Under the pieces are notes generated by a model that did no database searches, was not told the DNA's origin, and saw nothing but the letters and a program-made list of their open reading frames with translations. A stretch of 41,182 nucleotides of DNA from Candidatus Nomurabacteria bacterium (GTDB taxonomy: Bacteria; Patescibacteriota; Minisyncoccia; Phycocordibacterales; UBA9973). The number at the start of each line of letters is the position of its first letter. Position 1 is the first letter of the stretch. The translations under genes and the position numbers were made by a program. Shown one piece after another: positions 1 through 41,182 of the stretch. The stretch is taken from positions 1 through 41,182 of the forward strand of contig JAHFNV010000003.1 of assembly GCA_023267115.1 (NCBI GenBank), written 5' to 3'.

Positions 1-703
1 TGCCGTCGGCGGTGCGAAAAGTATATCCGTCTTTATCTAAAATTACATTTTTGGTTCCATTATTTAGCATTGGCTCTATGGCTATAACCATGCCGGGCAC
101 TAACTTCGCGCCAGTTCCAGCTTTGCCAAAATTGGGAATGTATGGATCTTCGTGTATCGCTCGGCCAACACCGTGCCCGGAGAGAACTTCCACAATGCCG
201 TATTTTTCTTTATGGGAACGGACAAATTTTTCTATGGCATAACTGATGTCCCCTATTCTATTTCCAAAACAGGCCGCATTAATACCTACTTGCAATGCTT
301 GCTCCGTTACTTCCATGAGTTTTTTAGAAAAATTGCTCACGACACCCACCGACACAGTCATAGCCATATCAGTATAAAGTCCTTTGTGTTTAACACCTAA
401 GTCAATAGAAACTATGTCACCCTCTTGCAGTATTTTTTTTTCACTCGGAATGCCGTGCACCACTTCGTCATTCACTGAAACGCATAGTGTCGCCGGAAAA
501 GAAATTCCGGCTCCTTCCGGCCGATAATTCAAAAAGGCTGGCTCGTCACCCATCTCTCTAATTAATTTTTCCGCGTATCTATCTAATTCTTTAGTAGAAA
601 TTCCGGGTTTAATTATTTCTTTTGCCTTATGAAGAACTTCCGCCAACCGTCTGCCCCCCTCCCGCAGTATTTCTATTTCTTCGGGTGTTTTAATTATAAT
701 CAT
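1..703 (-). CDS. map: Methionine aminopeptidase type I (3' end runs off the window start)
   Basis: Manual minus-strand translation from the ATG at 703: MIIIKTPEEIEILREGGRRLAEVL...DIVSIDLGVKHKGLYTDMAMT...LSGHGVGRAIHEDP...VIAIEPM. This is the M24A fold. It is missing from the ORF track because it is open at the window edge. Confidence 0.9.
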   Translation of the reverse strand, partial: MIIIKTPEEIEILREGGRRLAEVLHKAKEIIKPGISTKELDRYAEKLIREMGDEPAFLNYRPEGAGISFPATLCVSVNDEVVHGIPSEKKILQEGDIVSIDLGVKHKGLYTDMAMTVSVGVVSNFSKKLMEVTEQALQVGINAACFGNRIGDISYAIEKFVRSHKEKYGIVEVLSGHGVGRAIHEDPYIPNFGKAGTGAKLVPGMVIAIEPMLNNGTKNVILDKDGYTFRTADG

Positions 704-716
704 AAAAATAAATTTT

Positions 717-929
717 TTACAAATTATTCCACTCGCTCGCAGAAATCCCTGCCTGACGCAAAATTTCAGAAAGTAAACTTTTAGAAATATCACCTTGATG
801 CGGATTCGGAATATGTAATTTTAAATTGCCTTTAATCATAAACATATGCCGACCACCAGAATACGGACCAATAAATCGAAGCTGTCGTAGGTTTTGAATA
901 AGTTTTTTAACTGAAATAGATTTAAGCAT
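717..929 (-). CDS. hicA: HicA-family toxin (mRNA interferase)
   Basis: 70 aa: KKLIQNLRQLRFIGPYSGGRHMFMIKG..HIPNPHQGDISKSLLSEILRQAGIS, a YcfA/HicA-like pattern. It overlaps the upstream hicB-like gene by 8 nt. Confidence 0.7.
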   Translation of the reverse strand: MLKSISVKKLIQNLRQLRFIGPYSGGRHMFMIKGNLKLHIPNPHQGDISKSLLSEILRQAGISASEWNNL

Positions 930-1164
930 TTTTAGCCAAGGAACGCATATCCGGAAAATGAAAACCGGGAATATTTTTATCAGACTTAATAGACAAAATT
1001 AACCAATCTTCAAGTATTTCCTGAAGTTCTTTTCTGCAGGATTCTAAAGTTTTAGCATTGGACCAAACACCCCGAACTCCCGGAATCTCGCCAAAATAAG
1101 TCTTATCCTTAAGGATTTTATACCTTGCGCCCTGAAGCCTTTTTTGAATAAAATCGGTTAACAT
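922..1164 (-). CDS. hicB: HicB-like antitoxin (UPF0150-type)
   Basis: 80 aa: YFGEIPGVRGVWSNAKTLESCRKELQEILEDWLIL is typical of small HicB antitoxins. It is coupled to hicA. Confidence 0.6.
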   Translation of the reverse strand: MLTDFIQKRLQGARYKILKDKTYFGEIPGVRGVWSNAKTLESCRKELQEILEDWLILSIKSDKNIPGFHFPDMRSLAKNA

Positions 1165-1293
1165 AACATCAGTATAACATATAAAAATAAATTCTCAAAA
1201 AATAGTAAACTTTACTTAGACGGCCGAAAAACAAAAATAAAAAGTGACAATTGTCTAAATCAAAAATCAAGATATCTTGAGTTTTTTATTTTG

Positions 1294-1587
1294 TTAATGT
1301 CCTCTAATTGCACCTACAACTATACTAATAAATAAAAGACTGGCAAAATATAGAATTAAACCTGCTATACCTAATTTTCTTTCTCTACCTTTTTCTTTAA
1401 TCAAACTAATAATGCTAAAAATAATTGGACCATACCCAATAAGTAAAGATAATGCGCGTGCTAAAAGCTGTGCACCTACTGAATGAATAGAGCCTATAAG
1501 TGGAAAATATACGATACTAATATCTCCAAGTAACCCAACAATAGCCAACAATAAACTCCCTAAACCCCAGCTAAAATATTTTCTCAT
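1294..1587 (-). CDS. Small integral membrane protein, unknown function
   Basis: 97 aa with three hydrophobic spans and no recognisable motif. Confidence 0.45.
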   Translation of the reverse strand: MRKYFSWGLGSLLLAIVGLLGDISIVYFPLIGSIHSVGAQLLARALSLLIGYGPIIFSIISLIKEKGRERKLGIAGLILYFASLLFISIVVGAIRGH

Positions 1588-1629
1588 ACTTAAGAGTATA
1601 TCATTTAAAATATTCTTTGCAAAACTTAA

Positions 1630-2310
1630 CTAAGAAATAATCGTCCCTAAAAATTTCTCGCCGTTTAGACACTTCGCCAAATTATCAATCGGCTTGCCAT
1701 TCATAATCATCACCTGCATACCTTCTTTTTCAGCCAACTCCGAAGCCACGGGGTCAAAAGGAGAATTTAGTCTTGAGATCCATTCTTTTGGGATGAGATT
1801 TTGATAATCTGTCCAAGAAATTTTTTCAATCTTTCTTGCATTTGGATTTACCTTTGGGTCAAAGTCGTAGACATAGTCAATATTGGATAAATTTATTATT
1901 TTTTTGGCACCTAAATTTTTAGCCGCCAACACTGTATCATAATCCGTACTTGAGCCTGGCTTGTAGGCAGCGCCAATTACTATCGGTTTATTAGTTGGTA
2001 GTGGTTCTTCTAAATTAAAGATTACTTTTTTGTGCGCTGTCTCTCCAAAAATTACTCTTACTAACTCAGCATTCAATTTAAGGGCAGCAATTCCTATCCA
2101 ATCTAAATCTTCGTCAGAAGGATTGGCAAGTTCTTTAGCCGCCTTGTTATAACGCCGATTAACTTCTCCGCCACCAGTAATAATCACAAATTTTTTACCC
2201 TTTTCTACATGCGCTAAAATTAACTTTTTAAAATCTTTCAAAAAATCGACGTCAATATTTTCAGGTATGATGAGTGAACCTCCGAGTGAAATTACAATTA
2301 TTTCTTCCAT
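1630..2310 (-). CDS. pyrH: Amino-acid-kinase fold UMP kinase, archaeal-type
   Basis: MEEIIVISLGGSLIIPENIDVDFLKDF...FVIITGGGEVNRRY...GSSTDYDTV. The start was moved to the internal ATG at 2310, which abuts the adk stop. Confidence 0.7.
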   Translation of the reverse strand: MEEIIVISLGGSLIIPENIDVDFLKDFKKLILAHVEKGKKFVIITGGGEVNRRYNKAAKELANPSDEDLDWIGIAALKLNAELVRVIFGETAHKKVIFNLEEPLPTNKPIVIGAAYKPGSSTDYDTVLAAKNLGAKKIINLSNIDYVYDFDPKVNPNARKIEKISWTDYQNLIPKEWISRLNSPFDPVASELAEKEGMQVMIMNGKPIDNLAKCLNGEKFLGTIIS

Positions 2311-2311
2311 A

Positions 2312-2899
2312 TTAAAAATTAAGCGCCTTAATAATATCCTGATGCACCTTCTCAATGCTCTGCTCGCCGTTGATGGTATATATTTTATAATTTTCCTTCT
2401 CTTTAAAGTAATTCATCGCCGGAACCACATTATTTACATACTCATCAAACCTTTTTGAGAGTCCAGTTTCCGTATCATCATGTCTATTTCTTAACAAATT
2501 CCTTTTCAGCGCCTCTTCACGGCTCACTTCTATATAAATTATCTTTATATTCTGGCGCTTATAAAATCGCATCATAGTTTCAAAAACCTTTGATTGCTCT
2601 ATGGTTCGTGGATACCCATCAGCTATTAAAAGTTTTTCGGAAGTTAAAGAAGAAACTAAAATATTGGCAACAATTGAGTTTGCCAGGAAATCATCAATCA
2701 ATTCTCCACGATCCACGGTATCTTTGATAAGACTTGCTGTGTAGCTACCAGATTCTATTAATTTCCTAAATCCTTCTCCCGTACCAGCATACACGGATTC
2801 TTTGCCATCTTTGGCTTTTAAAAAATCCATAAGTAGCCGTACCTGGGTTCCTTTGCCAGAACCCACTATTCCGAAAAATACGAAAGTAAGACTTTGCAT
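2312..2899 (-). CDS. adk: Adenylate kinase
   Basis: P-loop FFGIVGSGKGTQ, LIADGYPRT, and the position downstream of secY. Confidence 0.8.
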   Translation of the reverse strand: MQSLTFVFFGIVGSGKGTQVRLLMDFLKAKDGKESVYAGTGEGFRKLIESGSYTASLIKDTVDRGELIDDFLANSIVANILVSSLTSEKLLIADGYPRTIEQSKVFETMMRFYKRQNIKIIYIEVSREEALKRNLLRNRHDDTETGLSKRFDEYVNNVVPAMNYFKEKENYKIYTINGEQSIEKVHQDIIKALNF

Positions 2900-2958
2900 G
2901 GCTTAAGGATACAAAATTTAGGCTTAAAAATCAAGGCTTGGTGTGCTATATTAAGAGG

Positions 2959-3525
2959 ATGAAAAAAGAAATTATAACCATTAATGGGGGCTTGGGTAGT
3001 GGTAAATCAAGTACGGCTGACTTACTAGCTAAGAAACTTGGGTTTCAGCGTTTTTCTTCGGGTGACTTTTTTAGACAAGTTGGAGTTGATTTAGGAATCT
3101 CGGTCAACGAGCTTAATAAAAGAGCCGAGACTGACCCAGAAATTGATAAAATGACAGATGAAAAACTAAGAGGGTTAAGAAATGCCAAAAAAGTTGTCAT
3201 TGATTCCCGCACAGCCTATCATTGGATACCAGAATCTTTCAAGGTGTACCTAGATCTTCCTCCGAAAATGGCCAAGGGAAGAATATTGAATAATTTAAAA
3301 GATAATGCATTGCGCCGAAAAAGTGAAAACTCGTCTGATTCTAAACAAATTTACAAAAAAATGGAAGAGCGCTTAGAAAGCGAACAAAAAAGATATTGGG
3401 ATCTGTATAAAATAAATAATACTAAAAAAGATCAGTATGATTTAGTGATTGATACAAACAAAAACAACCTGGAGCAGGTCGTCGATATAGTAATTTCGGA
3501 ATACAAACAATGGATAAAAGGCTAA
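2959..3525 (+). CDS. Cytidylate kinase-like P-loop nucleotide kinase
   Basis: ITINGGLGSGKSSTADLLAKKLGF..FSSGDFFR. The ATG at 2959 is preceded by AAGAGG. Confidence 0.65.
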   Translation: MKKEIITINGGLGSGKSSTADLLAKKLGFQRFSSGDFFRQVGVDLGISVNELNKRAETDPEIDKMTDEKLRGLRNAKKVVIDSRTAYHWIPESFKVYLDLPPKMAKGRILNNLKDNALRRKSENSSDSKQIYKKMEERLESEQKRYWDLYKINNTKKDQYDLVIDTNKNNLEQVVDIVISEYKQWIKG

Positions 3526-3614
3526 TGTTGTTATTTGTAGCATATGCGTAGTTTCACAACAACAAAGATATTGTGTTTAACTAAAAAGGGGCGCTTGAAA
3601 ATTAAAAACTAAAA

Positions 3615-4901
3615 CTAATACTCCCGCATGGAAATCTGGGCATCGATTTTTTTGATCAGATCCAACACTACGGAAACGACGATCAGGAGAGCGGTGCCGC
3701 CGAGGGCGATATCGGTAATATCGGTAGCCGCCCGCATAATTAAAGGCAAAACAGCAATAAACCCAAGGAAGATTGCTCCCAGCATGGTTATGCGACTGAG
3801 AACTTTTGAAATATAGTCAGAGGTTGATGCCCCCGGACGAATGCCGGGAATAAAAGCGCCATTTTTTTGTAAATTAGTGGCAAGCGCTTCCGGATCAAAA
3901 GTGACTGCGGTGTAGAAATAAGTAAAAAGGAAAACTAAGATAAAATAAAGCGTGGCGTAAAGCCAAGAGGTTGGCGAAAATGAAACTAGGATTTGAGATA
4001 TTTTAACTAAAATGGGATGAGCGAATCTGGACAAAAAAACACCGATCATTTGCGGAAAAAATAAAATGGAAAGGGCAAAAATTATCGGGATAACTCCGGC
4101 TTGATTTACCCGCAGGGGCAAATAAGTTGATCCGCCACCATACATTTTCATCCCCCGCACCCGTTTGGCATAAGTAACTGGTATTGGACGCTCGGCTTCA
4201 GTCACCACCACCACCCCGGCAATAATCAGTACACCAGCGACTACAAATCCTAACAGAAGCGGCAACACGCTTGGGTCAAATGTCGGATAAATATATTTAA
4301 AAATAAGCTGACTAATTTCGGCTGGTAATCTGGAAACAATACCGGCGAAAATCAAAAGGGAGACGCCATTTCCAATACCGAATTCAGACATCAATTCGCC
4401 GATCCACATCAACAGCATCGCCCCGGCAATAACAATAATTAAATTGATGATCCTGTCAAAAGCCGTCAAATTTACCAAAATATTCTGACGCTCCAAAATA
4501 GCCAAAAGACTGAAGCCTTGAATCGCCGCCAATGGAATAGTCAGCAATCTAGAATATTGGGTAAACTTTTTTCGGCCAGCCTCACCTTCTTCATGATAAA
4601 TTTTCTTTAGAGCCGGAATCATGATGGTTAAAAGCTGCATAATGATCGAAGAGGTGATATACGGCCCAACACCCAGCATGATGATGGAAAGATTGGAAAG
4701 TCCACCACCAGAAAATATATTCAGGAAGCCAAAAAACTGGTTGTTGACTAGAAAACGATTCAGTTCTTGAGTATCAATGCCCGGAATAGGAATAGCTGCC
4801 AGCAATCTGAAAACCATCAGGGCCACAAGTACGAATAAAACCTTGCGTCGCAAGTTTTTATCTGTCCAGATTAATTTTATTTTACTCCAAAAGTTTTGCA
4901 T
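3615..4901 (-). CDS. secY: Preprotein translocase subunit SecY
   Basis: 428 aa, about 10 TM spans, GIDTQ.. / GGG..SIIMLGVGPYITSSII, in operon context. Confidence 0.95.
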   Translation of the reverse strand: MQNFWSKIKLIWTDKNLRRKVLFVLVALMVFRLLAAIPIPGIDTQELNRFLVNNQFFGFLNIFSGGGLSNLSIIMLGVGPYITSSIIMQLLTIMIPALKKIYHEEGEAGRKKFTQYSRLLTIPLAAIQGFSLLAILERQNILVNLTAFDRIINLIIVIAGAMLLMWIGELMSEFGIGNGVSLLIFAGIVSRLPAEISQLIFKYIYPTFDPSVLPLLLGFVVAGVLIIAGVVVVTEAERPIPVTYAKRVRGMKMYGGGSTYLPLRVNQAGVIPIIFALSILFFPQMIGVFLSRFAHPILVKISQILVSFSPTSWLYATLYFILVFLFTYFYTAVTFDPEALATNLQKNGAFIPGIRPGASTSDYISKVLSRITMLGAIFLGFIAVLPLIMRAATDITDIALGGTALLIVVSVVLDLIKKIDAQISMREY

Positions 4902-4926
4902 GTTACTTTATGAACTTTTCAACTTT

Positions 4927-5238
4927 CTACTTTATAACTATCTTCCCTCCTTTAATCCTTAAACGTCGGCGAACCTCAGCAAAAGATTCTGGTTTGCCAA
5001 CTTGAACAAGAATCTTGTCTTTACTCAATACAACACTCTGACGAATAGACTTGAATTGATAACCGCGCTTTTTAGGCAACTTCTTAATAATATCACGAAG
5101 CTCTGGACGACGTTTGTTGCCGGCCCGAGCAGTCTGCCCTTTGCCTCCCCGTCCAGAAGTTTTGGCATGTTTTCCCCCCCGACCGACTATCCGATCTTTT
5201 TTATTTTTATGTTTTCTTTTTAAGTTGTGGATTTGCAT
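4927..5238 (-). CDS. rplO: 50S ribosomal protein L15 (short form)
   Basis: GRGGKHAKTSGRGGKGQTARAG..LPKKRGY. It directly follows rpsE, with no rpmD in between. Confidence 0.85.
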   Translation of the reverse strand: MQIHNLKRKHKNKKDRIVGRGGKHAKTSGRGGKGQTARAGNKRRPELRDIIKKLPKKRGYQFKSIRQSVVLSKDKILVQVGKPESFAEVRRRLRIKGGKIVIK

Positions 5239-5244
5239 CTTTGT

Positions 5245-5811
5245 TTAATTAAAAGTTTTTACCGACTCCAACTTTTCTTTGTTAGCGACCGCAACGGTTT
5301 CCGGAATTGGTTTAGTATATTTTGAAGAAATAGAAGCAAGAGCCGTCATAACCGCCTTGGCATTATTTAATTTATTTTTACTGCTGGATAAAACTTTACC
5401 GGTAACATCTTTCATACCGGCTAATTTTATAATGTCGCGAACAACCGAACCGGCCACCAGGCCATGACCTTTATTGGGATCAAGTGTTACCCGCGAACTG
5501 GAAAATTTTGCTTCCACTGCATAAGGAATAGACATGGTTTTGGTAAGTTTTAATCGAATCATATGCTTCTTAGCATTTCTTAAAGCTTTACTGATGGCAA
5601 GAGAGGTGTCGCCCGCCTTACCCAAACCCAAACCCACTGCGCCTTTTTTATCTCCCGCTACCAATGCTACACTGAAAGAAAATCGGCGTCCGCCGGCCAC
5701 CACTCGGGTAACACGACGAATATCCACGATCTTCTGATCAAACTCCGGTCTTGGTTTATCGAAAGGCAAGGATCGGCGATGGTCATTCTTTTTTTTATTT
5801 CTTTTCTCCAT
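5245..5811 (-). CDS. rpsE: 30S ribosomal protein S5
   Basis: IVDIRRVTRVVAGGRRFSFSVALVAGDKKGAVGLGLGKA. The internal ATG at 5811 was chosen to avoid overlap with rplR. Confidence 0.9.
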   Translation of the reverse strand: MEKRNKKKNDHRRSLPFDKPRPEFDQKIVDIRRVTRVVAGGRRFSFSVALVAGDKKGAVGLGLGKAGDTSLAISKALRNAKKHMIRLKLTKTMSIPYAVEAKFSSSRVTLDPNKGHGLVAGSVVRDIIKLAGMKDVTGKVLSSSKNKLNNAKAVMTALASISSKYTKPIPETVAVANKEKLESVKTFN

Positions 5812-5821
5812 TTTAATATAT

Positions 5822-6163
5822 TTAAAGTTTGAGCCCTTCAGCCCGGGCAATATCGGCCACTAATTTTATGCGCCCGGTGTATTTAAATCCATTTCGATCA
5901 AAAACAACTTTGACAATTTTTAATTTCTGGCAAATATTGGCGATCATTTGGCCAACTTGCTTGGCTCTTTCGCTTTTAGTGCCTTTTTTTATCTTAACAT
6001 CATTCGCTTGAGCCAAAGTTTTTCCGGTCAAGTCATCAATAACTTGCGCGTAAATAAATTTATTGGAACGGAAAACGGAAAGCCTGGGACGGGCTGAGGT
6101 ACCTAGAATCTTTGCTCTAATTTTTTTCTTCAATCTTATTCTTTTGTCTTCTTTATTTTTCAT
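5822..6163 (-). CDS. rplR: 50S ribosomal protein L18
   Basis: RPRLSVFRSNKFIYAQVIDD...VVFDRNGFKYTGRIKLVADIARAEGL. Confidence 0.93.
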   Translation of the reverse strand: MKNKEDKRIRLKKKIRAKILGTSARPRLSVFRSNKFIYAQVIDDLTGKTLAQANDVKIKKGTKSERAKQVGQMIANICQKLKIVKVVFDRNGFKYTGRIKLVADIARAEGLKL

Positions 6164-6184
6164 ATTTACTATTGATCGGTGATG

Positions 6185-6754
6185 CTACACGGTTTTCTTG
6201 CCTTGCTTCCGCCTGATAATTTCACCTTCATAATGAATCCCTTTGCCTTTATACGGCTCCGGCGACTTTAGCGCGCGAATAGCTGCGGTAAAATTTCCGA
6301 CTGACTCTTTGTCAATACCGGTAACAAAAATATTATTTTTCTCGGCGGTAACTGTAATACCCTCTGGTATTTTAACAATAACCGGATGAGAAAAACCTAA
6401 GGCGAAATTTAGTTCTTTACTTCCGTCCGACACACTGGCCGAAGCATTGTGAGCAGATTTAATCTCTGCCTTGAATCCAATTCCTTCTAATATTAATTTC
6501 TTCACATATGGAGTTTCTACACCCTTAATCATGTTTTTTATATGCGAAGCATAAGCGCCCCAAAGAGATTTTGATGCTTTATCATTTCTTTTTATATTCA
6601 AAACAACCGTTTTATCAGTAATTTTTATTTCAATATCGTCTTTGAAAGTTTTATGGAGAATACCCTTCGGGCCTTTAACCGTCAAAACAGCGCCGTTTTT
6701 AATGACTTCTACTCCCGCCGGTATTTGTATTTGTTGTTTGCCAATTCTACTCAT
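6185..6754 (-). CDS. rplF: 50S ribosomal protein L6
   Basis: MSRIGKQQIQIPAGVEV...LTVKGPKG...EPYKGKGIHYEGE. Confidence 0.93.
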   Translation of the reverse strand: MSRIGKQQIQIPAGVEVIKNGAVLTVKGPKGILHKTFKDDIEIKITDKTVVLNIKRNDKASKSLWGAYASHIKNMIKGVETPYVKKLILEGIGFKAEIKSAHNASASVSDGSKELNFALGFSHPVIVKIPEGITVTAEKNNIFVTGIDKESVGNFTAAIRALKSPEPYKGKGIHYEGEIIRRKQGKKTV

Positions 6755-6763
6755 TTTTTTTCT

Positions 6764-7150
6764 TTACCAAATTTTAAATAACGCTTCGCCTCCGACCTGT
6801 TCCTTTTTTGCTTCTTTGCCCCCTAAGATTCCTTTAGGTGTTGAGAGTACTAAAAGCCCGAACCCATTTCTAACGGGGTGAATATCTTTGACTCCAAAAT
6901 AAACTCGACGGGATTGTTTGGAAATTCTTTCAATGTGGGAAATTTTTGGATTCTTGTCTATATAAACTAATGACAGTTTCAATATTGGTCGATCTTTTTT
7001 GGTTTTTTGAGAAACATCGGAAATGTAGCCTTCTTTCTTCAGACATTGGCCAATGGCATTTTTTATTTTAGAATACGGAACAGTGACGGTAGTTTTACCA
7101 GCCAGTCCGGCATTCTTCAGCATTATTATCATGTTTGAAATTGGATCCAT
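6764..7150 (-). CDS. rpsH: 30S ribosomal protein S8
   Basis: DPISNMIIMLKNA...GGEALFKIW. Confidence 0.93.
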   Translation of the reverse strand: MDPISNMIIMLKNAGLAGKTTVTVPYSKIKNAIGQCLKKEGYISDVSQKTKKDRPILKLSLVYIDKNPKISHIERISKQSRRVYFGVKDIHPVRNGFGLLVLSTPKGILGGKEAKKEQVGGEALFKIW

Positions 7151-7158
7151 ATCCTTTC

Positions 7159-7344
7159 TTACCAGCTTGATTTTCTCACCCCTGGCAATTTTCCTTCATT
7201 AGCTAATTCTCTAAAACAAATACGGCAGACGCCAAAATCGCGCATAAAAGCATTGCCTCGTCCGCAACGAAAGCAGCGGTTTTTCCGCCGAGTACTAAAT
7301 TTCGCTTTCTTTTTGCTTCGGGCGATAACTGATGTTTTAGCCAT
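7159..7344 (-). CDS. rpsN: 30S ribosomal protein S14, zinc-binding type Z
   Basis: 61 aa with CFRCGR...CRICFRE (CxxC...CxxC) and C-terminal KSSW. Confidence 0.92.
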
Positions 7345-7548
7345 AATAATTAGTTTCTAGGAACAAGTAGTTAATGGCCAGAACCCAGCCACTATAGCCT
7401 AATTTGACAATATCACACTCTTTTCCTTACTGCCTCAAGTTGATTGAGAAAATAAGGAGAAAAATGGATTAATCAAAACTGTATTCCCTTGCTTTTGATA
7501 GTAGCAAATAAAGAGTCGGGAGTCAAATAAATAATAGCTGAAGTTGTT

Positions 7549-8106
7549 TTATTTCCCTTCCTCTTTCTTAAAAGGAATTCCCAAAAGCTCAAAGAGGGCT
7601 GTGCCTTCTTTTTTGTTTTTTGCGCTTGAAACCAGAGTTATAGACAAGCCAAAAACATCTTTGATGTCTTCATCGGCCGTTTCCGGAAAAATAGTATGCT
7701 CCTTGATGCCAAGGGTAAGGTTACCGATATTGTCCACGGCGCCACGAGAAATACCGCGAAAATCTTTAGTGCGAGGCAAGGCGACATTTATTAGCTTCTC
7801 CAAAAATGCGTACATTCTTTTGCCACGCAAAGTTACTACCACACCTATCGGATCGCCTTGGCGAATTTTGAAAGAAGCGATGGACTGCTTGGCGCCTCGA
7901 AAAGCCCCTTTTTGGCCAGTGATTTTTGCCAAACGCAAAGAGATGGCATCGTTTTTGTTTTTGTCCTTCTTTACCGCTGTGCCAGTGCCTACATTCAACA
8001 CAACTTTGGTCATCTTCGGCGTAGCCATCGCGTTTTTGTAACTGAAAACATTTTTCAGTTTTTCAAACGCCATTGTTTCTTTTTCTTTTACTGTTGAATG
8101 TTTCAT
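7549..8106 (-). CDS. rplE: 50S ribosomal protein L5
   Basis: PKMTKVVLNVGTG...FRGAKQSIASFKIRQGDPIGVVVTLRG..MYAFLEKL. The true start could be the internal Met12. Confidence 0.9.
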   Translation of the reverse strand: MKHSTVKEKETMAFEKLKNVFSYKNAMATPKMTKVVLNVGTGTAVKKDKNKNDAISLRLAKITGQKGAFRGAKQSIASFKIRQGDPIGVVVTLRGKRMYAFLEKLINVALPRTKDFRGISRGAVDNIGNLTLGIKEHTIFPETADEDIKDVFGLSITLVSSAKNKKEGTALFELLGIPFKKEEGK

Positions 8107-8120
8107 AAAATTGTTCTATA

Positions 8121-8339
8121 TTAATCAACTTTTTTAACATTTGAAGCGTGGATCGGCATGGCAACACTGACGACACTTCCCTTTTCGTTACTCTTTTTCG
8201 GACGCTGATGTTTCTTCATAAGATTAGCTCCTTCGACTATAACTTTATTTTGCCGAATCAAAACACGAGCAATCTTCCCTTTTTTGCCCCTATCTTTGCC
8301 CGTTATGATTACGATATTGTCTCCTTTTTTGATTTTCAT
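8121..8339 (-). CDS. rplX: 50S ribosomal protein L24 (short, KOW)
   Basis: MKIKKGDNIVIITGKDRGKKGKI. Confidence 0.88.
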   Translation of the reverse strand: MKIKKGDNIVIITGKDRGKKGKIARVLIRQNKVIVEGANLMKKHQRPKKSNEKGSVVSVAMPIHASNVKKVD

Positions 8340-8367
8340 AATTATAAATTATAAAGTAATGATGAAT

Positions 8368-8739
8368 TTAAATGACTTCCTGCGCCAGTGAAATTATTTT
8401 TTGAAAACCTTTTTCCTGAAGCTCTTTGGGAATCGGCCCGAAAATTCGCCCAGCCTTCGGATCAAGCTTGTCTTTCTCCAGTATCACCACCGCATTATCA
8501 TCAAAACGTATATAGGATCCGTCTTTTCTTCTGTGCGCATTCCTAGTCCGAACAACCACAGCCTGATGCACATCTTTCTTTTTGACGCTCTTGCGCGGAC
8601 TGGCAACTTTGACTGAGATAACCACCAACTCACCCAAACCGGCATATCTCTTTTTTGAGGACCCCAAAATTTTAAACACTTTGCCCACAGTGCCTCCAGT
8701 ATTATCCGTTATTTTTACTAAACTGCCATCTTGAATCAT
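8368..8739 (-). CDS. rplN: 50S ribosomal protein L14
   Basis: MIQDGSLVKITDNTG...AVVVRTR...IRFDDNAVVIL. Confidence 0.95.
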   Translation of the reverse strand: MIQDGSLVKITDNTGGTVGKVFKILGSSKKRYAGLGELVVISVKVASPRKSVKKKDVHQAVVVRTRNAHRRKDGSYIRFDDNAVVILEKDKLDPKAGRIFGPIPKELQEKGFQKIISLAQEVI

Positions 8740-8758
8740 AAAAATTCTTTATAACTTT

Positions 8759-9046
8759 CTATTTAATAACTTTAAACGTCTTGTCTTTTGAGATAGGCCT
8801 AGTTTCAACTATTTCCACCCTATCTCCTATTTTATATTTATTTTCTTCGTCGTGCGCTTTGTACTTCTTGCTAACCTTATAAAATTTCCCATAAAGTGGA
8901 TATTTAATGAATCGCGAAACGGAAACAACGACGGTTTTATCCATCTTGTCTTTTATCACTACCCCGCTTAATATTCTTCCCGTCGAAACCAAGGATTTGG
9001 CTGATAAGCCCTTTTTATTTTTGTTTTGCATTTTGTTTTCGCTCAT
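8759..9046 (-). CDS. rpsQ: 30S ribosomal protein S17
   Basis: [16 protein letters not shown]...[27 protein letters not shown]. It overlaps the rpmC 3' end. Confidence 0.9.
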
Positions 9047-9227
9047 TCATAAATGTTAAAATCTTGGCAACTTGTTTTCTTAAACTGGCCGACTCTTTGA
9101 CATTCTTTGATTTAGAACCTTCGGCTTTAAATCGTATGACGCCGATTTTTTCGCGCAATTCAGCCAGTTTTTTCTTAAGCTCATCCGACTTCATGTTTTT
9201 TAAATTTTCTTTTGTATTTTTTGACAT
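9015..9227 (-). CDS. rpmC: 50S ribosomal protein L29
   Basis: 70 aa: [18 protein letters not shown], in operon position. Confidence 0.85.
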
Positions 9228-9256
9228 ATTTTTTTAGTAGTTTTTTAATAGTCGGA

Positions 9257-9688
9257 TTACTTCCACTGGTGCGATCTTGAAATGATTCTGGTTTTGATGG
9301 GCAATTTGCTACCAGCTTTTCTTAAGGCTTCGTTCGCAACCGCTTCTTCCACTCCATCTACCTCAAAAATAATACGGCCCGGTAAAACTGAAAAGCAATA
9401 ACCTTGTGGATCTCCTTTGCCCTTACCCATGCCCATTTCCGCGGCCTTGGCCGTATAGGGACGGTCTGGAAAAATACGAATCCAGTATTTGCCGGCCTTG
9501 GTTAAGGTGCGAGATATCACTTTTCTGGCCGATTCAATTTGGGCTGATTTTACCCGTGCTTCTGTTTCAGATTTCAAACCATAAGAACCAAAAGAAAGAC
9601 GCGTACCCCGAGTACTCGGCGACACCGTTTTGGGGTTAGTGCGACCCGTTTGCCATTTTCTAAATTTTACTTTTTTGGGTATTAACAT
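9257..9688 (-). CDS. rplP: 50S ribosomal protein L16
   Basis: MLIPKKVKFRKWQTGR...GKGKGDPQGY. The start was set at the internal ATG 9688. Confidence 0.92.
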   Translation of the reverse strand: MLIPKKVKFRKWQTGRTNPKTVSPSTRGTRLSFGSYGLKSETEARVKSAQIESARKVISRTLTKAGKYWIRIFPDRPYTAKAAEMGMGKGKGDPQGYCFSVLPGRIIFEVDGVEEAVANEALRKAGSKLPIKTRIISRSHQWK

Positions 9689-9728
9689 GATGTATTTGGT
9701 ATTGAGAGGCAAGGCCTCTCTACTTTCT

Positions 9729-10403
9729 TCATTTTTCTACTTTTTTCTTGTCCGCAAATATTTTACCCCGATAAATCCAAACTTTCACCCCGATGGTTCC
9801 GTAAGGCAAGACGGCGCGTTCGCGCTTAAAATCAATATCCGCGCGAAAAGTCTGGAGTGGAATAGAGCCGCGCTTTAATTCTTCCGTGCGGGCAATTTCA
9901 GCTCCACCAAGCCGACCAGAAAGCACTATTCGAGCGCCTTCCACACCACGCGCCGTCATTACTTTCTCCATAATTTGCTTAATGACGCGGCGATAGGGCA
10001 ACCTCTTTTCTAAACCCTCAGCGATCATATAAGCGACAATACTGGCGTCGGCTTCCGGATTTGATACTTCAATAATTTCCAGTTTAAAATCCTCCGGCCG
10101 AGTCAACTGTAATTTATCCATTTTCTGCAAAATATCTTCTTTTAGTTTCGCTGCTCCTTCACCTGAACGCCCAATAACAAGACCGGGTCGGGAAGTTTTG
10201 ATAATAAATCGGGTCGCTTTCCGACTTCTTTCAATTTCAATGGAAGACACATACATCCCGCGCAGTTTTTTTTCTAAAAACTCTCGTATTAAGACGTCGC
10301 CCCTCAAGTAGTCGCAGTATTTTTTACGATCGGCAAACCAACGGGATCGCCAGTCTCGAAGAATCACCAATCTATGCGCGTATGGGTGGACTATTTTGGA
10401 CAT
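9729..10403 (-). CDS. rpsC: 30S ribosomal protein S3
   Basis: KIVHPYAHRL...KH domain...GRLGGAEIARTE. Confidence 0.95.
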   Translation of the reverse strand: MSKIVHPYAHRLVILRDWRSRWFADRKKYCDYLRGDVLIREFLEKKLRGMYVSSIEIERSRKATRFIIKTSRPGLVIGRSGEGAAKLKEDILQKMDKLQLTRPEDFKLEIIEVSNPEADASIVAYMIAEGLEKRLPYRRVIKQIMEKVMTARGVEGARIVLSGRLGGAEIARTEELKRGSIPLQTFRADIDFKRERAVLPYGTIGVKVWIYRGKIFADKKKVEK

Positions 10404-10714
10404 AAAATTATGGTTACATGGCTGGTGCGTTTGTTAATTTTGTGCCCCGAGCCCATGGCAGCCGGCATCATTCTTTTCATGGTAACACCTTTATCTACTC
10501 GCAATTCTTTAATAAGCAGATTTTCTTTTTCAACCCCTTTTTGGTGAGCATTGGCCACAGCGGAAAGTAAAAGTTTCTTCAGCGGCAAACTGGCGCGCTT
10601 AGCCAAAAAATCAAGCTCTGTTATGGCAGCCGGCACATTTTTCCCTCTTACTAATTCAGCCACCAAACGAACTTTTCGTGGAGACTGCCTATAATTTTTT
10701 AAAAAGGCTTTCAT
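10391..10714 (-). CDS. rplV: 50S ribosomal protein L22
   Basis: YRQSPRKVRLVAELVRGKNV..A...L.F. Confidence 0.92.
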   Translation of the reverse strand: MKAFLKNYRQSPRKVRLVAELVRGKNVPAAITELDFLAKRASLPLKKLLLSAVANAHQKGVEKENLLIKELRVDKGVTMKRMMPAAMGSGHKINKRTSHVTIILCPK

Positions 10715-10745
10715 AATTAATTTTGTTCCACATGTTGTTCCACAT

Positions 10746-10776
10746 GTCAGACATGTGGGATTCCCAGATGTCTGAC
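10746..10776 (-). promoter_or_regulatory. Intercistronic near-perfect hairpin in the rpsS-rplV spacer
   Basis: gtcagacatgtggga / tcccagatgtctgac pairs 14 of 15 positions. It is preceded by a tandem gttccacatgt x2 (10725-10747). Confidence 0.5.
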
Positions 10777-10783
10777 TTGTGGG

Positions 10784-11131
10784 CTATTTCTTTTTAGCAT
10801 CTTCGGCCACGGCCGTCGCGGTCTTGGCCTGGGCGATTTCCGCCTCTTTCTTTTTTTGCTCAAGTTCTTTCTGCATCTTCCCGCCATGCTTCACGAACTT
10901 CTTGGTCGGCGAGAATTCTCCCAAGCGGTGTCCGACCATATCTTCGGTAATGAATACTTCCACGTGAGTCTTGCCATTATGAACCCCAAAAGTGAAACCA
11001 AGCATCTCGGGCGCGATAACACAAGCTCTCTTCCAAGTCTTGATCACGGGAGTCTGGAGCGGATTTTTGCCGGCTATCTTTTTCAAGATTCCTTCATCTA
11101 CGTATATGCCTTTTTTGATTGATCGGGTCAT
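10784..11131 (-). CDS. rpsS: 30S ribosomal protein S19 with a Lys/Glu/Ala-rich C-terminal tail
   Basis: MTRSIKKGIYVDEGILKKI...GHRLGEFSPT. The start was set at the internal ATG 11131. The upstream part of the tracked ORF translates promoter/UTR. Confidence 0.92.
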   Translation of the reverse strand: MTRSIKKGIYVDEGILKKIAGKNPLQTPVIKTWKRACVIAPEMLGFTFGVHNGKTHVEVFITEDMVGHRLGEFSPTKKFVKHGGKMQKELEQKKKEAEIAQAKTATAVAEDAKKK

Positions 11132-11166
11132 AATAAACAAATAGGCTCTCGTTTGAGCCTCGCAAC

Positions 11167-11194
11167 ATAGTAGCAAATTAAAATGTAATGTCAA
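11167..11194 (-). promoter_or_regulatory. Candidate sigma70-type promoter restarting rpsS
   Basis: On the minus strand: TTGACA (11194-11189), 16 nt, TACTAT (11172-11167), immediately after an intrinsic terminator. Confidence 0.5.
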
Positions 11195-11196
11195 AC

Positions 11197-11228
11197 AAAA
11201 AAAATGGGGGGTTCACTAAGAACCCCCC
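11197..11228 (-). terminator. Intrinsic terminator (unit 2)
   Basis: On the minus strand: GGGGGGUUC-UUAGU-GAACCCCCC followed by A + U8. Confidence 0.6.
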
Positions 11229-11360
11229 TGCCAAAAGTAGTCCCTCTTTTTTTTACCACCCCCGGTTGGGGGTGGCTTTTTCACCTCCTTTCTGGTGAGG
11301 GTTGGCGATGGCTTCCAGCCATCGCCAACCCTCTTTAAGGAAAAGTGGATGTGCAAAGTC
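11197..11360 (-). ncRNA. Candidate structured ncRNA unit 2 (about 165 nt, unclassified)
   Basis: Lies downstream of TTGCAT-17-TATACT. It has a 16-bp perfect hairpin at 11297-11333, an 8-bp hairpin at 11256-11275, and a terminator hairpin at 11206-11228 followed by U8. No credible ORF. Confidence 0.45.
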
Positions 11361-11366
11361 AGTTTC

Positions 11367-11395
11367 AGTATATTACCAATCTAAAAAAAATGCAA
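11367..11395 (-). promoter_or_regulatory. Candidate promoter of ncRNA unit 2
   Basis: On the minus strand: TTGCAT (11395-11390), 17 nt, TATACT (11372-11367). The TTGCATT..TTTTAGATT block is repeated at the unit 1 promoter. Confidence 0.45.
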
Positions 11396-11419
11396 CCAGA
11401 AATAGGGGATAAAAAATTA

Positions 11420-11457
11420 TAAAAAAGAAAGGGGCCTCGAGCACAAGCTCGAGGCCC
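11420..11457 (-). terminator. Intrinsic terminator (unit 1)
   Basis: On the minus strand: GGGCCUCGAGC-UUGU-GCUCGAGGCCC followed by CUUUCUUUUUU. Confidence 0.6.
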
Positions 11458-11610
11458 TATATGTGGGCTTCGCTGGCAGATTCCCGCCTTTCGGCGGGAA
11501 TAAGGCAGATTTTGGGGAGCTTGGTCGGGCTCCCCATGAGGAGATCTTGCCAATAACATTGGCAAAACCTTTTGCCCCCGCGCCTAGTCGCGGGGGGACA
11601 GCGATCCACT
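11421..11610 (-). ncRNA. Candidate structured ncRNA unit 1 (about 190 nt, unclassified)
   Basis: A closing helix pairs 11600-11609 with 11463-11474. Four GC-rich hairpins lie at 11575-11597, 11547-11565, 11514-11535 and 11480-11501 (the last has a GAAA loop on the minus strand), followed by a terminator. Confidence 0.45.
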
Positions 11611-11613
11611 TTT

Positions 11614-11641
11614 ACTTTATCATTAATCTAAAAGAATGCAA
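11614..11641 (-). promoter_or_regulatory. Candidate promoter of ncRNA unit 1
   Basis: On the minus strand: TTGCAT (11641-11636), 16 nt containing TGA, TAAAGT (11619-11614). This is an extended -10-like arrangement, directly after the rplB stop. Confidence 0.4.
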
Positions 11642-11662
11642 ACAGATTTTTTGTTAAGCACC

Positions 11663-12502
11663 TTACTTATTTTTACCCGTGCGGCGGCGGGAAACTATAA
11701 AAACATTGGAGTACTTTTTCGGAGTGCGGGTTTTGCGACCGCCGGTGACTTTGCCCCACATGGTTTTCGGGCGCTTGGTGCCACGGCCTTGCCGACCTTC
11801 ACCGCCGCCATATGGATGATCCACTGGGTTCATAGCGGTACCGCGAACCGTCGGGCGAATACCCCTCCAGCGACTGCGACCCGCTTTGCCGTAATTTACC
11901 AAATGATGTTCTTCGTTTGAGACAACACCCACCGAGGCCCAACAATTTTCGTTTATCCTTCTAATTTCTGATGAGGGCATTTTTATATTGGTATATCCAT
12001 CGGTATTGGCCACCACTTGGGCGAAGATTCCAGCCGAACGGCCGATTTTCGCCCCGCCATGCGGATTTATTTCAATATTATAGACAAAAGTTCCAACCGG
12101 AATATTGCGTAATGGCAATCTATTGCCCGGGTTTAATTCCGCTTTTTCGGAAACAATAAAAGAGTCGCCTGATTTTACCGATTTTGGCAAAACAACATAT
12201 CTTTTCTCTCCATCTTTGTAAACGGCCAAACCAATAAAGGCCGAGCGATTGGGATCGTATTCGACAGATTTTATTTTAGCGGGAATTTCTTTCTTATCAT
12301 ATAAAAAATCAACTTGACGATAAAGACGCTTATGCCCCCCGCCCTTGTGCCTTACAGTAATGCGTCCTTGGCTATTGCGTCCAACTGCGCGTTTCCTGCC
12401 ATAAGTCAGAGATTTAGTCGGCGGGAACTTAGTCAAAATATCGTGATAATTGACATTCGTCATTTGCCTTCTTGATTTGCTTGTTGGTTTATATGTTTTC
12501 AT
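11663..12502 (-). CDS. rplB: 50S ribosomal protein L2
   Basis: GRNSQGRITVRHKGGGHKR...MNPVDHPYGGGEGR. Confidence 0.96.
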   Translation of the reverse strand: MKTYKPTSKSRRQMTNVNYHDILTKFPPTKSLTYGRKRAVGRNSQGRITVRHKGGGHKRLYRQVDFLYDKKEIPAKIKSVEYDPNRSAFIGLAVYKDGEKRYVVLPKSVKSGDSFIVSEKAELNPGNRLPLRNIPVGTFVYNIEINPHGGAKIGRSAGIFAQVVANTDGYTNIKMPSSEIRRINENCWASVGVVSNEEHHLVNYGKAGRSRWRGIRPTVRGTAMNPVDHPYGGGEGRQGRGTKRPKTMWGKVTGGRKTRTPKKYSNVFIVSRRRTGKNK

Positions 12503-12507
12503 CGTGA

Positions 12508-12774
12508 TTATATTTCTATTTTGTCGCCTTTTTTCAGGTAGACCAGTGCTTTCCAGCCACCTGTTTTTACTCCAGATTTTCCTCGAACAAGAATATGTTT
12601 ATCGGCTACTTTCAACAGGTTAATTTTAGTCGGCTTAACTTTATAAAGCGCCAATATCGCTTTTTTTATTTCTGTTTTGTTGGCGGACGGTAAAACATCA
12701 AAAGTGTACACATTTTGCTCAAGCATTTTGCTCGCTTTCTCGGTTACTCTGGGGTTTTTTATTATATTGGACAT
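12508..12774 (-). CDS. rplW: 50S ribosomal protein L23
   Basis: PRVTEKASKMLEQNVYTFDV... Confidence 0.9.
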   Translation of the reverse strand: MSNIIKNPRVTEKASKMLEQNVYTFDVLPSANKTEIKKAILALYKVKPTKINLLKVADKHILVRGKSGVKTGGWKALVYLKKGDKIEI

Positions 12775-12778
12775 AAAC

Positions 12779-13438
12779 TTAACCTCTAGATTCTAAAAAC
12801 TTTATGCTGGCTGCTGGATTTTCTATTAAAAGATATTGGTAATTTAAAATTTGCAACGGATTTAAATTCTTCACAAAAACCAATTCTAATTGGGGCAAGT
12901 TCCTGAAACTTTTTTCGGTTTTTTCATTTCGCTCAAAAAGAGCAACTAGCACTCTGGGCTTTTTGGAAGCGATTAGCGCTTTCCAACCCGAAGCTTTTGA
13001 TAAATTCTTGGCAACCTCCAAAGCTCCTGTGGTTTTCACAAAAGGCAAAGAAAGTGAATCAACAAAAAATATTTCACCGTCTTTCATTTTCTTGGCAAGC
13101 ACGGAAAAAAGAGCCTGAGCGCGCATTTTCTTGGAAATTTTTCTTTTATAATTCTTTTCCTTAATCGGTCCATGGGTAACACCTCCGCCAACCCAAATAG
13201 GAGAACGTATTGACCCGTGGCGGGCGCGCCCTGTTCCTTTTTGTTTCCAGGGTTTCCTGCCTCCGCCACGAACCTCCCCGCGATCTTTAGTGTCAGCCGT
13301 TCCGGCGCGCAAATTTCCACGCATGCTCTCTACCACCTGATGCACCAAATCCGCGCGCCATTTAGCGGCGAAAACTTTAGCTGGAAGATCTATTTTCCCG
13401 ACCTCTTTCCCTTTTTGATTGTATACTTTTGCTTCCAT
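12779..13438 (-). CDS. rplD: 50S ribosomal protein L4
   Basis: GGGRKPWKQKGTGRARHGSIRSPIWVGGGVTHGP. Confidence 0.95.
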   Translation of the reverse strand: MEAKVYNQKGKEVGKIDLPAKVFAAKWRADLVHQVVESMRGNLRAGTADTKDRGEVRGGGRKPWKQKGTGRARHGSIRSPIWVGGGVTHGPIKEKNYKRKISKKMRAQALFSVLAKKMKDGEIFFVDSLSLPFVKTTGALEVAKNLSKASGWKALIASKKPRVLVALFERNEKTEKSFRNLPQLELVFVKNLNPLQILNYQYLLIENPAASIKFLESRG

Positions 13439-13459
13439 GATTTTAAAATTTTTCTCTTC

Positions 13460-13495
13460 AAGGTCTTGCCTTGGACTCCATTAAGGCAAGACCTT
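13460..13495 (-). promoter_or_regulatory. Intercistronic 13-bp perfect hairpin (rplC-rplD spacer)
   Basis: aaggtcttgcctt (13460-13472) pairs with aaggcaagacctt (13483-13495) across a 10-nt loop. Confidence 0.5.
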
Positions 13496-13506
13496 TTCCC
13501 GAAAAA

Positions 13507-14124
13507 TTATCTACTAACAATTTCAACCAAAGATCCGCGCCTGCCTGCTACCGCTCCCTTTACCAACATTAAATTATTCTCTTTATCTATAAAAACGACT
13601 TTCAAATTTTTCTGGGTAATTCTACCAGAACCCATTCGACCAGCCATTCTCATGCCAGCCGGCACGCGGGTTCGCAGACCCCCACCAATGGACCCTGGTT
13701 CTCTTTCGGAGTGTTTCTGGCCATGGGTGCGAGGACCACCGTGGAAACCATGACGCTTCACCACTCCTTGAAAACCTTTCCCTTTGGAGATGCTTGAAAT
13801 TTTAATCTTGTCGCCTGGAGCAAAAACTGAAACATCAATTATATCGCCAACTTTCCTGTCATTTTGATCTGCCGTCTTTAATCTAAATTCTTTAAGAACC
13901 TTATAAAGCCCACCTCTCATTTGGCCTAAATGGGCCTTGCTGATCTTATGTTTCTTTCCACTACCAAAACCGACTTGGACGGAATCATAGCCATCTTTAG
14001 ATTTTTCGAAGACTCTAGTGATGGTCACTGGCCCGGCTGAAACAACCGTCACTGGAACGACCTGGCCGTCTTGTTCAAAATATTCGGTCATATTCTCTTT
14101 TGTTCCAAGAATGAATTTTGTCAT
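13507..14124 (-). CDS. rplC: 50S ribosomal protein L3
   Basis: GKGFQGVVKRHGFHGGPRTHGQ..HSEREPGSIG. Confidence 0.95.
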   Translation of the reverse strand: MTKFILGTKENMTEYFEQDGQVVPVTVVSAGPVTITRVFEKSKDGYDSVQVGFGSGKKHKISKAHLGQMRGGLYKVLKEFRLKTADQNDRKVGDIIDVSVFAPGDKIKISSISKGKGFQGVVKRHGFHGGPRTHGQKHSEREPGSIGGGLRTRVPAGMRMAGRMGSGRITQKNLKVVFIDKENNLMLVKGAVAGRRGSLVEIVSR

Positions 14125-14184
14125 GTTTTGTTTCAGTCCGCCATAGGCGGATTTTGAAAATATAGTCGCAAAGTTCCTTATTTT

Positions 14185-14631
14185 CTACAACATCTTCACA
14201 TCAATATCGACTCCGGAAGGAAGCGACAAATTGGTCAGGGCTTCAATTGTTTTTTGATTTGGATTAATAATGTCAATTAATCGCTTATGTATCCGAATCT
14301 CAAATTGTTCTCGTGAGTTTTTGTAAATAAACGCTGAACGATTAACCGTGTATTTTTTAATCTCGGTGGGTAACGGTACCGGTCCGACAATTAGAGCATC
14401 GTAACGTATAGCGGTATCGATAATTTGCTTCACCGACGCATCTAGGATTTTGTTTTCGTAAGCGCGAACTCTAATCCGAAGTACCACTTTGTTTTCTGCT
14501 CCAACCTTCTGCCTACTGGTAGATAGAGCTGGACGAGCAAGTTTTGCTTTGAGCTTAGTAGTTGGCTTTGGAGTTTTTGTCTTTGGCTTGGTCGAGATTT
14601 TCCTTTTTTTTATTTTTGTTTCTGTTGCCAT
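14185..14631 (-). CDS. rpsJ: 30S ribosomal protein S10 with an N-terminal extension of about 45 aa rich in Lys/Thr/Pro
   Basis: LRIRVRAYENKILD...VGPVPLPT..K.YTVNRS.F..K.SREQFE.R.HKRLIDI. Confidence 0.93.
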   Translation of the reverse strand: MATETKIKKRKISTKPKTKTPKPTTKLKAKLARPALSTSRQKVGAENKVVLRIRVRAYENKILDASVKQIIDTAIRYDALIVGPVPLPTEIKKYTVNRSAFIYKNSREQFEIRIHKRLIDIINPNQKTIEALTNLSLPSGVDIDVKML

Positions 14632-14705
14632 TTATTTAGGCTCTAGGTTTTAGGAATTTTGGGTTTTGATTTTTTTGCTGGCCCCTAAGAGTAGTCATAT
14701 TTGCG

Positions 14706-15899
14706 CTATTTCAGAATTTTAGTAACCACGCCGGCACCGACGGTTTTACCTCCCTCACGAATGGCAAATCTTTGTTGTTCATCAAGCGCCACCGGAGTAA
14801 CCAATTTTACCGTGATTTTGATTGTATCCCCAGGCATAACCATCTCCGTTCCTTCCGCCAAAACAACATCACCGGTAACATCCGTTGTCCGAATGTAAAA
14901 TTGAGGTTTATAACCACTAAAAAAAGGAGTATGGCGTCCACCTTCTTCTTTTTTCAAAACATATATCTCGCAGGTAAAATTGTCGTGAGGGGTGACAGTG
15001 CCCGGCTTGGCCAAAACTTGTCCGCGAGTAATGTCTTCTTTCTTCAATCCGCGCAAAAGAATACCGGCATTGTCTCCAGCCATTCCTTCTTGCAAATTTT
15101 TGTTGAACATTTCAATTCCGGTAACAGTTGTTTTTTGAGTCGGCTTAATACCCACAATTTCAACTTCTTCTCCGACTTTTACCACTCCCCGCTCAATTTT
15201 TCCGGTCACCACTGTACCACGACCTTCAATAGAAAATATATCTTCAACCGGCATAAGAAACGGCTTCTCTATATCACGCACCGGAACCGGAATATATGTA
15301 TCAAGCGCATTCACCAATTGAAGAATCTTTTTGGCCCATTCATCGTCAACCGACTTGGATTCAAGAGCTTTTAAGGCGCTACCGCGAATGACGGGGACAT
15401 TGGCGCCATCAAAACCTTGCTTGGTTAAAAGTTCGCGAATTTCTTCTTCCACTAAATCAATCATATCTTTATCGTCAACCATATCGCACTTGTTGAGAAA
15501 CACAATCATCTTCGGTACCCCGACTTGCCTGGCCAAGAGCACGTGTTCGCGCGTCTGTGGCATAGCACCATCGGTCGCCGCCACCACCAAAATAGAGCCG
15601 TCCATTTGAGCCGCGCCAGTAATCATGTTTTTGATGTAATCGGCATGCCCTGGAGCATCAATGTGCGCATAGTGGCGAGCATCGGTTGAATATTCGTTGT
15701 GTGAAATATTAATAGTGATGCCACGAGCTTTTTCTTCCGGCGCATTATCAATCTGATCAACCCCTCTTAATCTCACTTGTTTTCCCGCCATGTTTAAAAC
15801 ATGCAGGATGGCCGCGGTCAAAGTCGTCTTGCCATGATCAACGTGACCAATGGTACCGACATTAATATGCGGTCTGTCTCTTTTAAATTCTTCTGCCAT
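14706..15899 (-). CDS. tuf: Elongation factor Tu
   Basis: [25 protein letters not shown], and GRHTPF near the C-terminus. Confidence 0.98.
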
Positions 15900-15991
15900 A
15901 TTTTTTATTTATTAAATCTTATAATGCCAAACCGCTTTTGCGGTTGCCAAAAAATCGGCAACATAAAAACCGCAAAAGTGCAGTTGTCAAC

Positions 15992-16019
15992 ATACTAACA
16001 AATTAAAAAGTATTGTCAA
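15992..16019 (-). promoter_or_regulatory. Candidate tuf promoter
   Basis: On the minus strand: TTGACA (16019-16014), 16 nt, TAGTAT (15997-15992). An 11-bp inverted repeat cttttgcggtt/aaccgcaaaag lies in the UTR. Confidence 0.4.
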
Positions 16020-16034
16020 ATTAGAAGATGGCCA

Positions 16035-16601
16035 TTAGCTAGAAAAAATAATTTCTATTTTCTTATCCTTGAATTCAGATAAATGCTCTAGGAGTTTTAT
16101 CGCCAAATGATTAGGCAAGTTGTCGTAATTTTCAATATCAGGAGTAATGTTTACTTTTAGTTTGCTAAGTTCATCTTTGGTTTTAAAATCAAGAACTGTA
16201 AGCGTCCCCGATCTTTTTCTCTCTACAATGGAACGTAAAACTTTTTTCTCTTTATCAGTTACCTGCATAGCATCAACCATTTTATAGTATAAATCTGGCG
16301 CTGATTCAAGATTCTTTTGTGTAGTAATTAGGACGGTGATCTTATTAACCGCCAAACCCTTTTCCATATAATCAAGCATCTTTTTCGCCAGTAGAAATAC
16401 TTCTTTACGAGTATGCCAAATCTGCGCCCCTTTTTTCTCATCTTCTGGGAAGGTACCTATTGCTATCCTGTAAGCCGTAAAAAGTTCGTCGCTTGAAAAG
16501 TTGTGATACTCGCAAAACGAAATAAGGTCGTTTATCTGTTCTTTTTCTAAACTGCTACTCCCTCCCGCCGGCGGTTCAAATTGATTTTTCATTAAGGACA
16601 A
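16035..16601 (-). CDS. Hypothetical protein (188 aa) inserted between fusA and tuf
   Basis: Long clean ORF with no motif I can recognise. Confidence 0.5.
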   Translation of the reverse strand: MSLMKNQFEPPAGGSSSLEKEQINDLISFCEYHNFSSDELFTAYRIAIGTFPEDEKKGAQIWHTRKEVFLLAKKMLDYMEKGLAVNKITVLITTQKNLESAPDLYYKMVDAMQVTDKEKKVLRSIVERKRSGTLTVLDFKTKDELSKLKVNITPDIENYDNLPNHLAIKLLEHLSEFKDKKIEIIFSS

Positions 16602-16614
16602 TATAGCTCTTTAG

Positions 16615-16899
16615 TTAAGTTTTAGCAATTCGAACTTCCTCACATAGCTTTTTTATTTCCATCTCTGGATTTTTGGATTGGGTAATCTGCCTACCGATAA
16701 CTAAGTAATCTGCCCCATTTCTAACAGCCTCAAGTGGAGTGCTAATTCTAGTTTGATCATTAACACCGACCCCGAGAGAGCGAATTCCTCCAATATCAAG
16801 GGTTACCCTTGATATTTTACCATCAGCAAAGACCCCAAAGGGCCCTTCCTTAAAGTTCTCTTCGTAAGTTTTTTCTGGATCATAGGATGGGGTAAGCAT
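16615..16899 (-). pseudogene. C-terminal remnant of an orotidine-5'-phosphate decarboxylase (PyrF-family) gene
   Basis: GGIRSLGVGVNDQTRISTPLEAVRNGADYLVIGRQITQSKNP matches the PyrF C-terminal GIR..DQ.R..TP..A...GAD.LV.GR.IT...P pattern. The ORF is only 94 aa and is preceded by about 300 bp of non-coding DNA. Confidence 0.6.
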
Positions 16900-17205
16900 T
16901 CTAAATATATTAACAAGAAAAGCAAAAAAATGAAAATAAATTTTTAGAAAACTCGCAAGGACAGTCCTTTAGAGTTAACGTTTTACGAAAAATCTTAACA
17001 AAAAGAAGATTAACCCGAAAACTAAAAGATCAATAGAAAATAAAGAAAGAAATCAATTCAATGGGGGCTCCTGCGTCAGAACAGTGAACTCGCCAATCAC
17101 ACTCACTTAAGAAAGGCAGGTATGGAATATATGTAAAAAATACTAAGAAAAATAATAGACCTAATGCAAGAATTTTTACAACCCTCATGAGTCAATTATA
17201 CCATA

Positions 17206-19368
17206 CTATTTTCTCGTTGCCATTATAGTCTCTGCAATATTTTGTGGAACTATATCGTAACGTACGAATTCCATTGTAAAAGAAGCGCGGCCTTCGGTCA
17301 TAGAGCGCAGGCCGGTCATGTAGCCGAACATTTCAGAGAGTGGCACAATAGCGCGGACAACTTTACTCATCCCCCGGTCTTCCATACCTTCAATAATACC
17401 CCGCTTGGCAGAAAGATTGCCGGTCACATCGCCCATAAATTTATCCGGGGTAACCACTTCCACTTTCATCATCGGCTCTAGGATTACCGGATTTGCTCGA
17501 CGGCACGCATCTTGCACCGCCATTGAAGCGGCAATTTTGAAAGCCATTTCATTTGAGTCAACCTCGTGGTAACTTCCATCCCAAAGATCTACTGAAACAT
17601 TTACTATTTTGAAACCAGCCAAAATACCACGGTCCAGTCCTTCTCTAAATCCTTTTTCACAAGGGATAATATATTCCTGCGGGATAACTCCTCCTTTAAT
17701 ATTGTTTACAAATTCAAAACCTGAGGACCGTTTGGTATTTTTCGGCAAGTCTTCCAGCTCTTCTTTGGTTAGCGCCACCATCGGTTTAACTTTAATCTTC
17801 ACATGTCCGTAGTTTCCTCGTCCACCAGACTGCTTGATATACTTTCCTTCAGCTTCGGAGACGCCAGTAATCGTCTCACGATAAGCTACCTGTGGCTTAC
17901 CAACATTTGCTTCTACGGTAAATTCTCTCTTCATTCGATCTACAATAATTTCCAAATGGAGTTCTCCCATACCAGCGATAATGGTCTCGCCTGTTTCTTG
18001 ATCGGTAGTCACCCGAAAAGTAGGATCTTCTTGGGAAAGACGATTGAGGGCCATACCCATTTTTTCCTGGTCGGCCTTGGTCTTCGGTTCAATACGCAAA
18101 CTAATAACCGGCTCCGGGAAAACAATGCGATCTAATTCTATAGGATTATTTTCGTCGCAAATGGTGTCCGAGGTAATCGTATCTTTCAAACCCACCGCCG
18201 CGGCTATTTCTCCGGCAAAAACTTTTTTCACCTCTTCGCGGTCGTTGGCGTGCATTCGCAAAATTCGCCCGATCCGTTCTTTGTTGCGAGTGCGTGGATT
18301 ATAAACATAACTGCCAGCCGAAAGACTCCCAGAATAAACCCGGAAGAAAATAAGCTGGCCGACAAAAGGATCGCTAGCTACCTTGAAGGCTAACGCCGAA
18401 AAAGGCTCTGAGTCAGAAGCGCGACGGACCATTGGCTCTTCATTGTCAGGATTGATTCCTGGAATAGGCGGGATATCGGTTGGAGCCGGCAAATAATCAA
18501 TCACCGCATCCAGCACCAGTTGCACTCCTTTATTCTTTAAAGCCGAACCAGCGAATACCGGAAAAATATTATTAGCAATGACCGCTTTGCGCAACACTTT
18601 TTTTAAGGTCTCGAAAGTGGGAACCAGGCCATCCAAGTATTCAGTCATCAAAGCATCATCCGTCTCCACTATCTTTTCAATCAGCTCGTTGTGATAGCCT
18701 AAGGCTTCAGCTTGAAGATTTTCGGGAATTTCTTTTTCTACGATTAAATTACCCATCTCTCCTTCAAAGTAATAAGCCTTCATCCGTAGCAAATCAATCA
18801 CCCCCTCAAATTTTTCTTCCAGACCGATGGGAATTTGCATGCGTACTGCATTTTTATTTAATCTGTCTAAAATAGTTACGTAAGAGTGTTCAAAAGAAGC
18901 GCCGGTGCGGTCCAATTTGTTTATAAAACAAATGCGTGGCACCTTGGCTTCGTCGGCGTAACGCCAGTTGGTTTCAGACTGCGGCTCCACTCCGGCCACT
19001 CCATCAAAAACAACCACCGCGCCGTCCAGCACTCGCAACGAACGTTTTACTTCTACCGTAAAATCAATATGTCCGGGAGTATCAATAATGTTGAAACGAT
19101 GTTTAAATTCATTGGTCGGCCTGCCCTCCGTAGCCTTGGCGTAGGAGGGGGTCCAAAAACAAGTAACCGCCGCCGAAGTAATAGTAATGCCACGCTCCCG
19201 CTCCTGTTCCATCCAGTCTGTGACTGTGTCCCCTTCGTGCACCTCGCCGATTTTATGCGACACGCCAGTATAAAAAAGCACCCGCTCGGTGGTGGTCGTC
19301 TTGCCGGCATCAATGTGCGCGATAATGCCAAAATTGCGAACTTTTTCTAAAGGGTAATCGCGTTCCAT
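17206..19368 (-). CDS. fusA: Elongation factor G
   Basis: [29 protein letters not shown], 720 aa. Confidence 0.98.
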
Positions 19369-19425
19369 AAAAAAAGCGCCGAATGCGCTATGGATAATAT
19401 ATCTTATAAAGCCTTTTTTTGCAAA

Positions 19426-19647
19426 TTACAAATTATTAAATTCTTCAACAGAAAGTTGAGCCTGTTTTACCACAATGTTATAAAGGGTACCAACTGGAAT
19501 ATCTTTTGAGCCATGAACTTGCACAGTTACAATTTTGTTTTCGTATGCGAGATATAAATGACTGCCTCTTTGGTGTGTTTCGACAAAACCTGCCTTTTTT
19601 AATTTCTGAATAACTTTTCTAGCTGGTAGTCGACTCAATTTACCCAT
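19426..19647 (-). CDS. hicA: HicA-family toxin
   Basis: KVIQKLKKAGFVETHQRGSHLYLAYE..VTVQVHGSKDIPVGTLYNIVKQA. Confidence 0.75.
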   Translation of the reverse strand: MGKLSRLPARKVIQKLKKAGFVETHQRGSHLYLAYENKIVTVQVHGSKDIPVGTLYNIVVKQAQLSVEEFNNL

Positions 19648-19650
19648 AAC

Positions 19651-19899
19651 TTAAGCATACTTAGGAAACAATAATTTAATGTAAGTGCCATCAGTGTGAA
19701 ATGCTGATTTTGGAATTTCTTTTTGTTGTTTATGTAAAACTTCAAAATAACCCAAGGCGGCTTCCCGTATATTAGATTCAGCCTCGGCAAAAGTATCGCC
19801 AAAAGAAGATAAATGATTTAGTTCGGGAATAGTAGCGATTACTTGCCCAGAATCCTTATCATTCTCATATTCGATTTTGTATGAAAATTCGTTGCTCAT
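19651..19899 (-). CDS. hicB: HicB-like antitoxin
   Basis: 82 aa: ..YENDKDSGQVIATIPELNHLSSFGDTFAEAESNIREAALGYFE. It lies immediately upstream of hicA. Confidence 0.6.
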   Translation of the reverse strand: MSNEFSYKIEYENDKDSGQVIATIPELNHLSSFGDTFAEAESNIREAALGYFEVLHKQQKEIPKSAFHTDGTYIKLLFPKYA

Positions 19900-19905
19900 A
19901 TTCTT

Positions 19906-19937
19906 AACTATACACTAAAAATCTTTTGATTGCAATA
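19906..19937 (-). promoter_or_regulatory. Conserved TA-cassette promoter block, copy A (leaderless geometry)
   Basis: On the minus strand: TTGCAA-17-TATAGT, then 7 nt, then the hicB ATG. 30 of 32 positions are identical to 20632-20663. Confidence 0.55.
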
Positions 19938-19979
19938 TCCTTATATATATATATGTTAAAAAAAGTAAAGGAGAAGCAC

Positions 19980-20084
19980 ATGAAAAAATTAAAGAACATT
20001 GCCTCAGTGGCAATGTTCGTGTTACTGAGTTTTTGGCTTTTCGGTTGTTTCCCCCACCTGGGGAAATACAAACCGAACCCATAA
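19980..20084 (+). CDS. Small putative lipoprotein/peptide (34 aa)
   Basis: AAAGGAG lies 7 nt upstream of the ATG. Translation: MKKLKNIASVAMFVLLSFWLFGCFPHLGKYKPNP, a signal peptide with lipobox L-F-G-C. It is followed by a 10-bp hairpin at 20096-20123. Not in the ORF track because it is too short. Confidence 0.45.
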   Translation: MKKLKNIASVAMFVLLSFWLFGCFPHLGKYKPNP

Positions 20085-20095
20085 AAGGCCTGGGG

Positions 20096-20123
20096 CTAAC
20101 AAAGGTTGCCGGGCCTTTGTTAG
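20096..20123. terminator. Symmetric hairpin, possible bidirectional terminator
   Basis: ctaacaaagg - ttgccggg - cctttgttag. Confidence 0.4.
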
Positions 20124-20131
20124 TTATGGAG

Positions 20132-20165
20132 CTACCAAGCAAAGTGCGCGAAGGCTTTGTTGGCT
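20132..20165. repeat. 34-bp perfect direct repeat, distal copy (duplicate of the rpsG 3' end including its stop)
   Basis: ctaccaagcaaagtgcgcgaaggctttgttggct is identical to 21320-21353. Confidence 0.95.
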
Positions 20166-20175
20166 GTGGGAAAAT

Positions 20176-20427
20176 TTATTTATAAATATCTTTTCTGTGT
20201 TTAATCTTTAGAACGAAAATTTGATTTTCAATCACGTCGAATTTTATTCTGTAATCCCCTATTCTAAATCTAAAATCAGCATCCTTGTGGTCTGTTAATT
20301 TTTCAGCAAAGCGAAGCGGATTTTCCACTTCGGCATAAAATCGCATTTTTTGAGCTACTCGCCTTTGGGTATCTCTGGGCAGGGATTGCAAATCAATTAT
20401 CGCGCTTTTGGTGTAATTGATCTGCAT
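20176..20427 (-). CDS. RelE/ParE-family toxin
   Basis: ...DFRFRIGDYRIKFDVIENQIFVLKIKHRKDIYK is the typical RelE/ParE C-terminus. Confidence 0.75.
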   Translation of the reverse strand: MQINYTKSAIIDLQSLPRDTQRRVAQKMRFYAEVENPLRFAEKLTDHKDADFRFRIGDYRIKFDVIENQIFVLKIKHRKDIYK

Positions 20428-20433
20428 AAACTT

Positions 20434-20625
20434 CTATAATCCGAGTTTCTTAAAAAGAAGGCTTTGCGATAGATATTTCTTTTGTTTTATTTCTTTTCGA
20501 GCTTGTTCTATTTCTTTCAGGTGCAAGAAGGAACCAAAAAGACGCTCAAAAGACTGCTCAATCTTTTTGAGATAACTGTACTCCTCCGCTGGAATTGCTA
20601 TTGTATTTTTCGTTTGAGTGGACAT
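20434..20625 (-). CDS. Putative cognate antitoxin (63 aa, family unclear)
   Basis: Small helical ORF 6 nt upstream of the RelE/ParE gene. Confidence 0.5.
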   Translation of the reverse strand: MSTQTKNTIAIPAEEYSYLKKIEQSFERLFGSFLHLKEIEQARKEIKQKKYLSQSLLFKKLGL

Positions 20626-20631
20626 AGAGTC

Positions 20632-20663
20632 AACTATATACTAAAAAGCTTTTGATTGCAATA
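20632..20663 (-). promoter_or_regulatory. Conserved TA-cassette promoter block, copy B
   Basis: On the minus strand: TTGCAA-17-TATAGT, then 7 nt, then the antitoxin ATG. Confidence 0.55.
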
Positions 20664-20678
20664 AGATATTGATGACAG

Positions 20679-21146
20679 TTATCCTATTATTTTATTTAAA
20701 TCTGTCTCCCATTTGAAATCTTTTGCCTCCTTAATCCGTGTTTCTATCGCCCTACTTATGTCTTCATCTTCATATTCTTGATCCATTGCCTTAGGATGCC
20801 ACTTGTCATAAAGTTTCCTTGCTTGTTCGCTTGTAATCTTTTTACCATCCACGCTACCGTAAAGTTTTACACTGGGATCAATATTATCACCAACATCAAC
20901 GAACTGTTGGGTACTAATACCCATCCAGATTTTAATTTCATGTCCATATAAACGTCCCGCCAAAACTTCACCCGAAAAACTAGCGGGCCCACCTCTTAAA
21001 TAATAAAGGTGGTCTCCTTCTACATTTGTTCCAAGATTATTTATATGTTCTTCTCTTTTTGTAGATAATGCTGATTGATGGGAATCCATCATCGCCTCAG
21101 CTTCTTTTTCTTGTTTGGATGTTATTTTGAATTCTTCCATTGGCAT
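20679..21146 (-). CDS. Hypothetical protein (155 aa)
   Basis: Clean ORF preceded on the minus strand by TTGACA-16-TACACT. No motif recognised. Confidence 0.5.
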   Translation of the reverse strand: MPMEEFKITSKQEKEAEAMMDSHQSALSTKREEHINNLGTNVEGDHLYYLRGGPASFSGEVLAGRLYGHEIKIWMGISTQQFVDVGDNIDPSVKLYGSVDGKKITSEQARKLYDKWHPKAMDQEYEDEDISRAIETRIKEAKDFKWETDLNKIIG

Positions 21147-21319
21147 AAAATTTTATTGAATTTAAATAATATGGGATAATACCCATAAGTGTACCCCCCC
21201 CGATGCGATATGTCAAGCAAAAAATTCCCCTCTTGAGGGGTGGCTTTTGTAATCAAAAGACGGGGTGGATAAATTCTGTCCACCTCCCCCACTTCGTGGG
21301 TACTCCTCAAGAGGAGAAT

Positions 21320-21353
21320 CTACCAAGCAAAGTGCGCGAAGGCTTTGTTGGCT
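21320..21353. repeat. 34-bp perfect direct repeat, proximal copy (the functional 3' end of rpsG)
   Basis: Identical to 20132-20165. It encodes ..ANKAFAHFAW*. Confidence 0.95.
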
Positions 21354-21790
21354 TCGGCCATTTTGTGAGTGTCTTCTTTCTTTTTAATGGCCGAGCCTTC
21401 GTTTCGTGAAGCGGCGATTATTTCGTCAGCTAGTTTAATATGCATCGGCTTGCCTTTGCCGCCCCGAGCGGCATCGCGAATCCAGCGCATGGCCAAAGCC
21501 AATCTTCGTTCTGGACGCACTTCTTTGGGCACTTGATAGTTCGCGCCACCGATTCTCTTGGAACGAACTTCTGTTAACGGCCCAGCGTTTTTAACAGCCA
21601 AATTAAAAACCTCTAACGGATTTGGGTTGCCAGTTTTTTCTTTGACTAAGTTAAGCATTTGATAAACCACTTTTCTTCCGGTTTCTTTTTTGCCGGACCA
21701 CATTACATAATTAATAAACTTTTCCAATTTTTGGGAATTATAAACGAAATCCGGTTTAACTATATTTTTATTTTTAATTTTGCGTCTCAT
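21320..21790 (-). CDS. rpsG: 30S ribosomal protein S7
   Basis: KRIGGANYQVPKEVRPERR.ALAMRWI. Confidence 0.96.
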   Translation of the reverse strand: MRRKIKNKNIVKPDFVYNSQKLEKFINYVMWSGKKETGRKVVYQMLNLVKEKTGNPNPLEVFNLAVKNAGPLTEVRSKRIGGANYQVPKEVRPERRLALAMRWIRDAARGGKGKPMHIKLADEIIAASRNEGSAIKKKEDTHKMAEANKAFAHFAW

Positions 21791-21801
21791 TTTTATTCTA
21801 A

Positions 21802-22224
21802 TTATTTTTTAGCTTCTTTGGGTCTCTTATTTCCATAAAGAGATCTACCCTGGCGCCTTTTCTCTACTCCTTGAGTATCCAAAACTCCGCGGACAATATG
21901 ATATCTTACTCCAATTAAATCTTTTACCCGTCCTCCGCGAAGCATTACTACCGAATGTTCCTGCAAGTTATGACCTTCACCGGGAATATAAGCTGTCACT
22001 TCCATGCCATTAGTTAAACGAACTCTGGCAATCTTGCGGAGAGCCGAGTTTGGCTTTTTAGGAGTAATGGTAGTAACCTTAATACAAACGCCTCTCTTAA
22101 AAGGTGCCGGGGAAAAAATCGGGCGGTTTTTCAAAACATTGAAACCGCGCGCCAGCGCAACCGTTTTTGATTTTCGGCGCATTTTAACTCTATTTTTTTT
22201 AATTAATTGGTTAATGGTTGGCAT
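21802..22224 (-). CDS. rpsL: 30S ribosomal protein S12
   Basis: [10 protein letters not shown]...[35 protein letters not shown]. Confidence 0.97.
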
Positions 22225-22276
22225 GATAAACAAAATAGCCCCTCTGGACTATAAAATTACTATACTATTAAAAATA

Positions 22277-22915
22277 TCAAAACACAAGGCCGGTAATAAG
22301 ATGATAAGCAAAAGCTAATATTGGATGTAAGAAATCAGCGAAGAAAATGATAAAAATAATTAAGAGAAAAAGTGAATATTGCTCAAATAGCCTAACCACT
22401 CCGTCAAAATATCTTGGCAAAAGCGGAAAAATTATTTTAGAACCATCCAGTGGCGGGATGGGCACAAGATTAAATATGACCAAGGCTAAATTTACCATCA
22501 CGATTAAAGAAATTATAAAATAAAATGAGACAGACATCCTAAGACCGAAAGAGAAATATGTGAAAAAACGTAGAATGAATCCAAAAAATAAAGCCAAGCA
22601 AAAATTTGCTAGAACACCCGCTCCGGCCACAGCTATACTCCCCCATTTTTTATTGCTTAAGTTATTTGGATTGTATGGTACTGGCTTGGCCCAGCCAAAA
22701 AGGAAACCGGCTTTAGAGATGATCAGAAATGCAGGCAAAATTATTGAACCAAAAAGATCCAAGTGAGAAAGGGGGTTAAGAGTCAAACGTCCAGCGTAGC
22801 GGGCGGTTTTGTCGCCAAAATATTCGGCTACAAAGCCGTGCGACACTTCGTGAATCACCACCGACATTACTAGTATAACTATATAAAAAATTGCATCCAT
22901 AAGTTGTAAAGTCAT
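22277..22915 (-). CDS. Site-2 protease family (peptidase M50) membrane metalloprotease
   Basis: HEVSHG (HExxH) in a TM helix and NLVPIPPLDGSKI. Confidence 0.8.
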   Translation of the reverse strand: MTLQLMDAIFYIVILVMSVVIHEVSHGFVAEYFGDKTARYAGRLTLNPLSHLDLFGSIILPAFLIISKAGFLFGWAKPVPYNPNNLSNKKWGSIAVAGAGVLANFCLALFFGFILRFFTYFSFGLRMSVSFYFIISLIVMVNLALVIFNLVPIPPLDGSKIIFPLLPRYFDGVVRLFEQYSLFLLIIFIIFFADFLHPILAFAYHLITGLVF

Positions 22916-23083
22916 AAAGTTTTTAAAGTTATAAAGTTATGTGTATTTTTTTTTCTTTACACTTTACAACTTTTCACTTGATAAACTACTTGTTCCATGA
23001 TAGCATAAAAAAATTACTTGTCCCGTTAGAAAATCAGCGGACTTGTGCAAAAAAGAAGTTTATTATTTTAATTTTTTAATGGG

Positions 23084-23329
23084 ATGGCGAAAATATGCGT
23101 GATCACAAAAAAGAGTTCAGTGGTCGGTGGCGGATATTCAAACCGCACTCGCGCCACTAAATTCAACCCGACGGGCAAAGTGCGAAAATACACCAATCTT
23201 CAAAAAAAGAGGGTTTTTATTCCGGAACTCAATAAATCTGTCAAAATCGAAGTCTCCGCCCGCGGCCTCCGCACCATGAAAAAAAATGGAGTTTACACCA
23301 CTCTCCTTAAAGCGGGGCTAGTAAAATAA
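23084..23329 (+). CDS. rpmB: 50S ribosomal protein L28
   Basis: MAKICVITKKSSVVGGGYSNRTRATKF.PTGK... Confidence 0.85.
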   Translation: MAKICVITKKSSVVGGGYSNRTRATKFNPTGKVRKYTNLQKKRVFIPELNKSVKIEVSARGLRTMKKNGVYTTLLKAGLVK

Positions 23330-23362
23330 AAACCTTTGAACTAATTAGATTTATAAGTTAAA

Positions 23363-23695
23363 CTAAACAATTTTAAAACCTTCTTGCTCTGCAAGTTTAA
23401 CAAACTCGCTACTACTAGAATATTTTAAAAGAGCGACATTACCCGTCGCATCTACTCTGTAACGATTCATTCCTCCGGCGCCGTAAATAATATAACCAAG
23501 ATCTTTTTTCCCACTTTCCAACCAAGCTAAAGCGCCAGCAATATTATACTCGTCCCATCCTTGTTGTTGCCGGTTCCACGAATCTCCTTCAATTTTAACC
23601 AACGTAGCAATCGTCTCCTCTGGATGAGTTTTCAAGTTTCGAGGTGGATTTTCCTGTCCGCCTCTTAGATTTGGCATATCATTAAATTTATTCAT
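23363..23695 (-). CDS. Hypothetical protein (about 110 aa)
   Basis: The start was set at the internal ATG 23695, which lies 6 nt downstream of TATAAT (23707-23702). The longer tracked ORF would translate the promoter. Confidence 0.45.
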   Translation of the reverse strand: MNKFNDMPNLRGGQENPPRNLKTHPEETIATLVKIEGDSWNRQQQGWDEYNIAGALAWLESGKKDLGYIIYGAGGMNRYRVDATGNVALLKYSSSSEFVKLAEQEGFKIV

Positions 23696-23791
23696 AAGAT
23701 TATTATACTCTTTTAGAATTAAAAAGTAAGGTGGGAAGAGCGAACTCAATCCACTAGGTCTTGCCTAGTAGTTTCCTGGTGGTTTTAAGCT

Positions 23792-23832
23792 GGCACAAAA
23801 GTCAGAGCTGTTCCCTTTTTGCCGGAGCGGCC
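23792..23832. repeat. 41-bp perfect direct repeat, distal copy (duplicate of the DEAD-box helicase 3' end)
   Basis: ggcacaaaagtcagagctgttccctttttgccggagcggcc is identical to 25245-25285. In frame it reads RTGRSGKKGTALTFVPA* with its own stop. Confidence 0.95.
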
Positions 23833-23869
23833 AGTACGACTATTTTTTTTAATGTTCTTAATACGCACG

Positions 23870-23903
23870 GCCGTGTTTATAAAGAAATATATAAGAATAC
23901 TAA
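23870..23903. repeat. Palindrome-containing cassette-end motif, copy 1
   Basis: aatacgCACGGCCGTGtttataaagaaatatat. About 80% identical to 24497-24530. It lies just 3' of the gene 23920-24480. Confidence 0.6.
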
Positions 23904-23919
23904 GAACAAATAACGATAT

Positions 23920-24480
23920 TTACAAATTAAAATGCTTTTCTAGCCTATCTTTATTTGTGATATCTCTAACTAAAGCAAAATGCACATACTTCCCTATCCC
24001 TAAATAGTTAGCAATAAAATCAATCTCTTTCTGACACGGATATGGGTAAATCCACACGCTGTCATTAAATTTTACAAAATCCAGCTCTTTTATTTTTAAA
24101 CGAAATAAATCTCGTCTTCTTCTCTGTTTTTCAGGAATATCAAAAATCACCAGCCTAAAGTGTCTGTCCCAAATCTTAACTTTCCCTATTTCCAAATTTT
24201 CATAATCAAATCTTAAAAAGATCTTCCGCCCGTTTTCGGTCAGTACAAGTCTTTCCTCACTGCCAACCGTCTCAATAGAGATCAGCTTTTGTCGCCTTAA
24301 TTTTGAGAAGTATAATGATGTATTTGTTGGTTTCTTATTTAGTCCAAAAATTTCTTTTATTAGAGTTTTTGTAATTTTGTAACTTGTCCGTCTGTTCGCT
24401 AGGGCAACAGAAATACCAATCCCCATACCAAGAGCGCGGATAATTTTTCCTGAGTTTGATTCTTTATCTATTATGCGCAT
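23920..24480 (-). CDS. PaaX-like / Cas2-fold putative transcriptional regulator
   Basis: WDRHFRLVIFDIPEKQRRRRDLFRLKIKELDFVKFNDSVWIYPYP, the PaaX C-terminal/Cas2-like pattern, preceded by a wHTH-like segment. Confidence 0.55.
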   Translation of the reverse strand: MRIIDKESNSGKIIRALGMGIGISVALANRRTSYKITKTLIKEIFGLNKKPTNTSLYFSKLRRQKLISIETVGSEERLVLTENGRKIFLRFDYENLEIGKVKIWDRHFRLVIFDIPEKQRRRRDLFRLKIKELDFVKFNDSVWIYPYPCQKEIDFIANYLGIGKYVHFALVRDITNKDRLEKHFNL

Positions 24481-24496
24481 ATTTATATGCTATCAT

Positions 24497-24530
24497 AATA
24501 CACGCGGCCGTGTCTATAACGAACATATAT
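24497..24530. repeat. Palindrome-containing cassette-end motif, copy 2
   Basis: aatACACGcggcCGTGTctataacgaacatatat, just 3' of the gene 24531-25211. Confidence 0.6.
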
Positions 24531-25211
24531 TTATTTTTTTAGTCTCAAGCCGAAAACAAATTCATACATTGGCCCCGCTACAAAACCAAAAGTGAAAGCG
24601 AACAATAGTTCCTCGATTGGAATACCAAAAACGAAAATTCTAGAAATATTATCCAAGAGCCACCAGCTCTGGACTAAATTTGGGAAAATAAGAAGGATAA
24701 AAATCTCGAAAAATAAAGTTATTAAACCAAGTAAAAGTCCGCTATAAAAAGCATGTTTAAAAAGATCTTTGCGAATAATAATTGTTACGATTCCAGCGAA
24801 TAAAAAAGTGATCGACGAAATATATATTGAGTTAATATGCAAAACCGCAGTGCCAACAAAAACAGCAAACAACCCAAAAATTGTTAATGCAACTGCGAAG
24901 TACGGGTGGCCTTGCATATGTCTTTTTGAAAACCTTTTGCCAAAAAATTCTTCATAGATCACTCCGATAATGCCGCCAGTAGCAAACATATATAATAAAT
25001 CTTCGATTCCAAATACACCGAAACTAATAATGTAAGACGGATGCCAATAATCAGCCCCGAAAAAATATTGGGTTAAGCCAAATGGAGCGGCTAAAATAGA
25101 AACAATTATCATTTCCCTGCGTAAATCTTTTCGCGCAATAAAAAATATTGCCCAAATTAAGAGCAGAAACATATCAGCAACAATATATGCGTAATGCAGA
25201 TTATGAAACAT
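24531..25211 (-). CDS. Polytopic membrane protein, lycopene-cyclase-domain-like
   Basis: About 7 TM spans and two acidic motifs, FGIEDLLYMF and GIPIEELLFAF, that resemble the PxEE motifs of CrtYc/d domains. TGTATAAT lies 7 nt upstream of the ATG. Confidence 0.4.
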   Translation of the reverse strand: MFHNLHYAYIVADMFLLLIWAIFFIARKDLRREMIIVSILAAPFGLTQYFFGADYWHPSYIISFGVFGIEDLLYMFATGGIIGVIYEEFFGKRFSKRHMQGHPYFAVALTIFGLFAVFVGTAVLHINSIYISSITFLFAGIVTIIIRKDLFKHAFYSGLLLGLITLFFEIFILLIFPNLVQSWWLLDNISRIFVFGIPIEELLFAFTFGFVAGPMYEFVFGLRLKK

Positions 25212-25237
25212 CGTCTACATTATACAATAAAATAGAA

Positions 25238-26482
25238 CTACCCAGGCACAAAAGTCAGAGCTGTTCCCTTTTTGCCGGAGCGGCCGGTTCGGCCGATCCG
25301 ATGCACATAGGTGTTGTAAGTTTGGGGAATATCGTAGTTGATAACGTGGGTAACATCTGGAATATCCAGTCCCCGAGCGGCCACGTCAGTGGCGATTAAT
25401 ATATTTATTTTATCTTTTTTAAATAAATCCAAGGTACGAATACGTTCGCGGCTTCTCTTGTCGCCATGAATAGCCCCGACTTTAAATCCTAATTGGGAAA
25501 GTTCACGAGCCAGAGTATCCACCGCGTGCTTCATCTCCCGGAAAATTAAAACTTTATCCGAACCGTCTTTTTTCAAAACTTCCTCCAGCTTTTGCAATTT
25601 TTCTTCTTTGTTTTTGGTGCGAACTACATCTTGGTCTATATTTTTAGCTGTCTCACCAGAAACTACCGAAATAAAAACGGGGGCTTTCAAAAATTGACCG
25701 GTTAACTTTTTTATTTCCGGAGAAAGGGTGGCTGAAAAGCAAAGAGTTTGCCGTTCCTTGGGAGTTTTATCAAGAATAAAAACCATATCATCCCTAAAAC
25801 CCATATCCAGCATTCTATCGGCTTCATCCAGCACAACACTATAGCAGGTTGATAAATCCAAAATTTTTCTATCTAAAAGATCGCGCAGTCTGCCCGGAGT
25901 GCCAATCACAAATGACACTCCCCTTTGTAGCTCACGAATCTGGCGCATGATTGGCAGTCCTCCCACGCAAGCCACCGAAAACATCCCGAACCCAAAAGCA
26001 AGATTTCTAAAATCAGATTCTATCTGGAGCGCCAACTCGCGAGTAGGCGCCATGATCAACACTGTTTCCTTCTTATTTTTGCCTTTGGTTTTTGCAATTT
26101 TCTCTATCAATGGCAAAAGAAAAGCTGCCGTTTTGCCAGTGCCAGTGTTGGCCATCCCGAAAACATCTAGGCCTTTTAGAACTGAAGGTATAGCTTGATC
26201 TTGAATCGGCCGAGGATGAATGAAACCAGCTTTGGCTATATTTTTATGCAGTTGTGCATCAAAAGGAAAATCCGCGAAGGTATGTTTGGATAGGTATGGT
26301 TTTTCTTCTAGGTGCATACCCTTTTTAACGAAACGGGAAAAATCTATCCGCTCGCCACGGGATCTGACACTACTTTTCCTATGGCCGCCAAAACGAGAAC
26401 GAGAATTATTAAATTGTTTTGCACGGCGTGCAAATTTAGGATTTCCAAATTTCTTTGGACTCCCAGAGTAACGTGTGTACAT
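25238..26482 (-). CDS. DEAD-box ATP-dependent RNA helicase with a basic N-terminal tail
   Basis: Q motif, AxTGTGKT, VLDEADRMLDMGF, SAT, HRIGRTGRSG. Confidence 0.93.
   Translation of the reverse strand: MYTRYSGSPKKFGNPKFARRAKQFNNSRSRFGGHRKSSVRSRGERIDFSRFVKKGMHLEEKPYLSKHTFADFPFDAQLHKNIAKAGFIHPRPIQDQAIPSVLKGLDVFGMANTGTGKTAAFLLPLIEKIAKTKGKNKKETVLIMAPTRELALQIESDFRNLAFGFGMFSVACVGGLPIMRQIRELQRGVSFVIGTPGRLRDLLDRKILDLSTCYSVVLDEADRMLDMGFRDDMVFILDKTPKERQTLCFSATLSPEIKKLTGQFLKAPVFISVVSGETAKNIDQDVVRTKNKEEKLQKLEEVLKKDGSDKVLIFREMKHAVDTLARELSQLGFKVGAIHGDKRSRERIRTLDLFKKDKINILIATDVAARGLDIPDVTHVINYDIPQTYNTYVHRIGRTGRSGKKGTALTFVPG
25245..25285. repeat. 41-bp perfect direct repeat, proximal copy (in the helicase 3' end)
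   Basis: Identical to 23792-23832. Confidence 0.95.
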
Positions 26483-26591
26483 ATAACATTTTTGTCATGG
26501 ACACTAGCTAGCCTGATCTCTCTTGGACAAAAATGCTAATTTCCACAATAATATAAATAATATAGCATTTATAAAATATTTTGTCAATGAC

Positions 26592-27101
26592 TCAAGCCCG
26601 AATTCTAGCTTCAAATTGCTTTCCGACGATATTGCTTGGATTTTCTTTATTGAAAAGGATTTCGCTGTCTTCCATTAAATACACATTCTTGATTCCCGCC
26701 TCTACCATTGCATTCCAACATGGTTCACAACACCACCAATGTCCCCACAAATACAAATCAGCGCCATTTGTATCATTGCCTTGATCTTTCGCATTTTTAA
26801 TCGCTTTTGGCTCTGAATGATTTTTGGGGTGGCATCCTTCACACAACTCATAGCCTTGCCCCGTCGGAATATGTTGTTTGACTCGCTCACATTCGTGAGT
26901 TTGATGATAATCACTACCGTTTGCTCCGCGCCCAATTACTGCAGAATCTTTTACCACTACACTTCCGGTAGGCATCGTCTTATCTAAAGAATTTTCGCGA
27001 GCATATTTTTTTGCTTCTTGTATATATTCATTATTGACTGATACATATTCTACAGTCCTGCCTTTCGGTAAATACGGATATTTTATATTGCTATTTGCCA
27101 T
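26592..27101 (-). CDS. Divergent dCMP/cytidine deaminase-family zinc protein
   Basis: NHSEPKAI (an H[AS]E motif) and CCEPCWNAMVEAGIKNVY (PCxxC-like), plus an extra H/C-rich segment HECERV..CEGCH. Confidence 0.6.
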   Translation of the reverse strand: MANSNIKYPYLPKGRTVEYVSVNNEYIQEAKKYARENSLDKTMPTGSVVVKDSAVIGRGANGSDYHQTHECERVKQHIPTGQGYELCEGCHPKNHSEPKAIKNAKDQGNDTNGADLYLWGHWWCCEPCWNAMVEAGIKNVYLMEDSEILFNKENPSNIVGKQFEARIRA

Positions 27102-27132
27102 ACGTACATAGTATATAATATACTCTACCTAC

Positions 27133-27969
27133 ATGACAACTTTCGACATAATCTATCAAAACATTATTAAAAAGATAATGACAGAGGGTATTGAGGAATT
27201 AAACCAACGCACAGGTCATAAAACACGCTCCTTGCCTGGAGTTACCTTCCAAATTGATATTGAAAAAGACGGTTTCCCTTTACTAACCCTTCGTAAGAAT
27301 CCAATTAAGTCGCCAATCGCTGAACAAATATGGTTCATTAGTGGTTCGAAAAGACCCGATGAATTTTTGCAAAAATTTACCAAAATGTGGAATGCTTTTA
27401 TTGAGAGTGACGGCACCCTCGCCGCAGCATATGGATGGCGCTGGAGGCATCATTTCGGCCGAGATCAGCTAGGTTCGCTTATTTTACTTTTAGAAAATGA
27501 TCCCAGCTCTAGGCACGGAGTAGTGATAACTTGGGATCCAAAAGATGACGGCTATGGTGGTTCACCTAAAAAAAATATCCCTTGTCCTTATACTTTTACA
27601 ATAAATATTATAGGTGGACGACTTAATTTACATAATATTATACGTTCCAACGACATGATGCTCGGTTGCCCTTTTGACACACTTGGCTTCGCTCTTTTGT
27701 TGTGTATATTAGCCCAAAGACTTGGAGTGCGTCCGGGCATTTATACTCATTCAATTTCAAACGCACATGTTTACGACAATCATTATGCCGGAGCAGAAGA
27801 ATTGTTAAAAAGAACAAACAACAACCAAAAAATTGAACTACATTTACCGAAAAATACTTTCGAGAGGGCGGAAAAATTAGACGAGGCTTTAGTCGGAGAA
27901 ATATTCACTGACCTTTCTTCTCAATATAATCCAAATGAGCCAATTGGAGGACTTGAGATAGCTCTATAA
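27133..27969 (+). CDS. Thymidylate synthase (ThyA) family enzyme carrying Asp at the pyrimidine-specificity position
   Basis: Aligns without gaps to the ThyA core: RTG..., FPLLT, WF, AYGWRW, NDPSSR, IPC(P), RSNDMMLGCPFDTLGFALL, NAHVYDNH. The canonical PFN is PFD here. Confidence 0.8.
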   Translation: MTTFDIIYQNIIKKIMTEGIEELNQRTGHKTRSLPGVTFQIDIEKDGFPLLTLRKNPIKSPIAEQIWFISGSKRPDEFLQKFTKMWNAFIESDGTLAAAYGWRWRHHFGRDQLGSLILLLENDPSSRHGVVITWDPKDDGYGGSPKKNIPCPYTFTINIIGGRLNLHNIIRSNDMMLGCPFDTLGFALLLCILAQRLGVRPGIYTHSISNAHVYDNHYAGAEELLKRTNNNQKIELHLPKNTFERAEKLDEALVGEIFTDLSSQYNPNEPIGGLEIAL

Positions 27970-27974
27970 AACAA

Positions 27975-28466
27975 ATGAAAATTTCACTCATTGCTGCTAT
28001 TGGCAAAAATAACGAACTTGGGAAAGGAAATACTTTGGTTTGGGATATGCCGGAAGATTTAAAGTATTTCAGAAAGACAACCTCTGGACATCCGGTTATT
28101 ATGGGACGTAAAACTTTTGAGTCCATAGGTAGACCTATGCCAAAAAGAAGAAATGTAATAATTACTAGAGATGAAAGTTATCTGCGCCATGGCGTAGATA
28201 TTGTACACTCTTTAGAAAAAGCTTTAAATTTATTCAAAAATAGTAACGAAGAAATTTTTATAATCGGTGGAGGAGATATATATAAACAATCTATGCAACT
28301 AGCGGACAAACTCTACATTACACGTATAGATGCAGAAGACAAAGAAGCTGAAACATTTTTCCCAGAGATTAATTTAAACGATTGGCAAGAAACTTCGCGC
28401 GAGGAGTATAATAGAGACGAGAAGAATCCTTATAAATATGCTTTTGTAATCTACCAGAGAAAATAA
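27975..28466 (+). CDS. folA: Dihydrofolate reductase
   Basis: ISLIAAIGKNNELGKGN.L.W..PEDLKYFRK.T.GHPVIMGRKTFESIG..., IIGGG.IY. Confidence 0.9.
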   Translation: MKISLIAAIGKNNELGKGNTLVWDMPEDLKYFRKTTSGHPVIMGRKTFESIGRPMPKRRNVIITRDESYLRHGVDIVHSLEKALNLFKNSNEEIFIIGGGDIYKQSMQLADKLYITRIDAEDKEAETFFPEINLNDWQETSREEYNRDEKNPYKYAFVIYQRK

Positions 28467-28505
28467 TGTATACTGTATTGACGGCCGTCAGTATAGTAGA
28501 CAAAT

Positions 28506-28835
28506 CTAAGGATCCTCGGGAGTTCGGATGCGGATAAAAATATTTTTTCCGTCTGGAGACTTCTTTTTTTGATACTTTCTTTTTTTATTGACCTTGATTT
28601 TATTAACCAATTCTTTTTCTAAATCGAAACCTAAAATTTCAGACATGCCAAGCAAGAAAATGGCAACATCGGCGAATTCTTCGGCAACTTTAGGCTCATG
28701 CTTTTTAAATCTATGAAATGCTTCAGATAATTCTTCGTATGCATGGCAAAATTCTAGGGCAATATCTGTTGTATTGAACCCGTGCGCTAATTTATTGCGC
28801 ATCACTTCCTTCTGTAATTTTTTTAAGTCAACCAT
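28506..28835 (-). CDS. MazG-like all-alpha nucleoside triphosphate pyrophosphohydrolase
   Basis: AYEELSEAF...VAEEFADVAIFLL carries the E..E / EE..D metal-binding helices. Confidence 0.6.
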   Translation of the reverse strand: MVDLKKLQKEVMRNKLAHGFNTTDIALEFCHAYEELSEAFHRFKKHEPKVAEEFADVAIFLLGMSEILGFDLEKELVNKIKVNKKRKYQKKKSPDGKNIFIRIRTPEDP

Positions 28836-28837
28836 AG

Positions 28838-29224
28838 TTATTTTTCTTTCGTTACAATTCTTTTAATACCTAAACTCAAAGCCATCTTCTTGCAGGCTGA
28901 GCATAGGCTTTCTTTACAGTACATTGTAGCTCCGTCAAGCGAAATTCCAAACTTTAGGGCTTGAGATATAGCATTGTGTTCCGCATGAATTATCCTAGTA
29001 CACTCATTGGATTTCAGTTGGTGACCAACATCATTACAATGCGGTAACCCTGAAAGTGAACCGGTGTACCCGGTAGAAACAATTCTATTGTCTTGTGTAA
29101 TAACACATCCGCTTCCACTTTTGTCGCAAGTAGTTCTGGAACCGACACAGTTTGTGATATCTAAAAAGTATTCATCCCAGGAAGGGCGTTTGTGTTTTGC
29201 ATTTTTAACAGCCTTTTTCATCAA
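28838..29224 (-). CDS. dCMP deaminase (ComEB-type)
   Basis: WDEYFL..., TRIIHAEHNAI, CSACKKMALSLGIKRIV. Confidence 0.8.
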   Translation of the reverse strand: MMKKAVKNAKHKRPSWDEYFLDITNCVGSRTTCDKSGSGCVITQDNRIVSTGYTGSLSGLPHCNDVGHQLKSNECTRIIHAEHNAISQALKFGISLDGATMYCKESLCSACKKMALSLGIKRIVTKEK

Positions 29225-29265
29225 TTTAATATATCACCCAAAAACCAAAAAAGCCAACACCAAAA

Positions 29266-29994
29266 CTATTTTTTAAATTTAATCTTTTTAATCCTTTCAA
29301 AAAGAGGTTGATAAATATCTTCGCGCGGGTCAATAAATAATTCTTTTTTGTTAACTTTTTCTGTAAACAGAACTGGGGCCTCGGTAATTAAGGCAAGGGG
29401 TTGTTGTTCTTTGCCCTCTCCCATACAAAGTACTGCGGAAGTGGCTAAGCTATCAGCAACGTCAGTCCGTGACAATTGTAAAATTCTTCCAAAAATGTCT
29501 GGTGTACCACGATAGTCTCGCACACCTTCAAATCCTGCATAGCCTAAAGCTATGCCCACAACTCCAGCTCTAAGAGGAAGTAAGCGGCTGTCGGTAATTA
29601 AAATACCTAAGTTTTTTATTTTATATTTTTTCTGTAATTTTTTACGAATAATTTTAGCTGTCTTGAAACTATCCTTGGGCAAGAGTACCAGCTTACCATT
29701 AGCATTTGATTCATCTATACCTGCAGAAGCTAGGACCATTCCATTTTTGATGGTGAGCCATGTGTATTTAGTGCGGAGCATATAATCAGACTCGGATTTG
29801 ATAATCTTTTCTCTCATTTCATCGTGAGAAAGCGATAAATCTATATCTCGTGTTCTGCCTTCTGAAAGAGCTACTATTTTAGAAATGACGACCAATACGG
29901 ATTTTTCTGGAATTGCTACTATATATCGTAGTATAAAGTTCAGCAAATTTTCATTCTCTCTAAAAACTCTGGTTTTAATTGCTTTTATTTGCAT
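29266..29994 (-). CDS. CofE-like (F420-0:gamma-glutamyl ligase family) protein
   Basis: SKIVALSEGR...SAGIDESNA...ITDS...G.ALG.AG...DYRG..D.FGR.L pattern. Confidence 0.55.
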   Translation of the reverse strand: MQIKAIKTRVFRENENLLNFILRYIVAIPEKSVLVVISKIVALSEGRTRDIDLSLSHDEMREKIIKSESDYMLRTKYTWLTIKNGMVLASAGIDESNANGKLVLLPKDSFKTAKIIRKKLQKKYKIKNLGILITDSRLLPLRAGVVGIALGYAGFEGVRDYRGTPDIFGRILQLSRTDVADSLATSAVLCMGEGKEQQPLALITEAPVLFTEKVNKKELFIDPREDIYQPLFERIKKIKFKK

Positions 29995-30646
29995 CGCTAG
30001 TGTTCTTTTCTTTTAGAAGATAAATGCCTAAGTAAGAAAGCGGGGTGTAAAGAAAGCCCATCAGAATTTTGAAAAGCCACCAGGGAATAATAATAGCTAT
30101 TATGGTACTTACTGGATAGACTCCAAGAAAAGCAATAAACATAAAAATTACCGTGTCTAAAAATTGAGACCAAATGTTGGAAAAATTCGATCGTAGCCAA
30201 AATTTCTTTTCTCCAGTATGCTTTCTAAAAAAGAAAAAAGCAATAACATCTTGATATTCAGCAATAACAAAAGCAGCTAGCGAAGCAACGGAGATGCGTG
30301 CGCTTAAACCGAAAATTTGATTATATCCGTCTTTTACCCAAAGACTTTCCTTGGCCCAAGGGGTTATAGTGGAAATAAAAGAGTAAAGTAAAAACAGTAT
30401 GATACTTATCACACCAGCCAAAACGAAATTCTTAGCCATTTTTTTGCCGTAAACTTCGCCAATCACATCCGTCATGATAAAAACAATCGGAAAAGAAAAA
30501 ACCGCCACTGAAAGATGAGTGCCAAAAATAAAAGGCATCAATTTTATACCCAGAGTGTTGGCGGCAAAAAGCGAGGTAATGTAAAGTACAAGGCAAACTA
30601 ATATTTTCTTTGAGACAAGTGGGAAAGATTCGTAATTATTAATCAT
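29975..30646 (-). CDS. yhhQ: YhhQ/VUT-family queuosine-precursor transporter
   Basis: FIMTDVIGEVYGKK, AEYQDV, NIWSQFLDTVIF. Confidence 0.75.
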   Translation of the reverse strand: MINNYESFPLVSKKILVCLVLYITSLFAANTLGIKLMPFIFGTHLSVAVFSFPIVFIMTDVIGEVYGKKMAKNFVLAGVISIILFLLYSFISTITPWAKESLWVKDGYNQIFGLSARISVASLAAFVIAEYQDVIAFFFFRKHTGEKKFWLRSNFSNIWSQFLDTVIFMFIAFLGVYPVSTIIAIIIPWWLFKILMGFLYTPLSYLGIYLLKEKNTSDANKSN

Positions 30647-30813
30647 AGATTTTTTGTAAATAAATAAAAATCAAAAGAGTATTTGTTTAGACAAAAACAA
30701 AACACTTCTTCTGGGAGATTTACTTAGCTCGCAAATCCAGACCAAGTTGAAATTTTTTTGTTTGTAAGCATAACAATTTAATTATTTTACTTCCACCCAC
30801 ACATATTTTTCTA

Positions 30814-30868
30814 CTGAAAAATTGCCTGGGCACACCTCGCCCCGTCGGGCTCCGGTCGATCGAGGCTC
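30814..30868 (-). terminator. GC-rich structured block ending in a U-run directly after the rplK stop
   Basis: On the minus strand: GCCUCG...CGAGGU stem, then ..GCAAUUUUUC. It sits where rplA would normally follow. Confidence 0.3.
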
Positions 30869-30869
30869 T

Positions 30870-31289
30870 CTACTTCACCTCGATCCCCATACTCCGCGCG
30901 GAGCCGGAGATGATGCGGATGGCTCCTTCCATATCTTTGGCATTTAAGTCCGGCATTTTCTTTTTGGCTATTTCCAGAGCTTGAGCCTTAGTGATTTTCC
31001 CAGCTTTAGTGGCGACGTTGTTGCCCGATCCTTTTTCTATTCCAGCCGCTTTTAAAATAAGTCCTGAAACCGGAGGAGTTTTGACAATAAAATCATAGGA
31101 CCGGTCTTCATACACGGTGATAACTACCGAAACTTTATCCCCGGCCATTTTTTGGGTAGCGGCATTAAACTTGGTGACAAAGTCACCAATGTTTATCCCG
31201 GCCTGCCCGAGCGCCGGCCCCAAGGGTGGCGCTGGATTGGCCTTAGCCGCCTCTATTTGCAATTTTATTTTTTTGGTAATCTTTTTCAT
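30870..31289 (-). CDS. rplK: 50S ribosomal protein L11
   Basis: [28 protein letters not shown]. Confidence 0.96.
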
Positions 31290-31293
31290 AAGA

Positions 31294-31322
31294 GCGATAC
31301 TAATCTACGAATTCATGCGAAT
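31294..31322. repeat. 29-bp block identical to 32315-32343, immediately 5' of the rplK ATG
   Basis: gcgatactaatctacgaattcatgcgaat. It contains TACGAAT and TGCGAAT heptamers, and a third TACGAAT lies at 31325-31331. Confidence 0.9.
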
Positions 31323-31337
31323 TATACGAATAGAAAC

Positions 31338-31715
31338 TTAGGAATCAAGACGGACTACACGTACTGGCTTTAAATATCTATTTCTAAAATTAACAATCAG
31401 ACCTAATTTATAATTACTGGCTTGTAAATATTTCTGCATTTGATAATAATCTTCCTTCAAAATTAAAGGCTTGGCTTTTAGATCTACAAGAATCTTATTA
31501 TCTATTGTAAAATCTACCTTATTTGTATAACGATTGTCAATCATTTCCATCGGCAACTCCTTTTCTCTCTCAAAATTGACATTTTTTTCTTTGAATAGCT
31601 TTTCAAGAGCATCTCCGTACTGCTTCTCTCTACAATATCTCCCCAAGTTATTATGAACTTTAAACAATAAACCACTTATTATATAAGACAACTCTTTATA
31701 GATTATTTCCGTCAT
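31338..31715 (-). CDS. GxxExxY-family protein (PD-(D/E)XK-like fold)
   Basis: LGRYCREKQYGDAL..., VDFTIDNKILVDLKAK...YYQMQKYLQASNYKLGLIVNF. Confidence 0.65.
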   Translation of the reverse strand: MTEIIYKELSYIISGLLFKVHNNLGRYCREKQYGDALEKLFKEKNVNFEREKELPMEMIDNRYTNKVDFTIDNKILVDLKAKPLILKEDYYQMQKYLQASNYKLGLIVNFRNRYLKPVRVVRLDS

Positions 31716-31720
31716 ATGTT

Positions 31721-31761
31721 ATTCGTTTCATTCGTATGTATATTTGTGTCATTCGTATCGC
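31721..31761. repeat. Inverted heptamer array (ATTCGTT, ATTCGTA, ATTCGTA) ending in GTATCGC
   Basis: Heptamers at 31721, 31730 and 31751. The terminal attcgtatcgc is the inverse of gcgatac.aat at 31294. Confidence 0.8.
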
Positions 31762-31765
31762 ACTT

Positions 31766-32308
31766 CTATATTTTTTTAACCTGTAAAAAGTCAAGCTCCA
31801 CCGGTGTCTCCCGGCCGAACATTGAAACCAACACTTTCACTTTTCCACGATCTTGATCAATCGAATTTACTCTGCCTTCAAGATCTTTAAATGGGCCGTC
31901 GGTAATCAGAATACTTTCACCCACTGCCACATCAATATTGTGTTTAGTAGTATCGGTATCCATTTTCTTAAAAAGAAAATCCACTTCTTCTTTTTTAAGA
32001 GGAACGGGATTAACTCCCGCTCCGACAAAACCGGTCACTCTGGGAGTATTGCGAACCACATACCAGGAATCATCGGTGACAATCATATCCACTAAAACAT
32101 AACCCGGATAAATTTTTTCTTCCACTTCCACCCGTTTGCCTGCTTTGATTTTTATTTTCTTTTCAATCGGCACAATCACATTAAAAATTTTGTCATTCAT
32201 GCCGAGTGAATCAATGCGCTGCTTCAAATTTCGAAGCACCACATTTTCATACCCGGCATAAGTATGAATAGCGTACCAATTTCTTAATCCTTCCGTTTCT
32301 TGTTTCAT
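31766..32308 (-). CDS. nusG: Transcription termination/antitermination factor NusG
   Basis: WYAIHTYAGYENVV (NGN) and KOW GESILITDGPFKDLEGRV. Confidence 0.93.
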   Translation of the reverse strand: MKQETEGLRNWYAIHTYAGYENVVLRNLKQRIDSLGMNDKIFNVIVPIEKKIKIKAGKRVEVEEKIYPGYVLVDMIVTDDSWYVVRNTPRVTGFVGAGVNPVPLKKEEVDFLFKKMDTDTTKHNIDVAVGESILITDGPFKDLEGRVNSIDQDRGKVKVLVSMFGRETPVELDFLQVKKI

Positions 32309-32314
32309 AATGTT

Positions 32315-32418
32315 GCGATACTAATCTACGAATTCATGCGAATCTGCGAATTAAATTTATTCGTGTGCCCTATTCGTAAGGGTTCTTAAACTATTCGTAT
32401 CATTCGTTCCATTCGTAT
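32315..32418. repeat. Gene-less copy of the heptamer-array inverted-repeat element (secE-nusG spacer)
   Basis: The same 29-bp block, then TACGAAT, TGCGAAT, TGCGAAT, followed by ATTCGTG, ATTCGTA, ATTCGTA, ATTCGTT, ATTCGTA. Confidence 0.85.
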
Positions 32419-32430
32419 ATTGGTGTCGAG

Positions 32431-32613
32431 TTACGTTAGCAAACGTTCTAAACCTTTTGAAAAAATAAAATCAAAGATGCCTAAAAAATAGGCGATCAGA
32501 ACAGACAACCCTATAACAATCAGGGTAAAATAAAAGGTCTGGGTTCTGGACGGCCAAACCACATGTTTTAATTCTGTTCTAGTTTCTTTGAGGTATTCAA
32601 TAATTTTTGACAT
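32431..32613 (-). CDS. secE: Preprotein translocase subunit SecE
   Basis: 60 aa: ETRTELKHVVWPSR + a single TM span, upstream of nusG. Confidence 0.88.
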   Translation of the reverse strand: MSKIIEYLKETRTELKHVVWPSRTQTFYFTLIVIGLSVLIAYFLGIFDFIFSKGLERLLT

Positions 32614-32694
32614 ATCGAGAAAAGCCCCCTTCCAAGGGCTCTTCTAAACATACTGCTATTCTTTTAAATAGTCAATCTACCCAAACTCGGAATT

Positions 32695-33525
32695 CTATCT
32701 TATCTCATAACTTATGCTCACATCCGAGCTGATTATATTCTCGCCTTTGGGAATTTGAGCTGGAGTGGATGGCGCGCTGTCAGCAGACATTATCACTGCT
32801 TTGCCATACATAATTGGCCCTCCATAATTACCGGACTCACTGAAACCAGCAATTCTGCCCAAGTGGACACCCAAATCTCTGGCCAATACTCTGGCTTTCT
32901 GTTGCGCATCATCAATCGCTTTTTTGCGCGCCTGCGCTTTTAAACTATCTTCATTGTCAATGGCGAAGTTTGGACCATTTAAGTCAGACACGCCAGCTAC
33001 TCCTAATCCTTGCATAATCTCCCCAGTGTCATCCACCTTGCGAATTTTTACGGTGACGCTTTCACTGGCAGTATAACCAACAATAACCTGTTTACCTGGC
33101 GGACAATAAATCGGCATCGAGTTTTTTGTAGAACTGCCCATTGTGCCAACTTCATATGTTGGACAAATACTACGTGAGTATTCATATTTTGGATAAACAG
33201 CAGCGTTAGTAGTTTTAATATCTCTATCCGCCACATTTGAATTTTTTAAGAAATCTAGCGCTTTCTTTTCTACTTGAGCTACCAGAGTTTGGGCTTCTTT
33301 GGCTGTTTTGGCATCTCTGGAAATAGTGAATGAAATATTGGCAATATCAGGCACAGCCGTAATTTCTCCATGACCGGAGAGGGTGATTACATTAGCGCCA
33401 TTGCTCCCCAGCATACTGTAAGATCTAAATTCAGACAGAACTTTGACAGCAAAAAATAGAGAAAGAATTATCAAAAAAAGAAGCGACGCTCTATACAAGT
33501 TCTTTAAATATTCGTTTGGTATCAT
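32695..33525 (-). CDS. SIMPL/DUF541-domain secreted protein
   Basis: N-terminal TM anchor, GHGEITAVPDIA..., A..KAIDDAQQKARVLA..LG. Confidence 0.65.
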   Translation of the reverse strand: MIPNEYLKNLYRASLLFLIILSLFFAVKVLSEFRSYSMLGSNGANVITLSGHGEITAVPDIANISFTISRDAKTAKEAQTLVAQVEKKALDFLKNSNVADRDIKTTNAAVYPKYEYSRSICPTYEVGTMGSSTKNSMPIYCPPGKQVIVGYTASESVTVKIRKVDDTGEIMQGLGVAGVSDLNGPNFAIDNEDSLKAQARKKAIDDAQQKARVLARDLGVHLGRIAGFSESGNYGGPIMYGKAVIMSADSAPSTPAQIPKGENIISSDVSISYEIR

Positions 33526-33608
33526 ATTATTTTAGCTTGAATTACAAAACTCTTTCTTGGCGCAACTTTTTGAACCAATGATTTAATTGTAGCATATCCT
33601 AAATTTTA

Positions 33609-34652
33609 TTAAAACGCATCTGTCCCCGGAATAAGTTGCGGAGGGCCAGGTTGAATTATAATACCTTGAGGAATAATTTGTCTTTGATCATAGACTGATT
33701 GAGAATTATTATCATTGCTTGTATTTTGATTTTCTGCATTAGTGTTCGTAGCAGAACTGTTTTCAGTGGCAACAAAAGGAGACGACTGTTGTATTTGCTG
33801 TTCTATTTGGGTCAACTGTTCTTGCAGGGCGGTGGTTTGCGCCTGAACTTTGGCTACTACCGCTTGCTGAACAACAACAGCTTCTGACATTACAGCTGGA
33901 ACATTGGGCGATGCGTTTGATTCAGAACTTGAAAAAGTTTGGCTGCTATATGCCGGAAAATCATTTTGGTTGTTAGAAATTTGTGAATTATCGCTACTGG
34001 CATTTTGGATAGCAGTTTCAAGTGAAATTAAAACTGCATTTATAGATTCCACAGATGGAAGCTTTGATAGGTAGGCATTGATTTGAGATTGTGAAAGTCC
34101 TGAATTTTCCGGCGTCAAGCTCGAAACGATTAAAGAAAGATCTTTTATAAAACTTTTAATTGCTTCGGCGTCCCTTTTTATTTTCTCACCCTCACTCACC
34201 TCTATGTTTTTAATTGATAAAATGTCGCTGTTTTTCTGCCACTCTGAAATTAGGGTATTTATATCACCCCTTTCAGCGTTTATAGAAATATTAGTTAGAG
34301 GATTATCAACTATTATTTTTGGATTTGACCCACGGGGATCATTAAACATAAAATCCGTTTGTCTTACCAGCTCAGAAGCTTTCTTCATTTGATCTTGAGC
34401 GGTGGTGGCAAAACCAAAAGAGAGCCGGAGATCATCAAACATGGTATTTAATTTGTTTTTTTCCTTCTTTAGTTGCTCCCGCGACAAAGCTAAGTCGTTT
34501 TGGATTTTTTCTTTTTGGGTAATTAAACCATCTGGCTTATTCCCCCGCATCAAAAAATACCCCCCCAGAATAAGAATACATAAAAATATTCCTCCGCCAA
34601 TAAATAGTTTCGTCACCCAACCATTATAATACAATATTGACTTCCGGAACAA
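33609..34652 (-). CDS. Membrane-anchored coiled-coil protein with a Q/N/S-rich tail
   Basis: One N-terminal TM span and a low-complexity C-terminal half. Confidence 0.5.
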   Translation of the reverse strand: MFRKSILYYNGWVTKLFIGGGIFLCILILGGYFLMRGNKPDGLITQKEKIQNDLALSREQLKKEKNKLNTMFDDLRLSFGFATTAQDQMKKASELVRQTDFMFNDPRGSNPKIIVDNPLTNISINAERGDINTLISEWQKNSDILSIKNIEVSEGEKIKRDAEAIKSFIKDLSLIVSSLTPENSGLSQSQINAYLSKLPSVESINAVLISLETAIQNASSDNSQISNNQNDFPAYSSQTFSSSESNASPNVPAVMSEAVVVQQAVVAKVQAQTTALQEQLTQIEQQIQQSSPFVATENSSATNTNAENQNTSNDNNSQSVYDQRQIIPQGIIIQPGPPQLIPGTDAF

Positions 34653-35658
34653 GTTTCAGGCCAAATTTTCGAAAAACGGAAGTTGTTATTTGCTCGGCTA
34701 AATTTTTAATTTCTTCTCCAGTCCCCCCGCCGTAATTAACCAAAACTAATGCATGGTGTTCATGCACCCCGACATTGCCAACTCTGTAACCCTTCCAGCT
34801 CGTCCCGTTCTCTGGACCGGACTGTTCAATCAGCCAAGCGGAGGAAATTTTAACTGCCATCTCTTCTTCGAAATAAGACATCTTTGGATAAATTTCCAAC
34901 AGTGCTTGCATTTTTTCTTTCTCTATAAAAATATTTTTGAAAAAACTTCCGGCGTTTGGAATCAAAGCCGGGTCAGGTAATTTACTTCGGCGAATTTCAG
35001 CAACTGCATCGCTAACATTTTTGGAATTTTTTATTTCTATTTCATTTTTTCTCAAATATTCTTTTAGTACCTTGTAACTTATGTTTTTTCGCTCAATTTT
35101 GCCTAATTTTAAAGTTATAGCGGAAATAAAATATTTACCCTTCAGTTTATTTTTAAAAATACTATCCCGATAACCAAATTCACATTCACTTTTACTGAAA
35201 ACTCTTTTGGCTCCATTGGAAATTTGATAGGCTTCGACACTCTCCAGAACATTCCCCAGTTCCGCGCCATAGGCTCCAATATTTTGCACCGGGGCGGCCC
35301 CGACCGTGCCAGGGATAAGCGATAAATTTTCTATGCCCCAGTATCCGTGATCCACCGCGAAAGAAACCAGATCATGCCAAATCTCCCCGCTCATCGATTT
35401 TATCAAAATACTTTCTGTCTCTTCTTTTAGAATTTCTATGCCTTGTAATTTATTCAAAACAACAAGACCGTCAAAGTCTTTGATAAACAAAATATTACTG
35501 CCTCCACCTAAAAATAGTTTTTTGTTTTCTTTAAATTCACGAAGTAGAAAAAGCTCTTTTAAATCAAGCTCCTGCTTGATCTCGACAAAAAACTTGGCGC
35601 GGACAGAGATGCCGAAGGTGTTTAATTTAGTCAAATCATAATTTTTAAGAATCTTCAT
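34624..35658 (-). CDS. murB: UDP-N-acetylenolpyruvoylglucosamine reductase
   Basis: LFLGGGSNILF, IPGTVGAAPVQNIGAYG, NAGSFFKN. Confidence 0.9.
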   Translation of the reverse strand: MKILKNYDLTKLNTFGISVRAKFFVEIKQELDLKELFLLREFKENKKLFLGGGSNILFIKDFDGLVVLNKLQGIEILKEETESILIKSMSGEIWHDLVSFAVDHGYWGIENLSLIPGTVGAAPVQNIGAYGAELGNVLESVEAYQISNGAKRVFSKSECEFGYRDSIFKNKLKGKYFISAITLKLGKIERKNISYKVLKEYLRKNEIEIKNSKNVSDAVAEIRRSKLPDPALIPNAGSFFKNIFIEKEKMQALLEIYPKMSYFEEEMAVKISSAWLIEQSGPENGTSWKGYRVGNVGVHEHHALVLVNYGGGTGEEIKNLAEQITTSVFRKFGLKLVPEVNIVL

Positions 35659-35661
35659 GTC

Positions 35662-36192
35662 CTACAGGATCTCTCTTTCTAATCTTTTTTGTATTTCTTC
35701 TTCACTTATGGGCTTCAACATTTTTTGTAATTCCAGATCCTCTGATAAATTTACTCCTTGTTTTTCCAAAAGGAGAGTAAGCATTTTCATAAGCTTGGTA
35801 ATTTCTTTTTCAGAAATAATGTTCAGTTGCAAATGAGTTTCCTCTCGTAAGTCGTCGATCTTTGCCGTGCGATTTTGCGATATAAGCACAAAAATCGCCA
35901 GAATGATGGCTTCCAAGGAAACTATATTAGTGAGCAGGTTAAATGGAAAAGGATCAAAAGGAGCAACAAATTTTATCTGATTGGTATTAATGAGTATCCA
36001 AGCAATAAACAAAAAGACATTTAACCACAGAAAAGTATTACTACCAAAATGAGAAGTCATGGAGTCTGCCATTCTTTCTATGGTTGTTCTCTTAGCATCA
36101 GCTTTGGCTTTTATGCTACGAAATATTTTCTTTCGGGCTTCTTCATTTTCACCAAATAATGAATGTAAAAATGAAACATGGTCTTGGTGCAT
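35662..36192 (-). CDS. DUF1003-family membrane protein
   Basis: FDPFPFNLLTNIVSLEAIILAIFVLISQNR. Confidence 0.65.
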   Translation of the reverse strand: MHQDHVSFLHSLFGENEEARKKIFRSIKAKADAKRTTIERMADSMTSHFGSNTFLWLNVFLFIAWILINTNQIKFVAPFDPFPFNLLTNIVSLEAIILAIFVLISQNRTAKIDDLREETHLQLNIISEKEITKLMKMLTLLLEKQGVNLSEDLELQKMLKPISEEEIQKRLEREIL

Positions 36193-36224
36193 ATGATTAT
36201 ATAAATTAATTCTCTAAGTATTTA

Positions 36225-36809
36225 TTATTCTCTAATTATACTAATAGAGCCGTCGCTTTGCAATCTAATAACTCGAGACGCTTTGCCGCTCACTACTCCT
36301 CCATCCATATATAGATCTACTGAATCTCCAAAGTACTTTTTTGCCTCTAAAATGTTTTTGCTCGGAGGCAACGCCTCCGTATTGGCCGAAGGGGCAACGA
36401 GCGGGCCAGTTTTCAAAAGCAAATCTCTTAACACCGGTGAAGCTGGCAAACGAAAAGCAAGAGTCTTTGTCCCACGATGTAAATATGCGAACGATTCATC
36501 CGGGCAATCTAAAATAACACTAGTAGGACTAAAAAAATATTTTTCTACAATTTCTTTTTGTTTGTTTGAAAGTTTTATTTTAAATTTTTCTAACTCATTT
36601 ACATCTCCAACTAAAATAATACATGGTTTCTTGGGATTTCTTTTTCTTAATTTATAAATCCTCTGCACAACAGATGAATTAAGTGCTTGTCCCACAATGC
36701 CATACAAAGTGTCCGTCGGCATGACAACCACTCCGTCATTTTTGAGAGTATTTGTCAGATTTGGAGCTTCCCATAAATATTTGTAATCTTTCATGTTAGT
36801 CATTTTCAA
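36225..36809 (-). CDS. tsaC: L-threonylcarbamoyladenylate synthase (TsaC/YrdC)
   Basis: VVVMPTDTLYGIVGQA...KLRKRNPKKPCIILV...APSAN. Confidence 0.85.
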   Translation of the reverse strand: MKMTNMKDYKYLWEAPNLTNTLKNDGVVVMPTDTLYGIVGQALNSSVVQRIYKLRKRNPKKPCIILVGDVNELEKFKIKLSNKQKEIVEKYFFSPTSVILDCPDESFAYLHRGTKTLAFRLPASPVLRDLLLKTGPLVAPSANTEALPPSKNILEAKKYFGDSVDLYMDGGVVSGKASRVIRLQSDGSISIIRE

Positions 36810-37254
36810 GAATCTGAAACTTCCGATGCCCTGCTGGTGTGTGGAAAATTTTAATTTTATGATGCTTTTGGGGCATTACCTTTATAACATTTTCTGGCCA
36901 TTCAATGAAAACCAGATGCTCTTTATTTGAAATTATTTCTTCCCACCCAAGATTTATTAGTTCTCTATCATTTTTTAAACGATAGGCATCAAGGTGAAAA
37001 AGAAATTTATATTTAGATTTTGGGATTGAGTATTTTTGCATAATCACAAAAGTAGGGCTATTAACTTTCCTTTTGACTCCAAATATTCTGGTGGCCATTT
37101 GAGTAAAGGTCGTTTTCCCTGCTCCCAAATCGCCGTAAAGACCAACGATAAGAGCTGTACGGTTTTTAACCTTTGAAATTTTTGTCAAAAAATCTTGCGC
37201 TATTTTATAGGTATCTTTGGTGCTTTTTGAAACTTTAATATTTTTTTTGGGCAT
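36796..37254 (-). CDS. tsaE: tRNA t6A ATPase TsaE
   Basis: LYGDLGAGKTTFTQ...SPTF...HLDAYRL. The start was set at the internal ATG 37254. Confidence 0.85.
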   Translation of the reverse strand: MPKKNIKVSKSTKDTYKIAQDFLTKISKVKNRTALIVGLYGDLGAGKTTFTQMATRIFGVKRKVNSPTFVIMQKYSIPKSKYKFLFHLDAYRLKNDRELINLGWEEIISNKEHLVFIEWPENVIKVMPQKHHKIKIFHTPAGHRKFQILEND

Positions 37255-37260
37255 AATTAT

Positions 37261-38030
37261 TGTAGACGTCCAACATCTATTATAGACGTCCAACATCTAC
37301 ATTTTAATTTTCGTGAAAATCAATGGGAGCGAATTGCTTAATCGAACCATCTTTAGAAACTGACACCTTGCCTCTTTCTTCTCGAATAATTGAAATAATT
37401 TCAGTGCTGTGTTTTAAAAAATTTTTATATCCACCAAATATTTTCAAAAATTTCCTTCCCTCAACGGGGTTAACAAGATGAAAATTTCTGGTCTTATATT
37501 CCTGTTCACTTGTACGGATCAAATATTTTTTATTTTTAGGAATGTCATGCACGCGATAGTTCCACATGACATAAGAAAAAATCATTTCAAAATAATTTTC
37601 ACGTTCGACGTACGAAGATTTAAATCTTCCCTGCATTAGAGATCCACTACGTTTATGTCTATCATTAAAATATTTTGTGTAGCCACCTAGTAGGCGTTTC
37701 ATAAATTCGCTAATACCTCTATCTAATTCTTGTTTTAAAATTAAATGAAAATGATTAGGGTTCAAGCAATACTCCACTATAGATATCATTTTCTTTTTCT
37801 TATGTAGACGTTGAACGTCTACATTTTCACGAAGTGCAATCTGAACACTACCTACTGGATCTTTGTATGAGAATAATTTTAAGCAAAGTAGAAAGCGTTC
37901 GACATCTTTGTCATCAGAAAAAATATCACGTTTGTCTACCCCTCTGTTGTAAACATGATAATACGAACCATTAATAAAAGAATGTTTCCTCATCTTTATA
38001 TGATAACAAAATAGATGTCCAACGTCTACT
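37261..38030 (-). mobile_element. Minimal IS200-like / REP-associated (RAYT-like) element
   Basis: A single Y1-HUH transposase gene flanked by the 17-nt imperfect palindrome TAGAYGT-CCA-ACRTCTA: one copy at 38012-38028 and two tandem copies at 37263-37279 and 37283-37299. Confidence 0.65.
37304..37993 (-). CDS. IS200/IS605-family Y1 HUH transposase (RAYT-like)
   Basis: YYHVYNRGVDKRDIF, HUH motif NHFHLIL, GSLMQGRFKS, and a downstream Tyr-containing helix. Confidence 0.75.
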   Translation of the reverse strand: MRKHSFINGSYYHVYNRGVDKRDIFSDDKDVERFLLCLKLFSYKDPVGSVQIALRENVDVQRLHKKKKMISIVEYCLNPNHFHLILKQELDRGISEFMKRLLGGYTKYFNDRHKRSGSLMQGRFKSSYVERENYFEMIFSYVMWNYRVHDIPKNKKYLIRTSEQEYKTRNFHLVNPVEGRKFLKIFGGYKNFLKHSTEIISIIREERGKVSVSKDGSIKQFAPIDFHEN

Positions 38031-38065
38031 AACGTAAAATCAATAAAGTATTTAAATTGTTATAA

Positions 38066-39808
38066 TTAAACTTTCTCCCCGATCTGCTGTCGCCACATAG
38101 CGTAATATAAACCTTTTTGATCCACCAGTTCTTGATGTTTGCCTGATTCGACAATTTTACCTTTTTCTAAAACGTAAATTCTATCAGCATGCATAATGGT
38201 AGAGAGGCGATGAGCAATGAGCACGGTAATTTGCTCCTGATTTTTACTTAACTCTTTAATGGTGGCTGTCACTTGCTCCTCGGTCAAAGAATCTAGCGAA
38301 GAAGTCGCTTCGTCAAAGACAAGAAGTTTTGGATGGCGCAATAGCGCCCGAGCAATGGAGAGGCGCTGTTTTTCACCACCGGAAACTTTTACCCCGCCCT
38401 CACCGATCAGCGTATCTAAGCCTTCAAGCGCTCTTTGCATTAGACTGTCAGCTGCAGATTTTTTTAAGGCGTCCCAAAGTTCTTTGTCGCTTGCATTAGG
38501 ATTGGCAAATTTTAAGTTCTCGCGAATGCTACCGGCAAAAAGCTGAGTGTCCTGGGTAACCAAACCAATTTGGGCGCGAAGGGAGTCCAGATCCGCTTCA
38601 CTAATATCAACATTATTATACAAAACTTTTCCTTCTTGCGGATAATATAAACCGACCAACAATTTTACTAAAGTGGTTTTGCCTGAACCAGATGGACCGA
38701 CGAAGGCTATGGTTTCTCCCTTTTGGGTTACAAAGCTGACATTATCCAAGGCCTTGCGATTGGCTGTAGGGTGAATAAAACTCAAACTCACAAAAGCGAC
38801 ACTTTCTAGAATGCCAACTTCTTTCGGCGAAGCTGGCGCAGATTCCTTGGGTGTATTCAAAATATTTTTAAAATTCATCAAAGATGCCTGCGCTTCGCGA
38901 TAAGAATTCACCACATCGCCCAACTGTTGCAGGGGGTTAAACAAAAAGAAAGAATAAATCCACAAAGAAAAAAATTGTCCTATGGTGAGAGAGCGCGTGA
39001 AAATTAAATAAATCATCATAAACAACATTAAGGTGCGAAGTAAATTTAGAGCCGTACCCTGAATGAAACTTAAGGTGCGAAGATATTTAACTTTCTCTAG
39101 TTCAAGTTTTAGTATTTCTTCCGTAGTGTGGTTGAGTCGATTGATTTCCGAACCGGAAAGCCCCAAAGATTTTACTAGTTCTATATTGCGCAAACTTTCT
39201 GTGGTTGAGCCAGCTAAGGCGGTGGTTTGGGCGACAATTTTTATTTGCACAGTTTTGATTTTTTTGCTTAAAAGCGCAGATAACAAGCCCAAGGTCGGTA
39301 CCATAGCCAAATAAACCATAGCTACAATGTAGCTGACAAAAAACGCGTAGGTAATGACAAAAATAAAACCAATAACTGTAAAAAACAAAACATTGATAAA
39401 ATTGGCAATGAGCGTCTGACTATCCAAACGCACCCGCTGTAACTTTTCCAAAGTCTCTCCACTTTTCTGATCTTCAAAAACTGGGTAAGGCAATTTGAGG
39501 GCGTGGGTCAGACCGTCCGTATACATTTTGGCGCCTACCCGTTGGGTAACGGTGTTGACGTAATAATCTTGAAAATTTTTTGCTAGACGAGAAATAAAGT
39601 TCGTGCTTATGGACAATAGCAACAAAAACCCAACGCCACGGAAAAACTCGTTGCTCGATAATAGGGCAAACTTAGTGGCATAGTTGTCAAGGATCAAGCG
39701 AAAAAGATACGGATCAATTAAAGAAAAAATCTGGTTGATGGCAGCCAACAGAAGCGCTAAAACCAGAAGTTTCCAATATTTTTTAAGATAAGAAAAAAGT
39801 ATTTTCAT
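38066..39808 (-). CDS. ABC exporter, fused permease/ATPase (MsbA/MdlB-like)
   Basis: 6 TM spans, then Walker A GPSGSGKTT, the signature VSGGEKQR, and Walker B LLVFDEATS. Confidence 0.9.
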   Translation of the reverse strand: MKILFSYLKKYWKLLVLALLLAAINQIFSLIDPYLFRLILDNYATKFALLSSNEFFRGVGFLLLLSISTNFISRLAKNFQDYYVNTVTQRVGAKMYTDGLTHALKLPYPVFEDQKSGETLEKLQRVRLDSQTLIANFINVLFFTVIGFIFVITYAFFVSYIVAMVYLAMVPTLGLLSALLSKKIKTVQIKIVAQTTALAGSTTESLRNIELVKSLGLSGSEINRLNHTTEEILKLELEKVKYLRTLSFIQGTALNLLRTLMLFMMIYLIFTRSLTIGQFFSLWIYSFFLFNPLQQLGDVVNSYREAQASLMNFKNILNTPKESAPASPKEVGILESVAFVSLSFIHPTANRKALDNVSFVTQKGETIAFVGPSGSGKTTLVKLLVGLYYPQEGKVLYNNVDISEADLDSLRAQIGLVTQDTQLFAGSIRENLKFANPNASDKELWDALKKSAADSLMQRALEGLDTLIGEGGVKVSGGEKQRLSIARALLRHPKLLVFDEATSSLDSLTEEQVTATIKELSKNQEQITVLIAHRLSTIMHADRIYVLEKGKIVESGKHQELVDQKGLYYAMWRQQIGEKV

Positions 39809-39869
39809 CTAATCCTTCGTAAAAAAAGTTATTCTAAAACCTTCGACAAAAGAAATGTGGCTAAGCGGG

Positions 39870-39941
39870 GGTGCCCGGAGAGAATTGAACTCTCGATATC
39901 GGCTCCACAAGCCGAAGTTTTACCATTAAACTACGGGCACC
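39870..39941 (-). tRNA. tRNA-His (GUG) with encoded G-1 and C73
   Basis: Manual cloverleaf: G-1, GTGCCCG acceptor, anticodon loop TTGTGGA, T arm GAGAG-TTCAATT-CTCTC. No CCA is encoded. Confidence 0.85.
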
Positions 39942-40029
39942 ATGTGCCACTAGTTATATCAAAAAAAATTACTAAACGCCAGTTATTTTTTGTGGCGATT
40001 TTTTATTTGGCGCATTATATATTGCGCAA

Positions 40030-40455
40030 TTAAGTCAGCACGGCTAAAATAAAAATCAAGGTTGAAATGAAAGCCGAAACAAAACACCAAGAGCATCCCT
40101 TTCTTAGTATAAAAATTTGCACAAAGACAAGATAAATGGAAAAAATAAAAGCCAGAAAAGAAATCAAAATCAAGAAACCGATTAAGAATTCAGGCAAGGC
40201 CTCGGGCATAAAAACAAAAAAAAGATAAGAAGCGAATATTAGGGCATAATAGATCATACCTAAAATCTCTAGAGGAACACCGAAAAATTTGGAATAATCG
40301 CTATGGACCACTGCATGACAATCAAATTTTATTGGGCAAACGAGGGGGCTATGGCCCGGTTTTTTGTGTTTATAGATATGTCGAGCCACCATAAAACCGG
40401 AGAACCCCAATAAAAAAATCGCCACTCTTATTAAAACATCGTCCGAAAATATCAT
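40030..40455 (-). CDS. Vitamin K epoxide reductase (VKOR) family protein
   Basis: 4 TM spans, loop cysteines PLVCP..FDC, and CSWC (CxxC) in the last helix. Confidence 0.7.
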   Translation of the reverse strand: MIFSDDVLIRVAIFLLGFSGFMVARHIYKHKKPGHSPLVCPIKFDCHAVVHSDYSKFFGVPLEILGMIYYALIFASYLFFVFMPEALPEFLIGFLILISFLAFIFSIYLVFVQIFILRKGCSWCFVSAFISTLIFILAVLT

Positions 40456-40458
40456 AAC

Positions 40459-40626
40459 TTAGATTATAGCTTTTCTTTTAAAGAAAGACAAACTGAATTC
40501 AGGCAGTATCGCTTTTTTGTTTCTGAAATTTTTATTTTTTACATTCACACCTATTTCTTCTTGTGTTTCTCTTGTCAAAGCATCTTCTACGGCCTGCTTT
40601 TTGATTAAAAACAGAAGGGTGGTATT
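40459..40626 (-). pseudogene. Possible Nudix-hydrolase remnant
   Basis: The frame reads ..LFLIKKQAVEDALTRETQEEIGV.., which resembles the Nudix box E.A..RE..EE.G. There is no start codon other than one inside tRNA-Leu. Confidence 0.3.
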
Positions 40627-40631
40627 TTGCA

Positions 40632-40717
40632 TGGTGCGCGAGGGGAGATTTGAACTCCCACGTCCGTGAGGACACTGGCACCTCAAGCCAGCCTGGCTAC
40701 CGTTACAGCACTCGCGC
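40632..40717 (-). tRNA. tRNA-Leu (GAG), type II with long variable arm, CCA encoded
   Basis: Acceptor GCGCGAG/CTCGCGC, anticodon loop TTGAGGT, T arm GGGAG-TTCAAAT-CTCCC, ACCA 3' end. Confidence 0.85.
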
Positions 40718-40736
40718 GTATAATTTCTGCCAAAAT

Positions 40737-41182
40737 TTACTCGGCTGTTTTAGTTTCTGCGTTTGCCTCCACTTCCGACTCACTATCAGTTTCCGAAACA
40801 ACCGAGCGCATTTTTCGACGGACATCTTTGATCGCTTTGGTGCGAATGTAATAAAGTTTTGAGCGACGAGCCCGAGATTTTTTAAGTGTTTCAATTTTAT
40901 CCACCATTGGAGAATAAAGCGGAAAGATTCTTTCCACCCCGACACCTGAAGCAATCCTGCGCACGGTAAATGTTGCTCCAGCTTCTGTGCCGTGCTTGCG
41001 AGCCAATACTATGCCTTCAAAAGCCTGGTTGCGAAATTTAATAGTCTTTTCACTTTTTTTATTAGCTTTAGTTGATATTTTCTCTTCCGCAATCTTGGAC
41101 CACACCCGCACGGTATCCCCCGCTCGAAAATCAAGTTTCCTGCGAGCCTCAATATCAACTGGGCTAAATTTTATTTTACTTA
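40737..41182 (-). CDS. rplS: 50S ribosomal protein L19 (5' end beyond the window), acidic C-terminal tail
   Basis: The frame stays open to the window end: ..FRAGDTVRVWSKI...FEGIVLARKHGTEAGATFTVRRIASGVGVERIFPLYSP. Confidence 0.9.
   Translation of the reverse strand, partial: SKIKFSPVDIEARRKLDFRAGDTVRVWSKIAEEKISTKANKKSEKTIKFRNQAFEGIVLARKHGTEAGATFTVRRIASGVGVERIFPLYSPMVDKIETLKKSRARRSKLYYIRTKAIKDVRRKMRSVVSETDSESEVEANAETKTAE

Follow-up and report, generated by a model that had tools for sequence, protein, structure and literature searches.

Why do rplB and rpsS stand 531 nt apart in this Candidatus Nomurabacteria genome, and what does the DNA between them do? The sequence-only reading had called the two genes normally adjacent, which holds for distant bacteria, where they lie about 0-30 nt apart and sometimes overlap by one base, but not for the clade to which this genome belongs. 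In the window (the whole stretch of 41,182 nt that was analysed) the spacer runs from 11132 to 11662, and rpsS starts with an ATG at 11131 on the minus strand. The rplB product found itself at 100% identity in the protein index, its relatives carry PF00181 and PF03947, and RpsS matches PF00203 at 8.6e-32. The contig is a singleton in that index, the nearest other RplB being 89% identical. Read along the operon, the locus is laid out as follows.

11663-12502, minus strand: rplB (uL2), an ORF call, last gene of the upstream transcription unit
11614-11641, minus strand: putative promoter P1, TTGCAT (11641-11636), 16 nt, then TGaTAAAGT (extended -10; TAAAGT at 11619-11614)
11463-11609, minus strand: core of the predicted unit-1 RNA, a closing helix around four hairpins, with identical MFE and centroid structures
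11599-11609 pairing with 11463-11475, minus strand: closing helix of 10 bp, GUGGAUCGCU at 11609-11600 and AGCGAAGCCCAC at 11474-11463
11575-11596, minus strand: unit-1 hairpin H1
11542-11570, minus strand: unit-1 hairpin H2, 13 bp including two G.U pairs
11513-11536, minus strand: unit-1 hairpin H3
11480-11501, minus strand: unit-1 hairpin H4, with a GAAA loop
11421-11457, minus strand: intrinsic terminator T1, an 11-bp stem at 11457-11432 (9 GC), a UUGU loop and CUUUCUUUUUU
11367-11395, minus strand: putative promoter P2, TTGCAT (11395-11390), 17 nt, then TATACT (11372-11367)
11197-11360, minus strand: predicted unit-2 RNA, made up of H5, an SD-like motif, H6 and T2
11297-11333, minus strand: H5, a 17-bp perfect hairpin with a GGA loop
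11281-11292, minus strand: SD-like GAAAGGAGGUGA of unit 2, with no start codon after it
11256-11275, minus strand: unit-2 hairpin H6
11206-11228, minus strand: terminator T2, a 9-bp stem (7 GC) followed by U8, ATTTTTTTT
11167-11194, minus strand: P3, the rpsS promoter, TTGACA, 16 nt, then TGcTACTAT (10/12, with TG)
11132-11160, minus strand: rpsS leader, a 5' hairpin AGGCUC-AAACGA-GAGCCU (11143-11160), then AUUUGUUUAUU; no SD
10784-11131, minus strand: rpsS (uS19), first gene of the downstream transcription unit

The spacer probably contains two promoter-to-terminator units that make tightly folded non-coding RNAs. This minus-strand anatomy of promoter, structured body and terminator had been proposed before, and a reading of the sequence, a terminator scan and MFE folds bore it out, each promoter, helix, hairpin and terminator lying where it had been placed on that strand. 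Two hairpins needed correction: the supposedly 16-bp perfect hairpin at 11297-11333 is indeed perfect but measures 17 bp, and the one given as 7 bp (11547-11565) really reaches 13 bp (11542-11570), with two G.U pairs that are possible on the minus strand only. The description of the spacer as GC-rich applies to the transcribed bodies, which reach 57.7% and 50.6% where the window as a whole has 39.0% and its other gaps have 22-44%, but not to the spacer as a whole, whose 45.6% is on par with rplB (45.7%) and rpsS (48.0%).

The whole spacer folds far more strongly than shuffled sequences do (minus strand z = -14.0, plus strand z = -9.6). Unit 1 has an MFE of -106.7 kcal/mol (z = -8.7) in a structure that reproduces the closing helix, the four hairpins and T1, and unit 2 folds with z = -8.3. 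The closing helix contributes -15.4 kcal/mol, compared with -7.1 +/- 2.5 in shuffles, of which 18 in 5000 equal it. Seven of the ten perfect hairpins in the 41-kb window with a stem of at least 8 bp and at least 50% GC fall in the spacer. An intrinsic terminator had to show a GC-rich stem (5 bp or longer), 3-8 nt of loop and, directly 3' on the transcribed strand, a U-tract; T1, whose stem has CTTTCTTTTT on its 3' flank, and T2 both have this form, on the minus strand only, and they are the two top terminator calls in 7000-17000. The assignment of the units to the minus strand follows from the U-tracts of T1 and T2, found on that strand alone, together with the G.U pairs of H2 and the difference in folding strength between the strands.

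All spacer stems are perfect Watson-Crick duplexes apart from the two G.U pairs in the extended H2, and a functional RNA explains such stems no better than plain terminators do, or palindromes that are young or act at the DNA level. The hairpins might be palindromes of the DNA itself, or what is left of a mobile element at a site prone to insertion, with selection or mutation acting on the DNA and not on RNA. Stems of up to 17 bp without a mismatch would suit this, and so would the site, which in relatives draws selfish genes (a GIY-YIG gene, HicA) and turns over its content. Against it, each hairpin is unique, neither the rest of the 41-kb window nor the 1.09 Mb of relatives' loci containing a second copy; the spacer holds no tandem repeats, terminal repeats or target duplications; blastn with the units found nothing in phage and plasmid records, and a pattern scan of IMG/VR for the 17-bp hairpin gave no match; and the U-tracts and G.U pairs are strand-specific. 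We regard this explanation as very improbable. The same lack of other copies and of terminal repeats led us to reject a dispersed repeat, MITE or REP, and retron, integron attC, REP and CRISPR were discarded as well, there being no nearby reverse transcriptase or integrase, no repeats and only hairpins that all differ. REP and BIME elements are GC-rich palindrome clusters in enterobacterial operon spacers and form families of hundreds of near-identical copies. The spacer resembles them in its GC-rich palindromic hairpins between co-directional genes, which could stabilise the upstream mRNA and stop transcription, but here the hairpins are confined to one locus (as judged in the 41-kb window and the relatives' loci) and the units have promoters of their own.

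These promoters were sought as sigma-70-type elements, with -35 and -10 hexamers 16-18 nt apart and an optional TGn extension. Only three of six positions in the -35 hexamers of P1 and P2 match TTGACA, and a generic promoter scan missed both. They fit the window's own promoter type, TTGCA(A/T)-16/17-(TGn)TATAnT, other window genes using TTGCAA-16/17-TGnTATAnT; seven matches to a P1/P2 consensus occur in the window against 2.7 expected, a count that is uninformative. The upstream part of P2 (TCTGnTTGCATTnTTTTAGATT) is a near copy of P1, with a self-match of 75.6% over 41 nt. Both promoters have counterparts at the same place in other genomes: P1 is 82.5% identical over 40 nt (E = 0.003) to a cassette promoter in the L146 spacer, a likeness that extends into the transcript start, P2 is 72% identical over 78 nt to the region just 3' of rplB in L017, and about 20 relatives carry a TTGCnT-16-TATAAA module soon after rplB, at the position of the P1/P2 match. 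In many window genes 6-7 nt separate the -10 hexamer from the ATG, so that they look leaderless.

The restart of rpsS from its own promoter, also part of the sequence-only reading, is supported by the comparison with relatives. P3 is kept in nearly all relatives' spacers, and an 88% copy of it lies upstream of tuf (15988-16020). The leader hairpin reads AAGCTC..GAGCTT in most relatives and AGGCTC..GAGCC(T/G) in the window, L097, L105 and L117, a compensatory change from A-T to G-C. The clade-conserved P3 and this 5' hairpin leader would restart rpsS and the genes downstream. For the two units we infer active promoters at P1 and P2, terminators at T1 and T2 that end transcription and so insulate the two operons from each other, and an accumulation of discrete, stable RNAs.

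In unit 1, P1 would drive an RNA of about 185 nt in which the 10-bp closing helix clamps four perfect GC-rich hairpins and which ends at T1. T1 is the first terminator that the scan met beyond the rplB stop, so that unit 1 also forms the rplB 3' UTR. The earlier notion of dedicated RNA genes hence does not apply cleanly to unit 1, whose folded block would double as the 3' end of the upstream ...rplD-rplW-rplB mRNA. Its layout would be that of a 3'-UTR-type sRNA with its own promoter. DapZ and MicL of enterobacteria are sRNAs that derive from 3' UTRs, start at a promoter of their own and end at the terminator of the mRNA, and unit 1 is similarly built, with a promoter just after the upstream stop codon and an end at the operon's first terminator. 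Given this promoter position and the shared terminator, the same RNA could come from P1 or from mRNA processing. Unit 1 differs from base-pairing sRNAs in being far more structured and in its lack of conservation, and an RNAduplex target search against the 5' regions of all window genes returned uninterpretable long-loop duplexes.

The position of unit 1 as a 3' UTR also invites a purely cis-acting explanation, by which the hairpins together with T1/T2 would terminate transcription as a compound element, stabilise the 3' end and insulate the two ribosomal-protein transcription units from each other, with weak or incidental activity of P1 and P2 and no need for an sRNA. T1 and T2 are the only strong GC-rich terminators in 41 kb, and relatives place promoterless terminator structures, simple or branched and with compensatory changes, directly after rplB (L001, L008, L010/L143 and L002/L107/L147). 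We nevertheless consider it distinctly unlikely that this is all there is to the spacer: a single terminator would suffice, relatives manage with gaps of 66-132 nt, unit 2 lies downstream of T1 with its own copy of the promoter, and the cassette promoters to which P1 is homologous serve SD-led ORFs in relatives.

In unit 2, P2 would drive an RNA of about 160 nt with the 17-bp hairpin, the SD-like AAAGGAGGUGA, a second hairpin and T2. Like the CsrB/RsmZ sponges it has GGA in a hairpin loop (H5) and in linkers (AAGGAGG, AGGGAC) ahead of its terminator, but there are only about three such motifs, and the PrrB_RsmZ model scores 15.3 bits against a gathering threshold of 44. Pairing of the SD-like motif with an upstream CCACUUUUCCUU was considered and rejected as being at chance level, 697 of 5000 shuffles doing as well.

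Neither unit matched a family in Rfam. The whole window, searched at the gathering threshold against Rfam 15, which includes RNase P, SRP, tmRNA, 6S, riboswitches, r-protein leaders, ribozymes and known sRNAs, yielded one tRNA only, and the spacer gave no match at that threshold, in agreement with the sequence-only reading. Relaxing the spacer search to E <= 10 brought up 24.9 bits (cut-off 35.7) and 24.2 bits (cut-off 39, BjrC68) as best scores, the BjrC68 match resting largely on the T1 terminator stem; L20_leader (22 bits, cut-off 58.7) and L31-Coriobacteria (22, cut-off 33) owed their scores mainly to a hairpin or terminator stem of generic kind. Neither tRNA nor tmRNA was detected in the spacer by ARAGORN, and 15 relatives' loci gave zero Rfam matches.

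The setting could still suggest tandem regulatory leaders (attenuators, riboswitch-like or ribosomal-protein-binding), in which a ligand or ribosomal protein sets read-through of T1/T2 into rpsS. Each unit is a promoter, a multi-helix junction with a P1-like closing helix and a terminator a few nucleotides on, and, like the S10 leader with its attenuation under L4 control, the units lie before a ribosomal-protein operon. The spacer shares with ribosomal-protein leaders and attenuators a structured RNA and terminator upstream of ribosomal-protein genes. But a full, clade-conserved P3 lies downstream of both terminators, which makes read-through unnecessary for rpsS expression; the MFE and centroid structures show no anti-terminator pairing; the uniformly perfect stems are unlike aptamers; the units are unconserved in relatives; and no Rfam leader reaches threshold, the real rpsS leader being the short conserved hairpin after P3. 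Such regulation is, in our view, quite improbable.

The two predicted RNAs are non-coding here. The ORFs of the spacer had been judged spurious, and they have neither credible homologues nor family matches: Pfam and NCBIfam were negative for all five, and protein searches covered 1.84 billion representatives and an index of 5.8 billion proteins. In these searches the 46-aa TTG ORF (11216-11356) had no homologue, and the 50-aa GTG ORF (11457-11609) matched only two tandem-repeat translations, judged artefacts. All three frames are open across unit 1, so that an open frame there is uninformative. It might be argued that one or both of these ORFs encode tiny proteins translated leaderless or from a very short leader, in view of the many leaderless-looking genes in the window and of the 50-aa ORF beginning about 4-5 nt past the -10 hexamer and ending with a stop codon that abuts the T1 stem. 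The GTG, however, lies upstream of the expected transcription start, and GTG and TTG are poor starts for leaderless translation. With no SD+ATG site in the spacer either, we hold tiny proteins to be a remote prospect.

What are the units, then, and where do they come from? With blastn and nhmmer their bodies had no homologue among 160 related loci, 1.09 Mb in all, nor did a covariance model built on a single sequence (R1) give an accepted one when run on the window and 96 loci (0.78 Mb); the sole hit, a 20-bit match on both strands to the hairpin-rich L119 spacer, was not taken as homology. Conservation in relatives had been named beforehand as a test of the two RNAs, and it went against them, although with the nearest RplB at 89% it is a weak test. 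Recognition as a conserved structured ncRNA would take homologues with covarying helices, and these 160 loci offered no homologue.

The relatives are more informative about the site itself. In Nomurabacteria-like Paceibacteria (RplB identity of at least about 65%) the rplB-rpsS gap ranges from 66 nt to more than 3.7 kb and always closes with the conserved rpsS promoter and leader hairpin. Its content changes from species to species and includes dgkA, a HicA toxin, a GIY-YIG gene, compensating structured elements and many SD-led mini-ORFs. The comparison indicates that the break in the operon is ancestral and shared by the whole clade, and that the gap is hypervariable. Contrary to what had been supposed, the break is not caused by the two RNAs. 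In the closest species (L001, RplB 89% identical) the 132-nt gap consists of terminator, promoter and leader only, which makes the units of the window either dispensable or recent.

Some gaps do carry signs of selection on RNA. L010 and L143 have a common closing stem around GC hairpins directly after rplB, with six compensated pairs and none broken, and L002, L093, L107 and L147 share a three-way element with five compensated pairs. Across these alignments there are eight distinct G.U positions on the operon strand (12 sequence-cells) against two C.A mismatch cells. The compensated pairs and the G.U bias appear to support, at the level of the class, selection on RNA structure at this site.

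Other gaps contain small genes. Small proteins of the cassette type were recognised by a strong SD lying 4-10 nt before the ATG of an ORF with 19 or more codons; the window spacer has no such site. The relatives' spacers hold 30 SD+ATG sites (6.8 +/- 2.7 in shuffles), 27 of them leading into ORFs of 19 codons or more, and such a site occurs in 24 of 49 spacers. These mini-ORFs are K/R-rich, 19-80 codons long, threaded through perfect GC hairpins joined by A-rich linkers, and mostly without kinship to each other. An SD precedes only about 2% of the lineage's ordinary genes, and hardly any strong GC-rich hairpins occur elsewhere.

The window's units share with these cassettes the site, the TTGCnT-16-(TGn)TATAAA module, a similar transcript start, GC-rich bodies of perfect hairpins with A-rich linkers, and a terminator followed by the conserved rpsS promoter and leader; the L119, L102 and L005 spacers show the same hairpin-array design. 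They differ in that about half of the relatives' cassettes have a canonical SD, an ATG and a K/R-rich ORF, whereas the window units have none, and the cassette bodies cannot be aligned with them. Judged by their make-up (host-type promoter, 5' clamp, GC hairpins with A-rich linkers, terminator), the units would be ORF-less members of this cassette class. We favour, with a probability of roughly 45%, the explanation that the spacer is this species' variable island at the old rplB/rpsS break, occupied by two ORF-less hairpin-array cassettes that would give RNAs of about 185 and 160 nt.

Might the cassettes instead be decayed? On this account they descend from SD-led mini-ORF cassettes that lost their start codons, and they may be transcribed with no function of their own. 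The enrichment of SD-led mini-ORF sites in relatives and the common hairpin and linker make-up would agree with it, as would the absence of the units from the closest species. Unit 2 keeps a perfect GAAAGGAGGTGA followed by AAAAAGCC, one T-to-A change short of an SD-5 nt-ATG arrangement (compare L102 and L141), and past that position the frame stays open for 20 K/G/P-rich codons. But promoters, terminators and all eight stems are intact and perfect, unlike what drift in a small, deletion-biased genome would leave, unit 1 has no SD-like remnant at all, and descent is undemonstrable, the relatives' mini-ORFs being mostly unrelated to each other. We think decay unlikely.

The variable island with two RNA cassettes, our preferred reading, can be carried further, more doubtfully: the cassettes may form an undescribed, fast-evolving class tied to the rplB|rpsS break of Nomurabacteria-like Paceibacteria, with a possible role at the ribosome or anti-SD and with RNA-only copies in the window. 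Their RNAs and/or basic peptides could then have the ribosome or its 16S 3' end as their target, for instance through occupation of the anti-SD, and this would tie the cassettes to the surrounding ribosomal-protein genes. We found no published description of hairpin-array or mini-ORF cassettes in the rplB-rpsS gap.

Should these RNAs prove real and stable, they would count among the earliest small-RNA candidates described from Patescibacteria, a vast group of uncultured organisms whose regulation at the RNA level is almost a blank, and they would lie inside a standard string of phylogenetic marker genes. Gaps of several hundred bases to kilobases at rplB-rpsS are normal in this clade and should not be taken for misassemblies. 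The wider pattern may outweigh the RNAs themselves: a clade-wide hot spot with a conserved restart promoter, filled, in genomes that make no other use of SD sequences, with fast-changing structured RNAs and basic mini-ORFs led by an SD. It would offer a handle on whether these ribosomes still use the anti-SD, and on the origin of new small genes and RNAs beside ribosomal genes.

Read on the minus strand, the 531-nt spacer between rplB and rpsS (11132-11662) shows exactly the promoter/hairpin/terminator layout described in the sequence-only reading; the perfect hairpin of the second unit is also present, with a stem of 17 bp and not the claimed 16 bp. Two units precede the restart of rpsS, and apart from rplB (an ORF) and rpsS (a PF00203 match) all features were read from the sequence:

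11663-12502, minus strand: rplB
11641-11614, minus strand: P1, putative promoter of unit 1, TTGCAT-16-TGaTAAAGT
11609-11599 with 11475-11463, minus strand: unit 1 closing helix, enclosing four hairpins
11457-11432, minus strand: T1, terminator of unit 1, then a U-tract
11395-11367, minus strand: P2, putative promoter of unit 2, TTGCAT-17-TATACT
11297-11333, minus strand: unit 2 perfect 17-bp hairpin
11256-11275, minus strand: second hairpin of unit 2, 8-9 bp
11228-11206, minus strand: T2, terminator of unit 2, with U8
11194-11167, minus strand: P3, rpsS promoter, TTGACA-16-TGcTACTAT
start at 11131, minus strand: rpsS

The source organism is a Nomurabacteria-like member of Paceibacteria (Patescibacteria). 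Its contig is a singleton, and in the protein index RplB matches itself at 100% and the next best protein at 89% identity.

On the minus strand the spacer has a folding energy of -232 kcal/mol (shuffles: -152 ± 5.7; z = -14.0), compared with z = -9.6 on the plus strand, and each unit folded separately gives z of about -8.5, with the centroid of unit 1 identical to its MFE structure. When the two strands of the unit 1 closing helix were shuffled 5000 times, 18 shuffles did as well or better. Seven of the ten perfect hairpins in 41 kb with stems of at least 8 bp and at least 50% GC fall inside the spacer; one of only three such GC-rich hairpins outside it is a perfect 8-bp hairpin, CCACATGTC(A/T)GACATGTGG, at 10740-10758 in the 69-nt rpsS-rplV gap. 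The reported GC richness is true of the transcribed bodies (58% and 51%, against 39% for the window and 22-44% for its other gaps) but not of the whole spacer, whose 45.6% does not exceed that of rplB or rpsS. Evidence for the minus strand comes from the U-tracts, the GAAA loop and, in the extended stem of the second unit 1 hairpin, two G.U pairs. Such strandedness, together with the lack of any match in phage or plasmid searches, makes palindromes acting at the DNA level or a mobile-element remnant very improbable. The spacer is partly like a REP/BIME-type hairpin cluster without being a member, its hairpins being unrepeated.

Among 160 related loci, the closest of which in GTDB are Candidatus Paceibacterota or Nomurabacteria, the separation of rplB and rpsS proved common. 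The two genes are indeed adjacent in distant bacteria (about 0-30 nt apart, overlapping by one base in some), but relatives at roughly 65-89% RplB identity have gaps of 66 nt to >3.7 kb, mostly 200-800 nt. This makes the break a property of the lineage and not, as had been proposed, an effect of the two units. Gap content between rplB and the restart module is hypervariable. Some gaps hold a terminator and nothing more (e.g. the 132-nt gap of L001, the closest species), and others harbor selfish or unrelated genes, i.e. a DAGK_prokar gene immediately 5' of rpsS in several relatives (L016:8036-8428, L024:5069-5461), a HicA toxin gene (L003:6067-6300) and an ORF with a GIY-YIG domain that lies between rpsS and a duplicate of its promoter (L097 spacer 195-470). 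Further gaps contain branched elements directly 3' of rplB whose helices are kept by compensatory changes. One (L010:4375-4530, L143:6351-6500) has a closing stem of ~20 bp from the rplB stop, GC-rich hairpins inside and a U-run at its end, with six pairs compensated and none broken. A 3-way element (L002:4846-4925, L093:3030-3175, L107:6176-6262, L147:3200-3285; also L157 and L016) is seen only in the rplB-rpsS spacer, with an outer AACCCC/GGGGTT stem around two hairpins with TTGTCA and TGATAA loops and five pairs compensated.

The closest kin of the window units are cassettes, not described before, that relatives carry in this gap. About 20 of their spacers carry a TTGCnT-16-(TGn)TATAAA promoter a short way past rplB that resembles P1 and P2 as far as the opening bases of the transcript (GTGGATC for the window and L146, ATGAAYC for others), followed by a 5' hairpin, perfect GC-rich hairpins with A-rich linkers and a terminator. 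Perfect GC-rich hairpins reach 0.83 per kb in these spacers, a 14-fold higher density than elsewhere in the loci (0.061 per kb). A canonical Shine-Dalgarno (SD) sequence 4-10 nt before ATG occurs in 24 of 49 relatives' spacers of at least 200 nt, amounting to 30 SD+ATG sites, where dinucleotide shuffles give 6.8 ± 2.7 and the antisense strand nine; 27 of the 30 begin an ORF of 19 codons or more (2.3 ± 1.5 in shuffles). These mini-ORFs of 19-80 codons are threaded through the perfect GC hairpins (e.g. L119:2967-3125, L161:173-415, and spacer positions 143-223 in L102, 94-267 in L092 and 79-300 in L098), and their K/R-rich products mostly lack kinship to each other. For the L098 product, a homologue with 81% identity occupies the corresponding position in another metagenome; six synonymous and six non-synonymous substitutions separate the two copies, along with an 18-nt indel that keeps the frame. 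SD-led mini-ORFs are odd here because ordinary genes of the clade lack SD sequences: a core precedes 15 of 649 ORFs of at least 100 aa in the window and relatives, many genes in the window appear leaderless, their -10 hexamer being 6-7 nt away from ATG, and the anti-SD motif was detected in only 48% of Parcubacteria in a published survey (PMC9297842).

The window units have the promoter module and the hairpin-array architecture in common with these cassettes, but their RNA bodies are orphans: blastn, nhmmer and a covariance model found no credible homologue in the related loci. The Rfam search of the spacer was negative too, after the original reading had been unable to match the RNAs to RNase P, SRP, tmRNA or 6S signatures. 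That the units encode tiny proteins is hardly probable. Unit 1 is open in all three frames throughout, so that an open frame there is uninformative; the 50-aa and 46-aa ORFs have no real homologues and no spacer ORF matches Pfam or NCBIfam, which supports the earlier view that the spacer ORFs look spurious. Decay from mini-ORF cassettes is rather unlikely. The window spacer has no SD+ATG site; unit 2 keeps a perfect GAAAGGAGGTGA, but followed by AAAAAGCC, a single substitution from the SD-5 nt-ATG of L102 and L141. Pairing of GAAAGGAGGTGA with an upstream CCUU was at chance level.

At the end of the gap, almost all relatives have a TTGAC(A/T)-16-TGnTAnnAT promoter and, after it, a short leader hairpin with a U-rich tract. 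Most loci have the hairpin as AAGCTC..GAGCTT; a subgroup including the window has AGGCTC..GAGCC(T/G), a compensatory change. An 88%-identical promoter copy upstream of tuf (15988-16020, minus strand, TTGACA-16-TGtTAGTAT), with its own hairpin and U-run (15968-15985, minus strand), implies a common promoter design for the two ribosomal-protein/EF-Tu transcription units. Tandem regulatory leaders are an improbable account of the two spacer units. Two relatives carry a conserved hairpin with a stem >20 bp, ACCCCCACACTTATATTAA...TTAATATAAGTGTGGGGGT, between the leader hairpin and rpsS (L102 spacer 345-415, L152 spacer 597-670), and in five (L087, L153, L132, L137, L148) the rpsS promoter is preceded, at a distance of ~90 nt, by a conserved AT-rich block (CACCACATATTTAAAATTCTGCAACACGATTTT...).

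Elsewhere the window has short direct repeats between or beside genes, namely an identical 34-mer (20132-20165/21320-21353), a 96%-identical 47-mer (23792-23838/25245-25291), an identical 29-mer upstream of two genes (31294-31322/32315-32343) and an 85%-identical 41-mer holding a TTGCAA-17-TATAGT leaderless promoter (19897-19937/20623-20663). Several copies of a palindrome, TAGACGT(C/T)(C/G)AAC(A/G)TCTA (37256-37305, 37798-37827, 38012-38039), surround the start of a gene (37304-37993) and have an operator-like appearance.

While the layout noted from the sequence alone is confirmed, its interpretation finds partial support. Our preferred reading, at somewhat below even odds (about 0.45), is that the spacer comprises two ORF-less hairpin-array cassettes whose RNAs of ~185 and ~160 nt end at T1 and T2. 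P1 and P2 would fire, and discrete RNAs may accumulate and perhaps function in trans. Because T1 is the first terminator after the rplB stop, unit 1 also serves as 3' UTR to the upstream operon, and its RNA would at once be the folded 3' end of rplB mRNA. T1 and T2, the top two terminator calls in a 10-kb scan, would terminate transcription and keep the upstream unit insulated from that of rpsS, where transcription would restart at the conserved P3 with its leader. A role purely in cis, as a compound terminator or insulator, is unlikely given the promoter module shared with relatives. As two ORF-less cassettes, the element would work like a 3'-UTR or intergenic sRNA locus, yet it is not a member: it matches no Rfam family and has no known target or protein partner. 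The window units are best classed as orphan structured-RNA units inside a lineage-specific variable island, and they might, as a tentative and doubtful extension, belong to a class of hairpin-array cassettes that is specific to the clade and linked to the ribosome, some members with SD-led basic mini-ORFs and some without.

Follow-up and report, generated by a model that had tools for sequence, protein, structure and literature searches.

In the genome of an uncultivated member of the Patescibacteria, an exact copy of the tail of rpsG brackets a small group of genes, in what looks like a rarely documented form of gene addition that does without an integrase. We propose, with moderate confidence, that the two copies were left behind by an insertion with long target duplication, an integrase-free event that would have placed an addiction module after the rpsG stop codon.

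An exact copy of the rpsG tail

The perfect 34-bp duplication of the rpsG 3′ end reported in a first-pass annotation proved to be exact, sharply bounded and beyond what chance would produce. The sequence CTACCAAGCAAAGTGCGCGAAGGCTTTGTTGGCT is present exactly twice in the window (the whole 41,182-nt stretch of DNA analysed), at 20132–20165 and 21320–21353, with 34 of 34 nt identical and a spacing of 1,188. No further copy with three or fewer mismatches was found in the window, and none is expected by chance (100 shuffles). Read along the minus strand from 21353 to 21320, the proximal copy provides the last base of a Glu codon, the final ten codons of rpsG and its TAG stop; the gene itself (21320–21790, minus strand) is an intact reading frame for ribosomal protein S7 (Pfam Ribosomal_S7, PF00177, 1.2e-55). 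The distal copy, on the same strand, begins 10 nt past the stop codon of a ParE-family toxin gene and is non-coding in this position. The edges of the repeat are sharp, with no similarity flanking either copy, and a search of the spacer for a longer degenerate duplication, or for other fragments of rpsG, rpsL or fusA, found none. Moreover, rpsG ends in the same peptide, ANKAFAHFAW, in 23 related loci, the nucleotides of which vary at synonymous sites, indicating that the identity of the two 34-mers reflects recent copying and not convergence.

Assembly artefact, the worry attached to the original observation, would require that a repeat collapsed in the assembly graph and that the wrong path was then taken. 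A length of 34 nt is near the usual k-mer sizes, and the Logan k=31 contig does stop 30 nt inside the distal copy, as expected of a true repeat that is longer than k. However, in a separate assembly (ERZ27279563), a MEGAHIT k=141 contig (L083) spans both copies and the entire interior at 99.86%. A second, independent contig (L084) crosses the distal junction, covering the ParE end, the 34-mer, the following hairpin, the HicBA genes and fusA at 100%, and the gene order is identical in a 13-kb ENA contig. The duplication is genuine, and the artefact explanation, already largely refuted, is scarcely credible.

A mosaic bracket in a hypervariable spacer

Between the copies lie the three genes originally listed there: orf155, a 63-aa antitoxin partner and an 83-aa ParE/RelE toxin, all on the minus strand. 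The product of orf155 (20679–21146) is a fast-evolving small protein without a match in Pfam, NCBIfam or PADLOC. Its homologues are remote (P0122, 41%; P0123, 34%; orf152 of locus L093, 29%), and an exhaustive profile-free search returned two remote homologues and one spurious WD40 match. The gene has a promoter-like element of its own (TTGACA-17-TACACT, with a G8 tract in the spacer; 21188–21216, minus strand) that also precedes the orf155 homologues of L082 and L093.

The toxin gene (20176–20427) encodes a full-length match to PF05016 (29.5 bits, cutoff 23) and has 47 homologues with identities of up to 84%. The gene for its partner (20434–20625), which has no Pfam match, stops 6 nt ahead of the toxin start. 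Pairing of such a partner with the 83-aa toxin is conserved across L201–L208: the 63-aa and 83-aa combination recurs in L201–L205 and L208, and in other loci the antitoxin gene is uncalled or encodes 77 aa. Judged by the profile match and the conserved small upstream partner, the pair would fit a type II toxin–antitoxin system of the ParE/RelE superfamily. A promoter-like repeat (copy b, TTGCAA-17-TATAGT; 20623–20663, minus strand), 7 nt before the ATG, is predicted to drive this operon. A second copy (copy a; 19897–19937, minus strand) would drive a neighbouring pair, the HicB antitoxin and the HicA toxin. The two copies are identical at 35 of 41 positions (30 of 32 in the core); the promoter of the ParE pair is a local duplicate of the HicBA promoter. 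Relatives of the ParE pair sit at other loci behind a different promoter.

Beyond the distal 34-mer stands a hairpin with a 10-bp stem (20096–20123), shared between the 34-mer side and a convergent small ORF on the plus strand (19980–20084) that encodes a 34-aa lipoprotein-like peptide (…LFGC…). The first-pass annotation had taken this hairpin for the terminator of an uninterrupted rpsG; the hairpin is real, but it has no U-tract and is not called as an intrinsic terminator. A co-occurring variant diverges within its loop (L083 versus L084), and L083 has a different small membrane ORF in place of the lipoprotein-like one; these diverging tails, which may be strain variants or low-coverage chimeric contig ends, are suggestive only. 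Further on, all on the minus strand, lie HicB (19651–19899; PF15919, 1e-5, 26.2 bits, slightly below the 27-bit cutoff) and HicA (19426–19647; PF07927, 1.6e-15), together occupying 19426–19899, followed by the ancestral fusA leader (19369–19425) consisting of a promoter (TTGCAA-17-TATATT), a hairpin and a T-run, with a homologous leader in L093 and a similar one in L002. The gene for EF-G, fusA (17206–19368), is assigned from its ORF and from the gene order in the ENA contig. An Rfam scan of 19000–22500 gave no significant family.

The accessory DNA extends well past the 1.15-kb island to which it had been assigned. Compared with close relatives, in several of which rpsG and fusA are separated by 6–90 bp (at S7 identities of only 85–90%), the whole 1,951-bp interval is accessory, including the second toxin–antitoxin pair. 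Other relatives carry varied cargo in this spacer: toxin–antitoxin genes, GIY-YIG genes, palindromes and small ORFs. The entire 1.95-kb rpsG–fusA spacer is a hypervariable hotspot, and the bracketed DNA is a mosaic of a palindromic element, orf155 and the toxin–antitoxin pair, not a coherent island. One relative, L093, has the palindromic element, the G-tract promoter and an orf155-family gene directly after rpsG, with neither the duplication nor the toxin–antitoxin pair, an arrangement that would fit vertical inheritance of this part better than its arrival in the insert.

The palindromic element itself (21224–21319, minus strand) is 96 nt long, abuts the rpsG stop codon and is predicted to fold, through 18-nt inverted ends, into a long closing stem around three hairpins (−49 kcal/mol, z = −6). 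A homologue in L007 has compensatory changes, the family covers 112 metagenome stretches, and covariation is seen in two helices, P2 and P4. It is a large family that often sits in frame inside housekeeping genes, among them those for RsmA, PurD, UvrB and LepA, where the predicted peptide would read NSPLEEY...TPQEGN. In 24 of 87 copies an open frame runs straight through the element; 23 of these share one frame and one length class, and, compared with solved EF4, the peptide that they encode is an insertion. Across genomes, copies show a strong preference for stop codons. We considered the element as a cause of the duplication and rejected it, as about 87 other copies were all without duplicated flanks. 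A literature search for a palindromic element in Patescibacteria found nothing relevant; as far as the searchable literature shows, the element at the junction belongs to a family that has not been described before and that becomes part of housekeeping proteins.

Duplicated gene tails and the origin of the bracket

The same architecture is found at unrelated sequences. Within the window, the tail of a DEAD-helicase gene is duplicated over 47 nt (45 of 47 identical, both differences synonymous); its distal copy has the ancestral …FVPA*/TAA end seen in relatives, and its proximal copy has a novel VPG* end. In L203 and L204, homologues of the toxin–antitoxin pair (80% amino-acid identity) lie between two exact copies of a 42-nt stretch of an aminotransferase tail; the distal one begins in the ParE stop codon and retains the original aminotransferase stop, 3 nt before the next gene. 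The aminotransferase tail is also duplicated in L201, in a more diverged form and with extra genes added inside the bracket. No core is common to the 34-, 47- and 42-nt sequences, and the palindromic element is absent from the helicase and aminotransferase cases. Because the distal copies in both of these cases keep the ancestral gene end, the distal 34-mer is, by analogy, probably the displaced end of rpsG, as had been suggested at the outset.

We favour an insertion with long target duplication as the source of the bracket. DNA carrying the addiction module (the 63-aa antitoxin and the ParE/RelE toxin) would have been added immediately past the rpsG stop codon, and the last 34 nt of the gene would have been copied in the process, leaving rpsG intact and a spare, non-coding tail on the far side, still joined to its old downstream flank, the hairpin. 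The empty site would accordingly have run from the rpsG tail through CTCCATAA into the hairpin. Such an event would be independent of both target sequence and integrase; the likeliest mechanism, we infer, is that incoming or sister DNA was joined at a break by illegitimate or short-homology recombination, the organism being one thought to take up DNA. It would need a single novel joint, from 10 nt past the ParE stop to rpsG position −34, with all other junctions natural; no microhomology was found at this joint. The bracket, which holds the palindromic element, orf155 with its own promoter and the promoter shared with HicBA, may have been remodelled afterwards or may have been a mosaic on arrival, and the toxin–antitoxin pair probably keeps the insert from being lost when the 34-mers recombine with each other. 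In support of this model, the repeat is exact, sharp-edged and independently verified, the geometry recurs at the helicase and aminotransferase tails, the insert is devoid of mobility genes, the rpsG–fusA spacer is short in close relatives and differently filled in others, and the features agree with those of the described class. Against it, no conspecific empty site emerged from exact-protein look-ups or from a 34-mer scan of JGI metagenomes, so that the bracketed DNA is identified as the insert by analogy and from the gap lengths of relatives. In addition, relatives of the toxin–antitoxin pair occur in a third context, among AbiE and Fic genes (L205–L214), where no bracketing repeat was found.

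The first-pass annotation had instead read the repeats as attL and attR, the footprint of a discrete mobile island. A small non-autonomous island of the cis-mobilizable type would then have been integrated by a trans-acting recombinase of the tyrosine or serine type, with a 34-bp att core in the rpsG 3′ end as its target, and would have brought a replacement gene end with it. Direct repeats of which one forms a gene end are the classical geometry of such islands, integrases of Firmicutes are known to target the ends of ribosomal-protein genes, and the adjacency of the orf155 module to rpsG in two lineages could reflect targeting. However, no integrase, transposase or relaxase is encoded by the three bracketed genes, as that annotation had itself observed. 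No integrase was detected among the 33 window proteins scanned, and the suggested hunt for recombinases elsewhere, carried out within the window, recovered a single mobility-type match, a distant IS200-like Y1_Tnp gene 16 kb away (37304–37993). The 34-mer had no match in the JGI metagenomes, the rpsG tail is single in all 23 related patescibacterial loci, the parallel duplications differ in sequence and length, the content is mosaic with a toxin–antitoxin pair that normally resides elsewhere, and identity stops exactly where an independently mobile palindromic element starts. No relevant paper on integration at rpsG emerged from a literature search. Exact-protein look-ups with S7, orf155, ParE, the antitoxin and HicB, which bear on the empty sites and circular forms that had been envisaged, gave only the present arrangement, in three assemblies and one Logan contig. 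An att island is improbable in the light of these results; of the two routes first offered for it, mobilization in trans is not supported, and short-homology or illegitimate joining without an integrase lies closer to what the evidence favours. Mobilization by the Y1 protein, which is of the RAYT type, is very unlikely. The palindromic element and the distal hairpin would have to serve as single-strand ends, and the 34-mer would be a passenger from an earlier site. A Y1_Tnp gene is present, the insert begins with a highly structured element that is multicopy across genomes and found at stop codons, and hairpin repeats lie on either side of a related Y1 gene in L181. Yet IS200/IS605-type transposition yields no target duplication, contrary to the 34-bp copy seen here, and the element was not found near the Y1 gene of the window; the unduplicated flanks of its other copies and its absence from the helicase and aminotransferase cases also count against this route. 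The features expected of REP/RAYT or IS200/IS605-type mobilization are not found here.

Two further explanations were considered. Stacking of two rpsG–fusA spacer alleles, one running from rpsG through the palindromic element, orf155 and the ParE pair to fusA and the other from rpsG through the hairpin, the small ORF and HicBA to fusA, would leave the second allele with the last 34 nt of its own rpsG. It could have arisen through one illegitimate joint and a crossover in homologous fusA, either by homology-facilitated illegitimate recombination or by unequal exchange after DNA uptake. We rate stacking as unlikely, albeit with several points in its favour: what follows each 34-mer could plausibly be its native flank, a single novel joint suffices, L093 represents the first allele type without the duplication, and the two halves share a layout of tail, variable module, common promoter and toxin–antitoxin pair. 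The repeat also ends exactly at the stop codon, where the spacers of relatives start to differ, and the co-occurring variants that diverge just past the distal hairpin (L083 versus L084) would point to alternative alleles in the population. However, this species has yielded neither of the parental alleles, stacking by itself gives no account of the same geometry at the helicase and aminotransferase tails, and the promoter copies differ whereas the 34-mers are identical. A local tandem duplication of a block comprising the rpsG tail, a variable segment, the promoter and a toxin–antitoxin pair, with most of each copy replaced later, would explain the in-register alternation of the two sets of direct repeats (34-mer, promoter, 34-mer, promoter). 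It would need several independent replacements that spared a non-coding 34-mer, in interiors that show no other similarity, and we consider it highly improbable.

Implications and comparison with known systems

The window, of 41 kb, has two instances of the gene-tail pattern, and others surround homologous toxin–antitoxin genes in other Patescibacteria; two genes, in different genomes, have the ParE pair on the distal side of the bracket. Tentatively, these bacteria may add small cassettes recurrently, and independently of integrases, exactly at the 3′ ends of essential genes, with 29–48 bp of the tail duplicated, and a ParE-family pair may spread in this way as a minimal selfish element. If so, insertion with long target duplication would extend from restriction–modification to toxin–antitoxin systems, and there would be many natural examples from which to infer its mechanism. 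The occurrence of this pattern around a toxin–antitoxin pair suggests a general entry route for addiction modules and small cassettes into compact genomes, one that would spare tightly packed essential genes from breakage. The normally invariant str operon (rpsL–rpsG–fusA–tuf) is a cassette hotspot in this clade, and in this genome it falls into units that have promoters of their own. The many available genomes of candidate phyla lend themselves to a systematic search for such scars.

Among known systems, the 96-nt element resembles the palindromic elements reportedly described from Rickettsia by Ogata and co-workers in 2000, which are likewise multicopy, about 100 nt long, stably folded and located both between genes and in frame in conserved protein-coding genes, to which they add a peptide. 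The family shares with them a multicopy conserved fold and both intergenic and in-frame copies. The likeness is one of features. The present family differs in that its host phylum is unrelated, its fold is a four-way junction with invariant ends, and it has a strong preference for exact stop-codon sites.

Cis-mobilizable elements and other integrase-less islands, such as those of the streptococcal ICESt1/ICESt3 family at fda, have attL and attR in the 3′ end of a gene. Like the present insert, they are small, lack an integrase of their own and lie between direct repeats, with the target gene completed by one of the two. Their repeats, however, represent a conserved att core used by a known integrase family, and they recur at the same gene in many strains, whereas here the window has no integrase, the 34-mer does not recur and the parallel cases involve unrelated sequences. 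Another comparison is with homology-facilitated illegitimate recombination and transformation-generated merodiploidy in competent bacteria, the field of PMC3240628 and PMC3784515, for example. Such events add foreign or sister DNA by combining one homologous anchor with one illegitimate joint, and they can create duplications without a mobile-element enzyme. They are documented from the laboratory and are not known to have been demonstrated in Patescibacteria, and the outcome usually described is a deletion or a large tandem duplication, in contrast to tail duplications of 30–50 bp.

The closest counterpart is insertion with long target duplication, described for restriction–modification gene complexes (Nobusato et al. 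2000, as cited in Furuta, Abe & Kobayashi 2010 NAR, PMC2853133). The class was defined for restriction–modification genes, with no mechanism shown. Its features are variable, locus-specific repeats of more than 30 bp, no mobility genes, addiction-module cargo and mostly competent host species. The repeats can overlap the 3′ end of the upstream gene, as in 46-bp cases from H. influenzae (PMC2853133). Since 2000 the class has been known only as a pattern around restriction–modification genes. The present case shares locus-unique repeats of variable length above 30 bp (here 34 of 34 nt), a repeat that overlaps the 3′ end of the upstream gene and a small addiction-module insert without integrase or transposase among its three proteins, with a small palindromic element at its proximal end. 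It differs in its host, a patescibacterium, and in its target inside the str ribosomal operon; the original definition also relies on a same-species genome with an empty site, and the comparison here is with relatives. The cargo is a type II toxin–antitoxin pair together with orf155, and not the R and M genes of a restriction–modification system. By analogy, a ParE/RelE pair would work as the cargo of this class does, as an addiction module, while standing outside its original definition.

Duplication of the rpsG gene end

On the minus strand of the str operon, rpsL (21802-22233) and rpsG (21320-21790) are followed by a 96-nt palindromic element directly after the rpsG stop codon (21319-21224), orf155 (20679-21146), a 63-aa antitoxin gene (20434-20625) and a ParE/RelE toxin gene (20176-20427). 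The last ten codons and stop of rpsG, a 34-mer at 21320-21353, recur exactly at 20132-20165, between the toxin gene and a hairpin with a 10-bp stem (20096-20123). Beyond the hairpin lie a convergent, plus-strand 34-aa lipoprotein-like ORF (19980-20084), then HicB and HicA (19426-19899) and fusA (17206-19368), these three on the minus strand. The repeat edges are sharp; the window holds no further near-match, nor is one expected by chance, and the rpsG–fusA spacer contains no other sequence derived from rpsG, rpsL or fusA. The encoded peptide, ANKAFAHFAW, is invariant across 23 related loci with varying codons; because relatives spell the same peptide differently, perfect identity here marks a recent copy.

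The duplication reported in the first-pass annotation proved to be real. In a different assembly, one MEGAHIT contig built at k=141 (L083) extends from within rpsG across both 34-mers with a match of 99.86%; a second contig (L084) takes in the distal junction and HicBA and reaches into fusA, matching at 100%; and the gene order of the window is repeated in a 13-kb ENA contig. These contigs speak strongly against an assembly artefact, which we consider very unlikely. A Logan k=31 contig (L001) breaks 30 nt into the distal 34-mer at one end and within the multicopy palindromic element at the other, and both ends are expected graph branch points. The 34-mer did not recur in JGI metagenomes, and the rpsG tail was duplicated in none of 23 relatives.

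A hypervariable spacer with mosaic content

S7 homologues place the window in the Patescibacteria (Paceibacteria/Nomurabacteria-like), the nearest S7 being only ~90% identical. In the closest relatives (L002, L004, L008, L009, L010, L023 and L198) the rpsG–fusA gap is 6-90 bp. Where the gap is wider, its cargo varies: L007 has a nucleotidyltransferase-like gene, one small ORF, and ORFs recognised by eye as HicB-like and HicA-like; L003 has a 145-aa gene with no assigned family; L197 has a GIY-YIG gene together with a long palindrome and a gene of 111 aa; L200 has a palindrome of 125 nt; and in L015 other genes take up 3.5 kb. The palindromes of L197 (3548-3700) and L200 (5472-5596), both among the closest relatives, lie directly 3′ of the rpsG stop and are unrelated to the 96-nt family. 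In the window, a promoter, hairpin and T-run occupy the last 57 nt before fusA; this segment is homologous to the L093 fusA leader and similar to that of L002. Given this homology and the short gaps in relatives, the accessory DNA is the whole 1951-bp interval, not the bracketed 1.15 kb alone. The rpsG–fusA spacer is a hypervariable hotspot.

The fusA–tuf spacer (15900-17205) is also filled, with a 52-aa membrane ORF, an unassigned 188-aa gene and a 94-aa fragment, a stray gene tail whose sole match is to the C-terminal end of OMP decarboxylase. L083 (1438-1561) leaves the window sequence at 20105, in the loop of the distal hairpin, keeping the hairpin arm and continuing into alternative sequence with a different convergent 30-aa membrane ORF; this suggests that cassettes vary within the population, or else that the contig end is chimeric. 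L084 (1065-1209) departs at 19119 (fusA codon ~83) into a Hint/intein-like reading shifted by 1 nt from the fusA frame (CVTGDTLLPV...); a co-occurring strain may have an intein-containing fusA variant, or this contig end too may be chimeric.

The bracketed DNA itself is composite. orf155 has its own promoter, conserved ahead of homologues in L082 and L093 (window 21188-21221; L082 ~760-800; L093 ~890-935, minus), with a G8-G10 tract in the spacer; this promoter is better conserved than the protein (29-41% identity). L093 carries, in order, rpsG, 50 nt, the palindromic element, the orf155-type promoter at the same 7-nt distance, orf152, which has 29% identity to orf155 (E = 1e-10), and finally the fusA leader. 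Neither the toxin–antitoxin pair nor the rpsG tail duplication is present in L093, so the orf155/element part either predates the duplication or is recurrently placed after rpsG. In L082 the orf155 homologue adjoins a homologue of an IS200-like, RAYT-like Y1 transposase-domain protein encoded at 37304-37993 of the window (PF01797, 5.8e-9); a related gene in L181 is flanked by 31-nt hairpin repeats.

The toxin–antitoxin pair has many close relatives (72-84% identity), and in L201-L204 it lies between an aminotransferase gene and a ClpB-adjacent gene, behind a different promoter. In the window its promoter is a 41-nt near-copy of the one that drives HicBA, 726 bp distant (20623-20663 and 19897-19937; core 30/32 identical; TTGCAA-17-TATAGT, 7 nt before ATG), so that one repeat serves both toxin–antitoxin operons of the spacer, probably as leaderless promoters. 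This repeated promoter, the pair's presence at other loci and the L093 layout indicate that the bracketed DNA is a mosaic rather than a coherent mobile unit.

A family of palindromic elements

The 96-nt element ends in invariant 18-nt inverted repeats, ATTCYCCTCTTGAGGRGT, which pair in a long stem enclosing three hairpins (fold energy -49 kcal/mol, z = -6). A homologue in L007 (1787-1884), between an M50 peptidase gene and rpsL, carries compensatory changes. A single metagenome scan yielded 112 stretches (L085-L196), about 87 distinct copies of 83-115 nt each, which share a four-way junction in which helices P2 and P4 covary and P1 and P3 are invariant. Many lie right at a stop codon: among 36 copies with a nearby upstream ORF, 16 are ≤3 nt from its stop. 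A further mode of residence is within genes: 24 of the 87 copies sit inside long ORFs of conserved proteins, 23 of them sharing a single frame and length class, adding the peptide NSPLEEY...TPQEGN (NSPLEEY...STPSRKRATPQEGN). The hosts, RsmA, PurD, UvrB, LepA, IF-2-like, Tgt-like and others, were recognised by conserved flanking motifs; only LepA was compared with solved structures, and relative to those of EF4 the peptide is inserted sequence. The family has no entry in Rfam and no description was found in the searchable literature; by description, it resembles the Rickettsia palindromic elements. It is a separate observation, possibly more surprising than the duplication.

Duplicated gene ends at other loci and their origin

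A whole-window repeat search revealed a second case. The 47-nt 3′ end of a DEAD-box helicase gene (25245-25291) recurs at 23792-23838 (45/47 identical, both differences synonymous), bracketing two genes, one with a Lycopene_cyc domain and one PaaX-like. The distal copy ends in ...FVPA* with TAA, as do L197, L002, L009 and L005 in VPA*/TAA, and the proximal copy has a novel ...VPG* end; judged by these sequences, the distal copy keeps the ancestral gene end. Nine relatives lack the duplication. A scan of all fetched loci revealed a third case, in which homologues of the toxin–antitoxin pair are bracketed by an exact 42-nt aminotransferase tail duplication (L203 3596-3637 and 4251-4292; L204 526-567 and 1181-1222); allowing one mismatch, the duplication extends to 48 nt and takes in the stop codon. 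Its distal copy begins inside the ParE stop codon and retains ...WYT*, the original end, which falls 3 nt ahead of the following gene's ATG. In L201 (2402-2430 and 4263-4291) the duplication is more diverged, and HicB and two more genes have been added within the bracket. These parallels support the earlier proposal that the distal 34-mer is a displaced gene end.

Other repeats were noted in passing. A 29-nt exact repeat (31294-31322 and 32315-32343) lies 4-6 nt upstream of the nusG and rplK starts, with a PD-(D/E)XK nuclease-family gene (31338-31715) inserted between these normally adjacent genes and several ACGAAT/ATTCG boxes upstream of nusG. In other Patescibacteria loci, a 22-nt hairpin repeat surrounds a putative VapBC/PIN-like pair, judged from N-terminal sequence (L144 7317-7338 and 8340-8361), and a ~88-nt repeat in the spc ribosomal operon surrounds an insert with a putative MazEF-like pair, judged by eye (L108 1323-1410 and 5909-5996).

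The repeats had initially been read as an attL/attR footprint, which the data do not support: the insert and the 33 window proteins scanned include no integrase, the 34-mer does not recur, the three duplicated tails share no motif and differ in length, the cargo is mosaic, and identity stops exactly at the start of the independently mobile palindromic element. An integrase acting in trans is less likely, as are Y1-transposase mobilisation and tandem duplication followed by replacement. The main rival, to which we give a lower but appreciable chance than to simple insertion, is that two alternative spacer alleles were stacked through a single illegitimate joint. Consistent with stacking, a natural-looking flank follows each 34-mer, leaving the ParE end/rpsG(-34) junction as the sole novel joint; both halves consist of tail, variable module, the same promoter and a toxin–antitoxin pair; one allele type occurs alone in L093; and contigs of one sample (L083 and L084) part just past the distal hairpin.

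The best explanation, to which we give about an even chance, is insertion with long target duplication. Incoming or sister DNA would have been joined by illegitimate or short-homology recombination, and the toxin–antitoxin pair might then guard against deletion of the insert between the repeats. The value of the case lies in its recurrence, through which the mechanism becomes approachable by comparative scans. Such insertions are a class described for restriction–modification modules: they lack mobility genes, occur mostly in competent species and have variable, locus-specific repeats of >30 bp that often overlap the upstream gene's 3′ end (PMC2853133). The window's pattern matches this class. 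With toxin–antitoxin rather than restriction–modification cargo, a patescibacterial host and a site in the str operon, it would widen a known but poorly understood kind of insertion in all three respects.

Follow-up and report, generated by a model that had tools for sequence, protein, structure and literature searches.

Direct repeats of a helicase gene end around a composite, integrase-free island at a helicase-rpmB insertion hotspot in Patescibacteria

Insertions that duplicate a long stretch of their target have been described for restriction-modification units under the name of insertion with long target duplication (Nobusato et al. 2000; Furuta, Abe & Kobayashi 2010, PMC2853133). Such inserts are integrase-free and flanked by target repeats of 30-400 bp, some of which overlap gene 3' ends; most cases come from naturally competent bacteria, and they have been proposed to pass through cycles in which they insert, are amplified or excised via the repeats, and invade anew (PMC2853133). 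Campbell-type insertion-duplication and transformation-driven merodiploidy are likewise known from competent bacteria, e.g. Streptococcus pneumoniae (PMC3784515). Within Patescibacteria, natural competence with integration of the DNA through homologous recombination has been described for the Saccharibacteria (PMC10633639). The genomes of Patescibacteria are tiny and contain few recognisable mobile elements, and the gain and loss of their accessory genes is poorly understood. An initial annotation of the DNA analysed here considered the insertion of small cassettes at the 3' ends of housekeeping genes to be undescribed, which is too strong, as integrase-free insertions with target repeats are on record for restriction-modification genes (PMC2853133).

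The window, i.e. the whole analysed stretch of 41,182 nt, belongs to a contig of Nomurabacteria/Paceibacterota (Patescibacteria). It contains a 41-nt block from the 3' end of a DEAD-box RNA helicase gene in two exact occurrences with 0 mismatches and a spacing of 1,453 nt (Table 1), and none of 100 dinucleotide-preserving shuffles yielded any match to it. The perfect duplication reported in the initial annotation is thus confirmed as real and beyond chance. The resident gene terminates in ...RTGRSGKKGTALTFVPG*, while the distal fragment, h', which comprises the 41-nt block, two upstream codons and the stop, is in frame and terminates in ...RTGRSGKKGTALTFVPA* with its own TAA, again as first noted.

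Table 1. Features of the helicase-rpmB interval in the window, in order of position.
Feature	Position	Strand	Basis or remark
rpmB, ribosomal protein L28	23084..23329	+	Pfam Ribosomal_L28; synteny kept in 74 genomes
ORF128, further cargo	23363..23749	-	no family match; between h' and rpmB, beyond the repeat pair
Distal helicase 3' fragment h'	23785..23838	-	contains distal repeat copy 23792-23832
Downstream palindromic motif copy, core CACGGCCGTG	23860..23895	.	sequence comparison
Cargo 2: 186-aa protein, winged-helix-like region and PaaX_M/Cas2-like domain	23920..24480	-	Pfam PaaX_M 9e-19
Upstream palindromic motif of PaaX-like gene, core CACGGCCGCGTG	24495..24530	.	overlaps promoter-like site
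Cargo 1: polytopic membrane protein, 226 aa, lycopene-cyclase domain	24531..25211	-	Pfam PF18916 Lycopene_cyc 6e-16
Helicase-membrane gene spacer, promoter-like TTATTGTATAAT	25212..25237	-	homologous to L054 junction
DEAD-box RNA helicase gene, 414 aa	25238..26482	-	Pfam DEAD 5e-48, Helicase_C 2e-33
Resident copy of the repeated gene end (last 54 nt of helicase gene)	25238-25291	-	part of helicase gene
Proximal 41-nt perfect repeat copy	25245..25285	.	within helicase 3' end

The perfect block is bordered on either side by homologous but diverged codons. Upstream, the homology extends for 6 nt rather than the approximately 9 nt suggested earlier (CGA ACC versus CGT ACT), and both changes are, as had been stated, synonymous, each being at a third position. 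Downstream, it continues as CCT GGG TAG in the gene and CCA GCT TAA in h', so that identity ends 7 nt short of the end of the stop codon, five of these seven nucleotides differ and the proteins end in VPG* and VPA*, respectively. Both are natural ortholog endings, the helicase C-terminus RTGRSGKKGTALTFVP[A/G]* being nearly invariant among 120 orthologs. At the nucleotide level, identity between the helicase 3' ends of any two species is only ~76%, and the identical runs are short (median 9 nt, longest 33 nt, in 2,628 between-species pairs). Since these runs never exceed 33 nt, the 41-nt identity goes beyond conservation of the protein motif, and a chance or conserved motif is ruled out by the shuffles together with the run distribution. 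Neither an empty-site allele from the same species nor a circular form could be found: an exact look-up of the helicase protein gave nothing, the helicase of the window being unique to this contig, and the 41-mer has no exact occurrence in the metagenome contig collection.

The convergent partner of the helicase gene, rpmB, forms the opposite border of an insertion hotspot. The two genes are convergent in the lineage (74 genomes with conserved synteny), and the search for empty sites in relatives was successful at the level of species: in 27 of the 74 the helicase end abuts rpmB, with stops at most 100 nt apart and, at the minimum, a 4-nt overlap. At 42 of the 74 sites the gap is filled with 0.25-4.4 kb of small cargo, including ParE, HicAB, ParD/HigB-like, PaaX_M/Cas2-like, Y1_Tnp, Fic, patatin and membrane proteins. 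A fragment of either gene end is kept at 14 of the 42 filled sites, and at 28 none is detectable. The generality surmised from the window holds for the lineage. Among 81 compared loci (the window and 80 relatives, denoted by L numbers), helicase-end fragments are present in at least nine genomes (window, L016, L022, L034, L036, L039, L045, L071, L079) and rpmB-end fragments in at least twelve (L005, L010, L014, L022, L036, L040, L045, L048, L059, L062, L071, L079), L059 having two copies, with tandem cassettes and rpmB-end copies between them. Five more metagenome or MAG genomes (L081, L084, L125, L130, L137) share the architecture, and rpsG-end fragments provide two cases (window and L050). 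With r' for the rpmB-end fragment, two layouts recur, H-r'-X-h'-R and a head-to-head fusion r'|h'; r' lies immediately after the helicase stop in L010, L040 and L045, and h' immediately before the rpmB stop in L016 and L022. In L022 and L036 it is h' that adjoins rpmB, and the resident helicase gene does not. A role of the fragments as terminators for the convergent neighbour is unsupported: the empty site of L004 has no terminator-like hairpin, the h' region folds no better than its shuffles, and an Rfam search for structured RNA in the region gave nothing above noise.

Such recurrence also bears on the artefactual explanation, according to which a short repeat caused two metagenome sequences to be assembled as a chimera, or the two copies are no more than separate occurrences of a conserved motif. 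The window is indeed a MAG contig, and a 624-nt ENA contig that is 100% identical to part of the membrane gene suggests fragmented assembly of the population elsewhere. The same architecture recurs, however, in numerous assemblies that were produced independently by different studies and with different assemblers, the gene order on the flanks agrees exactly with that of the relatives, and neither the shuffles nor the between-species comparison gave a match or an identical run of 41 nt or more. A chimera is therefore very unlikely, and we regard this explanation as a whole as extremely improbable.

The island between the repeats contains, as first described, genes of a membrane protein and of a PaaX/Cas2-fold protein (Table 1), but it is not the single two-gene unit that the initial annotation took it for. 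The membrane protein gene is a rare accessory gene (34 homologs found in all), which is located at this hotspot in L054 and L137 as well and has an unrelated context in L138. The spacer next to it in the window, promoter included, and the helicase end CCT GGG TAG are homologous to the corresponding junction of L054, with 86% column identity, and L054 has neither the PaaX gene nor the repeat. Conversely, L081/L086 and L084/L085 have a unit of palindrome, PaaX-like gene, palindrome and helicase fragment and lack the membrane gene; the same unit is present in L125 and L130, whose contigs begin inside the PaaX gene, which makes the membrane gene not scorable there. A single two-gene cassette is ruled out by this separate distribution: the island is a composite of the membrane gene and of a palindrome-bracketed PaaX-like gene with a helicase-tail fragment. 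The repeat pair therefore need not delimit the latest insertion. Moreover, a helicase fragment equivalent to h' follows the PaaX-like gene in L081, L084, L125 and L130, i.e. in five genomes with the window, so that the two were apparently inherited together and the pair in the window may reflect a later gene conversion instead of the insertion as such. The same palindrome pair brackets the PaaX-like homologs in every context examined, its upstream copy being a putative operator. At the position of ORF128 the relatives have different, unrelated ORFs.

Divergence of the fragments from their own genes is that of functional alleles. Aggregated over fragments, the differences are distributed as 29/17/97 over the three codon positions, and differing codons are synonymous in 87 and non-synonymous in 36 cases. 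The rpmB fragment of L045 is 95% identical to the gene of L069 and 82% identical to its own gene, which ranked only 27th; own genes ranked 21st for L040, 4th for h' of L022 and 9th for h' of L039. Because of the synonymous bias and the better matches to genes of other species, the copies would appear to be alleles brought by recombination rather than decayed local duplications, in agreement with the early reading of the two copies as resident and incoming.

These data bear directly on insertion with long target duplication, in which staggered breaks ~30-110 nt apart would be filled in, both copies would be native initially, and later allelic recombination of the resident genes would make them resemble different alleles. 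Duplication of the whole junction would be expected to give H-r'-X-h'-R, all three repeats in the window are perfect, and restriction-modification genes provide documented cases, in which repeats of 46-47 bp overlap the 3' ends of genes (PMC2853133). On the other hand, identity in the window stops early, at differing nucleotides that still encode a natural ending; the continuation of the in-gene copy is the natural helicase-membrane gene junction; third positions account for 68% of the differences against the ~45% that we estimate for neutral decay of one copy; several fragments are nearer to foreign genes; and in L022 and L036 it is h', not the resident helicase gene, that lies next to rpmB. 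We thus find this route unlikely.

With respect to dedicated recombination machinery, neither the island, as had been claimed for its cargo, nor the scanned ORFs of the window yielded a recombinase domain. No integrase was present in the sampled cargo of either hotspot across the 81 loci, in the larger inserts and broken-synteny loci L014, L005, L039, L070 and L071, or downstream of the helicase gene in L070 and L071. The window has a Y1_Tnp gene at 37304-37993, ~12 kb from the island. A classical transposon or insertion sequence, with its short fixed duplication of 2-14 bp, was rejected in view of repeats and fragments of variable length (26-113 nt) and of an island without transposase. Phage or plasmid origin was likewise rejected: degenerate helicase-end and rpmB-end patterns had 0 matches among the 2.9 million viral contigs of IMG/VR, and the PaaX-like protein has no relatives in IMG/VR viral contigs or PLSDB plasmids. 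A search with PADLOC matched none of the island proteins to a defence system.

The window contains three targets, namely the helicase gene, rpsG and the nusG/rplK leader, and the lineage as a whole the helicase gene, rpmB and rpsG, which makes at least three or four unrelated sequences. This variety of target genes argues, in line with the initial annotation, against a single sequence-specific att site and for a homology-dependent rather than a sequence-specific process. The gene ends are not baggage carried between hotspots, as the rpsG-fusA spacer holds no helicase or rpmB fragments and fragments are local. Within one target, left boundaries of the fragments do cluster. Counted over the last 150 nt, the helicase fragments of the window, L016 and L022 begin at position 94-97, and by eye that of L130 starts at the Arg codon of the window; the rpsG fragments of the window and L050 both begin no more than a few nt from position 117. 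This clustering is suggestive of a favoured break point or of descent from one ancestral fragment, and not of random crossover substrates.

Taken together, these observations allow an assessment of site-specific integration, for which a tyrosine or serine recombinase would have to act in trans on cassettes that are miniature non-autonomous integrative elements or remnants of larger ones. Their attP would hold a gene 3' end, and integration would restore the gene and leave attL/attR repeats. Direct repeats of a gene 3' end in which the element copy completes the frame are the classic signature of such elements; the clustered boundaries and the tandem cassettes of L059, split as by accretion at an att site, point the same way, and selection on an attP copy turned functional gene end would also give the synonymous bias. 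Against it stand the lack of an integrase at all the places searched, the number of unrelated targets with repeats of unequal length, and the lack of viral matches to the gene ends and of viral or plasmid relatives of the PaaX-like gene. We consider such integration rather unlikely.

With about even confidence, we instead read the 41-nt repeat as a recombination scar left by homology-driven, Campbell-type integration at conserved gene ends. Small self-contained cassettes would arrive with a ~30-110 nt copy of the 3' ends of one or both flanking genes, the incoming DNA being either a cassette excised via such repeats or a fragment from a related species in circularised or concatemeric form, possibly taken up by competence. 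A single, presumably RecA-type crossover by host homologous recombination between the incoming and the chromosomal gene end (insertion-duplication) would then place the cargo in the chromosome without disrupting the gene, and a partial gene end would remain beyond the cargo. The perfect block in the window would represent the exchange or heteroduplex tract between two parental alleles, and the same repeats could drive precise loss or excision of the cargo, after which the helicase gene would again be functional, with VPA* as its ending. The duplications would persist because stops at empty sites abut or overlap, so that only insertions bringing or duplicating a gene end are viable. The natural junction to the right of the in-gene copy, seen by comparison with L054, counts in favour of this model, and the layouts H-r'-X-h'-R and r'|h' fit a circle that includes a copy of the empty-site junction and recombines at one or the other gene end. 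The low identity and short identical runs between species, which make a poor substrate for RecA-type recombination, count against it. The model also presupposes a cassette already joined to a gene-end copy; the first joining lies outside its account.

An alternative that shares the involvement of transformation is homology-facilitated illegitimate recombination, where a linear helicase-cargo donor would be anchored in the helicase gene and its far end joined within the helicase 3' region of the recipient, whose tail would become the distal fragment. This would account for the variable gene-internal boundaries of the fragments, requires no recombinase, suits a plausibly competent lineage and agrees with the in-gene end and the membrane gene being a contiguous natural arrangement. 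However, it predicts a fully native distal fragment and a coincidental 41-nt identity, which is very unlikely given runs of at most 33 nt; it leaves the foreign-looking fragments and the head-to-head fusions unexplained, and the unit of PaaX-like gene and h' recurs in five genomes. We judge it improbable.

The PaaX-like protein of the island was also compared with its relatives. Orthologs of 65-85% identity are found in several genomic contexts. PaaX_M is the sole PaaX domain to pass, at 67.8 against a Pfam gathering score of 24, and the protein is not a member of the PaaX equivalog TIGR02277 (20.8 bits against a cutoff of 264.55). The C-terminal domain is confident in the AlphaFold2 model, the best matches in a comparison with PDB folds were E. 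coli PaaX and Cas2 proteins, at weak E-values, and some homologs touch the Pfam CRISPR_Cas2 model. The protein thus resembles PaaX and Cas2 in a predicted PaaX_M Cas2-like ferredoxin fold behind a winged-helix-like region, and Cas2 in an invariant FDIPE...R...SVW motif that fits the Cas2-type pattern. Unlike PaaX, it has 186 aa instead of ~300, and Pfam finds no PaaX N- or C-terminal domain; unlike PaaX and Cas2 systems, it has no paa operon, CRISPR array or cas1 nearby and is bracketed by two palindrome copies. As the window contains no CRISPR array or cas gene, a CRISPR-associated identity was rejected in spite of the Cas2-like fold. By analogy to the duplication of repeats by Cas1-Cas2, the palindrome-bracketed gene might itself be an active element that makes long duplications, but we regard this as very unlikely.

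In a wider sense, the hotspot is reproducible, with cargo in 42 of 74 genomes at a point where two essential genes have no neutral space between them, and cassettes enter it together with spare gene ends. Should the process rely on homology and competence, it would account for the movement of toxin-antitoxin and regulator cassettes from species to species in the absence of integrases, and would extend the long-target-duplication class beyond restriction-modification genes. As a tentative extension, which we hold to be possible rather than probable, the clade may swap small cassettes without any dedicated recombinase, a 30-110-nt copy of the ultra-conserved 3' end of an essential gene (helicase, rpmB, rpsG) serving as a portable homology arm ('homing by homology'), by which host recombination would insert the cassette between the abutting essential genes of another species and later excise it precisely; genes would thereby flow between genomes devoid of ordinary mobile elements. 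For annotation, short in-frame gene-tail fragments beside ribosomal-protein operons should be taken as recombination scars and not as genes.

Compared with known systems, the locus resembles insertion with long target duplication in its insert of <20 kb, direct repeats of >30 bp (41 nt here) and lack of a mobility gene, and in repeats whose counterpart in genomes without the insert is a single copy, here in 27 of 74 related species and at species level only. It differs in that the cargo consists of toxin-antitoxin pairs, a PaaX_M/Cas2-like gene and membrane proteins instead of restriction-modification genes, that the events are concentrated at a single site where two convergent essential genes abut, and that the copies, which in that class are both native, differ as functional alleles, some of them foreign. 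With integrase-mediated elements at the ends of tRNA and protein genes it shares a repeat that is the gene 3' end, incoming DNA that supplies the replacement and keeps the gene intact, and tandem accretion (L059); unlike these, it has no integrase in or beside the inserts, which are tiny (0.55-3.3 kb), and uses several unrelated target genes with variable repeat length. In contrast to the described cases of Campbell-type insertion-duplication, mainly laboratory constructs with hundreds of identical bp, the homology would here amount to 30-110 nt between diverged alleles, and the likeness lies in cargo between homologous direct repeats, as a single crossover with circular or concatemeric DNA would produce by host recombination only.

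The 41-mer GGCACAAAAGTCAGAGCTGTTCCCTTTTTGCCGGAGCGGCC occurs exactly twice in the window, and none of 100 dinucleotide-preserving shuffles gave a match. The initial annotation had reported this perfect direct repeat, with a distal copy in frame and ending at its own stop, and we confirm both statements: the distal copy reads RTGRSGKKGTALTFVPA followed by a stop, the resident helicase ends in TFVPG and a stop, and each ending is common across 120 orthologs. It had also claimed about 9 nt of further similarity with synonymous changes only; the changes are indeed synonymous (CGA ACC versus CGT ACT), the extension being two codons upstream, and downstream the homology runs through the stop (CCT GGG TAG versus CCA GCT TAA). 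Between species, the final 54 nt of the helicase gene are 76% identical, and the longest stretch of uninterrupted identity is 9 nt at the median and never more than 33 nt (2,628 pairs). Because such stretches do not exceed 33 nt, the perfect block with diverged homologous codons on either side is most readily interpreted as a tract of exchange or conversion that involved two alleles.

Features around the 41-nt repeat in the window
Feature	Coordinates	Strand	Remarks
DEAD-box helicase	25238-26482	minus	414 aa; Pfam DEAD + Helicase_C
41-nt repeat, copy within the helicase gene	25245-25285		
Membrane protein	24531-25211	minus	226 aa; lycopene-cyclase domain
PaaX_M/Cas2-like protein	23920-24480	minus	186 aa
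41-nt repeat, distal copy (in the partial helicase end)	23792-23832	minus	in frame
ORF128	23363-23749	minus	no family match
rpmB	23084-23329	plus	convergent to helicase

The window corresponds to an entire NCBI contig (41,182 nt) from a Nomurabacteria/Paceibacterota (Patescibacteria) MAG, and its closest helicase orthologs are ~83% identical. Eighty orthologous loci of other species (L001-L080) share the synteny dhfr-thyA-(dCMP deaminase)-helicase> <rpmB-M50>-rpsL>-rpsG>-fusA>. In the 74 genomes with helicase and rpmB on one contig, the stop-to-stop gap is at most 100 nt in 27 (the extreme being a 4-nt overlap), 101-250 nt in 5 and 0.25-4.4 kb in 42 (median 952 nt). The rpsG-fusA spacer is similar, with ~10 nt if empty and 0.4-2.8 kb in ~22 loci. 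Both hotspots hold assorted small self-contained genes, including 15 PaaX_M/Cas2-like genes, toxin-antitoxin pairs (ParD/HigB-like, ParE, HicAB), a hairpin-flanked Y1_Tnp gene, and GIY-YIG, Fic, patatin, 23S-IVS four-helix and membrane proteins. Neither an integrase nor another recombinase was found in the cargo of either hotspot or in the scanned window ORFs, which bears out the initial remark that the island lacks one; nor was a recombinase found downstream of the helicase in loci with broken synteny.

Partial 3' ends of the helicase (h') and of rpmB (r') recur at this site. Regular-expression matching located another in-frame helicase tail in L016 (cargo HicBA), L022 and L034 (cargo PaaX_M-like gene). 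Comparing loci with themselves, and scanning them sensitively with every orthologous gene end, further revealed h' in L036, L039, L045, L071 and L079, and r' in L005, L010, L014, L022, L036, L040, L045, L048, L059 (two), L062, L071 and L079. Of the 42 filled helicase-rpmB sites, 14 contain a gene-end fragment. L050 provides a second rpsG-end case, in which the repeat runs ~35 nt beyond the stop codon, through a hairpin. The fragments are confined to their own hotspot. The initial suggestion that the architecture is general in this lineage is thus supported; its recurrence rules out a chance origin of the repeat and makes an assembly chimera a very unlikely source, and an artefact is hardly credible.

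Other repeats were observed in the window. The rpsG 3' end recurs as a perfect 34-nt direct repeat (20132-20165 and 21320-21353), which finishes exactly at the stop codon and encloses ORF155 (no family match) and an antitoxin/ParE pair, with a HicB/HicA pair between its distal copy and fusA; the L050 rpsG-end fragment begins at nearly the same codon. The two toxin-antitoxin operons in the rpsG-fusA gap are each immediately preceded by a copy of a 41-nt repeat (85% identity; 19897-19937 and 20623-20663) that contains a good promoter, TTGCAA-17-TATAGT, as if the modules carried a promoter in common. Directly upstream of the nusG and rplK start codons stands a 29-nt perfect direct repeat (31294-31322 and 32315-32343), which is 5' leader sequence, not a gene 3' end, and encloses nusG and an inserted 125-aa PD-(D/E)XK_3/GxxExxY gene (31338-31715). 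Short repeats of the ATTCGTA/TACGAAT type cluster around the latter gene (31718-31765 and 32344-32430), and such clusters recur near ribosomal-protein genes of relatives (L012 4113/11759; L069 3523/10783).

The repeat copies were compared codon by codon in 23 of the 24 pairs examined, one being not alignable. Differences at codon positions 1, 2 and 3 numbered 29, 17 and 97, with 87 synonymous and 36 non-synonymous differing codons; the third-position share was 68%, versus ~45% expected by our own estimate for local duplication and neutral decay of a non-coding copy. Several fragments are nearer another species' gene than the resident one: r' of L045 is 95% identical to L069 and 82% to its own gene, which ranks 27th, and the own gene ranks 21st for r' of L040, 4th for h' of L022 and 9th for h' of L039. 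In L081, h' encodes GTALTFV and the helicase itself ends in GIALTFV, each before the stop. From these comparisons we infer that the copies are alleles, not decayed duplicates. In each pair, a functional gene of another genome supplied one of the copies or replaced the resident end; both cases imply that genomes recombined with one another at these ends. We consider it unlikely that a genuine long target duplication was followed by allelic replacement. In the window, the in-gene copy is followed by T GGG TAG, the promoter-like TTATTGTATAAT and the membrane gene. This sequence is homologous to the junction between the helicase and membrane genes in L054, a locus without the PaaX-like gene and without the repeat; this speaks against a simple duplication of the target site that stops at the block.

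Flank mapping revealed the recurrent order H-(cargo)-r'-X-h'-(cargo)-R, where H and R are the resident helicase and rpmB; X stands for a PaaX module in L022 and L036, and for the Y1_Tnp gene with its hairpin flanks in L045. The r' fragment lies immediately past the helicase stop in L010, L040 and L045, and h' immediately ahead of the rpmB stop in L016 and L022. In L071 (9572-9643) and L079 (1641-1732), r' and h' are fused head-to-head at their gene-internal ends with 0-5 nt between them, as would be expected of a circularised-fragment joint, or of module loss from r'-X-h'. L059 (6375-8129) has two successive cassettes with an rpmB-end copy before each, three copies in all, and L062 (10217-11064) has a 113-nt repeat of 98% identity that contains a bidirectional terminator hairpin. 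One ParD/HigB-like toxin-antitoxin cassette is common to L059 and L062 and recurs in L047, L063 and L069, there at the rpsG-fusA hotspot. A 229-aa Y1_Tnp (IS200-like) gene is located at 37304-37993 of the window; in L009 and L045, genes that share its Pfam domain and have perfect-hairpin flanks (TGTCAAACA-N5-TGTTTGACA) sit in the helicase-rpmB hotspot.

The window's island, initially taken for a single two-gene insertion, is by its gene content composite: the membrane gene occurs without the PaaX-like gene in L054, and the PaaX unit without the membrane gene in L081/L086 and L084/L085. With 34 homologs, the membrane gene counts as a rare accessory gene; it is found at the helicase-rpmB hotspot also in L054 and in L137, where a ~65-nt rpmB-end repeat brackets it, and in an unrelated context in L138. 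In another assembly, a 624-nt contig (P0241, ENA ERZ27297709) encodes 167 residues 100% identical to the window's membrane protein, indicating that the same population was sampled elsewhere.

Orthologs of the PaaX-like protein are 65-85% identical and constant in length. The closest (75-85%), in L081/L086, L084/L085, L125 and L130, occupy the same site and are each followed by h', whose length and decay differ between genomes; the L125 and L130 contigs start within the PaaX gene and are not scorable for the membrane gene. More distant orthologs follow a large gene that by eye resembles one for isoleucyl-tRNA synthetase, or lie beside genes that by eye resemble rpoD and dnaG, with no gene-end repeats in these contexts. 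A palindromic motif of ~26-38 nt stands up- and downstream of the gene in every context. More widely, each PaaX_M/Cas2-like gene examined has two copies of one palindrome of 26-41 nt as its flanks (window 23860-23895/24495-24530; L004 11231/11671; L010 9303/9841; L090 4955/5592; L126 265/887; L134 4801/5483). This bracketing spans three subfamilies of PaaX_M/Cas2-like genes and at least five genomic contexts, and the palindrome sequence co-varies with the protein subfamily. Since the motif is absent from empty junctions, we infer that palindrome-gene-palindrome is a discrete unit of ~0.7 kb. The window's upstream palindrome overlaps a promoter-like site, as an operator would, and the two palindromes could serve as operators or mark where a small selfish module ends. 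The C-terminal half of the protein gave a confident Cas2-like fold model, preceded by a winged-helix-like region; among PDB structures, the top fold hits were E. coli PaaX and Cas2 proteins, at weak E-values. PaaX orthology was rejected, and PADLOC gave no match. The window contains more CGGCCG sites than expected (14 versus 4.7), four of them inside the island (23868-23873, 24505-24510, 25281-25286 and 25290-25295). Two are the cores of the PaaX palindromes and two lie in helicase motif-VI codons (TCGGCCGA, CCGGCCGC), the exact start of the 41-nt block and of several h'; the overlap may be fortuitous, or may reflect a common break or binding site.

Our preferred reading, to which we give an even chance, is host-mediated, homology-driven (Campbell-type) integration, with repeats that would also allow precise excision. 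A single crossover in either gene end would join the chromosome to circular or concatemeric DNA carrying the cargo and a copy of part of an empty-site junction. The recurrent arrangements fit this model, which predicts a wholly foreign r' in L045 and a wholly foreign h' in L022; the fragment ranking agrees with both. Because empty-site stops abut or overlap, only insertions bringing or duplicating a gene end would keep both essential genes intact, which would account for the scars at the helicase-rpmB site. Campbell-type integration is favoured by cargo without a recombinase, by several unrelated targets (three in the window), by variable repeat length, by allele-like copies and by the natural competence with homologous integration demonstrated in Saccharibacteria (PMC10633639). 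Against it, neither an integration intermediate nor a same-species empty allele was found, the first joining of cassette to gene end is not accounted for, a diverged 50-nt homology is a poor exchange substrate, and fragment start points cluster. The initial annotation had argued against a single sequence-specific att site; the use of several unrelated targets also speaks against one, whereas the clustering of starts within one target does not. Homology-facilitated illegitimate recombination is, in our judgement, distinctly improbable. A trans-acting integrase seems rather doubtful, given that no integrases were found and that searching IMG/VR with degenerate gene-end patterns gave zero matches. 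Overall, the initial observation is confirmed and its interpretation partly supported.

The arrangement had also been called undescribed, which is true only in part. The closest described phenomenon is the 'insertion with long target duplication' of restriction-modification units, which likewise lack mobility genes and have flanking repeats of >30 bp, some overlapping gene 3' ends; those cases are mostly from competent bacteria, and their mechanism is not established (PMC2853133). The present case differs in its cargo and lineage, in that events gather between abutting convergent essential genes, and in that the repeat copies are apparently different alleles.

Follow-up and report, generated by a model that had tools for sequence, protein, structure and literature searches.

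An Asp-type thymidylate synthase homologue in a Patescibacteria chromosome: a probable Xp12-type deoxycytidylate C5-methyltransferase and a possible reverse-order route to thymidylate

The window analysed in this study, a stretch of 41,182 nucleotides from an ultra-small Patescibacteria bacterium, harbors a ThyA-family gene surrounded by nucleotide and folate genes (Table 1). An earlier note on this DNA had described deamA, the ThyA homologue, DHFR, a MazG-like gene and deamB as one cluster, and all five open reading frames are present where it had placed them; however, the set is not one operon, since three of the five (deamA, MazG-like and deamB) lie on the minus strand. DHFR follows the ThyA homologue after a spacer of 5 nt (AACAA), deamA diverges from this pair across 31 bp, and a convergent unit on the minus strand comprises the MazG-like gene, deamB, a folate-ligase-like gene and a gene for a Vut_1 transporter, the latter two overlapping by 20 nt. 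The deamB frame opens with TTG, followed by an ATG codon. Beyond the module the window contains SecY, Adk, PyrH, EF-G, L11, NusG and MurB, which identifies it as ordinary chromosome.

Table 1. Genes, codons and control sites of the module in the window
Feature	Position	Strand	Remarks
deamA, divergent zinc deaminase, dCMP-deaminase fold, 169 aa	26592..27101	-	PF00383 (dCMP_cyt_deam_1) 46.6 bits
deamA Cys124/Cys125/Cys128 (CCEPC)	26718-26747	-	in 'LYLWGHWWCCEPCW'
deamA His95/Glu97 (HSE)	26811-26819	-	catalytic
Divergent control region	27095..27139	.	two overlapping outward sigma-70-like sites over the deamA/ThyA 31-bp spacer
Sigma-70-like site, plus	27095-27124	+	TTGCCA-18-TATACT; 10/12 consensus matches; pattern match only
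Sigma-70-like site, minus	27139-27110	-	TTGTCA-18-TATACT; 10/12 consensus matches; pattern match only
ThyA-family protein, 278 aa	27133..27969	+	PF00303 (Thymidylat_synt) 185.9 bits; predicted Xp12-type dCMP C5-methyltransferase
ThyA homologue Arg127/His128	27511-27516	+	
ThyA homologue Asn148	27574-27576	+	
ThyA homologue Cys151	27583-27585	+	
ThyA homologue Pro152	27586-27588	+	
ThyA homologue Ser172	27646-27648	+	
ThyA homologue Asp174	27652-27654	+	
ThyA homologue Asp182	27676-27678	+	GAC
DHFR, 163 aa	27975..28466	+	PF00186 (DHFR_1) 209.7 bits, full length
MazG-like all-alpha NTP pyrophosphohydrolase (weak assignment), 109 aa	28506..28835	-	EExxE...EExxD metal motifs; PF12643 25.8 bits
deamB, ComEB-like canonical dCMP deaminase, about 127 aa	28838..29224	-	HAE, CSAC; PF00383 62.7 bits
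F420-ligase-fold gamma-glutamyl ligase, 'putative folate metabolism' type, 242 aa	29266..29994	-	PF01996 125 bits
Vut_1/YhhQ-family transporter, 223 aa	29975..30646	-	PF02592 141.7 bits; TIGR00697 135 bits, above cut-off

The ThyA homologue aligned without gaps to solved thymidylate synthases (TSs) over ..RSNDMMLGCPFDTLGFALL.. in the HMMER alignments, and the Asp that had been read at the column of E. coli Asn177 was confirmed, both there and in a six-way MAFFT alignment, as Asp182. The MAFFT alignment also set Cys151 at Cys146, Pro152 at His147 and Arg127-His128 at Arg126-Arg127, in agreement with the PCP motif and the His for the second Arg noticed before, and placed Phe89 at Trp83 and Asn148 at Leu143. 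The phosphate, sugar and catalytic residues are retained except at E. coli positions 83, 127, 143, 147 and 177. The tail, ..QYNPNEPIGGLEIAL, resembles ..GYDPHPGIKAPVAI, so the TS-like hydrophobic C-terminus and the adjoining DHFR of the earlier reading were both borne out. The structure model that had been proposed as a check, an AlphaFold (AF2) model with pLDDT 92.1, displays the TS fold and can be superposed with TM 0.81-0.85 on the full-length TSs of E. coli and L. casei. The NCBIfam ThyA equivalog cut-offs were missed widely (140 vs 327) and one ThyA model, TIGR03284, was passed (117 vs 108 bits), while bit scores reached 163-183 against the enzymes of phages Xp12 and PaMx74 and their relatives, as compared with at most 123.6 against any solved TS; identity to the Xp12/PaMx74 enzymes is only 32-34%. 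These proteins carry the database label thymidylate synthase.

The survey of Asp among Patescibacteria homologues showed it to be universal, occurring in all 113 motif-matched close homologues (113 of 120 were matched by the motif pattern) and in 80 of 80 species-representative loci. D182 is invariant in a 52-sequence alignment. Homologues as far apart as 57% identity still all have Asp, and a constancy over so wide a range speaks for selection on this residue. Among the nearest 150 cluster representatives at 50% identity, 124 have Asp, 97 of these with Pro147, and the 21 of Asn type have His147 in all but one. In the six-way alignment, the clade and the Xp12/PaMx74 enzymes share a 7-residue deletion with YG[WY]RWRxHFGRDQ, and they also have in common the insertion WDPxxDGxG..KN[IV]PCP, Phe83 and a YNP C-terminal motif. 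A neighbor-joining (NJ) tree nested the Patescibacteria clade (monophyletic in 54/60 bootstraps) inside an all-Asp superclade, and the quartet pairing window and Xp12 against E. coli and P0176 was recovered in 60/60; T4 gp42 was the most distant sequence compared (mean distance 1.94 vs 1.24 for Xp12). The single-residue switch described previously thus stood as regards the Asp but not as a lone substitution: judged from alignment and tree, the protein differs from a canonical ThyA by more than a single switched residue and belongs to a large all-Asp clade with shared indels. It probably represents the Xp12-type deoxycytidylate C5-methyltransferases in a cellular organism, its predicted preference being for dCMP. 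In Patescibacteria the module is a housekeeping feature of the chromosome across the lineage and no prophage remnant, its arrangement being found in Paceibacteria/Nomurabacteria, Uhrbacteria, Falkowbacteria, Kerfeldbacteria and others, and no second thyA or thyX was seen in 1.07 Mb of flanks.

DHFR adjoins the Asp-type TS in 72 (tblastn) to 75 (ORF clustering) of the 80 related loci, and deamA lies within 6 kb of it in 75 (tblastn) or 72 (ORF classification). The two flanking deaminases that had been reported are both present, but the conserved partner is deamA, a canonical dCMP deaminase of deamB type being near the TS in only 10 loci; deamB, which scored 103 bits against TIGR02571 ComEB without reaching the cut-off of 219 and is 26% identical to PaMx74 cd (E=1e-14), is an accessory member not conserved with the module. 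Solved dCMP deaminases matched deamA only weakly (E=2.6e-4; Foldseek TM 0.4-0.5), with dCMP deaminases, RibD and TadA weakly and about equally matched in fold; phage deaminases generally gave weak matches only, and no similarity to those of Xp12/PaMx74 was detectable (E=0.83). A second zinc site of His66, Cys71, Cys87 and Cys90 is likely. The deamA family comprises 1592 proteins, all those with a source name being from Patescibacteria, and its hallmark motifs, including 'GHWWCCxxCW', are conserved; a distant Patescibacteria clade displays a DNPH1/NDT-family domain fused to deamA. The near-obligate linkage leads us to predict that deamA converts 5-methyl-dCMP to dTMP by deamination.

The MazG-like assignment is weak, as the PF12643 score falls just below the cut-off of 27 and phage MazZ 7ODY was matched at E=0.03, with a better match to PHROG 3301 'pyrophosphatase' (E=2.4e-10). 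The gene stands beside DHFR in 41-44 of the 80 loci, and in most of the loci lacking it the operon has a Dcd-like pyrophosphatase without the deaminase Glu. Its product may hydrolyse dCTP to dCMP and/or remove 5-methyl-dCTP/dUTP, keeping these out of DNA. The gamma-glutamyl ligase (210 bits against TIGR04132, below the cut-off of 350; gene in 17/80 loci) likely serves folate polyglutamylation, and the Vut_1 transporter (13-14/80) possibly imports a vitamin (folate?) or a queuosine precursor. Tmk was found near the Asp-type TS in 30 of the 80 loci and SHMT in 18, and a dUTPase of canonical size beside the island in about 16.

With reference to the literature, the columns of Asn177 and His147 discriminate best between cytosine-modifying and ordinary TS homologues in the MetaGPA study (PMC8670742), and the substitutions N177D in E. 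coli and N229D in L. casei are cited as making a dCMP methylase of TS (Hardy & Nalivaika 1992; Liu & Santi 1992, via PMC8670742 and PMC13326640). As so cited, these mutants give a biochemical precedent for the dCMP specificity suggested here, although they are point mutants of canonical enzymes, whereas the natural clade has fixed Asp together with Pro147, Phe83, Asn143, His127 and indels. Moreover, the Xp12 enzyme has been shown to form 5mdCMP, and 5mdC was made in vivo by the Xp12 TS homologue and by 5 of 7 metagenomic Asp-type homologues (bioRxiv 10.1101/2024.12.05.627091). The simplest answer to an essential need would nevertheless be a dUMP-specific TS that tolerates Asp, with deamA and/or deamB as plain dCMP deaminases supplying dUMP, the MazG-like protein as a dUTPase-type house-cleaner and DHFR recycling DHF, that is, dCMP to dUMP to dTMP with unusual sequences. 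Such a reading agrees with the TIGR03284 result, the complete TS fold and tail, the residues retained outside the five deviating positions, the name in the source databases, and the canonical deaminase in the window and canonical dUTPases by some islands, which imply a dUMP pool. Against it, the Asp-column enzymes T4 dCH, MilA, BcmA, Xp12 TS, RB69 gp48, DLP3 gp80 and 5 of the 7 metagenomic ones act on cytosine nucleotides according to the literature consulted, Asn to Asp is cited as moving the preference to dCMP in two canonical TSs, and the shared indels, the joint grouping with the Xp12 methylase, the invariance of Asp and the poor retention of the canonical deaminase all point away from it. 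We therefore regard it as unlikely, though the strongest of the alternatives.

Within the cytosine-directed chemistries, the earlier note had favored methyl transfer over hydroxymethylation, and the TS-like tail, the DHFR linkage, Asn at 143 and the Asp169 equivalent support that choice. Asn148 is as in Xp12, in place of the Asp/Glu of hydroxymethylases (six-way MAFFT); Asp174 (E. coli Asp169) is retained, vs Asn in 5-hydroxy-dCMP synthases (PMC13326640); and Ser172 (167) and Arg127 (126) are deoxy-type residues, vs Ala and Lys in MilA (PMC5175136). It could be argued that dCMP is hydroxymethylated or hydroxylated, or CMP used, to give a compound destined for a modified base or nucleoside metabolite and not for thymidylate, as hydroxymethylases (T4 gp42, MilA, BcmA) and 5-hydroxy-dCMP synthases are found among the Asp-type TS homologues and the change of E. 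coli Arg127 to His leaves the phosphate/sugar site not fully canonical. Asn148, Asp174, Ser172 and Arg127 of the window enzyme speak against this, as do the C-terminal lid and the tightly linked DHFR, which hydroxymethylases do not need since they release THF (PMC5175136), and we consider such chemistry highly improbable.

Likewise, the analogy drawn before with T4-type enzyme sets holds for the Asp, the pyrophosphatase and the deaminase, but the closest known analogue is the 5mC module of Xp12/PaMx74. The T4 system (gp42, gp56 dCTPase, gp1 dNMP kinase, cd, td, frd) also shares the RSND motif, whereas gp42, with Asp145 at 143, Thr at 147, no C-terminal lid and release of THF, bears a hydroxymethylase signature that is absent from the window enzyme. 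Xp12/PaMx74-type phages gave its best phage matches, and their enzymes resemble it in Asp177, Pro147, Asn143, Phe83, the YGxRWRxHFGRDQ deletion motif, the KN[IV]PCP insertion and the YNP tail. In both modules an Asp-type TS, deaminase, DHFR and MazG-type pyrophosphohydrolase lie side by side, the MazG-type gene adjoining the Asp-type TS in PaMx74 and Xp12. The in-cis deaminases of Asp-type homologues are 5mC-selective, and the dT nucleotides of Xp12-type phages are proposed to arise from deaminated 5-methyl-dC nucleotides; the substrate of mSCD-B5, the sole characterised phage deaminase, is a triphosphate and not a monophosphate (bioRxiv 10.1101/2024.12.05.627091). The window module differs in being chromosomal and lineage-wide, among ribosomal and translation genes, at 32-34% identity; its deamA is of a separate Patescibacteria-specific family and not phage cd-like; its TS homologue has His at Arg127 and a longer tail with a hydrophobic end as in TS; and Tmk linkage and the dNMP-hydrolase-like fusion suggest the monophosphate level.

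This resemblance also raises the possibility that 5-methyl-dCMP is phosphorylated and 5-methylcytosine partly or fully replaces chromosomal cytosine, as in phage Xp12, with the NTP pyrophosphatase removing dCTP and the deaminase directing a share of the pool into thymidine nucleotides, which could hold alongside the best explanation. Its gene set is that of Xp12 and PaMx74, phages with 5mC in place of C, and the distant Patescibacteria clade has an operon TS(Asp)-DHFR-Dcd-like-deamA, in which the Dcd-like protein, its deaminase Glu changed to Pro, is likely a dCTP/dUTP pyrophosphatase; in about nine of these loci a phage-type deoxynucleoside-monophosphate kinase homologue comes next (PHROG 139, E=1e-16 to 3e-18), which would complete a T4/Xp12-style toolkit. 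The window's cluster, however, has no such kinase, the cytidylate-kinase-like gene at 2938-3525 being not clearly related, and Tmk and the DNPH1/NDT-like fusion to deamA point to a dTMP product. Sequence by itself cannot reveal such modification; our literature search found no report of it, and to our knowledge pre-replicative base replacement is not known in any cellular organism. We hold this reading to be quite unlikely.

The reading preferred here, at a probability of roughly one half (0.52), is a thymidylate pathway from dCTP through dCMP and 5-methyl-dCMP to dTMP, in which the classical steps run in reverse order and which would be the equivalent in cells of the Xp12 module. The MazG-like NTPase would split dCTP into dCMP and PPi, and the Asp182/Pro152 enzyme would convert dCMP and CH2-THF to 5-methyl-dCMP and DHF. 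For this enzyme the active-site signature and subfamily membership suggest the base preference, Ser172/Arg127 the deoxy sugar, and Asn148, Asp174, the lid and the DHFR linkage the methyl product. The adjacent DHFR, whose family assignment is shown, would reduce DHF to THF, deamA would yield dTMP, and Tmk, which lies within the island in many relatives, would phosphorylate it to dTDP. The transporter and the folate-type glutamate ligase of the minus-strand unit may supply and retain the folate cofactor, with deamB as an accessory. The folds, the catalytic Cys/Glu/Tyr/His set, the cofactor logic (CH2-THF to DHF to THF) and the net dCMP to dTMP are those of the canonical ThyA-DHFR-dCMP deaminase pathway (EC 2.1.1.45, 1.5.1.3, 3.5.4.12), from which the window set differs in Asp177 and Pro147 for Asn and His, in scores far under the ThyA equivalog cut-offs and in the predicted order, where 5-methyl-dCMP takes the place of dUMP and no dUMP intermediate is needed. 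The dUMP-independent route had been called new for the lineage; our literature search found no paper on a methylate-first thymidylate route in cellular organisms, so it would be new for cellular life, yet not in kind, being known so far from phages of Xp12 type.

Several points weigh against this reverse order. The specificity is deduced from residues and from relatedness at the low identity given above; the gene set and net stoichiometry equal those of the ordinary dCMP deaminase, ThyA and DHFR pathway, and so context alone cannot order the steps; deamB and the dUTPases near some islands argue for a dUMP pool, of which a strictly dCMP-specific enzyme could make no use; mSCD-B5 works at the triphosphate level; the MazG-like assignment is a weak one; and the substrate of deamA is a prediction for a protein unlike its phage counterparts. 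Overall, the earlier note's interpretation is supported, all of its proposed computational checks that were run here having favored it, with the substrate preference kept as a prediction.

In mammals, DCTPP1, DCTD and DNPH1 clear nucleotides released from methylated DNA. This trio resembles the present genes in its MazG-type all-alpha dCTP/5-methyl-dCTP pyrophosphatase, in a dCMP-deaminase-fold enzyme turning 5-modified dCMP into a dUMP analogue, and in the DNPH1/NDT-family domain that the distant Patescibacteria clade fuses to its deaminase; here, by contrast, the genes accompany that of an enzyme for which 5-methyl-dCMP would be the intended product, and the likeness is one of enzyme class.

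The five genes of nucleotide metabolism that an earlier note had read from this DNA were all recovered at the same coordinates by ORF listing and profile searches (see the table), and they form an island around a 278-aa ThyA homologue, hereafter the Asp-type TS. A TIGR04132-like ligase gene and a Vut_1/YhhQ gene, overlapping by 20 nt, belong with deamB and the MazG-like gene to one minus-strand unit, and the pair was also observed in 13-17 related loci, a pattern that hints at a folate, not a queuosine precursor, as the import of this YhhQ-family transporter. The remainder of the 41-kb window also carries TsaE and Sua5, and its flanking housekeeping genes, namely SecY, the adenylate and UMP kinases (Adk, PyrH), ribosomal protein operons, EF-G, NusG-L11 and MurB, identify it as ordinary chromosome and rule out a prophage or viral contig. 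The closest species-level relatives are Candidatus Paceibacterota/Nomurabacteria MAGs, with a ThyA homologue 77% identical.

Features of the window, and genes near the Asp-type TS in 80 species-representative Patescibacteria loci (tblastn and ORF clustering)
Feature	Position	Strand	Evidence or remark	Loci (of 80)
deamA, divergent zinc deaminase	26592-27101	-	PF00383, 46.6 bits	72-75 (75 by tblastn, 72 by ORF classification)
ThyA-family protein, 278 aa	27133-27969	+	PF00303, 185.9 bits	
DHFR	27975-28466	+	starts 5 nt past the ThyA stop	72-75
MazG-like	28506-28835	-	PF12643, 25.8 bits (just under its cut-off, 27); PHROG 3301 (phage pyrophosphatase family), E=2.4e-10	41-44, nearer clade
deamB, canonical ComEB-like dCMP deaminase	28838-29224	-	ORF listing and profile searches	10
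F420-ligase-fold "folate metabolism" glutamate ligase (folate-type)	29266-29994	-	profile searches; continues deamB/MazG-like unit	17
Vut_1 transporter	29975-30646	-	profile searches; continues deamB/MazG-like unit	13-14
dUTPase-superfamily gene				31
Thymidylate kinase (Tmk)				30
Serine hydroxymethyltransferase (SHMT)				18
Window kinase	2938-3525			
PaaX-like protein	23920-24480		PF20803	
Paired promoter-like sites	27095-27139		deamA/ThyA homologue spacer (31 bp)	
Palindrome	28467-28505		coordinates are those of the 39-nt convergent DHFR/MazG-like gap around it	
rplK (L11)	30870-31289			
PD-(D/E)XK nuclease-family gene	31338-31715		PF13366, 84.8 bits	
nusG	31766-32308			
IS200-like Y1 transposase-family ORF	37304-37993		PF01797	

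In thymidylate synthase, Asn177 (E. coli numbering) forms hydrogen bonds to uracil O4/N3, and His147 belongs to the same network. The claim that the window enzyme carries Asp at this specificity column held, as Asp182 lands on Asn177 both in the HMMER alignment to solved thymidylate synthases, which runs without gaps across RSNDMMLGCPFDTLGFALL, and in a six-way alignment, in which the key residues of the E. coli and T4 sequences fell where they should. The unusual PCP at the catalytic cysteine was likewise borne out, with Cys151-Pro152 replacing Cys146-His147, so that both members of the dUMP-specific pair Asn177/His147 are missing and Asp182 and Pro152 stand there instead. The six-way alignment also revealed Arg127-His128 for Arg126-Arg127, Phe89 for Trp83 and Asn148 for Leu143, with Glu58, Tyr94, Arg21, Arg166, Ser167, Asp169, His207 and Tyr209 kept (E. 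coli numbering). The catalytic set Cys146, Glu58, Tyr94, Arg21/126'/166 and His207/Tyr209 is found as Cys151, Glu64, Tyr100, Arg26/127/171 and His212/Tyr214, and the C-terminal tail is similar to the TS lid, in keeping with the TS-like C-terminus of the earlier note. The AlphaFold2 model (pLDDT 92.1) overlays full-length TS structures with TM 0.81-0.85. Against the curated ThyA equivalog profiles, the protein scored below the cut-off for NF002497 (140 vs 327) and NF002495 (134 vs 327) and barely above it for TIGR03284 (117 vs 108).

Asp at column 177 was detected in 80/80 species-representative Patescibacteria loci and in all 113 motif-matched sequences among 120 close homologues, and an alignment of 52 sequences shows no variation at D182 or P152. 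This conservation, together with the ungapped HMMER alignment, rules out an alignment artefact or sequencing error. The 80 loci are recorded under Nomurabacteria, Paceibacterota, Uhrbacteria, Falkowbacteria, Kerfeldbacteria, Harrisonbacteria and Parcubacteria, with identities down to 57%. Among the nearest 150 representatives of 50%-identity clusters, drawn from a 1.8-billion-protein library, Asp was present in 124, of which 97 have Pro147, and 21 were Asn-type, 20 of them keeping His147. A recent lone Asn-to-Asp switch in a canonical ThyA was ruled out by the large all-Asp clade, the co-varying residues and the indels. In a MetaGPA study, positions 177 and 147 were the best separators of TS homologues on cytosine-modified and unmodified contigs (PMC8670742). 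We also noticed a few cluster representatives (P0262 and P0269, also P0244, P0267 and P0270) that harbor Asp177 in otherwise canonical-looking TS homologues clustering with Asn-type enzymes; they have Trp83 and Arg126-Arg127, with His at position 147 in some and Pro or Cys in others, and their sequences suggest independent Asn-to-Asp switches outside the main Asp clade. With regard to labels, loci L063, L065, L066 and L069 and many 'uncultured Candidatus Saccharibacteria' records place this Patescibacteria-type cluster under GenBank MAG titles such as 'uncultured Gammaproteobacteria bacterium' and 'Candidatus Saccharibacteria', and a 931-kb 'chromosome' (OZ246400.1) is among them; the organism labels on these MAG records look unreliable.

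Among phages, the ThyA homologue matched Xanthomonas phage Xp12, Pseudomonas phage PaMx74 and relatives of these two best, at 163-183 bits, with the solved canonical TS scoring lower (<=124 bits). Xp12 is the classical phage in which C is replaced by 5mC, and 5mdC was made in vivo by its TS homologue and by 5/7 metagenomic Asp-type homologues (bioRxiv 10.1101/2024.12.05.627091). Though only 32-34% identical to the Xp12 and PaMx74 proteins, the window enzyme shares with them the Pro147-Asp177 pair, and also, together with a Uhrbacteria orthologue, a deletion of 7 residues marked by YG[WY]RWRxHFGRDQ, an insertion WDPxxDGxG..KN[IV]PCP, Phe83, Pro147, Asn143 and the YNP C-terminal motif, features that are absent from E. 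coli TS and T4 dCMP hydroxymethylase in the six-way alignment. In neighbor-joining trees, the only kind built, of 140 sequences sampled by similarity to the query, the Patescibacteria sequences formed one clade (54/60 bootstraps) nested in an all-Asp superclade with 88 Xp12-like representatives, and the quartet joining the window and Xp12 enzymes against E. coli and the nearest Asn-type enzyme was recovered in 60/60 replicates. The gene set agrees too: an Asp-type TS, a deaminase and a DHFR, together with a pyrophosphohydrolase, are neighbours in Xp12 and PaMx74 as well.

Concerning the chemistry, Ala167 and Lys126' of the ribonucleotide enzymes MilA and BcmA contrast with Ser and Arg at these positions in the deoxy-specific TS and T4 dCH (PMC5175136). 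The MilA/BcmA-type ribose signature is absent from the window enzyme, where Ser172 and Arg127 stand there and neither varies across the 52 aligned sequences. Position 143 is a bulky hydrophobic Leu in canonical TS and Asp/Glu in hydroxymethylases, and 5-hydroxy-dCMP synthases have Asn169 (PMC13326640). Here, position 143 is Asn148, the same residue as in Xp12 and PaMx74, and the D169N change of the RB69 gp48/DLP3 gp80 type is absent, Asp174 being kept and invariant. DHFR is dispensable for hydroxymethylases, whose folate product is THF (PMC5175136). The window enzyme has Asp177 in common with the T4-type dCMP hydroxymethylase, but differs from its acidic residue 143, its open site without a C-terminal tail and its THF product by Asn143, a tail and a linked DHFR. 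The diagnostic residues of a T4-type hydroxymethylase, a 5-hydroxylase and a CMP-specific enzyme are therefore not those observed, and the earlier preference for methyl transfer over hydroxymethylation was strengthened by the Xp12-like Asn148, the tail and a DHFR gene lying 5 nt downstream and recurring across the related loci. From the ribo/deoxy and product residues and the DHFR linkage, the predicted reaction is dCMP + CH2-THF to 5-methyl-dCMP + DHF. Taken alone, a preference of the enzyme for cytosine nucleotides appears likely, more so than the full pathway proposed below.

The deaminase proposed for the following step is deamA, whose family comprises 1592 matches, every one with a source name being from Patescibacteria. 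It displays an N-terminal KYPYLPEGR motif, a catalytic H[SAG]E and 'LYLWGHWWCCxxCW' where PCxxC is usual; it has the CDA-fold zinc ligands (HxE, CxxC) of the dCMP deaminase family, with His95-x-Glu97, Cys125/Cys128 and His66/Cys71/Cys87/Cys90 invariant, and the last four, in a Cys-rich insert, would as conserved ligands probably bind a second zinc in the manner of dCMP deaminases. Foldseek returned dCMP deaminases among the matches of the deamA model, with RibD and TadA equal (TM 0.4-0.5), so that the model did not narrow down the substrate. The best phage matches were generic dCMP deaminases at ~30% identity, similarity to solved deaminases was weak, and the comparison with the phage deaminases gave E=0.83 for Xp12 cd and no match to PaMx74 cd. 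Like the 5mC-selective nucleotide deaminases (mSCD), deamA lies in cis with an Asp-type TS homologue (72-75/80 loci), but it differs from the Xp12, PaMx74 and mSCD deaminases in lacking sequence relatedness. Such unrelatedness is compatible with mSCD activity, since that activity has been called polyphyletic; the sole characterised phage counterpart is a triphosphate-level deaminase (bioRxiv 10.1101/2024.12.05.627091), which counts against the pathway proposed below. Second deaminase ORFs suggested by clustering beside deamA in several loci proved spurious, with no similarity to either deaminase. deamB as an obligate partner is unsupported, as it occurs near the TS in only 10/80 loci. In Uhrbacteria-type relatives, deamA is often part of a fusion protein of ~300 aa that ends in a Nuc_deoxyrib_tr domain (PF05014, 40.8 bits), for instance at L076 9369-10283, L061 10949-11875, L058 3008-3889, L069 10033-10944 and L074 2638-3612. 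The Nuc_deoxyrib_tr family includes nucleoside 2-deoxyribosyltransferases and the DNPH1/Rcl dNMP N-glycosidases. The fusion suggests a possible nucleotide sanitation at the monophosphate level, coupled to the deaminase.

With these pieces, we propose that the MazG-like enzyme would supply dCMP from dCTP and/or destroy 5-methyl-dCTP, that the Asp-type TS would methylate dCMP to 5-methyl-dCMP, and that deamA would convert 5-methyl-dCMP to dTMP. Human DCTPP1 likewise destroys 5-methyl-dCTP. The MazG-like protein also gave a weak match to PDB MazZ (E=0.03), and its ExxE...ExxD metal-binding motifs are visible as EELSE and EEFAD. We put the probability of this full reversed-order pathway at about 0.5. 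The linkage of Tmk and SHMT fits dTMP as the end product of the island. The classical thymidylate route has the same net reaction and differs in the order of steps and in its intermediate, dUMP instead of 5-methyl-dCMP; gene context alone is therefore indecisive, and the case is made from the active site and from the subfamily to which the enzyme belongs. An ordinary, dUMP-specific TS, which would lack the Asn177/His147 pair, is unlikely, though the window encodes a canonical dCMP deaminase and a canonical-size dUTPase adjoins the island in ~16 related loci, so that dUMP is probably made in these bacteria. That dUMP would go to waste if it were neither a second substrate of the Asp-type TS nor cleared by some other enzyme. 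Motif scans of 1.07 Mb of loci and the window for ThyX or an Asn-type TS near the island returned only one 73-aa chance ORF.

The accessory genes vary among relatives. About 24 loci harbor a 218-240-aa dCTP-deaminase-like (Dcd-like) protein of the dUTPase superfamily between DHFR and deamA (e.g. L080 9370-10029, L058 2329-3045, L079 10292-10954), with Pro at the catalytic Glu of Dcd and Dcd:Dut enzymes ('TLE' becoming 'TIP', 'MIP' or similar). As the deaminase Glu is replaced, the protein is probably a pure dCTP/dUTP pyrophosphatase. It tends to occur without the MazG-like gene, 34 loci having MazG only, 24 a dUTPase-superfamily gene only and 7 both. The more distant clade, with Uhrbacteria, Falkowbacteria and others, has the gene order TS(Asp), DHFR, Dcd-like, deamA, then in ~9 loci a kinase, then Tmk in its operon. 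This ~183-aa P-loop kinase, right after deamA and additional to the normal Tmk (L071 10792-11343, L065 11852-12403, L062 4861-5412, L082 10598-11161), matches phage deoxynucleoside-monophosphate kinases (PHROG 139, E=1e-16 to 3e-18; Pfam DNMK weakly), and judged by this homology it would be the piece needed for phosphorylating 5-methyl-dCMP. The window kinase was rejected as a homologue of these genes, the similarity being at the P-loop level only. At the island edge of locus L071 (12881-14125), a thymidylate kinase and a thymidine kinase seem to be joined in one 414-aa protein, with the second half containing GSMFSGKTEELLRR; Tmk-family ORFs of comparable length are present in L066 and L080.

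Some relatives unite in one operon an Asp-type TS, DHFR, a Dcd-like pyrophosphatase whose deaminase Glu is missing, deamA and a homologue of phage dNMP kinases, which amounts to the full phage toolkit for modified cytosine in DNA. It is conceivable, at long odds, that some bacteria of this radiation use the module's 5-methyl-dCTP in replication, so that genomic C would be partly or wholly 5mC installed pre-replicatively. If true, base replacement of the phage kind would be on record in cellular organisms for the first time, and pre-replicative cytosine replacement in any cell is now a directly testable question.

To our knowledge, the textbook route to thymidylate in cells is the methylation of dUMP, with ThyA or ThyX as the enzyme. 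If the dCMP-first pathway is true, a very large radiation (Patescibacteria/CPR) uses a third housekeeping arrangement, so far documented in 5mC phages only. Public records name the Asp-type TS "thymidylate synthase" and deamA "deaminase"; if the pathway is true, annotations as "thymidylate synthase" or "dCMP deaminase", which run to thousands, and the metabolic models depending on them would need re-reading, and expectations on dUMP/dUTP handling and on antifolate and 5-fluoropyrimidine sensitivity would be altered. deamA (~1,600 sequences) would be a large untapped deaminase family that may be 5-methylcytosine-selective, an activity already exploited for methylome sequencing. The direction of transfer of the module, from such bacteria to phages or the other way round, would also become a question. 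The enzyme class and the production of dT nucleotides through deamination of 5-methyl-dC nucleotides are already known from Xp12-type phages (bioRxiv 10.1101/2024.12.05.627091); our literature search found no description of either for Patescibacteria or any cellular organism. The pathway proposed here would be a housekeeping form of this known chemistry, carried on the chromosome, spread across the lineage and equipped with a separate deaminase family and separate accessory enzymes.

Some minor features of the window were also recorded. The deamA/ThyA homologue spacer is taken up by two promoter-like sites that overlap and face outwards, each matching the consensus at 10/12 positions, and by consensus match only they would fit co-regulation of deamA with ThyA-DHFR. 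The convergent DHFR/MazG-like gap contains a perfect palindrome, TGACGGCCGTCA, between ATACTG...CAGTAT arms, which may form a bidirectional terminator hairpin; the consensus terminator scan made no call there because it has no T-run. A PD-(D/E)XK nuclease-family gene separates rplK from nusG, two genes expected to be adjacent. Lastly, an IS200-like Y1 transposase-family ORF and a PaaX-like protein with a Cas2-like central domain were observed, both with no obvious tie to the nucleotide genes.
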